The notes beneath the pieces are model-generated. The model saw only the letters and a program-made list of their open reading frames with translations, searched no databases and had not been told where the DNA came from. From the NCBI GenBank assembly GCA_045837725.1, contig JBEWZL010000024.1, forward strand, positions 1 through 32,532: a stretch of DNA of 32,532 nucleotides, given 5' to 3'. This stretch comes from Vermamoeba vermiformis (lineage: Eukaryota). This document shows positions 1 to 32,532 of the stretch, piece by piece; the first letter of the stretch is position 1, and every line of letters begins with the position of its first letter. A program made the translations under genes and the position numbers.

Positions 1-104
1 GAATGCCTGCGCTGCTCGTGGGGGTAAATTCAGCTTTATTAGGGGTGGTGGCTCCCCGTCACCCCCCGCCACGGGTTGGGGCTAACGAGAGCACCAAAGC
101 CCCC
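1..104. repeat. Split direct repeat B2 (3' terminus of element)
   Basis: Identical by eye to 337-440 (gaatgcctgcgc...caaagccccc); contains a minus-strand AATAAA (tttatt 35-40). Confidence 0.95.
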
Positions 105-137
105 TATTGTACAACGTGAATAAAAATAAAAATTAAA

Positions 138-337
138 AAGAAAAAATTAACAAATAAATATTAGGCTCTGTCAAATATACGAGCCTTGTGGTAGTCTTGG
201 CGTTGGCGTTCGACACTTCTATTTCCTCGAACTTCCAATTTTGGTGTGAATCGCACGTGACTTCTCCACCAGGGCTGCCAAAAACCGATCCGCTTGGCCT
301 ATTCATACGCTAAGTGCTGCGTCACTGTAGCTGCACG
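138..337. repeat. Split direct repeat A2
   Basis: Matches 4503-4701 except one indel in an A-run (ccaaaaaccg vs ccaaaaccg). Confidence 0.95.
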
Positions 338-440
338 AATGCCTGCGCTGCTCGTGGGGGTAAATTCAGCTTTATTAGGGGTGGTGGCTCCCCGTCACCC
401 CCCGCCACGGGTTGGGGCTAACGAGAGCACCAAAGCCCCC
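337..440. repeat. Split direct repeat B1
   Basis: Identical to 1-104; abuts A2 at gctgcac-g-aatgcc, the predicted circle-junction sequence. Confidence 0.95.
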
Positions 441-469
441 AAACACAGCGAACGAGCCCCCAAACCAGA

Positions 470-1545
470 TCATTGATAGATTGCCGCCGCCGTCGCCAGA
501 GACAAGGAAGAGCAGCGCTCAAAAAATTGAGGAGTTCTCATCGCCTCGATGATCGCCTGTGGGACTGACAAGCGCTGATCCAGAGAAAAAGTGACGTAAC
601 GCATGTAGGCGTCTGACACCCAGTCTCCTTGAGCCTTGACCATCACCCTGTCCGCTCCCGCGATGAAGGCTCCCGTCGTGCCACCTTTACGCAGCGAGTG
701 TGCGGAGAAATCCTTCGGATCCAACCCGCACTGAAGGCAGGTCTTCTTGATCACTGGAGAAAACAGGTAAGTAAGCACAATATGCAACTACTGCCACGAT
801 ACTTACTATCGTTAAGCTTCGAGTGCACCAGCGGCATAACTCTACCGTCATCACCTTTAAAACAAAAAATCGACCCCGATTCAGGCATGGGACACAAGGC
901 CCACATCGCCTCCAGGGCCACTTCGGGACACAGCGCATTTCCCGGTACTGAGAGCAGCGGGATGATCAGCCTTCTCTCGTTGAATTGGACTGTCTTCGTT
1001 CGATTGAGCGAAATTAAGAAACCACGCTCGTTCCTTGACAAGTTCAACGCGCTGAGATGCTTTGCTGGGTCGAATTTCTTCGCAGATTTCTGCACAAGGT
1101 TTCCACCCCGAAGAAAAGACCAGAAGCCGACCACGAGGCAAGCCCAGAAAGTGCGGTGGAGAGATGATGACCAGTCTAAGCACGCCTTGAGTTTGAGCAA
1201 CTCCACAGGAGTGAGAGGGTGCTTGCTCGACGGTGTGTAGGACTGCGCGCGTTTAATGCCCTTGAGGACCACCTTGAGGCGAAGGCTGTCACGCGCTGGG
1301 TGTGGGCCACCATGCAACTGTTGAAAAGCGAAAATGGCTGTCAAGTATGTCTTGATCGAACTTGCCTTGACGCCATTATTTGCAAGATATGCCGCGTAGT
1401 CGGCCAGGACAAACTCGTTCGTCGGGAAGAATGTTCGATTCGAAGCGTAGCAGAACCTGGCAAAGGCCGAAACCACTGCCTGCCTGGCCTTGACCGTGGA
1501 GTCCACATAGCCGAGGCCAATGTAATCTTCCGCTGTCAAAGACAT
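470..1545 (-). CDS. Tyrosine recombinase of the retroelement, 2 exons (1545-807, 753-470), 340 aa
   Basis: Catalytic R in FLRGGNL, HSLRKGG (HxxR), GDWVSDAYMRY (W and Tyr nucleophile). The two ORFs join in frame by removing a 53-nt GTAAGT...CTCCAG intron (806-754). Confidence 0.92.
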
Positions 1546-3170
1546 TCTGGATCAAACTCGGGGCACAACTGCATGGAGAGCCCTTTGTCAATCAGTTTGT
1601 CGAAATTCAATCGCGAACCCGCATCTGCCAGGTCGTTAAGAACCCCCGGTACGTGGACCGCAGTCAAGTGAAAGTTGTGTGTCGCTGATAGCCAAAACAG
1701 AGACCGTAGCATTCGCATGATGATTGGGGATGCTGAAGACCCCTTGTTGATGGCCGAAACGGTCGTGGTATTGTCCGATGAGACGATCACCCGCTTGTTG
1801 GCCCATTCTGGGGCCCAGCGAAGCGCAGCCAAGTAGACTGAAAGGCACTCCTTATCATTGATGTGCCACGCAGATGTCAAAGGGTCGTGGATCCGCACGA
1901 TGAAGTGCTTGTCGAAGATAGCACACGCAGCACTATTTGAGGCGTCCACCTCAAACCGACGCATGTCAATGGGCATTGGGTCCAGCATAACGGCTTTGCC
2001 ATTCCAGGCGCTCGCAAATCGAAGCCACCAATCCAAATCTGCACGGAATTCATCGTCTAGAGACACCACGTGATGTCGCTCTGGGACCGAGTTGGCCAGG
2101 ATGATCATGCGGCGGAGGAAAGTGCGTCCGCCCCTGATCACTTTAGCGCCGAAGTTGAGCTTACCAATCAAGCGCTCCAGATCGCGCTTAGTGCACGAAA
2201 CTCGATCCTTGAAGCTCCGTAGAATGTCGAGAAGGTCAGCTAGCTTGTCTTCTGGTAAAGAAATGATGCGATCATGCATATTGATGCGGATGCCAAGGAA
2301 GACCAGATCCTGACAGGGCTCAACCATCTTCTTCTCTGAAATTGGCCAACCCAATTCGGTTAGACACTCGCGGAAATTGACGAAGTCTTTCCAAGCTTGA
2401 GCGCGTGCAGCATCAGAGTCAGTGCCAACAGAAAGCACGAGGAAGTCGTCAATGTAGGGCAAAATGAAGGCCACGTTAAAGAACTTGTTGCCTACTCGGA
2501 CAATGAAATTAGAAATTCTCCAGAAAACGTAAGGAGCTGAAGCTAGACCAAAGCAGAGGCGCAGATCGATGTAGAAGGTGCCACGCCACTCGAAGCCAAA
2601 GTAATGCCAGTCACCCGGCCAGATCGGGACATGACGATAAGCTGTTTCAATGTCGAACTTGCAGCTAAAAACCCAAGGGTTTTCCATTATGAAGTCGCAT
2701 GCATCATCGACCGTGCTAAACTGAAAATTGACCAAATCAATGTATTCATTCAACGCCGCACCCTTTGGGCGACTGAGATCAGTAATGCGACGGAACTTGC
2801 CTTCGCTCTTCTTGACTGCACCAAGAGCATTGACTTTGTATGGTTGGACTGGCAGTACTGCAATGAAACCCTTCTCTAGTTCCGTCATAATGTCTTGGTG
2901 GATGAAGTCTTCGCACTCCAAGACACTAGCGTAGTTCGGCAAGAAAGACGCTGGCACAGCCACACCCTCCTTGACAACTCGAAGGCCACCACCAGGCTTG
3001 AAAATGTCGGTCAGGAAGTCGGCGTCAGAGTCCCCCACCAAGAATCTCTTCCACTGATTGAAGCGGAGGGTCACTGCACTAGAGCGGGCTACGATCTCTA
3101 CTCCCGGCGCTCCGCAGACGCGCCCGATGAACTCGTCTTGCCGGGATGGCCTTTTGGGCCACTGGAGCAA
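1536..3170 (-). CDS. Reverse transcriptase / RNase H (pol)
   Basis: FRRITDLS, KFDIETAYRH, LCFGLASAP, YIDD; RNase H motifs DAS, HINDKE, SDN, HVPGVLNDLADAGSR. No ATG near the 5' end, so probably reached by frameshift from gag. Confidence 0.95.
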   Translation of the reverse strand: MLQWPKRPSRQDEFIGRVCGAPGVEIVARSSAVTLRFNQWKRFLVGDSDADFLTDIFKPGGGLRVVKEGVAVPASFLPNYASVLECEDFIHQDIMTELEKGFIAVLPVQPYKVNALGAVKKSEGKFRRITDLSRPKGAALNEYIDLVNFQFSTVDDACDFIMENPWVFSCKFDIETAYRHVPIWPGDWHYFGFEWRGTFYIDLRLCFGLASAPYVFWRISNFIVRVGNKFFNVAFILPYIDDFLVLSVGTDSDAARAQAWKDFVNFRECLTELGWPISEKKMVEPCQDLVFLGIRINMHDRIISLPEDKLADLLDILRSFKDRVSCTKRDLERLIGKLNFGAKVIRGGRTFLRRMIILANSVPERHHVVSLDDEFRADLDWWLRFASAWNGKAVMLDPMPIDMRRFEVDASNSAACAIFDKHFIVRIHDPLTSAWHINDKECLSVYLAALRWAPEWANKRVIVSSDNTTTVSAINKGSSASPIIMRMLRSLFWLSATHNFHLTAVHVPGVLNDLADAGSRLNFDKLIDKGLSMQLCPEFDPECL

Positions 3171-4480
3171 TGAAGGACATTGTGATTGGAGGACTTACAG
3201 TCAGAGCAAGAATGAGAGTACTCGCATGCATCAGAGCTCTTCGAACAACCCTTGTGACCGTTGAAAGCAAAGCAGACACCCTTCTTCTTCTTGGTGCCTG
3301 AAAAGGCCTTGGGCTTGTTGTCCTGCTTGGCCTCGGCACGTTGATGAATTGGACGCGCTCGAAGAGTAGTGAAGAGGCTCTCCAAGGGCCTGTCTTTCCA
3401 GCGAAGCTTGCCCACTGCTTGGAGCGATCTGAGGCGCTCGTCCAGTGCCATAACTGAGAGCCATTCGTAGCCATCACCAAGCTCCACGATCCAGCGGACA
3501 AAGGCATTGTAATCTCGCTCGACAAAACCTTCCTCCTTCTCGAGGAGGTCCTTGACTTCCCACGACGCTCGGATATAATCCTCCGCGTTCTGTGGGACCT
3601 TAGCCTGCGAGGGTTGCAACCTCTTCTCCAATGCCTCCTTGGTGAAACAGCGCGGGAGATAGACCTGGCCTGGCTTCCTCAGCTCGACTGTCGCTTGGAC
3701 GTCCGCCAGTTGACCAACAGGGGTGGCTTTCGACGTTCCGTGGATCAAAGATTGGCCCCAGGGCTGAGGCAAAAGCAAGTTGTTGATGGGGCTCTGGGGA
3801 ACGAGGCTCCCGGCTAGCGAGTCCAACTGCGATTTCATCGACGACAACTTGAGCTCCAATTGGGCGATAAGTGCGTCAGCACCCGCCGCCACCTTAGGGT
3901 CTTTCGCCAAAGCGCTAGGAGGGGGGACATCCGTGATCTGAACTGCTGGAGCTGTAGCAGGGGTCTTCGGTTGAGACTCTCCGATCTTCTGCCGTTTATT
4001 GCGCTTCTTCTTCATGTACTCTCGGACAGCTCGGGCAATCTCCGCTTCAGTACTGTCTGAGTCTTCTGAATCTTGGTCGCCATCCGAGTTGATCTTCTCA
4101 GGAGACTCCGATGGGCGATCCACTGGCTGAGGAGGTCCCTGGGACGACCAATTCTCCACCCGTTTAGTCACTGGGGCCAACAACGGCAACAGCTCCGGAT
4201 CCTCCACTAAATCTGCCGCCTTGGAGTAGATCCGAGAGATTTCCTCCTTCGACACTGCTGGACTGCGCTCCAATTGATCAAACTCCCCTCCTAAGCAGTA
4301 CGCCAACGCCAGGGAGCATAAGAAGCGAAGCTGGTCCACATCTGACCCAGCCTGATCTATGATCGACCATTTCACGGATCCCAGAGCTTGCTTCCAGAGT
4401 CGCGCTTCAGGCCAGTTTGAGAGTAGTGGGGTCTTGAGTGTCTCCACTAGGTTCTGGATAAACGATTGTCTCGCAGTCAT
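3098..4480 (-). CDS. Gag-like ORF1 with C-terminal Cys/His zinc-binding region
   Basis: 460 aa, ATG just inside repeat A1; CFAFN..GC...C...H.C..C....H....C motif typical of YR-retroelement ORF1; overlaps pol. Confidence 0.85.
   Translation of the reverse strand: MTARQSFIQNLVETLKTPLLSNWPEARLWKQALGSVKWSIIDQAGSDVDQLRFLCSLALAYCLGGEFDQLERSPAVSKEEISRIYSKAADLVEDPELLPLLAPVTKRVENWSSQGPPQPVDRPSESPEKINSDGDQDSEDSDSTEAEIARAVREYMKKKRNKRQKIGESQPKTPATAPAVQITDVPPPSALAKDPKVAAGADALIAQLELKLSSMKSQLDSLAGSLVPQSPINNLLLPQPWGQSLIHGTSKATPVGQLADVQATVELRKPGQVYLPRCFTKEALEKRLQPSQAKVPQNAEDYIRASWEVKDLLEKEEGFVERDYNAFVRWIVELGDGYEWLSVMALDERLRSLQAVGKLRWKDRPLESLFTTLRARPIHQRAEAKQDNKPKAFSGTKKKKGVCFAFNGHKGCSKSSDACEYSHSCSDCKSSNHNVLHCSSGPKGHPGKTSSSGASAERRE
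3102..3158 (-). promoter_or_regulatory. Putative -1 ribosomal frameshift signal (gag to pol)
   Basis: C_CCA_AAA heptamer (3158-3152) in gag phase, pol is in the -1 frame, 5-nt spacer, then stem-loop UCCCGGC/GCCGGGA (3146-3140 with 3108-3102) enclosing AGACG/CGUCU. Confidence 0.7.
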
Positions 4481-4502
4481 CGTTGAAATTTATTTCCGAA
4501 TT

Positions 4503-4701
4503 AAGAAAAAATTAACAAATAAATATTAGGCTCTGTCAAATATACGAGCCTTGTGGTAGTCTTGGCGTTGGCGTTCGACACTTCTATTTCCTCGAACTTC
4601 CAATTTTGGTGTGAATCGCACGTGACTTCTCCACCAGGGCTGCCAAAACCGATCCGCTTGGCCTATTCATACGCTAAGTGCTGCGTCACTGTAGCTGCAC
4701 G
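4503..4701. repeat. Split direct repeat A1 (5' terminus of element)
   Basis: Near-identical to 138-337; sequence switches to AT-rich host coding DNA immediately after 4701. Confidence 0.95.
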
Positions 4702-5376
4702 GATGGAGAGTACTTTAAACCGATCTTGTCTTATTTAAGAACTGGCGAGCTGGAAATACCACACGATATGTCCCATAATAGAGTACTACGTGAAGCAGAA
4801 TATTACAACATTAGATTGCCAGAAATAGAAGTTGACGAATCCGAATCCAACGATCAACCAAGACAATTGCTAAAATTCAATGGAATATACGTCTCATCTG
4901 ATTTAAGCAAAGGCCTATTATTTTTGGATGATAAGAACGTGCTGGTCTACAAAACAAACGAAAACGTGATGGAGCGCGAGGTTTATCATTATCCCATGAA
5001 CGAGCTGCAGATTTCGTTTGAAGGAAATTTCTTTTTATTGGACAAATACCTTATTAACAACTCGATGAGCTTTGATTTTTATACCGGCGAATTACCCAAG
5101 CCAAACACCGATTACAAATGCCATCAAGACAAAAAACTAATTTTAGCGCTAAGTTTCAGACCGAACCAACAGCTGAATATTATAGGCACGCATACGAAGA
5201 CTATGAATACTGATTATCACGTGTCAAGAACACCGCGGAACATTCCGATCATCTTGCTGAAGAATTGCAATGTTTTAGCGGCCGAGAAAACAAACACGTT
5301 CTCGCTGATTTATTGTTTCGGCGATATTTTAGTGGCCTGCACGAGCAGCATGCAGTTCATATTAGTTAGGACCTAG
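4702..5376 (+). pseudogene. 3' part of a BTB/POZ (KCTD/T1-type) gene interrupted by the retrotransposon
   Basis: Begins DGEYFKPILSYLRTGEL...VLREAEYYNI, the second half of the KCTD BTB motif (FIDRDG.F..IL.YLR.G); the first half is absent from the window. Confidence 0.8.
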
Positions 5377-5793
5377 TGTAGTTATATCAATCAATAAACC
5401 CTTGTACATTTGTAGATAACCTTCTTTCAAAATCAAATGCTTAGTGCTAGATCCGGATCTGCGGTGAACTTACGATAGGGCCATAAACAATAGTGTGCCG
5501 CGTACTTGAATTCTCATTCTGAGAACCGTTGACTTTTCGTTGACTGAGTCAGAACCGTAAAATGACATTCCTAGCTTATAGTAAGTCCCTTTTGGACCTA
5601 TTACTTTCTCGATTCAGCTAACTCAAGCCAATAAGATAGTAGTGCAGGTTACTTATGATTAATAACAACAGTTACTGGATAGAAACGACTAGTCGAAAAT
5701 GGACCTAAATGGCTACAATAAAATAGCGCTAGGACAAGTAAATAGTTCGATGCTCTATCGAAAAGCCATTCGCCGCATTATGTTTATTATTGT

Positions 5794-8051
5794 TCACAAA
5801 AAATGCTGAAATTTGACGTCCGCGTAAGTGATGTGTTTCAGCGCAAAAAGTTCGTTGAAAAAAACAGCTTCGAGTCGGATCAACACTGCCGTCACCAACT
5901 GCATTCTGACAGTGACGCGTTTAAGTACTGAAAATCCTTCAAAGTACGGCAATATTGTTTTTGCCGTAATGTCTTGGTTTGTTAAATGGAAAAATACTTT
6001 GATTTCTTCGAGCTTTGGAATACTTTTCAACTGTTTGAACGTCGCTGTGGTATCGACCGATGCACCCATCTAACAATAATCATATATTAATACTATTACA
6101 TAATGTATTGATATTAACGTACGTGTATTGTGAGTGATTTTAAGGATCGAAATTTTGACCAATCAAATGACAGGCTTGCATCCAGTACAACATGCAATTC
6201 TTCCAATCTCAGCGATGCTAGTGCCTCCAATAACTCCACTGTTATTTCTTTATCGTATCGGACTGATGTCAATTTGTCATTTGCAGCGAGTATTTTGAGC
6301 GCATCTGGCTGTTTGCAACCAAACCAGATCTTCTCCAGAATTTTATGATTGACAACGTCTTCGACGAATTCGCTTCTAATATTGGTATTAGAATATCCTA
6401 TACGTATCATAATCGTAATTCTTACATTACGTAGTCGCCGCCAAATTTTCTCAATTTGGGATATTTCGCTAATTTAAATAAGCCCGAATATCCGTGGAGT
6501 TGTAATGACTCGATATTAATCAATTGATCTATAATATAATATAACTATAAGTACTAGAGTATAGGACAATATTGATTATATCTCTTGCCTATTGTTTCTT
6601 CGGTGGAACTGTCTCTAATGATGTCTTTTGCATTTGTGTCCTGAAAGCCCGTTTTGAATCGTAAATGCAGTTTTTTCATTCTAAAAATAGACAGGTTAAT
6701 AAATTTGATAAAAATAGGCAAGTTGATTTTTTACGTACTGTTTCGGATCAGCCAATTTTAGCGAAAATATTGGACTACCAATGACTAATATCTTCAATTT
6801 CTTAAGGCTTGATAAGTCCCAGTGCATAATTCTCGCGCAGTTTATTTGCAGCTCTTCTAAATTCACGTACCTACCAAAAAAAATCGTTACGGAGCCAGAT
6901 CTACTTATCATCAACCTTCAACTGCATCGCAAACGGTGAATATTATTTCAATATACTACTGCAAATGAAAAATAGGCCCAATATTGATATTGAATTTTTC
7001 GTGTTTAAACTAGATCCAGATGCGGCCAACGAGCTAATTGAATCTTGGTTAGATAATGACTTACTGCTCCAAGGTTTCAAATATCTTAGATTGACTAGTT
7101 AGGTGATCGAATTGACAGGCCACATCAACATTTAACTTCATTCGCGTAATATTTTCAGTCGCTAATTTAAATCGACCAAAATAACCCGGATCCATGGCGA
7201 TACCAGTCAGAGATTTCAGCGCTGTGTGCTCGCCATAATAAGAGTTGTATATATCGGAACTGCAATCTCGAAGGTCTATATATGTCAACTTCAACTGAAC
7301 TAAAATAAAAAATTGGGTCAGGATCCACATCCATTCTTACGATAAACACCGATAGATTTAGTATGATTAAGCAATAATATGGTGCTATTTACTTACTTAA
7401 GTCGTCGACTATGAGTCTGTTAAGTCGTTTGCAGCCTCGCATCTTGAGTACTCGAAGTTTCGGAATCTGACACACGATCTGTCTGAAGAGACCGTTGGAC
7501 ATTTGATTGCAATGTGAAACATCTAATAATAAACCATTAAATATCAATTTATGCTATATTTCCGCTATTCTAACCAAACAGTGTCTTTAATGGCCTTTTT
7601 AAAAATAACGCCTGAAAAAAAAATATTTTACTTTAATTTTAAAATAATATTTTACCTAATTCAACGACGGAAGTAAGTCGCTCTTGTTTGAAAGAAAAGA
7701 ATTGATGGTAAGTGATCTTATTCTCAGCTCTTAAGGATAATTTAGACCACGAGAACCGAACTATCTTTCCAAAGACCTTGCTTGTAAATAAAAGTGCTCC
7801 AAAATCCCTTCGCGCCGATAATTCAGAAGATATTATAGCCAATAATTCATTAGGCAGATCGGTTAACGAAAACCTACAAAAAAAAAGCAAACTTAAATTA
7901 TTACACAAATATCTCGCTAATTAAAAATATTTAGTGCATTTATTAGTGCTTGCACTATAATTAGATGATTATTTCGAAATTTGAGCTTAACTTTGAATTT
8001 ACGATCGTAAATTAAATGTGAAATCGTTGCTTACGAGGTCAATTCAGCCAT
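5794..8051 (-). CDS. F-box / leucine-rich-repeat protein, multi-exon
   Basis: Short first exon MAELTS with GTAAG donor spliced to FSLTDLPNELLAII (F-box-like); downstream exons with LxxLxL repeats (NLEELQI, LKKLKILVI, LKSLTI). Internal exon boundaries approximate. Confidence 0.65.
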
Positions 8052-8178
8052 TTAAGGGGCACTTAGTCTAGTAAATTTGGCACTAAAATAATACGTTATT
8101 GACTTTTATGTTGACTAGTCTTGGTCGTTAGACAGTTAAATAACCTAAACAAAAGGGGCACACAATTGTATTACTTTA

Positions 8179-10090
8179 CTAACAGTATTGCAATTGAGCT
8201 AAGAGAACTACAATTTGATCCATCAACTGACGAGCAGGACCAGATCCAGCGGCGTTTTGATTTACCATTACTGAGAATACGATAGGATTGTACTGGCCGG
8301 GACGCAAGACATATCCAGCCAATGTATATGTATCAGACAGCGATCCTATAGTTATCGATATTCAATTAGTCTCACGAGAACCTCTTATAGATCTCGATCC
8401 GATCTTACCAGTCTTTGCAAACACAACGCCTTGAGCAGGAGTGCCAACGAATCTATATTTCAGCGTACCAGACTCGCCTATATAAATTATATGATAAATT
8501 AGTGCCAGATAAGATAAGGTAACGGATCGCATCTGTTTCGTACCGGCAACAGGAAGAATGTTCACGAATGAAGGTGCCTTCTGTAATATGGCTCTTAAAA
8601 ACAGTACGAGTGATTTAGGACTGATTAAGTTCTTGCGACTCAATCCACTGCCGTCAGCTTGAATGAACAGATCGCCGTCCACACCCAAATTAGTGAGAAC
8701 GGACCTGACTTTAGCCAAGCCGTTGTCAACCTCGTCGAGATTAGCTACAATGTCATATTAGTATATGATTTCTTTAGTACTTTGCTTTGGACTTACGATC
8801 TGAGATGAAATTTGTTCCTAAATGTCTGAGCCACATTTCAGCCTCCAAATTAACGCTCCATTGCAAAGTATTATTCATCATAACATATAAAGGCGGCGAG
8901 GTGAGCGAAGCCGCCGATTGAACGATGAACTCGTTGCTGTCGTCGAACGCGATCTGTTGTTTAATCGCTTCCATCGTGTGCAAGCCCTCGTGCGTGACTT
9001 GAATATTGTTGTTTTTCAACGCAGCCACGAATTGCTTTTGGAAATAGAGCGCTGTATCGGCCACAGCAACACTAACATCGAACGATTGCGCGCCAACGCT
9101 AACTTGACCAGTCAACTTGAGGTAAGTGGTGCCCCATTGATAATTAGCATCGAGTGTATTGACATTCGGAGTTGAGGCTGCAATAATATTAGTTCATAAT
9201 AATAATCAATAAAACGTTCTAGGACGCAGAAAAAAAATTACGAAAAAGATAGATACAAGCTGATTCAAAAGCAAACTTACTAGTAGCAACGTTAATGATT
9301 AACTTGCTCAACAAATAGTCTTGATCGGCGCTATTATAGAACTTGACTTGGACATTTTGGCTCGGATCTGAAGGCGGGACAACAGTAAAGGTAATAACGT
9401 TCTCATTCAATACAAAAGGTGTCGGCAGAGCACCCTATATTCCAGTTATTAATATGCATCGTATATTTATGTAACTTACGTAATTGGCGGTGAGATCGCC
9501 CCAATCCCAAGTGCTTGGTGGTTGTAACGCCTTAAAATACGATTGATCGACGCCAACAAAATTAACTGTGGTAATTCCGCTTTGAGACAATTGACTGGCG
9601 AGCTGATCAAGCTTCTGGAAGGTCAAAGAGGGGTCACCGCGTCCTTTAGAAATTTGATCAGCTCAGAAAACGAGTTAGAAAAGTTACCTGTCACAATTAA
9701 TACATCTACAGTGCTTCTACTATTTGCTGCTGTAGCCTTGCTCGTGTATGTTGTAACGTCAGTTTTAATAGCGTAGTCAGGGCCGAGAGACAGCAAGGCA
9801 GATCCAGAAGTCAGCACTTTATTCGTAGATGCAGGCAAAAAATAGTTTACAGCATCCCCTACGATTAATTTATTATTTGATTATTATCTAACTGATCCTA
9901 ACCGGATTTGAAAATATCTCAATTAAATTAACCAAAATACCTACGTGAGTAAAGAGGCTTTCCTTGCCACGTTTGATTGTTAATCTCTTCTACATAAATT
10001 CCCCAACGTGAATGGGTTACAACGGGACTGTTTGCAAGAAGATTGTCAATTAGGCTCTGTAATTGCGAGGGAATTTGACATTTTCTTCCC
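8179..10090 (-). CDS. D-Ala-D-Ala carboxypeptidase/endopeptidase, peptidase S13 (PBP4/DacB-like), intron-containing; 5' exon not found
   Basis: PASTNK (SxxK), SVN (SxN), DGSGLSRKNLISP, LPVAG..GTLKYRF, AKTG motifs spread over exons with GT-AG introns. Confidence 0.88.
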
Positions 10091-10157
10091 CTATATTATT
10101 AATACGTGATCGCATAACATGACCGTTTTTAACTAAATTAATCATGATTTTCTACAG

Positions 10158-10387
10158 GCTCTGATTACCGAATTGAAAAGGGCAGCAGCACCGTCGGATA
10201 CGCTCGCAAAGCTGGTAGCGACTGGAGAATCGAGTGGGGAAGCAGCACTGTTGGCTACTACCGCTCTCGTGGTGCCATTGAAGGCTCCAACGGCTCTACC
10301 TTGAGCTCTCTTAGCAGCGCTCCTGGATCTGGCCCTGAGTACGTCAAGGCTGCCTTCATGGTCTTCAGAAACGAAGGAAAGATTTAA
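10158..10387 (+). CDS. Orphan terminal exon of an unknown repeat protein
   Basis: After the tctacag acceptor it reads (G)SDYRIEKGSSTVGYARKAGSDWRIEWGSSTVGYYRSRG...EGKI*; internal 15-aa repeat, coding-like composition; no in-frame ATG or upstream exon nearby. Confidence 0.55.
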
Positions 10388-10506
10388 GAACTGTATCTAG
10401 CCACAATACAACACTCTGTGTTGTAAATTTTGCTGTAAATACTCGTTGCAATAAACTCGCAGACCTGCGATTGTTCCTTCAACGAAAATTTATTAGTCAC
10501 TTTCCT

Positions 10507-11770
10507 TTAAAGAGTACCAGCGCTACTCTTGTTGAAAAACAGATCAATAGGCTTGCCCATCGTATCGCTGAACTCAGTGTGAGGCACGCCTAACAACTCG
10601 AGAAGTGTTGCTGCGACTTGATTGGATCGCCACTCGTGCTTTTCAGTGGTGCTTGACGGCAAAATATTTCCACGATGTGACAGTGCTGGTGATCCGAAAG
10701 CCATCCAAACATATTGCGCGCCTTCAATATCGAAATCGTGATTGTGCCAGTCAGCCAAGGTCTCGCCTCGACCGTGATCAGTGGTGATTATCAACGATGT
10801 CTTGCCTGCATAGTGAGGGTCGCTGTTAATAAACTCCCAGAGCTCTTTGAGATAATGGTCGATTTGATTCAACGACTCCAAGTACAAATCGTATCTGTCG
10901 TGATGCGCCCAATCGTCGGGTTCGCCGTAGCCCTAGTAATAAGTTGTTAACAACGTGTACACTATTAATCATTAGAAGGTGGAGGCTTACTAAGAACATA
11001 AACTTTGGCTTGTGCGAGTTCATGTGCGTAAGTGCGAACCGATGCGTGAAACTATCGTGCCTGACTTCCTTGAATGGCGTCAATGTTTTGAACTGCATGT
11101 CACTCAGATATCGCACGAGCGGATCAGGGTGCTCGTAGTGATCATATCCTGCATTAGTAATGATTGTGCCTTTCTTGCGCTCTGCAACCTAGGAACAAGC
11201 GGGTGTGTCAGAGAGTGACACGTGACTTGTGTGTTCACAACTTACATCCTTCAAGTTACGCCACGAAGCAAACACAGCTACTTGATTATAATCCAATTGG
11301 AATCTTTCTTTGATGAACTCGCAAATGGTCGGGAATACATTTTGTCCGAAGTCGTTAGTGTTAATGGCGTCTTGTGGAGTGCCCGTGAGTAATTCAGAAT
11401 AGCCTGGATACGAAAATCTATATTTGTTGGCGACTTGGGCTACCGATCCTATACATCAACATTAGCGTGAGTTACTAGGCTAGATCTATTCATGAAAATG
11501 GATGTGTAACGCACCGTTGTGTCTATCTCCGACGATGCATCCATGATTCTTTAAAAATTCGCCCCATAGCCACGGCATCATCTTGTGTCGTCTCTCTTCG
11601 GCCGTCTCAGCCCAGTACTTTTTAAAAAACGGTTGATCTTCAGCCTTTTGATTAGGATGATTCTTTTGGACAATTTGAGTGACCAAATGCTTGTCTAGGC
11701 CACCGAACATCTCTTGAGTGCGAACACCGTCGAGAACGACCAAGATCACGTTTTCGGATCGGTTGTCCAT
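10507..11770 (-). CDS. Alkaline-phosphatase/sulfatase-superfamily metalloenzyme, multi-exon
   Basis: NVILVVLDGVR (first metal Asp), FSYPGY (putative Ser nucleophile), DDWAHH, TTDHGRG; exons linked by short GT-AG introns. Confidence 0.8.
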
Positions 11771-12199
11771 TCTATTAATTAATAGAGATAAATTAGAATG
11801 GTATGATTATATACGTGATCAATTAAATCGCTATTTATTTCAAAAATCGGCTAATTTTTGCGATTTAAATTGCTTTTTTCAACGGTTATTTCAAATATCA
11901 ACTTGAATAGACTACCAGGCAAGGTAACTTTGCTATCTTGAAGTTATTTTGGAAAATTTTAAGATTATTACCTGCTTTTGTCTTGTGGTTGTGACGTTAA
12001 TCGAGGAACCAAATTGAAAACCGATAATTTTCCTTGTCCACCCTCGTAATTCAATATGCAAAATTTTCCTAAATACACGAATAATACATTAGCCAATGAG
12101 CCATCACATATCTAGTTAAATCATTTTTAATTTAATTAATCAAAAATAATTATTTTGCGCAACTAAATCTGCCTCCATTCTAAATACAATCACTTACAG

Positions 12200-12442
12200 A
12201 TGTCGAAACAAATAACCAAGGCACAATTAAAAGAGCACGCAAAAGAAAAGGACACTTGCTACGTTGCCATCAAAGGCAAAGTGTACAACGTGTATGGTTT
12301 CTTAAACGAGCACCCAGGAGGTGGTGAGATCATTGAAGAGCACAAAGGCAAAGACGCCACAAGCGAGTTCTTGGATATTGGTCATTCTGATTACGCCGAA
12401 GATCTGTTGAAGAAATATTTGGTTGGCGACTTGGTTGAATAA
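12200..12442 (+). CDS. Cytochrome b5, soluble heme-binding domain only
   Basis: IKGKVYNV..FLNEHPGG, GKDATSEF, IGHS (both axial His); no C-terminal membrane anchor. Confidence 0.93.
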   Translation: MSKQITKAQLKEHAKEKDTCYVAIKGKVYNVYGFLNEHPGGGEIIEEHKGKDATSEFLDIGHSDYAEDLLKKYLVGDLVE

Positions 12443-12712
12443 AACTGCTTTCCATTCCAGGACTGTTAATTAATCATATACACCACGATATTGTAACTTT
12501 ATATGCCTGTAGGCTGGTATTCCTCTTATGCTAAACAATCAAAGAAAATTCGTGCGGTAAAGTTCCGAGGATTCGAAAACTTTGGCGGTGTTAACAAGCA
12601 ACGAAGGTACATGTTTACACGATTAACTTTTATTCTTCCAAAAGTATACTATACATCATTTTTACAAAATCTTATTACAATAAATAATTATTTTACGCGA
12701 GACAGCATTTTT

Positions 12713-13920
12713 CTAAGAGAGGCACTTCTTGCAAACATAATCGCTAGAGTGATTGTGCTTCAAGCAGCCCTATACAATGATAGTATGTTAGTAATCAAGA
12801 TCATCAGCTTAGCTAACCAAGAGCCTAAAATATAATTTACGGAATCCTCGGACATATTCGGAGATTAATCCTCCTAATTATAGGGGAGGCTCGCGATCTC
12901 TTCACTAAGACCAGTTAACTTACCTTATGTGTCCAATTGAAGCACCGTGTGCATTGTTGCCAGTGTTCGACGGTTGGAGTTTCAATGTAGTAAACTTCGT
13001 AACACTCTGGGCAGTATTGACCTTTCTTAAATCTCAAGCCGCAAGCGTTGCAGAGGTAGGCAGTAGTACCGTTCTTCCACTGAAAACAAAAGCATTAGTT
13101 AGCGTGTTCGAAAGGGAATCAAATCTGATTTTGTGTTCCGATTCTATAAAACAAAGAATGATACGATCAAATATCACCGCTATTAGTCTGAACAATGATA
13201 TCATAAAACAACAAACACTACCACTGTTTAAACGCTACCAAATCATGTTGCACGTGTCGCATTGTTGAATTTCACTGAACGAAAATCATAATAACCGTCA
13301 GTCACGCTACCACAACTTACCTCGCATTGTCTCCAAAGAGTAGACTCAGCACCCTTGCAGTTAGCACAAGGTTCGCCATTGGGAGCCCTCTTTTTATTCG
13401 AGTAAGGAGTTACCGTCACTTTGGGATCGTCATCGAACCGTCTGGCGCGCTTAGGTTTCAATTCAGCCTCCTCGTCAGACTCATAGTAATCAAGCTTTCG
13501 CTTTCTGCGGGAGGTCGGGATGCTTTGTTGACGAACAGGCAAGGATTCGGATGCGGACACGGGAGCAGATTGTATCTTTTCCGCGCTGGATAGCAAAGTT
13601 GCACTGCTCGAGTTAAAACTTGGATGGTGCGTTAGTAAAACCCTTGGATAAAACATTTTTGAAGGCGATTTCAACTTTGTTTCAAGACTAAGCTCCAAAT
13701 TAAGGTAACAGATTTGGGTTGGGATTTGCTTCGCTGGCAGAAATCAAACTTACGTGTTGGAAAGCATCTCCATGACGAGCAGAGACTTGGCCGCATCGAC
13801 TTCTTTGGCGCTGAACGTCCTGAACTTTGGAGACTCGTGGTCTCTGGTAAACTCAACGGAAGTAAAGATGTTGCTTGGTTGTAAAAACGTGCTAACGGGA
13901 GAAACGACTGAAGCCAACAT
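12713..13920 (-). CDS. GATA zinc-finger plus PHD-finger protein, 4 exons
   Basis: Splicing gives CANCKGAESTLWRQCE|WKNGTTAYLCNACGLRF (GATA), then CPEC...WQQCTRCFNWTHK|GC...YVCKKC (C4HC3 PHD); basic NLS-like RRKRK. Confidence 0.82.
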
Positions 13921-14939
13921 GGTGACTACCTGCGATCCTTATGCCTTTACCGAGGGTTGGAACGGGGGAGAGTTGTGGTTTTGATTTCGCGCTGGCGATT
14001 GCAACTGAAAACAGGAATGACGAAATCAAATTTTTTGTTTTTCGGACATTTAAATCGGTTTTTCTATGATTTTTCCCTTTTTTCACGTGATTTTGCCTTA
14101 TCGGGACTGAAAATTCCCTTTTCGGACTTGAATCGCCCTGGCAGATTTGATTCTCGGACATTTTTGCCTCGGTTTGGTCATGCACGTGGAGAGTTTAGAA
14201 AGGCATGATAGCGCGATTAACATCGTCTTTAAATATGATCACCCCAAATCGGACACCACAGATGCAAGAAGAACGCGACCCTCTTTGTCCGGCGTTTCCC
14301 AGCCACGTAAAGACCCCAAAATCAACCTTTACTGGCGATTTGAACCCGTCTCGCTGTTCTACGTTGTTAAAGGGCGATCATTAATGGTATGCTCACCGAC
14401 TCCGTTCGAATCTGTAACTTTTTCGGCCAGATTTAATTGTTGTGTGATACGTTAGTCGGTGCTTATCTAAAGATATAAACTATCAAGACGATCGTGGTGT
14501 CGCGTTCCAAATACATGACAAATGGTAAAACACCTTTTGGCGGCTTTTTACTGCGCTATGACGTCATAGTCGCCACGTCACTGGCCCACAAAAGGATCGG
14601 ACAAGAAAAATCACCGGTTTTAAAGATGATGTATGATCGGAGAGTATATGCTGTGTAAATATGTTACAAACAAGCGAGAAGTGTTGTTTGGAGCGCTTTT
14701 AAATCGGCAAAACGAAATTTTCCCGATCTGATCAAACTAAATTTGTGCAACGATTTGAATAAAATCTATTGCTTACGTCATCGAACAAAAATTACTTTTC
14801 TGCAATCGCGGCACTTTGTAAGAATCAAGATTTGAGGGTAGCGTAGGTAAGTAATGCAGGCTGTGGTGGACCGACCACCTAATCTGTCCGATTTTGGAAA
14901 ACCAAGGATTGCAACCATCTAATTTAATTCAAGTAATGA

Positions 14940-16585
14940 TTACTTAGCTTTATTGGTGAAAGGTGTGCTGGTAGAAGGTCGCATCTTCTGTAACGACTGT
15001 TCTAACGATGCCTCGTAATCTCCGATGTTTGTGATCTCAGACGGGAGAGGGAACCTAAACTCCAACCAACTGCCCTCAGAAACACTATTTATGGAAGAAT
15101 TAATACGATGGTTCAAGCGGGCGATGACGTGGCGGAGTTTTGAGTGAATTGTTTCACCTCCATCCGTTGCATTGCTATTGCGCAAAATAGCTCACACAGA
15201 TTGAATTAATTAATCAGCGGTTCGTGCGCACATGGATCAATTCACTAAAATGAAATCAAGATATTACGTACCGGCCCATCAAATCGAATCCCAACCGATC
15301 GAGCCCGAATACAAACACTTCATCAACGTCGGTATCTCCGTATTCCTTGCACATCTTCTTCAGCTCTTCGGCATAATTGTTGTTGATCTTGTCGATAAGA
15401 ACTCTTGATTGGCGCGCGATGGGATCGGATGGCGCCTGTTTTTTTAAACTCTTCAACAACCGCCTTACTATTAATATCGCAACTTACCATAGTAAATTGT
15501 TTTCCCGTGAACTGCACATTATCTCCAGTACTGCAAGGTGGTTAGTACGATTCATGAATGGAGCACGCGACTATCTTATTTGTGGGATATTACCTTCGCA
15601 CGTAGTACGCATCTGATGGCTCAAACTCGTAGAACTCGAACACTTCTGAGTCTGCTACAAACTTTCTCGAGCCTTTGTGCACTTCGTCGTACCGATCGAT
15701 CATTGGTTCAATCTCATCTCGATCCAACACAATCTTTAAATCTCCGACGATATTGACCTTTGGCAGTGGCAGTAGCGACGGGTTGATGTTCGGCGGCGTT
15801 AAAGGAAAGACCTGTCAATAATAAAGTGAGTACTAAACTCGCGAGCCGAGTACCATGGGGTGGCTTCCGTACTGTTAGAGATGACTTGGCCACGGTCTGA
15901 ATGTTGCTATAATGTTTCTCGTCCTTGCGCAGAGCGATTACGGGCACACCAGGCTTACGTGCCATCAGCACATAGGGCATTAGTGAGCCGAACAATGGTG
16001 GTCCTGTGCTCTCTGGATCTATCGTCTGAGTGCGTGAAATCTTAAAAGCACACGTCAGTATGGAGAACATATAGAAGGTATATGATATATATATTATTTA
16101 ATGATTTTAGACCTGGCCTAATGGGTTGAATGAACTTACTCGCAGATCTACTGTGGTAAATGTGCCGGACTTTCTGGACTCTAATATGGCTCTAGCTTTT
16201 TCTACTTCATCAAGCTGTGTTTTTTGTGCTTCAGTTTTTTCGGTTGTATAGCGTCTTTTGCTGTGGATGAAGAGAAGGGATCGCGAGCAAGGAGATTTGG
16301 TCGTTCTACCAAAGCAACGCGCCTAAAAATTCGATTTAATTACTATAAAATATATATTACATATCTAGCATAATTCGTCCAGGTACAGCGATAGCCGGTT
16401 GGTGTCAATTTTAATTAATTATAAACGCAAATTGAAAAAGATGCCAGAAATACTAATATTAAACGCCTATTGTGAAATTAAGTAGTATAATTATTGTACT
16501 ATTTTAATTAGTAAATTGCAAAAGGCTTGTAACAGTCACTTACCGTTGCAGATTGGCTCACCAATCGTTTTAATGTTTGTAACAT
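14940..16585 (-). CDS. Pyridoxamine-5'-phosphate-oxidase-like split-barrel protein (HugZ/GluTR-binding-protein-like), probably mitochondrial
   Basis: Basic, acid-free N-terminus MLQTLKRLVSQSAT|ARCFGR; KARAILE..GTFTT, FGSLMPY, HYSNI...SSLTV; C-terminal GLDRLGFDL...RFPLP. Confidence 0.65.
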
Positions 16586-16787
16586 GCTTGTGCGTATTCA
16601 ATTAATATAACTATATACAATACACTATCGTAAACGCAAGGTTACTATAAGTTAATAAGCTGTCGTATCTGACAGACTGACGAAAAACAAAATGATGAAC
16701 AGATCGCGCCAGAAAACATGGCGATGTTTAACCCGCACGATTAGTTCAATAAAGTATTAAATCTAAATCTTCATTTTAGCCCCGGGC

Positions 16788-17213
16788 ATGCCACACTTCC
16801 CAGGCCAGTTCCCGCCAGGCATGATGCCAGGACCAATGGGCATTCCACCACGTGGCTTCCGAGGCGGACCTCCACCACCTTTCATGCGCGGCGACAGACG
16901 CGGACCACCTCCTGGCATGCCGCCATTCCGTGGCCCTCCACCCCCTGGCATGCATTTCCCTCGTAAGTACCAAGCCATGATTTTGAATGACATGCACTAA
17001 CCGCAATGTCCTTAGCTGGAGGCGAGCCTTTCAGAGAACGTGAAGATGACAGACGTGAAAGACGAGACCACAGGCCGCGTAAGTAGTGCCCTAATAGAGC
17101 TTGATCGGGTCACTTACTAACGTCATATTTTCATTGAGGCTGAACGATCTGGCGAGCGAAGATCATCGCGAGAACGAAGTGACAGACCACGTGATGTTGT
17201 AATTGGTCGTTAA
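16788..17213 (+). CDS. Small Pro/Gly-rich and Arg/Glu/Asp-rich protein or 3' gene fragment (RNA-processing-factor-like)
   Basis: PPGMMPGPMGIPPRGFRG exon followed by two spliced RE/RD-rich exons; an acceptor (ttttag, 16779) precedes the ATG, so the true start is uncertain. Confidence 0.5.
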
Positions 17214-17764
17214 ATGTACTCTTTTTATTTGAGCGGATCCGCTTGCTAACCCCACCCTATTTGATATCCACTGATACTTATTAGGCAATATTAAGGTATC
17301 TTAACGAGAACTAATATTGGATAGCTATCTTAATAACATTAGGTCAGCAAAAGAAAAATATTGATTTTGTAAATAAATTAGGTACTGGGTAAGTGAAGTG
17401 TTCCTGACTTCCGGAGAATACGGTGCAGACATAATTTTTCCGAAAATATCGTGTCCGAAAGATAAAGAAACACAAGACAGCAAACCGAATCACGAAATAT
17501 GAAAAAGCAGCGTAGATATATATGGTACGGCTTGGTACTTATGAACATAACCCTAAAACCAGTTCTCGTTGGCGCTTTGTGAAAGCATTTATGCTTCATC
17601 AAATTACACTACCACACTAATAGTAAGGTAAAGGCCTATTAATGATTTGCTGAAAGAACGTAGAGGATCTGGCTAAAAATTCTGAGAATTCGGGCTGGTC
17701 TAATTTTCGATCTCTGTAAGTTGAAAACAGCGATTAGTTAACCCTCATTAGTGAACTATTGTGT

Positions 17765-18724
17765 CTAGTACGTACTGCAAGTTCCCAAGCCGTTCTCAAC
17801 AAACTGGATCGAGTAGTTGCCGTAGCTGGTGCTGAGGCCCAAGCGATAAGTGCCTAAATTGAGCAATAATTAGCGATTGTTATTTGAAGTGTTAATATAT
17901 TTAAGGGCGTTATTATATTGATTAATTACCAGGGTAAGGATAATTGATGGACAGGCAAAAAGTTTGGAAGTTGTAAGAACTACCGCTGTATTGATATTTG
18001 CCACGATAGACCGGGTATAAAGAAGTAGAATTGCTCATATAGAAGTAGTAGTTGTTTTGATAGGGCGTAGGTAGAACGACTGCTTGGAAAGCTCTCAATC
18101 CGGAGTCAATAACAAACTTGTAGAAGATGTACGTGTTGGGGATGGGAAAAGTAGGAGACGAGACTTGTCTATCATATAAGGTAATAGGGCCTATAATTGA
18201 ATGGTTAAGTCAGTGTTAACGAAGAACGGATCATGAATCTGCAGATTTGACCCGTTGACATTTCTTTGGTTCTCACTCACCTTGAGTGTATACGGTTAAA
18301 CCATACTTGGTATTAGTATATCCGTATACTCCAATGTAAAGGATGCTGTTGGAATAGTTTCCGGTGTTCAGATCGATGTTCGGATTGTACAAGTACTTCG
18401 AAACGGCACCTCCGGTCACGTTCTCATATTTCCAAATGTTGCTTTGGAAAGTAGGGAACGATCCAATATTAGCATAATAGAAAGGAGTGCCCTAAATAAT
18501 TATTTTCAATTTTTAGGAATTATGAAATAAAAAAATAAATCACTTACGGAGTCAACGCTAGTGACGAGCTGAACATAATTAATTGTCGATTCAGACAACT
18601 GGAGGGTGAAATAACTCCAGGATCTGAAAGAAGTTGAAGAGCGGTAAGTATAACCAGGAGTCAACGTAGTTTGGGCAGCCGCCAAAGCGACGATTAAAGC
18701 AACAAAAATAATATGCTTATACAT
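17765..18724 (-). CDS. Secreted Tyr/Ser-rich beta-sandwich-like protein, 4 exons
   Basis: Signal peptide MYKHIIFVALIVALAAA-Q; exons with clear GT-AG borders; last exon ends ...GTCSTY*. Confidence 0.7.
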
Positions 18725-19298
18725 GTTGCTTGTTGCTTGATAGACGAACTGAAGCAAGAATGAGCGCCAAAGATATTTATGTCGAAGTGTCAACCGTGAC
18801 GTTCGCGAACAATCGGGAAATAACACGAAGTCTCCCTTTTCTCAAGAAAATCATCAATAGGAATATGTGGACAATGGTCAAATTAATGTTATTACGTGTT
18901 GGTCCCATGTACCGACCTCCTTAAAAAGAACGATTTTTTCATGTGCAATCCGATCCAGATCTCCATCCAACTGAGAAGCGTTATCTTCGCATCGATATCC
19001 TAGTAAGAATTATATATTCATTGCATACCATTACTTTGCAAAATCGTTCAAGAGCTGCGTTAAGGGATCTAAGATCTGTTCTTGACACGTGTCAAGTCCC
19101 TTCGTCTTCATGGCAGTTCTATCAACTTGGCTTCTTGAATATAACTACATTTAACAAAGTTTAAGTAAGATAAGCTAATCGCATATAGATAACTTGGTAA
19201 GGATACGGAAACGTAACGTACAGTCTTCAAGTCTTAAGGTGGATCCAGCCCAACATGCGCAGAACGTGCCAAATTTTGGTCAAATATATAGATGACAT

Positions 19299-19953
19299 TT
19301 ATTCATTATTATTCAACGCGTGGTATTGAATATCGTGTGCTTGCGAGTGCTTCAAGTGACGCAGATGTACTTTAACTTCTTTTTCGACCGCATCCGCTTC
19401 GAACATCATTTCATGCAGCAGCTCTAATGTCGCTGAAAAATAAGCCACGAAAGCAATGTTGTCAAATGTCTCGCCAACTGATTCTTGCACTATGAAGAAC
19501 ATGATGTGAAAAAATCGGACCAGCTTGTAGAAATAAAACGCTACACGAGTCCAAGGGAACCATTTCAGCATTGTTCTATAGTGTCCCAATAATACGAAGA
19601 TCATTAGGCCATAAGCAACCATTGCGTGGATCTGATCGGTGTCGAGCGAATCCCAAGCGTTTTTGTGACCTTTGACTAAAAACATATAGGCTACTATTGA
19701 GCTAGCACCGGCGGCAGTGAGGGCACTAATTTTAATATATTGTTGCCAAAATTTCTTACGGTGCACCAAGACCGAGCAAGTGATCAAGATCGCTAAGCGC
19801 GGATACGTCGTAAGCGAAGATTTTGAAGTCAACTTCTTCCGGTAAAAAGTCCAATAAAATAGGATTGATGGCTGTAAATAATTCTACTATAATTGTCAAG
19901 GTGTAGACGATCCAAGCAATTTTGCCTCGTTGCGGTGGAATCTGGATTGACAT
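19299..19953 (-). CDS. Multi-pass membrane protein of unknown function
   Basis: Two ORFs join in frame through a 34-nt GTAAG...TTAG intron (19759-19726); several hydrophobic segments. Confidence 0.65.
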
Positions 19954-21194
19954 TTTGGCCTAAAAACCGTTAATACTCGATTAAAATTATTCATCATTAT
20001 TTGCCCTACGTTTTTTTAACAAAAATAATCGAATAAACAAATGCCTTGTCGTTGTTGTGTCATTATTTTAAATAATAAATAAAGAAACGAGACTTTTTGG
20101 CTCAGAAACGTCAATCAGGCCAAAATTGCTTATAATTACCTTTAGCCGTAATGGCACCTCCTAGCATCGAGATAGTCGATATTTTAATTTAAATTGGTAC
20201 GATTTATTACGTAGTACTAGTACTCGGTAACGGTCAGCTGACTTGGGAAACGTGCCGCGTACGCCCATAGTTCGCTATCACCGTAAAAAGCTTCTCTTAT
20301 GGTAGCCTGCAAACAGCGAATTTATCCTTGTAGCCAGGTGCACCTGTAATAACAAACATGAGTTAGAGGAACGGGATGGAGCAAGATGAGCTATCACACC
20401 CTATTATCCTTACGCCCTATAGGGAAGAGCGCAAGTATCTTGACGGGTGTTTGTGATGAGTAGATAACTTACATTGTGCAAGTCTGAATGGCGCACGACA
20501 AGGTTTGGTAGGACGAAGTCGATGGCGATCTGAACAGATGACATTAATATCAAAATCAACGTGAAAAATTGATTAAAAATTATAAATGATATATAATCAG
20601 GTACTGAGGGTTGTAATCATTTCAAATCAGGTGAAACACGGACAGTACAAAAGTTCATCAGGTTATGTTGCGGATTTGTTGTTGAAAAAATTAATTTTGA
20701 ATAAAATAGCTTACCAAAGCCATGACATTGCAAAGAAACGACGAGATTGGACTCTGCACATGAGAAAAAAAAATTAGAAAATATATTCACGATCGCATCA
20801 AACAAAAAAAATAAGAGGCTATTTCTTGCGTCAGGTTTACAGTATCGTTCATTATTTTTCAGAACAGGTCTGTGTAAAATTTGTATCATCATAGAAGAAA
20901 GCTGCACTGTTGCTCAAGCAAAGCAAGAGATATTGCTACGCACCTAATCCATAATGCTGGGACCTCAGACGCCTTGTTCGTTTCTCATGCGTGGTAGTTG
21001 CTTGGAGAAGTAGGAAGCAATGCCGCAACGAAGCGCAGCAAGATAGTTTAAGCCAAGTTTTGCAGTTAAGCCACGATAGAAATTCCAATTTCTGCCAAAG
21101 ACTTGTTCGCGAATTTTTTATGCCAGAAGAACACGCATTGTAAATAGAGGTGTGCTGTATTTATTAGTATATATTTGTATTCACAAGCAAACCA

Positions 21195-24100
21195 ATGTGT
21201 ATTTTCTGCTTACAATACGGTCAAAAACTCCTTCACAAAGAGCTGCCATCCACCAATACAACCTTCAAGCTACCAAAATCAGTCAAAAATAATCAAGAGA
21301 AATTCTTCGAAATAGTGCAATGGGAAACTATCGATTTTATATCGAAGCAAGTCCGAGAGTTCATGCCTGTTAAGCTGGTACCTCTACAAACGACAGGAGA
21401 TGGTAACTGCTTACTTCACGCACTCTCTCGTGCCATGTGGGGAGTAGAGATATTCTGGGAATTATTAAGGAAGTCTCTGCACGAAGAGCTCTCAACGAAT
21501 CTTGAGTGGTATAAGAAAATAAGCGCAGAAAAATATGAAGAAAAAGAATTCGAGCAAATATTACATCAAGCATCTGAAAAAGGTCAACATTTACAATTTA
21601 TTCACGTTTTTGCAATGGCCAACGTGTTGAAACGACCAATTATTATTTACGGTTCAGATGAAGATATTGAGCGATACGGCATGGGCGAGGTATGTAAAAT
21701 TATTTATGACATATAATATTTGTAGTTCTGCCGTAAATTTTGGGACCACACAAAACCAGGAATTTGCGATCTCGATTTTCTTAAATATTTAAGAGGCGTC
21801 ACCCTATTTTTATGCATAATAACAGGTCATCATGATAGTGCATAACAGCAATGACAACGCCTCTTTATTCTGAAAAAATTCTTGTTGTTTCGTTGCAGAT
21901 CCGTTTCAGAAACTCGTTCTAACCATTTTTAATTTAGCTTGGTGTAGCCGCCTTATTTTTGCCAACACGCCACGGAGCACAGGTAATTAATGGCTTTCAT
22001 TTTGGGATACTTATGTCTCGTCATCAATATTGACGTTATTCACTGAAAACGTAATCTATTTTAGGAGTGTAAAGCCAGACCGTTAGCATTAGCTTGGAGC
22101 TCGCATTATAAAAATCATTACGTGCCACTAGTGATGCTTGAGGGTAATATTCAAAAGATACTTTGATTTGTTTATCAATGCTCAAAATATTTTCTGCAGG
22201 CGAGCAAGTAGACTGGCCGCTATTAGATATGGCATTTAAAAACACATTACACGAGAATGAAAAAATAGAAGATTACTTGCGTCCAGATTTAGAAGAGGTC
22301 ATGCCTGAAATTGAAAGTTTGATGTCCAACGACGACAATTTGCGTGACTCGGACGAGATTGCAAAAGATCGTGAGGCCTCGAGAAGCTTACAAGAGAAAC
22401 TAGAAGCCAGTGTGAGGATGTTACTAGGTTAGTATCTTATATTTAAATATTACTATTGTTACCAACGGTGCGTAAACTAACGCGTGACTGTTGCAGAGCG
22501 AAGACAACGAGAAATGGAGAATCAATTGAAATTAATGGCACTCATTCAACAATTGCAATCACAAGATGAATCCGCACAAAAGAGTCCTAAAAAGGGCGAT
22601 AAGATGGTGTTTATACCGGGCAAAGGCTTCTTCAGAATTAACACGAGTGGCGTCGAGGACGAAGATCCTGAAGCGGGCGTCGATCCAGACTCGAGCGACG
22701 ATGATCCAATGGACATTGAAAACGAGTCCGAAGAGATGAAACGAATCAGACAAGACTTGAAACAATTAGAAAAAATCAAAAAGAAGCGAGAAAAGCTCTT
22801 GCGCCAGAAAGATGATCTCTCAAAAATCCAACAAAAACAAGAAAAAGATCAATCTGACATGACCGAGGGCATGTCTATAACAGAAGAAGACGTTCTCGAT
22901 GAGCGGGAGTATGACGTGATCAGAAGTGTTGCAGTTTCAAATCGCTTGAAACGACCTCTCGGATTTAACGTCACAGACAACCCTGAACAAGTGGCAATGG
23001 ACTTTTGCATCCGCGAGAACCTCGTTCAACAGCACTCTAAAGTCGCGTTGTTCGTGCGCAACAATCAAAAGTACTTCATCGAGCACCCCGAGGCCATCGT
23101 CAAGAAAAAGATTAGAGATTTATTGAAGCCTGGCGATCCGTTGCTCCGCGTCCTCGAAATGAACAAGAAATACAATCACTTCCCATTCCAAGTAAGGCTA
23201 AAAATATTTCAGATCTACTTGCACGAGAGTAACCATTTTTATTTGTAGGCTAAGCCCCTGACGTACAGTCAAGGAAAGTACGAGGCAATTCTGGCCAAGT
23301 TATTATCGTTCAACGATCCTGTTGGCAAATTGAACCCTGCCATGGCCTTGGACGCCACGGAAATTAAATTCTTGGAACGAACAGTGGCCTCGTTGCAACA
23401 GTACGCTGAGAACACGCAGGCATCAACTTTTATGACCGAAGAGTTGAACGTCATTTGGAAGCTGCTTCAATGGCCCGCTGATAAAGTCTTCCCTGGTAAG
23501 CGGATCTCATTCTCACTTTCGAAGGTACGCTCCCATTAACGATTTATATTTAGCGTTGGATATTTTGCGTATCTTAGTGTTGCACCAACATGCAGCTATG
23601 CAGTTGATGAAGTACACAGACGCTTATTTCAAGTCGAAGAGCACGCGCTTCGTTGAAATGACCAAAGATTTTGATTTGAACCAAGAACGTGACTTGTTGA
23701 AGATATTATTGAATTTCACTAATGTCCCTGGTACGTATATATGGCACGATCGAAATTAGAGTCAATAATACTAACTTGCCTTGTAGAACAAAATATCTCC
23801 AAGATCAACTTCATGCTGGGCTTGAAGTTCGTCTCCAATTTGTTCGCGCACACGGACTTCGTGCCTAGTTTGCGACTGGTACGTCAATAGTCGTCATTCT
23901 TATTACGATATCTAACATAGTTTTGTTGCAGTACCAAGATGTTATTCTGGACAAGATTGTTGGTGGTGCTATGGCCTTCGTTGCCGACAAGAATCTCGCG
24001 AGTATTATTGCTAGTGTCCTGCTGAAGTACGTATCTTTTGGCAAATGTATTAGCGCCGTTTACTAACGTTTTCAATTAGCTACTCGGTCATTTTCTTCAA

Positions 24101-24415
24101 CTCGCCAACTTCACGAGAAAATACAGAAGCGAAGATCAAAGCAGCGAATCTTGCTGTTAAGGTAAGGAATTCATTGTTCATGTGGCCGTATCTAATGCGT
24201 TGTTGTAGTTGTTGAAGAACCAGGCGGATCACGACACGGTGCACAAGACACTTGTCACACTGGGCACGCTGTTGTTACGCGACACACAAGTGACTCATCA
24301 AGTGGTTAGTGAGCTGCGACCTGCCCTTCAGCCTTGGACAAATCACACGGAGAATGAAACTATCAAGGGTTGCGTGACAGAATTGCTGGATGTGATGAAG
24401 AGCCAGTGGATGTAA
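21195..24415 (+). CDS. OTU deubiquitinase (A20/VCPIP1-like) fused to PFU and PUL domains; 5' start uncertain
   Basis: TTGDGNCLLHALSRAMWG, HVFAMANVLKRPII, AWSSHYKNHYVPL (OTU D/C/H); REYD...LGFNVTDNPEQVAMDF (PFU); ILAKLLSFN, WPADKVFPALDILRILVLH (PUL). Junctions checked from the OTU to the start of the PUL splice in frame. Confidence 0.82.
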
Positions 24416-25149
24416 AGTTGGAAAGATCGTCATTCGAATGAACTTTTCTTGTTGTCTTTTTTGTATAAATGCTTCGTCGTTGATGAAAGCTAAATAAACG
24501 CTTTAGAACGACACTCAAACTGAAACATAAATTGCCCCATAATAATTTTTGCGCAGGATCTGCCGAGCACAAAACTGGATCACGGCACTGGTTTGTTCTT
24601 TGATATTCAAGTGATTAGAGTGATGACAACTTAATGAGTTTGACTAGCTGGAGAATTAATAGACATGCTCTCCATGCTCTGAAAACAATGCAGTCCTGAT
24701 CTAATCCTTTTTTTTTAAATTACGCATCCGAATTAGTCTAGTTAATAGTCAAACTGTGGCAGTTCGGTTGTGCTCGTTGGTCGCGTAAAAATAACACCAT
24801 GAGGAACCACAATAGTTGCACACGACGTTTTAGGGAAGATAGATTTCACACCAACGAGCAACACTTAAGTTGTTTTGCTCGACCAACGAGCCCATATGTT
24901 GTATCGGAGTTACAATGCCATGAATAATCATACCAGATTAATCCCTAATGCCCCTAACAATTGAGGTGTTAGTTTCATGCCCTGGTTATATCCTTTCTTT
25001 TTTTGCGCATTGAAAGTGCAGCTTAGCGCCAAGGTTACCTCCGAGTAAGGTATATTCCCACGCGCGCACAGCTTTTAAGTTGCCGATCAACCGCAGACAA
25101 AAAAAATATTTTTTGCGCGCCAACGATTCATTTTTGTCACAATTCAAGG

Positions 25150-27603
25150 ATGGAACCACCAAAGGTATTAAACAAAAATAGCAAAATGTTAGCTAATAGA
25201 GTTCTCGTGTCGTTTCTAATGATCTGTCCGATCTGCAGGGAGTCAAGAGAAAATTGCAAGATATTCAGCCAGACGATGATGGCCCTGCACAAAAACAGGC
25301 CAGAGTAGAGGAGGATGACGATAATGGCCTCGATGATATTGATTTAGACGATCTGCAAGATAACTTAGATGAGGAAACAATTAATAAATTACTTTCAAGA
25401 GCTAAAGACGTAAGTTTATTAACAGATAGAATATTTTATGAATTTACAAATTTAATTGAAATTTATTGGAGCGAATAATTTGGCAAAGAAAAGTTTTATC
25501 AGATGCACCGTTACTGACCACGCCTCAAAATAATTTTAAACACTTTATAATATTTATTCTACGTAGGTCGAAGTTTTGGACGTCCCGGGCATGAAGCGAT
25601 TGATCGCTTCGTTTGAACGAGCCATCACAAAAAATCAACAATTCCGTATTAAATTTGCCGCTGAGCCAGAGAAGTACGTAATTGAAATTTAATACGCTAC
25701 GCGAGCATAAATATGGAACCTTATTTTAATTACACTGGGTCTCGGCCTGTGTGCATGTGACCGTACTTTAGGACATGTTGCTAACTAGTGCTTTAGATTC
25801 ATGACCAGCGAAGTCGACTTGGACGAAGAAGTCAAAAAATTACACCCAATTGCTGCTAACCCCGAGCTGTACCCAGAATTTATTCGCATTGAAGCCCACA
25901 TTTCCTTATTAGGCTTGCTGACCCACGAGAACACTGACATTGTGTGCGATGTCATTTCACTTTTGAAAGAATTGACGGGCACGCCTGAAGAGGCACGAGA
26001 AGAACAGACCGTGGATCTGCTCGTCGATGCTTTGGTACGATGAAATTTCATTATAATAGGCCTTCATGAAACTAACACTAACAAAAATACTTCCCACAGT
26101 TGTCGAACAAGTTGTTAGAGTTAATGTCACAAGTGTTGAATCGATTGGACGAGAGACAGCCCGATGAAAAACAAGGAGTTTACAACACGCTTGAAATTAT
26201 TGAAAATTTGACTGAAGTTGATGTCGCCATTTGCAAACAAATTGGCGAGAAGACCGACATAATCAAATGGATTTTAAAGCGTTTGCAAGTCAAGGAGTTT
26301 GATGACGTCAAATTGTAAGTGGTCCACGTGAGAATAATATTATTCTCGTACAAAGCTAACGTTATTTTTCCAATTAGGTACGCCAGTGAAATTTTATCAA
26401 TTTTAGTTCAGAATTCAAAAGACAATCAACTCCTCGTTGGCAAATTGAACGGCATTGACACTTTGTTATCAGCTGTTGCCGTAAGTAGCGTGGATATAGC
26501 CTCTAAATAACTTATTATTAACGACGGTATTTAGTTATATAAGAAGACCAATCCTACAACGATTGAAGAAGAAGAGCTCGTGGAAAATATTTTCAACAGT
26601 TTGTGCGTTGTCGCTGTACTTCAAGACAATAGAAAATATTTCACTGAAGCTGAAGGATTGCGACTATTGCAAATTATGATCAAGTACGAGACCTATTACT
26701 ATTACGTACGGTTGTTAAATTGTTGCAATGCTTACGGTTACTATTTTAGGAACAAAAAGTACGCGCGAAAGTCAGCTTTGAAGCTATTGGATTTCTGTTT
26801 GGCACGTGACGCTGACAATTGTCGACGATGGGTTGAGTTGCCGGCTCTGGGTACATTATTTGCTGCGTTTATGAAAAAGGTACGTCCTCTAGTAGTGCTA
26901 TTTTCGAGTCGTTTTTTGACGAGATCCGGATGCAGAACAAGACCGAGAAGAAGAAGCCCAAGAAAGGTTTCTCCGAGTCTGAAGATGACGAACATATTAT
27001 TTCTTGTATATCATCGCTATTCACGTGCTTGCGCTCAGATTCTAATTTGTGGGGTCGTGTACTTGAAAAGGTAAGTTAGATCGGATCTTTTACCCATATT
27101 TTAAGACTCCTTTGCGTTCAATATTAACAACCATTAATGGTAATAGTTCCGAGAAGAAGGCATGGAGAAAGTTGAGCGATTATTAGAATTGCACGAGAAG
27201 TACACAAAGAAAGTGGATCAAGCCAACGCAGCGATCCGACGTGCAATTGAAGAACGAATGGCCGAAGGCGAAGAGATAAGCGAGGCAGACGAAGACGAGT
27301 TCTATTTGATGAGACTAGACGCTGGTCTATTCACTCTACAGTTGGTCGATTTCGTTATTGCTATCATTTGCAGTGCGGATCCGAAGATCAAGACAGCTGT
27401 TAAAAACTTGCTCGGCTTGCAAGGCTCGAGCTTTGAAGACGTCAAGACAATTTTGAAAGGTAATACTATTTAAGTGCTTAAACACAGATCCAAGTCTAAC
27501 GAGTTATTCCGCAGGGTACGCCGACAGTATTGGTACTGCAAACAGCGAGGAAGAAGCGCAAAAAGAAAAGAATTACATTCAAGGCCTAGCTGCTGATTTG
27601 TAA
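25150..27603 (+). CDS. CTNNBL1: Beta-catenin-like protein 1 (Prp19-complex spliceosomal factor), multi-exon
   Basis: RIKFAAEPEKFMTSEVDLDEE, PELYPEF, LLTHENTDI, YASEILSILVQ, EKVERLLELH, FYLMRLDAGLFTLQLVD. Confidence 0.93.
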
Positions 27604-27828
27604 GCATTTTGCAATGAATAAACCTCTATCAGAGGAGGTTTGAACAAGGTCAAATCAAGTTTTTTACGACTTGTATTAAAAAACGAAATTTCAGAATTTA
27701 TCTATATCGTTACAATTAGAATCTTGGTAGAAATCTCAAAAACCCCGCTCTTTGCCACTAGTTTGGTCAACGGACTATGAATTTGATTTTTACTTTCCTT
27801 TTGCACAAAGCGCCACAAGTCAACCTAA

Positions 27829-28700
27829 ATGAATCCCATAAATTGCGTCCTATCGTGTGGAGAGGATAAGCAGAGTTTTCATTTCTCCGCAGATGACACC
27901 CCGGAAAGTCGAGAAGCCACAATTCGTCAAGCGTTTGGGCTTCCTGAAGGCATTCCAATTGTGGTGATCGAGAAAATTCCTCAACCAGGTGGTGGTGTGA
28001 AGCAGCACGTCGTTGGTTTAATGGCCCTAAGTCAGCCTGGGACCTACGAAGTTTCTTTAGGTATTTGCACATCAATTATTTACTGCAGCAAACTAAAGTT
28101 GATATTCTAACATGAAAAGAACAACGAGCGTCATTTATAACTGAACCAACACATCTTGTCTTGCGATCCACGAAGAAGAAGAAAGAAAAACCAGAAAAAA
28201 TTGAAATTTCAACAGTATTTACCGAGGTCGACTTTGTTTCCAAATATGACGAAGTGAATGGACTGCAGCTGTTGTGTCATTTTGCAGTCTCTTGGGGCAT
28301 CAGCAATAGTCAGGGATTCGACACGCACGGCTCTCCGTTCTACATCTCTTCACTGGATGCTAGATGCACTTTACTGGCGGCAGGTTAGTGAAATCGCCCC
28401 ATGTTACAATTAAGTCCTAATATATTTTGAGCAGAAGGTATGACCCTCTTGACTAGAGATCACCTCCCGAAAGACGAATGGCAATCAACTTCAAGAACTG
28501 ACACCCGGGGCTGGAACATTGGCGCTGAATTAACCATTCCTAACGTTGCACAATCGGGTGCGAAACTAGGCTTCGGATATACGTCTACTAAGTCACACCA
28601 ATCATCTGCAACTGGAATGGTAGCTACTAACCACGAGTTCTGGCCAGGCAAAGTTGACGATGTGCAAGCTCATATTCCTATTTCGGCGAGCACACTTTAA
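27829..28700 (+). CDS. Hypothetical 3-exon protein with a leukocidin/hemolysin-like beta-hairpin segment, possibly truncated
   Basis: Three consecutive plus-strand ORFs separated by intron-like gaps; DHLPKDEWQSTSRTDTRGWNIGAELT...GAKLGFGYTSTKS shows Ser/Thr-rich alternating pattern. Confidence 0.5.
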
Positions 28701-29229
28701 TAAATTTATCGCCGAACAGCAACCACACATCAACGAATAAACTTAACCGGTGATAGAACAGCTTATATAGTATATAATAGTCAGCAAATTAATCGTCAGC
28801 GTGGTCGTACTGTAAGGTAAGATCCCCGGCACTTTAGCATCTGATAAAATTTTTGTTCAACTATGAATTATATGATTCTGTCTATTATATTTCGCATATA
28901 TATATATTATACCAATTATTGGTGCATAACAGAGCTTGAATTACACCAAAATTGAATTTTTTCGGTTTATTCGATCTGGCTCGGAAATTATCGTTTTTCC
29001 AAAATAGCTTGGCAGCAATACTTCATAATTTAATATAATACAAGGAAAATTATCTAAAGTATGATTTGCAGAAATTTTGTACATTCGATACTGCTGTGCC
29101 CCCATCCGCGAACTCTCTCTCAAGCAACAACAGAACAATCAAAATTGGCCTGGGAGTGGTTCTAGTTATCAAGTATGTAATGCTTTAGCACTATAGATAA
29201 GAATGCAACTGATTCTCAATAGTATAGGA

Positions 29230-32159
29230 ATGGCTGCGATTGTGAATGAAGGTGCGACGTGTTACATCAGCGCATCTCTTCAGTTATTGTACAGTTTAGC
29301 ACCGTTGCGCGAGCAAATCTTAATATGCAATCCTAAAACACCTCTTGGACTTGAATTGAAGAAGATATTTGTGCAAATGTCACAATTAAAAACCGTTCAA
29401 ATTGGGCAACTCGCAACGTTAATGAACATCAGCAAGTCAGACTGTCGACATAAACAAGAAGATGCCCAGGAATTCATCATTAGTGTTGTTCATAAATTGG
29501 ATAAAGACAAAGAGATGAAAAGAATTTTCTCGTCGGTGTTTGCAGGTTCGACTGTTACCACAATATCTGAGCGAAACATTGAACCATTTTTGGGTAAGTG
29601 CATTGATAGTTTAACGCAACTCTGACAGCAAAGTTGCAGATTTGTCCGTTCCAATTCCAAAACACCCGGCTCCAACTCTGATTGAATGCATTCAGTTATT
29701 GTTCGACAACAATACAAAGTTTCATTCAATGCCGCAAGTACTGCTGTTGCATATAAAGCGATTTTCGGCCACTAAAAAGCTTACTTCTCGAGTTGAATTT
29801 CGAGCAAAGTTGACAATACCAGCAACATTAAATGACAACAATTGCGCAGAGGCATTCAAGTTGCAGTCGTACATTGTCCATCAAGGTTCCAAAAACAAAG
29901 GTCACTATTGGACAAATAGTCTTTGTAATGGACAATGGATGGAATTAAATGACACAAAAATAACTAAAGTAAGGTATATCATTTTGTAGGCAACTTTCTG
30001 ACATCAATAGATTAGTGGAGCTGCCAATCAAAAGTACTTTGAAGGCGAGTCTGTCGGATACCTAGTTGCATATGTTCAAGAGAGAGCTCAATCACCAATG
30101 AAAGCTAAGAGAGCTGCTACCAAGAAAATTGATGATGATTATATGGACTGGGATACAGCATCAAGCTCTGATATGCCAGCAATTCACTCTATTGATAGTG
30201 ACTCTTACGAAGCAAGTGAAAGTGTTGACTCTGACTACTGGTTTGAAGATTATGAGTGTGAGGAAGTATCGGATGAACAGCCAAAAGTAAACAAATTTGC
30301 TGATGGTAAGTAATAAGGAATGCATTGATATTAATCTAATGGATTCCCAGTGAAAAAGCAAGCTGAAGTTGAGGGCTGGAAGATTGACGGCAAAAAGTTC
30401 AAATCCAAGAAAGATTACATCCCTCCTCCTGCTCCTGGCCCAAAGCGTGCAGTAATACTTCAGATAATCAACCAAATTCGGCAGCTACACAATCAATCCC
30501 AATTACAATCAGTTCTTAATGTCAGTCCCCTTGATTGTTACTTGTTGCTAATGGAGGAAGTTATTAACCACATTGTTTCCGAAACCAACAAGCAAAATGA
30601 CAAATTTAAGCTCACTTATAGTGATATTAGTGCGTACATCGGAGTAAGGATAGCCCAGCAATTATCTCCAAGTCATGCTATTGATGATGCTTGGGCAACA
30701 TTCAAGTATTCAAGAGGAATGTGGGGTAATCGTTGGATTGCCAAAACAATGCTCAAAGATGAATACAAGTTCATACACAGCAACAAGTCGTAAGTGATTG
30801 TGCTGCATTTATCAATACTAATTCATTCAGTTTTGATCTTTATCATGTGTGGCGGCTCTTAAATGAGAAATATTCCTCAATTTGGACCCCTTATGGAAAC
30901 TTGGCACTTGATGATAAAGCAAATGCATGGAAAGGGCGTTCAATTTATCGAATTTACCGTCAACGGAAACCATTCCCATGGGCAATGTTAGAATACATCA
31001 CAATTGATGAAGCAGGCTGGATTGTAGCATTCATTCCACGTTATGGAGATTTTGCTAGTGTTACAAAGCAGTATCAACAGTGGAAAGAACGATATGACAA
31101 TTGGTTGCAAAACAAAGGAGATAAACCACCAGCATTCAAACGCTTGTTCCCAAGTGCCAGCAAGACAAACTTCAATTTACACATGGCTATCAATTTTTTG
31201 TTGTCAAGACTTCCTGACACTGATGGCAATTTGGCACCCTTTATAGTGTCTCCATGGACAGTTGATGACTGGAGTGCAATATTCTCTCGCGATATTTCCA
31301 ACTATCAAATATATTGTGACAGAGAGTTCAGTTCTTATTGGCATCACTTTCGTCAATTCAAAGGTCTTGGATATACCTTGGGCATTGCTTCTGGACACCA
31401 CACTCATCTATTCCGCGACAACTTAGCCGTTGGTTTGAAAATTGGAGACTGGCATTCATTAACGGATAATTCAGAAGTCATTTTGACATATTCTGATCCT
31501 CAAGGGTCAGTTTGCCATTGGGTTAGTAACAGGCATTCTGGAGAAGCTGTAGCATGCAGCAAGAAGCAAGGCAACAAGCAAGTCAAAAAGCAAAAAGTCG
31601 CTTCTGTCCCTACATTAATAGCACAGTACAGAAAGCATTTTTCAGCAGTTGACTCTCATAACTCCAAAGCCAAAAAATTCTTTTGGCCACATCGCATTCG
31701 CAAGGTAAAGACAGTATTTTATCTAAAATGGTGTAACGTAACGTTTTAGGTTACTGATCGCTATGTGCTGGGAGACTGGGAGAGATCTGCTCAGGTTCAG
31801 GCGGAGCTATTGTACCAGGCTCTAACAGACAAGGACATATCATCAAAGGAATTTCTGTCCACCTTGTCTCGCAGTTTGACAGAGAACTTTGTAACAAAGA
31901 GAGAGAGATCAACTTCTGTTGAAGCATTGGACTTAGCAAGGTCAAGTGCCAAACACAATCCTTATGCACACAGTTGCACGTATACTTTTGGATCACGGAA
32001 ACGTTGCTTCCACTGCCAGAGTGAACAAGTTGATTCTTCTACAATGTAAGCTTACTTATTATTTCATTAATAACAGTCAACCTTAGGTATAAATGCCAAC
32101 AGTGTAAAGTGCACCTCCACAAAAAGTGCTGGAAGAAATTTAAAGGAGTGAATTTATAA
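29230..32159 (+). CDS. USP (peptidase C19) deubiquitinase - piggyBac transposase fusion, 7 exons, 889 aa from ATG 29230
   Basis: Exons 29230-29593, 29640-29968, 30011-30305, 30351-30789, 30831-31704, 31750-32045, 32087-32159; all six 41-46 nt GT-AG introns keep frame. USP: NEGATCYISASLQ, QEDAQEF, FLDLSVPIP, HQGSKNKGHY, WMELND. piggyBac: LALDD..AWKGR...KP..W, IYCDREFSS, YRKHFSAVD, CFHC...YKCQQCKVHLHKKC. Confidence 0.9.
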
Positions 32160-32193
32160 TTAAAATAGTAGTAATCTAGTTGTTAGTCAGGCA

Positions 32194-32321
32194 AGTGGTG
32201 ACGTGTTCCACGTTGTGGTGTGACATGAGCACGAAAGTGACTGCTGTGGTTAGACGTAAGACTCTCCACATGTATGTGTGGGTATGAGTCAGAATGAGCC
32301 TTCCACAGTAGAATTGCCACT
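32194..32321 (+). ncRNA. Putative structured RNA, copy 1
   Basis: Closing helix AGUGGUGA/UUGCCACU; arms CGUGUU/GACAUG with CCAC-GUU-GUGG, CAC-GAAA-GUG, CUGCUGUGG/CCACAGUAG, GACUC/GAGUC; covaries with copy 2. Confidence 0.6.
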
Positions 32322-32461
32322 GGTCTATTGGACTCTCCTAAGTGACGTGTTCCACGTTGTGGTGTGACATGAGCACGAAAGTGACTGCTGCAGTTAGACG
32401 TAAGACTCTCCACATGTATGTGTGGGTATGAGTCAGAATGAGCCTTCTGCAGTAGAATTGC
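32198..32461. repeat. Direct repeat, 2 x 120 bp, period 144
   Basis: 32198-32317 vs 32342-32461, 116/120 identical. Confidence 0.95.
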
Positions 32462-32465
32462 TTAG
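32338..32465 (+). ncRNA. Putative structured RNA, copy 2
   Basis: Closing helix CUAAGUGA/UUGCUUAG; CUGCUGCAG/CUGCAGUAG; otherwise identical to copy 1. Confidence 0.6.
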
Positions 32466-32532
32466 ATAAGAGTTCAAAAAACCCATTTTTCAGTGATGGG
32501 TATCGTATACCCTTGCAGTTGGTTAAGGAATA

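What the first reader, a model, noticed from the sequence alone, without database searches (positions are those of the whole stretch)
29230..32159. piggyBac transposase with an N-terminal ubiquitin-specific protease retaining its catalytic motifs
Seen: six short GT-AG introns join the separate ORFs into one 889-aa frame, and splicing restores motifs (EPFL|DLSVPIP; ITK|IS...GYLVAY; STM|YKCQQC). The USP has the Cys box (NEGATCY), QEDAQEF, the His box (HQG...GHY) and the Asp of ND. An acidic linker follows, then all three piggyBac catalytic Asp positions (LALDD, YCDRE, AVDSH) and the Cys-rich C-terminal domain. Known: transposons carrying Ulp1/C48 SUMO proteases or OTU domains exist in other superfamilies; I do not know of a USP/C19 fused to a piggyBac transposase. 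Inference: the DUB could protect the transposase from degradation, strip histone ubiquitin or silencing marks at donor or target chromatin, or alter repair choice at the break.
Basis: partly seen in the sequence, partly recalled or inferred. Interest (0 to 1): 0.92.

Follow-up and report, generated by a model that had tools for sequence, protein, structure and literature searches.

The report
Deubiquitinase fused to piggyBac-derived nuclease gene
One seven-exon gene joins a ubiquitin-removing protease to a piggyBac-type DNA-cutting enzyme, the same fusion is kept in a distant relative, and it looks more like a gene the host has adopted than a jumping transposon.

Summary
Six GT-AG introns of 41-46 nt join 29230-32159(+) into one 889-aa frame. 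Pfam finds UCH/USP in exons 1-2 and piggyBac DDE_Tnp_1_7 in exons 4-5, all above the curated cut-offs. The USP Cys, His and Asn/Asp and the three piggyBac Asp align to solved USPs and to piggyBat. A model of exon 5 matches only piggyBac and piggyBat structures.

A metagenome contig, L001, encodes the same USP-linker-piggyBac protein (887 aa, 52% identity). Its catalytic residues are kept, 5 of the 6 window introns are shared, and synonymous sites are saturated. The fusion is therefore old and under selection.

"Transposon" is not supported. Neither locus has terminal inverted repeats above shuffle level, there is no second copy, and the introns are host-like. The catalytic pattern is D-D-D-N, as tabulated for PiggyMac.

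I read it as a domesticated or immobile piggyBac-derived gene that captured a USP at its N-terminus. No transcript evidence could be obtained. Nine literature searches found no USP-piggyBac report. A C19-transposase_11 fusion in Trichomonas is on record.

The 3' flank carries a conserved, covarying pair of structured RNA-like elements.

The parts
29230..32159 (+). Whole coding region of the USP-piggyBac fusion gene: 7 exons, 6 introns, 889 aa, TAA stop at 32157-32159
   Evidence: Spliced translation has no internal stop. The same architecture is found in L001.
29230..29593 (+). Exon 1: start codon, USP Cys box (oxyanion Asn6, catalytic Cys11 at 29260-29262), QEDAQEF box
   Evidence: Pfam UCH E 3.1e-11, profile 3-135. 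Aligns to the USP34 Cys box. The M-A-x-I-V-N start is conserved in L001.
29594..29639 (+). Intron 1 (46 nt, GTAAGT..CAG), phase 1
   Evidence: Same position and phase in L001.
29640..29968 (+). Exon 2: USP palm and His box (His210 at 29903-29905, Asn225/Asp226 at 29948-29953)
   Evidence: Pfam UCH E 1.2e-16, profile 141-236. Aligns to the USP2/USP21 His box.
29969..30010 (+). Intron 2 (42 nt), phase 0
   Evidence: Shared with L001.
30011..30305 (+). Exon 3: end of the USP domain (to about 30085, GYLVAYVQER), then an acidic linker (21 Asp/Glu and 9 Lys/Arg in 77 residues)
   Evidence: The linker is only 25% identical to L001, against 44% for the USP.
30306..30350 (+). Intron 3 (45 nt), phase 1: the USP/piggyBac junction. 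If retained, a stop follows after 2 codons (30314-30316).
   Evidence: Same position and phase in L001 (43 nt).
30351..30789 (+). Exon 4: piggyBac N-terminal part. It has no start codon of its own before the region homologous to relatives.
   Evidence: Pfam DDE_Tnp_1_7 E 3.2e-7, profile 7-87. ORF 30335-30793 has no Met before the GWKIDG block. 58% identical to L001.
30790..30830 (+). Intron 4 (41 nt), phase 2
   Evidence: Shared with L001.
30831..31704 (+). Exon 5: piggyBac catalytic core. Asp503 at 30910-30912, Asp639 at 31318-31320, Asp750 at 31651-31653, and Asn753 at 31660-31662 at the fourth-Asp position.
   Evidence: Pfam E 3.1e-9. The three Asp align to piggyBat 9c0f. AlphaFold model has pLDDT 73.3, and its only Foldseek hits at E<=0.001 are 6x67 and 9c0f.
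31705..31749 (+). Intron 5 (45 nt), phase 0; present in the window only
   Evidence: L001/P0002 read RKVTERY straight through this point.
31750..32045 (+). Exon 6: C-terminal helical region and first half of the Cys/His-rich domain (from about 31954)
   Evidence: 65% identical to L001 over residues 769-889.
32046..32086 (+). Intron 6 (41 nt), phase 2
   Evidence: Shared with L001.
32087..32159 (+). Exon 7: second half of the Cys-rich domain (YKCQQCKVHLHKKCW) and the stop
   Evidence: Only sub-threshold RING/PHD/C1-like Pfam hits. The pattern is shared with P0004-P0006. 88% identical to L001 by tblastx.
32198..32317 (+). 3'-flank structured unit 1 (about 144-nt period)
32342..32461 (+). 3'-flank structured unit 2. 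It differs from unit 1 at 4 of 120 positions, all of them compensatory.
32498..32532 (+). A 6-bp hairpin (32498-32512), then a 17-nt block (32516-32532) identical in L001. The window ends here.

Best explanation
The region is one gene for a bifunctional 889-aa protein. Residues 1-256 form a compact USP (peptidase C19) deubiquitinase that starts directly at the Cys box. Residues 259-335 are an acidic, poorly conserved linker. Residues 336-889 are a divergent piggyBac-family DDD nuclease/transposase with its C-terminal Cys/His zinc domain.

The fusion is old. It is kept, with both catalytic centres, in at least one deeply diverged relative. The most likely origin is the N-terminal exon capture that piggyBac elements are known for, as in CSB-PGBD3 and SCAN-PGBD1. 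The gene now most likely behaves as an immobile, vertically inherited (domesticated) gene rather than as the transposase of a mobile element.

Inferred mechanism, not shown: the piggyBac part binds and cuts, or at least binds, DNA through its RNase-H-like core and zinc domain. This holds the USP at that site. There the USP removes ubiquitin from the protein itself or from neighbouring chromatin or repair proteins, stabilising the complex or steering repair of the break.

Shown: gene structure, domain identities, retained catalytic residues, conservation and constraint, and no inverted-repeat ends within the flank sequence available. Inferred: a single transcript, domestication, both enzyme activities, and the substrate.
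For: Structure: 6 GT-AG introns give one open frame.

Domains: UCH in 2 of 7 exon translations and DDE_Tnp_1_7 in 2 of 7, on consecutive profile segments. The USP Asn/Cys box aligns to USP34. The His/Asn-Asp box aligns to USP2 and USP21. The three Asp align to piggyBat. All 3 fold hits at E<=0.001 are piggyBac or piggyBat.

Fusion: the piggyBac part has no start codon of its own. The junction intron has the same position and phase in L001.

Conservation: the L001 model is 887 aa, intact, and 52% identical overall. Nonsynonymous difference per site is 0.40 in the USP, 0.56 in the linker and 0.22-0.30 in the piggyBac parts, against synonymous differences of 0.79-1.01, which are saturated. The catalytic motifs are kept in L001 (NLGSTCY, HEGSVNSGHY, ELND, LDD, DREF, VDKH).

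Against mobility:
- The best alignments of the upstream flank to the reverse-complemented downstream flank score 19 and 22. Shuffles average 20.7 and 22.9.
- The repeat finder reported 0 inverted pairs in the window.
- There is no other copy in the 32.5-kb window.
- The window-type exon-5 protein sits on 1 contig in the 15-billion-protein collection.
- Contig k-mer depth over the gene equals that of its immediate flank (weak, because the tool warns that depth is not copy number).
- 5 of the 6 window introns are shared with L001, while the roughly 30%-identity relatives are 500-650-aa predicted proteins on 2-4-kb contigs with no USP.
- The block after the TTAA at the 3' end is identical in both loci, so that TTAA is not an element/flank boundary.

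D-D-D-N pattern: 2 of 2 USP-fused sequences have Asn three residues after the third Asp, while 5 of 5 non-fused relatives covering that site have Asp. Table 1 of Bouallègue et al. 2017 gives D D D N for PiggyMac.
Against: - There is no transcript evidence. Three RNA runs with the same species label laid 0 reads anywhere on 28000-32532, which the tool rates as no test.
- The window ends 373 nt after the stop and L001 holds only 522 nt upstream, so ends lying further out would be missed. No whole genome is held, so copy number is not really measured.
- The conserved tandem units in the 3' flank could be the subterminal repeats of a transposon.
- P0007 is a 142-aa fragment of the same lineage. 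It has Glu at the second Asp and a poorly aligning N-terminal part, and could be a decayed copy of the kind transposon families leave.
- The USP finger subdomain is short and lacks CxxC zinc ligands (read), so ubiquitin binding is not assured.
- In T. ni piggyBac all tested D450 mutants lowered excision, with tolerance only for Glu (abstract). The Asn here may therefore mean reduced or altered catalysis.
Confidence: 0.55

Rival explanations
1. It is the transposase gene of an autonomous piggyBac-like transposon that carries a USP as an accessory domain. Its ends lie outside, or are too short or divergent to see in, the sequence available.
For: All three catalytic Asp and the Cys-rich domain are intact in both loci. 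The 3' flank has conserved tandem repeats, and piggyBac-like elements can have subterminal repeats (abstract of PMC5381638). The window stops 373 nt past the stop codon. Fragment P0007 looks partly decayed. Other transposon superfamilies carry OTU, Ulp1 or C19 protease domains.
Against: No inverted repeat above shuffle level between the flanks in either locus or across loci. The upstream flanks are not conserved although the 3' flank is. In the window, at most about 530 nt separate the preceding long open reading frame (which ends at 28700) from the ATG. There is no second copy or fragment in the window. One contig holds the window-type exon-5 protein. There are six host-like introns, five of them conserved at saturated divergence. 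The compensatory changes in the 3' units point to RNA pairing, not protein-binding repeats.
Confidence: 0.28
2. USP and piggyBac parts are two neighbouring genes, or mainly separate isoforms. The in-frame junction is not used, or is used only rarely.
For: No RNA evidence was obtained. Retention of intron 3 would end a USP-only protein after 2 more codons in the window and after 3 in L001. Met codons exist in the linker.
Against: The piggyBac part lacks a start codon upstream of the blocks it shares with full-length relatives. The junction intron keeps its position and phase, and the frame stays open, in a relative with saturated synonymous divergence. The linker Met positions are not conserved.
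Confidence: 0.1
3. It is a dead relic with no present function.
For: None specific. The fourth Asp is Asn, and the USP fingers are short.
Against: Two intact frames of 887 and 889 aa. Nonsynonymous change is far below the saturated synonymous change in both domains, and the catalytic residues are conserved.
Confidence: 0.03

Closest known systems
CSB-PGBD3 and PGBD1 (SCAN-piggyBac): host exons fused N-terminally to a piggyBac transposase
   Same: An N-terminal host-type domain is spliced in frame onto a complete piggyBac transposase body. The locus is single and has no transposon ends. piggyBac is described as a natural 3' exon trap that tolerates N-terminal fusions (passages and Table 1 of PMC5381638).
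   Different: The partner here is an enzyme (a USP deubiquitinase), not a remodeller fragment or a SCAN domain. The piggyBac body itself is split by introns. All three catalytic Asp are kept, whereas that table shows departures from the four-Asp pattern for PGBD1 and PGBD3.
PiggyMac (Paramecium) and TPB2 (Tetrahymena) domesticated piggyBac nucleases
   Same: A domesticated, intron-bearing, long protein with a Cys-rich domain. The D-D-D-N pattern is listed for PiggyMac, and the fourth Asp is stated not to be conserved in PiggyMac and TPB2.
   Different: No USP is listed for them. This gene reads without internal stops under the standard code and ends at TAA at the same place in both loci. I take that, from recalled knowledge of ciliate codes, to argue against a Paramecium- or Tetrahymena-type code. 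No link to DNA elimination is shown. Homology is no closer than to piggyBac in general.
Trichomonas vaginalis XP_001314237.1: transposase_11 (PF01609) + Peptidase C19
   Same: A C19 ubiquitin hydrolase on the same protein as a DDE transposase. Bao et al. 2010 cite it as a sign that the ubiquitin pathway is involved in transposition (passage read).
   Different: The transposase family is different (IS4/IS5-like transposase_11, not piggyBac). I did not see the protein itself, and the paper it is cited from was not held.
Ginger1 (OTU or Ulp1), Mutator-like elements (Ulp1), Helitrons (OTU)
   Same: A cysteine protease of the ubiquitin/SUMO system joined to a transposon protein.
   Different: Different protease clans and different transposon superfamilies. 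Those are multi-copy elements with TIRs (Table 1 of PMC2836005). In Ginger1 the protease domain is C-terminal.

Membership tests
Peptidase C19 / USP (Pfam UCH, PF00443) | Profile match above the curated threshold over the whole domain | tested here: met
   Exon 1 scores 43.8 bits (profile 3-135) and exon 2 scores 61.6 bits (profile 141-236); the cut-off is 23.9.
Peptidase C19 / USP (Pfam UCH, PF00443) | Cys box with catalytic Cys and oxyanion Asn; His box with catalytic His and Asn/Asp | tested here: met
   N-E-G-A-T-C-Y aligns to N-L-G-A-T-C-Y of USP34. G-H-Y...L-N-D aligns to G-H-Y...F-N-D of USP2. Both are kept in L001. Which residues are catalytic is my recalled knowledge of USPs.
Peptidase C19 / USP (Pfam UCH, PF00443) | Complete finger subdomain able to hold ubiquitin | tested here: inconclusive
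   The segment between the EPFL block and the LLLHIKRF block is short and has no CxxC pairs.
Peptidase C19 / USP (Pfam UCH, PF00443) | Deubiquitinating activity | not testable with these tools
   Needs a Ub-AMC or activity-probe assay.
piggyBac-superfamily transposase (Pfam DDE_Tnp_1_7, PF13843) | Profile match above threshold | tested here: met
   Exon 4 scores 30.4 bits and exon 5 scores 37.0 bits; the cut-off is 22.4. Canonical piggyBac proteins (DDE_Tnp_1_7 E as low as 7.6e-84) appear among the 30 phmmer hits.
piggyBac-superfamily transposase (Pfam DDE_Tnp_1_7, PF13843) | DDD catalytic triad (D268, D346, D447 of T. ni piggyBac) | tested here: met
   Asp503, Asp639 and Asp750 align to the LDE, MDN and VD positions of piggyBat 9c0f. 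The triad numbering comes from the abstract of PMC2533014. That those piggyBat positions equal the T. ni triad is my inference.
piggyBac-superfamily transposase (Pfam DDE_Tnp_1_7, PF13843) | Fold of the catalytic core | tested here: met
   Exon-5 model has pLDDT 73.3 and pTM 0.73. All 3 Foldseek hits at E<=0.001 are 6x67 or 9c0f, with probability 1.00 and TM 0.39-0.48.
piggyBac-superfamily transposase (Pfam DDE_Tnp_1_7, PF13843) | C-terminal Cys-rich zinc domain | tested here: inconclusive
   The Cys/His pattern is present and shared with P0004-P0006. Pfam gives only sub-threshold RING/PHD/C1 hits and no zf-Tnp_2 hit.
Mobile piggyBac-like element (PBLE) | Terminal inverted repeats flanking the gene | tested here: not met
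   nothing above shuffle level in 1230 nt upstream and 373 nt downstream (window) or 522 and 919 nt (L001). Ends beyond these flanks are not excluded.
Mobile piggyBac-like element (PBLE) | TTAA target duplication at the ends | tested here: not met
   The only conserved TTAA (32523-32526) is followed by 6 bases identical in both loci, so it is not an element/flank junction.
Mobile piggyBac-like element (PBLE) | Multiple dispersed copies | tested here: inconclusive
   No second copy in the window. Depth equals the flank (not a copy number). One contig in the protein collection. No whole genome is held.
Domesticated piggyBac-derived gene (PGBD-type) | Purifying selection on an intact frame | tested here: met
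   pN 0.22-0.40 in the domains against pS 0.79-1.01. The criterion comes from PMC5381638.
Domesticated piggyBac-derived gene (PGBD-type) | Single orthologous copy at the same place in different species | tested here: inconclusive
   About 370 nt of 3' flank is shared with L001, but the 5' flanks show nothing in common. The flanks are too short to reach neighbouring genes.

The most novel reading that the evidence does not exclude
This is not a transposon but an old host gene. It would be a catalytically live, PiggyMac-like (D-D-D-N) piggyBac nuclease that carries its own deubiquitinase. A non-ciliate freshwater eukaryote lineage would use it for programmed DNA cutting or break repair, with the USP keeping the nuclease or its repair partners from ubiquitin-driven removal. 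The conserved pair of structured RNAs immediately downstream would be part of the same system.
Probability: 0.17. Interest if true: 0.85.

Novelty: new variant of a known kind. Interest (0 to 1): 0.6.

Why it matters
Proteases of the ubiquitin/SUMO system turn up repeatedly next to transposases: Ulp1 in Mutator and Ginger, OTU in Ginger and Helitron, C19 with transposase_11 in Trichomonas. Their role has stayed a guess. Bao et al. 2010 only suggest that the ubiquitin pathway is involved in transposition or repair.

Here a USP with all its catalytic residues is welded to a piggyBac nuclease that also has all of its own. The pair has been kept through saturating divergence. That gives a compact, expressible test object. 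Mutating the Cys or the Asp residues separately would show whether DNA cutting, protein stability or repair outcome depends on the deubiquitinase.

If the gene is domesticated, it adds an enzyme-enzyme fusion to the short list of piggyBac-derived host genes that keep a live catalytic centre. It could also inspire piggyBac tools with altered stability or repair choice.

Tried and rejected
- Expression: the look-up of sequencing runs listed no RNA holder. Three RNA runs with the same species label were laid and gave 0 reads over 28000-32532, including the neighbouring gene, so this is no test.
- Whole genome: not held.
- Word-indexed protein searches: exon 5 against longer proteins gave 537 candidates with none at E<=0.001. 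USP exon 1 against longer proteins gave 192 candidates with none. Both are weak negatives.
- Host-gene search to name the organism: a CTNNBL exon gave 4 hits at 51-74% identity, with no organism names. The taxon is left open.
- The search for related loci: the 10-sequence alignment had no usable conserved stretch, so a 2-sequence alignment was used instead (170 pattern matches, 1 confirmed locus). Genome contigs gave 68 pattern matches and viral contigs gave 79, with none confirmed.
- ESM Atlas: nearest clusters carry PF13843, or PF00443 with or without PF13423. No listed cluster carries both a transposase and a UCH family.
- tRNA idea for the AGTTGGTTAAGG block: ARAGORN found 0 genes in the window and in L001.
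- Rfam at E<=1: only one sub-threshold snoRNA hit per locus, neither in the 3' units.
- TTAA-CC at 28743 as a left end paired with GG-TTAA at 32521: rejected, because the sequences inside do not match and the bases outside the right TTAA are conserved.
- An 8-nt inverted match between 28672-28679 and the inferred continuation of the window's end: it cannot be evaluated because the window ends there, and the 28672/28679 branch is better read as an insertion in the other haplotype.
- Paper PMC7187635 (Gladyshev and Arkhipova 2009): not held.
- Supplements of PMC5381638 were not seen. They list the 396 PGBD sequences and could hold a USP-bearing one.
Full report
**1. The observation**

Reading 28800-32532 and the stop-to-stop frames shows a chain of + strand open frames separated by short gaps. 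Joining them at GT...AG sites gives seven exons: 29230-29593, 29640-29968, 30011-30305, 30351-30789, 30831-31704, 31750-32045 and 32087-32159. The resulting frame is 889 aa and ends in TAA.

The six introns are 46, 42, 45, 41, 45 and 41 nt. All are GT...AG, and five begin GTAAG.

**2. Domain identity**

I scanned the 7 exon translations against Pfam.
- Exons 1 and 2 match UCH/USP (PF00443) at E 3.1e-11 and 1.2e-16, on consecutive parts of the profile (3-135 and 141-236 of 254).
- Exons 4 and 5 match piggyBac DDE_Tnp_1_7 (PF13843) at E 3.2e-7 and 3.1e-9.
- Exons 3 and 6 match nothing.
- Exon 7 gives only sub-threshold RING/PHD/C1-like hits.

Against solved structures:
- Exon 1 aligns its N-E-G-A-T-C-Y box to USP34.
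- Exon 2 aligns G-H-Y...L-N-D to the His box of USP2 and USP21.
- Exon 5 aligns LALDD, YCDRE and AVDSH to the LDE, MDN and VD positions of the piggyBat transposase 9c0f.

An AlphaFold model of exon 5, built with 10 aligned sequences, has pLDDT 73.3 and pTM 0.73. It has 3 Foldseek matches at E<=0.001 in the PDB. All 3 are piggyBac (6x67) or piggyBat (9c0f).

The USP is compact. It starts at the protein's first residues. It has a short finger region without CxxC pairs, so its ubiquitin binding is not assured. The spliced domain could not be folded with the tools.

**3. Relatives**

A full HMMER scan of 1.84 billion representatives with exon 5 found only 30 proteins at E<=0.001.
- One is the window's own exon.
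- One is P0002, at 57% identity.
- One is P0007, a 142-aa fragment at 52% identity.
- A set of 500-650-aa proteins lies at about 30% identity.
- The remainder are canonical piggyBac transposases.

I scanned 17 of the 30 plus 3 cluster members with Pfam. Of these 20, 0 carry UCH and 18 carry DDE_Tnp_1_7. The 13 I did not scan are 79-373 aa, too short to hold both domains. The full-length 30%-identity relatives have acidic or Ser-rich N-termini instead of a USP.

**4. The same fusion elsewhere**

A scan of metagenome contigs returned one locus, L001 (4379 nt), that encodes the P0002-type protein. tblastn with the spliced window protein shows that L001 also encodes the USP upstream. Identity is 48% over residues 1-124, 35% over 148-316, 56% over 334-475 and 57% over 477-889.

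I built its gene model: seven exons, 887 aa, no internal stop. The start M-A-x-I-V-N, the Cys box, the His box, the N-D pair, the three Asp and the Cys-rich end are all kept.

Five of the window's six introns are at the same residue and phase in L001, including the USP/piggyBac junction intron. One intron is private to each locus.

Constraint across the protein:

| Region | Nonsynonymous differences per site |
|---|---|
| USP | 0.40 |
| Linker | 0.56 |
| Three piggyBac segments | 0.22-0.30 |

Synonymous differences per site are 0.79-1.01 across these regions, which is saturated. Both domains are therefore constrained, the linker much less, and the two genes are anciently diverged.

The piggyBac part has no start codon ahead of the blocks it shares with full-length relatives. 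It can therefore only be translated as a fusion, or from an unseen internal start.

**5. Transposon or host gene?**

Evidence against a mobile element:
- I aligned each locus's upstream flank against the reverse complement of its downstream flank, and also across loci. The best scores (19-25) are no better than shuffles (means 20-25).
- The repeat finder reported 0 inverted pairs in the window, and only chance-level ones in L001.
- The upstream flanks share nothing.
- The conserved TTAA near the window's end is followed by six bases identical in both loci, so it is not an element boundary.
- There is no second copy in the window.
- The window-type exon-5 protein sits on one contig in the 15-billion-protein collection.
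- In the DNA run that may be the source, contig depth over the gene (about 930-1000) equals its immediate flank. Further upstream, where depth is about 500, the only contig laid differs from the window at 9 positions, which I read as the two haplotypes diverging there. The tool warns that depth is not copy number.

These points, together with the six host-like introns, fit the criteria for domestication quoted in Bouallègue et al. 2017 (passages): a single copy, no ends, and purifying selection.

A further parallel concerns the fourth conserved Asp (D450 of T. ni piggyBac; abstract of Keith et al. 2008). It is Asn in 2 of 2 USP-fused sequences and Asp in 5 of 5 non-fused relatives that cover it. 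Table 1 of Bouallègue et al. lists D D D N for PiggyMac.

Limits on this reading:
- The window ends 373 nt past the stop.
- L001 has only 522 nt upstream.
- No genome is held.
- Fragment P0007 (Glu at the second Asp, poorly aligned N-terminal part) could be a decayed copy.

I put domesticated or immobile at roughly 0.6 and an autonomous element at under 0.3.

**6. Expression**

No RNA run holds the stretch by index. Three RNA runs with the same species label laid 0 reads on 4.5 kb, including part of the neighbouring gene. The tool rates this as no test. The single-transcript claim therefore rests on comparative evidence only.

**7. Mechanism**

Shown: two intact catalytic centres on one conserved frame.

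Inferred: the piggyBac core and zinc domain place the protein on DNA. The USP then removes ubiquitin in cis from the protein itself, or from chromatin or repair factors at that site. This would stabilise the complex or steer repair.

Which substrate it acts on is open. I know of no way to decide that by computation.

**8. Literature**

Nine full-text searches found no report of a USP/C19 domain on a piggyBac transposase. The main text of Bouallègue et al. 2017 has 0 occurrences of "ubiquitin". Its supplements were not seen.

The precedents are of neighbouring kinds:
- CSB-PGBD3 and SCAN-PGBD1, which are N-terminal fusions.
- OTU or Ulp1 on Ginger1, Mutator and Helitron proteins.
- A Trichomonas protein with transposase_11 plus Peptidase C19 (passages of Bao et al. 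2010).

This is therefore a new variant of a known kind.

**9. The 3' flank**

Both loci carry two tandem units of about 144-150 nt right after the stop. A 48-nt core is about 88% identical between loci, although the coding synonymous sites are saturated.

- All four units fold on the + strand into the same shape: a closing stem, two small conserved hairpins, and a long stem enclosing a hairpin of different sequence. Their z-scores are -2.6, -2.8, -3.2 and -1.3. The two minus-strand folds tried gave -1.1 and -1.9.
- On the four-sequence alignment, 99% of cells pair, 6 of 26 pairs show changes on both sides, and 0 of 500 shuffles reach the observed values. With four sequences this is modest.
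- The window's two units differ at exactly 4 of 120 positions, and all four are two compensatory pairs in the long stem.
- G-U pairs favour the gene's strand.
- There is no Rfam family and no tRNA.
- A hairpin of unrelated sequence, followed by a 17-nt identical block, comes next in both loci. The window ends inside that block.

Whether this is 3' UTR, a pair of small RNA genes, or former transposon sequence is open.

**10. Verdict**

The architecture is real, conserved and constrained. The "transposon" label is doubtful. Novelty is real but incremental. Function is untested.

Noticed in passing
window 32198-32317 and 32342-32461; L001 3494-3609 and 3644-3759: Tandem pair of about 130-nt elements just downstream of the stop. 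They are conserved between loci (48-nt core about 88% identical) and fold the same way on the + strand. The stems covary; the window's two copies differ only by two compensatory base pairs. No Rfam family matches. This is a candidate new structured RNA or 3'-UTR element.
   Followed up: partly
window 32498-32532; L001 3819-3850: A perfect hairpin of different sequence in each locus (6-bp stem in the window, 8-bp in L001) is followed by an identical 17-nt block containing AGTTGGTTAAGG, which resembles a tRNA D-arm/A-box. ARAGORN finds no tRNA. The window ends inside the block.
   Followed up: partly
window 28672-28679: In the DNA run X1 the contig graph branches here. One contig continues leftwards and another rightwards into sequence unlike the window, sharing the 8 nt ATATTCCT. 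This looks like an insertion with an 8-bp target duplication in the other haplotype, about 550 nt upstream of the gene's ATG.
   Followed up: no
window 28115-28669 versus 29318-32226: X1 contigs differ from the window at 9 bases plus 9 gap positions in 546 nt upstream, but at 0 positions across about 2.9 kb of the gene. Depth doubles at the same point. This suggests a tract of lost heterozygosity or strong constraint over the gene.
   Followed up: no
window 1-4705: A GC-rich (50-56%) retroelement on the minus strand. It has a reverse transcriptase ORF (PF00078, E 4e-8) between two long ORFs without Pfam hits, and it is bounded by identical direct repeats (138-283 = 4503-4648; 1-104 = 337-440). 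It looks DIRS-like to me from recall, but no recombinase family was confirmed.
   Followed up: partly
window 8362-9193 (-): Two adjacent ORFs match consecutive parts of bacterial-type D-Ala-D-Ala carboxypeptidase (Peptidase_S13), apparently split by an intron, inside a eukaryotic gene-dense region. This is a possible horizontally acquired gene.
   Followed up: no
window 21168-23248 (+): A second ubiquitin-system gene lies about 6 kb upstream of the USP-piggyBac gene. It has an OTU cysteine protease domain (E 4.8e-15) followed by a PFU ubiquitin-binding domain (E 3.6e-6).
   Followed up: no
P0007 (142-aa protein from the representative search): A third member of the USP-fused lineage (52% identical to the window). 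It has Glu instead of the second catalytic Asp, and an N-terminal 50 residues that barely align. It may be a decayed copy or an unrecognised intron. Its DNA could not be fetched.
   Followed up: no

What the first reader, a model, noticed from the sequence alone, without database searches (positions are those of the whole stretch)
32194..32465. Tandem structured-RNA candidate downstream of the transposase: the differences between copies are compensatory
Seen: the two 120-nt copies differ at four positions only, and these form two base pairs. U32247-A32305 and G32248-C32304 become C32391-G32449 and A32392-U32448. The non-repeated flanks also covary, extending the closing helix by 4 bp in each copy (AGUG/CACU vs CUAA/UUAG). 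The fold is a four-way junction with a GAAA-tetraloop hairpin and a long arm with a large invariant internal loop (UUAGACGUAA / AGAAUGAGCCUU). Many G-U pairs point to plus-strand RNA rather than a DNA cruciform. It does not match hammerhead, hairpin, pistol, SECIS or H/ACA consensus as I recall them. Inference: an undescribed transposon-associated RNA (ribozyme, 3' processing or stability element, or transposase-bound scaffold or guide). piggyBacs are not known to me to use one.
Basis: partly seen in the sequence, partly recalled or inferred. Interest (0 to 1): 0.9.

Follow-up and report, generated by a model that had tools for sequence, protein, structure and literature searches.

The report
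Conserved tandem folded RNA after transposase gene
Two copies of a 120-base RNA that folds into a four-armed shape lie just after the stop codon of a piggyBac-type transposase fusion gene in a small eukaryote; they are better conserved than the gene itself and match no catalogued RNA family, so this is a real but functionally unexplained RNA element.

Summary
The cores are 32198-32317 and 32342-32461. They differ at four bases, which form two adjacent compensatory pairs, and the unique flanks extend each closing helix. Only the + strand folds well as RNA (z -3.3 and -3.7, against -1.05 for the minus strand; 8 of 46 pairs are G-U). Rfam gives no hit.

New evidence:
- In a relative (run X8), a spliced transcript of the orthologous gene runs into copy 1. 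The core is 116/120 identical, while the coding exon differs at 58 of 298 bases (Fisher p=6e-6).
- A second record, seen only as a translated minus-strand frame (P0002), holds three tandem units. Its diverged unit has 13 certain pairs and 0 certain breaks among 29 pairs. All 9 of its certain changes lie on paired positions, and two pairs changed on both sides.

I read it as a selected structured RNA domain in the 3' part of the UCH-piggyBac mRNA, most likely a protein-binding control module. A ribozyme, a processed small RNA or a nuclease partner remain open. Function was not tested, and only a few close relatives were available.

The parts
29197..29989 (+). Exons encoding a ubiquitin C-terminal hydrolase (UCH/USP) domain, the upstream part of the fusion gene
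   Evidence: Pfam PF00443: E 4.9e-11 and 2.4e-17
30335..31704 (+). Exons encoding the piggyBac-type DDE transposase core
   Evidence: Pfam PF13843 DDE_Tnp_1_7: E 3.2e-07 and 1.9e-09. Weak match to the piggyBat transposase 9c0f (E 0.0015). The aligned motifs LALDD, IYCDR and AVDS sit where the catalytic aspartates lie; that placement is my reading of the alignment.
31750..32159 (+). Last two coding exons (31750-32045 and 32087-32159), the Cys-rich C-terminus and the TAA stop at 32157-32159. The intron is 32046-32086.
   Evidence: ORF listing. The intron is skipped (GT..AG, 41 nt) in a contig of run X8. The frame was read.
32189..32326 (+). Unit 1 with its basal helices. The core is 32198-32317. 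P1 is 32194-32201 with 32314-32321. An outer 4 bp joins 32189-32192 with 32323-32326.
   Evidence: Folds; covariance-model hit of 163.1 bits
32202..32227 (+). P2 hairpin of unit 1: 6 bp, a C.U mismatch, 3 bp, and the loop GUUGUG. In unit 2 it is 32346-32371.
32230..32239 (+). P3 of unit 1: a 3-bp hairpin with a GAAA tetraloop. In unit 2 it is 32374-32383.
   Evidence: In the diverged unit U3 of P0002 the loop is kept as G-R-A-A, and C-G becomes U-R in the stem.
32241..32311 (+). P4 long arm of unit 1. The 9-bp lower stem is 32241-32249 with 32303-32311 and covaries. The purine-rich internal-loop zone is 32250-32259 and 32291-32302 and is conserved. The distal hairpin is 32260-32290. In unit 2 the arm is 32385-32455.
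32318..32341 (+). The 24-nt spacer. Its first 9 nt pair back to the unit 1 flank and its last 14 nt pair forward to the unit 2 flank.
   Evidence: The spacer is less conserved in the relative: the 83-nt junction contig has 9 other letters and 1 gap.
32328..32477 (+). Unit 2 with its basal helices. The core is 32342-32461. P1 is 32338-32345 with 32458-32465. An outer 9 bp joins 32328-32336 with 32469-32477.
   Evidence: Folds; flank duplex -11.7 kcal/mol, reached by 6 of 2000 shuffles; covariance-model hit of 162.9 bits
32481..32501 (+). A 7-bp hairpin downstream of unit 2; its loop holds the only U5 run. Whether it belongs to the element is unclear.
   Evidence: In run X8 the transcript continues past it at unchanged depth.

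Best explanation
The two units are independently folding domains of a structured RNA, read on the + strand as part of the 3' region of the UCH-piggyBac fusion gene's own pol II transcript. Each 120-nt core forms a four-way junction: closing helix P1, hairpin P2, a 3-bp GAAA hairpin P3 and a long arm P4. Each core sits on a long basal helix made from its own unique flanks, which insulates it from its neighbour.

Selection keeps the helices paired while their sequence drifts. It also keeps the purine-rich internal loop and the distal hairpin of P4 almost unchanged.

My most likely mechanism is that this invariant surface is the docking site of a trans-acting protein, present twice or three times per mRNA. 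The resulting RNP would control the fate of the mRNA of a potentially DNA-cutting enzyme, through its stability, translation or localisation.

Shown: the repeat, the fold, the strand asymmetry, the compensatory changes, conservation above that of the coding sequence, and continuity with a spliced sense transcript in a relative. Inferred: that a protein binds and that mRNA fate is the output.
For: - Same fold for both copies; the + strand only is favoured as RNA. 8 of 46 pairs are G-U, and DNA parameters give no signal.
- 6 of 6 variable pairs are compensatory.
- A near-identical record (X6, 1 difference in 183 nt) has G at 32392. This makes a G-U pair with U32448, the intermediate between G-C in copy 1 and A-U in copy 2. 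All four copy 1/copy 2 differences are transitions.
- Run X8, from a relative, holds a contig that skips the 41-nt GT..AG intron, so it is sense RNA, and runs on to 32227, 30 nt into unit 1.
- In X8 the 120-nt core is one contig with 4 of 120 other letters and no gaps. The coding exon has 58 of 298 other letters plus 4 gaps. All 5 gaps of the piece 32087-32227 lie in the 38 nt between the stop codon and unit 1 (Fisher p=6e-6).
- 28 of the 39 listed coding differences are at third codon positions (my count), so neutral sites are far more diverged than the core.
- The tandem layout is shared. An X8 junction contig spans the end of unit 1, the spacer and the start of unit 2. The core contig depth of 148.9 is close to 77.4 + 69.5 for the two outgoing junction contigs.
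- P0002 carries three units. For positions 31-116 (29 pairs), the diverged unit U3 has 13 certain pairs, 0 certain breaks and 16 undetermined; slid partners give 3-9 breaks. All 9 of its certain differences from both window copies are at paired positions. Pairs 48-110 and 51-107 changed on both sides, and the loop-zone residues are unchanged.
- In X8, transcription continues past the only U5 run at the same depth, which argues against a pol III unit.
Against: - No relative was available as DNA. P0002 is a translated frame, so a third of the positions are undetermined and 16 of 29 pairs in U3 cannot be judged.
- Unit U2 of P0002 has one certain broken pair (51-107, U.C) among its 10 determined pairs.
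- The 5' module (P1 and P2) of U2 and U3 differs by an indel, and its register cannot be settled. In the unshifted register several pairs break.
- The raw RNA run labelled as the window's own species (X22) laid 0 reads anywhere on 31600-32532, which the tool calls no test. Transcription in the window's own organism is therefore not shown.
- X8 is only guessed to be RNA by the index.
- 120 nt of near-invariant four-way junction is larger and more complex than most protein-binding UTR elements. That favours the ribozyme or RNP-RNA rivals.
- The depth step in X8, from a mean of 23.1 on the coding contig to about 70-77 from unit 1 onward, is unexplained.
- Copy 1 flank complementarity is not significant by energy alone (498 of 2000 shuffles).
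Confidence: 0.45

Rival explanations
1. The units are excised from the transcript. Either a self-cleaving ribozyme of a new class does this, or a double-strand-specific endonuclease cuts the long basal helices. The products are about 120-150-nt stable RNAs, or a cleaved mRNA 3' end.
For: - The features are typical of ribozymes and RNP RNAs: a complex, near-invariant four-way junction with a GNRA tetraloop and conserved internal loops.
- The units are tandem, and each sits on a 12-17-bp basal helix built from unique flanks.
- In X8, depth rises from a mean of 23.1 upstream to about 70-77 from unit 1 onward.
Against: - No match to any Rfam ribozyme, even at E up to 10 on 433 nt.
- No CUGANGA core (the motif is recalled).
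- In X8 the junction contigs (77.4 and 69.5) are as deep per copy as the core (148.9 for two copies). In that library the units are therefore not enriched over their junctions, and the transcripts are largely continuous.
- The library type is unknown, and small RNAs would be lost.
Confidence: 0.2
2. It is an exonuclease-stalling or stability element. The compact junction blocks 5'-3' decay, or protects the 3' end, and leaves a stable 3' fragment. Tandem duplicated structures in some viral 3' UTRs work this way.
For: The domains are tandem, duplicated and compactly folded in a 3' UTR. In X8 the region from unit 1 onward is about three times deeper than the mean of the coding contig.
Against: Ordinary 3' bias of a poly(A) library over a 2.2-kb contig explains the depth step equally well. 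No pseudoknot or ring-like fold was identified. There is no Rfam match to known exonuclease-resistant RNAs.
Confidence: 0.1
3. It is an RNA partner of the piggyBac-derived enzyme. The RNA is bound by the fusion protein encoded just upstream and acts as its scaffold, regulator or guide, by analogy with the non-coding RNAs encoded next to TnpB/Fanzor or IS110 genes.
For: The units start 35-38 nt after the stop codon on the same strand. The pairing of gene and RNA is kept in a relative. The three catalytic-aspartate motifs appear present (my reading).
Against: - There is no variable unpaired segment that could serve as a guide. The loops are invariant among units, and the variable parts are paired.
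- Neither the window nor the searches link piggyBac enzymes to an RNA cofactor.
- Association is known for one locus and its orthologue. The gene context of the P0002 record, which has a different upstream layout, is unknown.
Confidence: 0.07
4. It is a small dispersed or mobile repeat (SINE-, MITE- or REP-like) that landed twice in this UTR. The hairpin shape would be a property of the repeat, not a function for the host gene.
For: - The 120-nt boundaries are sharp and the flanks unrelated.
- A second record has three units and a different 5' module.
- An X8 contig of 629 nt carries a 41-nt piece (32348-32388) in another context.
- Earlier scan notes found that many tandem covarying hairpins are mobile repeats, in prokaryotes.
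Against: - No target-site duplication, no A-tail and no DNA-level terminal inverted repeat. The flanks are inverted complements, not direct repeats.
- No other copy exists in 32.5 kb by blastn-short or by covariance model with filters off.
- The tandem pair is at the orthologous place in a relative whose synonymous sites are heavily diverged. The core contig depth there equals the sum of this locus's two junctions, leaving little room for other expressed copies.
- No A/B box (the motifs are recalled).
Confidence: 0.1
5. It is a DNA-level feature. It could be a conserved enhancer built from bZIP-type half-sites, or an inverted repeat kept complementary by template-switch (palindrome-templated) mutation without any RNA function.
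For: - Each unit holds TGAGTCA, TGACGT, three ACGT cores and three GTGAC. Shuffle frequencies are 0.015, 0.0096 for ACGT and 0.0002 for GTGAC.
- Template switching can create compensatory stem changes in one event (bioRxiv 10.1101/2021.04.15.439925; search listing and start of abstract only).
Against: - 8 G-U pairs make the minus strand and the DNA folds unremarkable. Template switching would give perfect complements.
- A G-U intermediate state exists.
- Pairs 60 nt apart covary repeatedly, while the loops stay fixed.
- An enhancer gives no reason for flank complementarity.
Confidence: 0.06

Closest known systems
Structured 3'-end elements of transposable-element and viral transcripts, such as ENE / double-ENE triple-helix stability elements (recalled; no paper read here)
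   Same: A folded RNA domain placed after a transposase-type ORF in the sense transcript, sometimes duplicated in tandem, and thought to control transcript fate.
   Different: An ENE needs a U-rich internal loop that clamps an A-rich tail. Here the internal loop is purine-rich with only UU on each side, and the only U5 run lies outside the units. No Rfam family matched.
Four-way-junction self-cleaving ribozymes in tandem repeats: natural hairpin ribozyme, twister-sister, and hammerheads in satellite DNA or retrozymes
   Same: Size of about 100-150 nt, a four-way junction, conserved internal loops, a GNRA loop, and head-to-tail copies on one strand.
   Different: No Rfam hit at the gathering scores, or at E up to 10. 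No CUGANGA. The spacers are unique instead of being part of a homogeneous satellite unit. Transcripts in X8 are continuous across the units. Cleavage was not tested.
Non-coding RNAs encoded beside mobile-element nucleases: omega RNA of TnpB/Fanzor, bridge RNA of IS110 (Fanzor papers seen as search listing only: PMC10711439, PMC10312701)
   Same: A structured RNA directly adjoining, and on the same strand as, a transposon-derived DNA-cutting enzyme gene. The pairing is conserved in a relative.
   Different: The enzyme is a DDE piggyBac type fused to a deubiquitinase, not a RuvC or DEDD/serine enzyme. There is no variable guide segment and no transposon end overlapping the RNA.
REP/REPIN- or MITE-like palindromic repeats (earlier scan notes)
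   Same: Tandem hairpin units with compensatory changes next to a transposase gene.
   Different: This is a eukaryotic, intron-containing locus. The structure is strand-asymmetric and rich in G-U. It has four arms, not a simple palindrome. No other copy lies in 32.5 kb, and its position is orthologous in a diverged relative.

Membership tests
Any Rfam 15 family (4227 models, including hammerhead, hairpin, twister, twister-sister, pistol, hatchet, HDV-like, SECIS, snoRNAs, Y, vault, 5S, SRP, tRNA) | Covariance-model score at or above the family's gathering score | tested here: not met
   0 hits on the whole window at the gathering scores. At E up to 10 on 32100-32532 there were only 3 weak hits, all outside the two cores except for edge overlap (NCRUPAR_2 at 32101-32194; two miRNA models at 32457-32514).
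tRNA / tRNA-like | Cloverleaf recognised by ARAGORN | tested here: not met
   0 genes in the window
Hammerhead ribozyme | Conserved core CUGANGA ... GAAA around a three-way junction (motif recalled) | tested here: not met
   No CUGANGA in 32160-32532. The junction is four-way.
Box C/D and H/ACA snoRNA | RUGAUGA with CUGA next to a terminal stem; or hairpin-ANANNA-hairpin-ACA with ACA 3 nt from the 3' end (motifs recalled) | tested here: not met
   No RUGAUGA and no CUGA in 32160-32532. The ACA triplets lie inside helices, not near the unit 3' ends.
ENE-type triple-helix stability element | U-rich internal loop (about U5 on both strands) flanked by stems (recalled) | tested here: not met
   The internal-loop strands carry only UU each. 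The single U5 run is at 32486, outside the units.
Pol III small RNA gene (type 2 promoter) | Internal A/B boxes and termination at a T run | tested here: not met
   No B-box match. There is no T4 run after unit 1, and transcripts in X8 continue past the T5 run at unchanged depth.
Selected structured RNA (generic criterion) | Base pairs kept by compensatory change while the loops are conserved; the strand is transcribed | tested here: met
   6 of 6 variable pairs are compensatory between the copies. U3 of P0002 has 13 certain pairs and 0 breaks, with 2 pairs changed on both sides, but U2 has 1 certain break. A sense spliced contig runs into unit 1 in a relative. Only 2 full DNA sequences were available, so no R-scape-type statistic is possible.
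Mobile short repeat (MITE/SINE) | Many dispersed copies with target-site duplications, terminal inverted repeats or an A-tail | tested here: inconclusive
   None of these hallmarks is present at the two copies, and there are no extra copies in the window. No genome is held for this window, so the genome-wide copy number is unknown.

The most novel reading that the evidence does not exclude
The units are a new class of large structured RNA that works together with the piggyBac-derived, deubiquitinase-fused nuclease encoded immediately upstream. The RNA could be a protein-bound scaffold or regulator of its DNA-cutting activity, or a self-processing (ribozyme) module that releases such an RNA. 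This would be the first RNA partner of a eukaryotic DDE transposase-type enzyme.
Probability: 0.08. Interest if true: 0.9.

Novelty: new variant of a known kind. Interest (0 to 1): 0.6.

Why it matters
Eukaryotic mRNAs rarely carry 120-nt, four-way-junction RNA domains that are held more constant than the protein-coding sequence beside them. The few known cases (ribozymes, riboswitches, triple-helix stability elements) each opened a field.

Here such a domain is duplicated and genetically tied to a gene that fuses a deubiquitinase to a seemingly intact piggyBac-type nuclease, an enzyme class used for programmed genome rearrangement in other organisms.

If the RNA only tunes the mRNA, it is a clean new model of a structured UTR element. 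If it is catalytic or binds the enzyme, it would extend the theme of transposon nucleases with RNA partners to DDE enzymes of eukaryotes.

The fold, the covarying stem and the invariant loop give precise, testable mutants.

Tried and rejected
- Own genome: none is held.
- Earlier scan notes: nothing for this genome or this sequence. Word searches gave only prokaryotic repeat or defence cases.
- Public collections:
  - The loop pattern with a gap found nothing in metagenome contigs.
  - The transposase exon as a protein query in metagenome contigs matched 113 pattern stretches; none was confirmed.
  - Two patterns found nothing in viral contigs.
  - One pattern found nothing in genome contigs.
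- Protein searches:
  - The transposase exon against longer proteins found none.
  - The minus-strand frame against shorter proteins found none.
  - The representative library gave only P0002.
  - P0002 carries no accession or name, so its DNA and gene context could not be fetched.
- Sequencing runs:
  - No RNA holder is listed for the window's organism.
  - Raw RNA run X22 laid 0 reads on the whole stretch, which is no test.
  - The lay listed only 40 of 79 differing places, so three of the four core differences in X8 are unknown.
- Register of the P1/P2 module in U2 and U3 of P0002: several registers are compatible with the degenerate letters, so this is undecidable.
- Minus-strand ORF as a real gene: rejected.
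  - The copy differences are both non-synonymous (C/H and Q/W).
  - Pfam hits are below cut-off.
  - The transcripts are sense to the + strand.
  - The frame is open largely because the + strand is G/U-rich.
- piggyBac terminal inverted repeats enclosing the locus: none was found inside 27500-32532. The window ends 71 nt after unit 2.
- Literature: no paper linking piggyBac-type genes to a structured RNA turned up (listings only).

Full report
**What is in the sequence**

Tandem Repeats Finder reports a 144-nt period over 32198-32461. An offset-144 comparison shows exactly 120 shared bases, 32198-32317 and 32342-32461. The flanks are unrelated and the spacer is 24 nt. There are four differences: 32247/8 TG>CA and 32304/5 CA>TG.

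Both copies give the same minimum-free-energy RNA fold on the + strand (-50.6 and -46.0 kcal/mol; z -3.32 and -3.67). It has five parts:
- a closing helix P1;
- hairpin P2;
- a 3-bp GAAA hairpin P3;
- a 71-nt arm P4 with a 9-bp lower stem, a purine-rich internal-loop zone (partly paired in the prediction) and a distal hairpin;
- short junction linkers of 0, 2, 1 and 2 nt.

The minus strand folds no better than shuffles (z -1.05). With DNA parameters neither strand stands out.

On the two-copy alignment, 46 pairs are all paired, 8 of them are G-U, and all 6 variable pairs change on both sides. Two of these lie in P4 and four in the flank part of P1. Six of 500 shuffles reach this, and slid partners give 25-47% paired.

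Folding 32160-32532 as one RNA keeps both units and extends their basal helices. The stretch 32189-32192 pairs with 32323-32326, and 32328-32336 pairs with 32469-32477, so the whole spacer is used in helices. The flanks of unit 2 pair better than 1994 of 2000 shuffles. Those of unit 1 do not stand out by energy (498 of 2000). The unit 1 upstream flank does not pair with the unit 2 downstream flank.

**Context**

The units begin 35-38 nt after the TAA stop (32157-32159) of a multi-exon gene on the same strand. That gene encodes:
- a UCH deubiquitinase domain (29197-29989);
- a piggyBac-type DDE domain (30335-31704);
- a Cys-rich C-terminus (31750-32045 and 32087-32159).

The DDE part is very diverged (E 0.0015 to the piggyBat transposase). 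It keeps aspartates in the three aligned motifs, by my reading of the alignment.

Upstream lie ordinary genes (OTU, PFU, CTNNBL). No inverted repeat encloses the locus within the window. No other copy of the unit exists in the 32.5 kb, either by blastn-short or by a covariance model with filters off, where the next best hit scores 9.1 bits at E 0.63.

**Known families**

Rfam 15 gives nothing at the gathering scores on the window. At E up to 10 on 32100-32532 it gives nothing inside the cores. ARAGORN finds no tRNA. Simple motif checks find no hammerhead core, no C/D boxes, no B box and no U-rich loop (the motifs are recalled).

**Relatives**

No genome is held for this window. Scans of the metagenome, viral and prokaryote collections found nothing. 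Two other routes worked.

*Route 1: public runs.*
- Run X6 holds a 183-nt contig with a single difference, 32392 A>G. This turns the A-U pair of copy 2 into G-U, the intermediate between G-C in copy 1 and A-U in copy 2.
- Run X8, from another organism, holds a 2236-nt contig that matches 31748-32045 with 58 other letters and 4 gaps. It skips the 41-nt GT..AG intron and continues over 32087-32227, that is, 30 nt into unit 1. It is therefore a spliced, sense transcript of the orthologue.
- A separate 120-nt contig equals 32342-32461 exactly, with 4 other letters and no gap.
- An 83-nt contig joins the end of unit 1, the spacer and the start of unit 2 (9 other letters, 1 gap).
- A 128-nt contig joins unit 2 to the downstream flank and runs beyond the window.
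- The contig ends fall 30 nt inside the repeat, as expected from a k-mer graph, so they say nothing about RNA ends.
- The core depth (148.9) is close to the sum of the two outgoing junctions (77.4 + 69.5). That is what two identical copies at one locus give, and it leaves little room for other expressed copies.
- The core differs at 4 of 120 bases against 58 of 298 in the exon (Fisher p=6e-6).
- 28 of the 39 listed exon differences are at third codon positions (my count). The protein is therefore under purifying selection and neutral sites are far more diverged than the core.
- All five gaps of the piece 32087-32227 lie between the stop codon and unit 1.

Limits of route 1: the index only guesses that X8 is RNA. 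Only 40 of 79 differing places were printed, so three of the four core differences are unknown. The raw RNA run of the window's own species label laid no read at all, which is no test.

*Route 2: the minus-strand frame.* The minus strand happens to be open across the repeat (P0001). Searching that frame found one database protein, P0002 (130 aa, a 548-nt contig, no name). It reads through three tandem units:
- U1 is like copy 2, followed by the same spacer at the amino-acid level;
- U2 is like copy 1 in its 3' two-thirds but has a different 5' module;
- a new 30-nt spacer follows;
- U3 is a diverged unit.

From the codons I derived which plus-strand bases are certain. In positions 31-116 there are 29 pairs.
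- U3 has 13 certain pairs, 0 certain breaks and 16 undetermined. Slid partners give 3-9 breaks.
- All 9 certain differences of U3 from both window copies lie at paired positions.
- Pairs 48-110 (U-A to C-G) and 51-107 (G-C or A-U to C-G) changed on both sides. Pair 35-40 went from C-G to U-R.
- The residues that encode the internal-loop zone and the GNRA loop are unchanged.
- U2 has 9 certain pairs and one certain break (51-107, U.C).
- The P1/P2 module of U2 and U3 differs by an indel, and its pairing register cannot be decided from degenerate letters.

**Interpretation**

The combined evidence makes a selected, plus-strand structured RNA the best reading:
- a strand-specific fold rich in G-U pairs;
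- repeated compensatory change confined to helices;
- invariant loops;
- conservation well above that of the adjoining coding sequence and the spacer;
- continuity with a spliced sense transcript.

Because transcripts in X8 run through both units and past the only U5 run at constant depth, the units are most simply domains of the gene's own 3' region.

I commit, at moderate confidence, to a protein-binding control module. Its recognition surface would be the invariant P4 loop and distal hairpin. It is presented two or three times, and each copy is insulated by a basal helix.

The size and complexity of the fold, the basal helices and the unexplained depth step in X8 (mean 23.1 upstream, about 70-77 from unit 1 on) keep three rivals alive: excision or self-cleavage, exonuclease stalling, and a nuclease-partner role. 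A mobile repeat and a DNA-level element are less likely for the reasons listed under the rivals. The units are nevertheless enriched in GTGAC, ACGT and a TGAGTCA site. Template switching, known to me only from a listing and the start of an abstract, cannot be excluded for any single compensatory event.

**Novelty**

No family in Rfam matches the units. No paper found or 59 (listings only) describes a structured RNA beside a piggyBac-type gene. It is a new RNA motif within the known general kind of structured mRNA elements. Its function is untested and its phylogenetic spread is unknown.

Noticed in passing
window 1-4705: A retroelement with long direct repeats (138-283 = 4503-4648; 281-341 = 4645-4705; also 1-104 = 337-440) around minus-strand ORFs with a reverse-transcriptase domain. 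Its GC is 53%, against about 40% in the rest of the window.
   Followed up: partly
window 8777-9193 (-): An ORF piece matches the bacterial-type D-Ala-D-Ala carboxypeptidase family S13 (E 4.2e-08) inside an otherwise eukaryotic, intron-bearing window. It may be a horizontally acquired gene.
   Followed up: no
window 29197-32159 (+): The gene itself is unusual. A UCH deubiquitinase domain is fused to a very diverged piggyBac-type transposase with a Cys-rich tail. It is spliced and under purifying selection in a relative. No homologue was found among longer database proteins.
   Followed up: partly
window 32198-32461: Each unit contains GUGAC three times (element positions 1, 23 and 40; shuffle frequency 0.0002), three ACGU cores and one TGAGUCA. 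Two of the GUGAC copies span helix boundaries at the junction. The cause could be an internal duplication, a repeated binding motif or chance.
   Followed up: partly
window 32186-32461 (-): The minus strand is an open frame of 92 codons across both units. A database 'protein' (P0002) is the same frame over three units in another record. It is almost certainly a spurious gene call, but it was useful as a proxy for the missing DNA.
   Followed up: yes
window 32481-32511: Two overlapping small hairpins lie downstream of unit 2 (32481-32501, and GGGUAU..AUACCC at about 32497-32511). This flank is also fairly conserved in run X8 (8 other letters and 2 gaps over 32432-32532).
   Followed up: no
run X8, contig of 629 nt: A 41-nt piece equal to 32348-32388 (P2 + P3 + start of P4, 2 differences) sits in a different sequence context at low depth. 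It could be a partial copy or a related RNA with another long arm.
   Followed up: no
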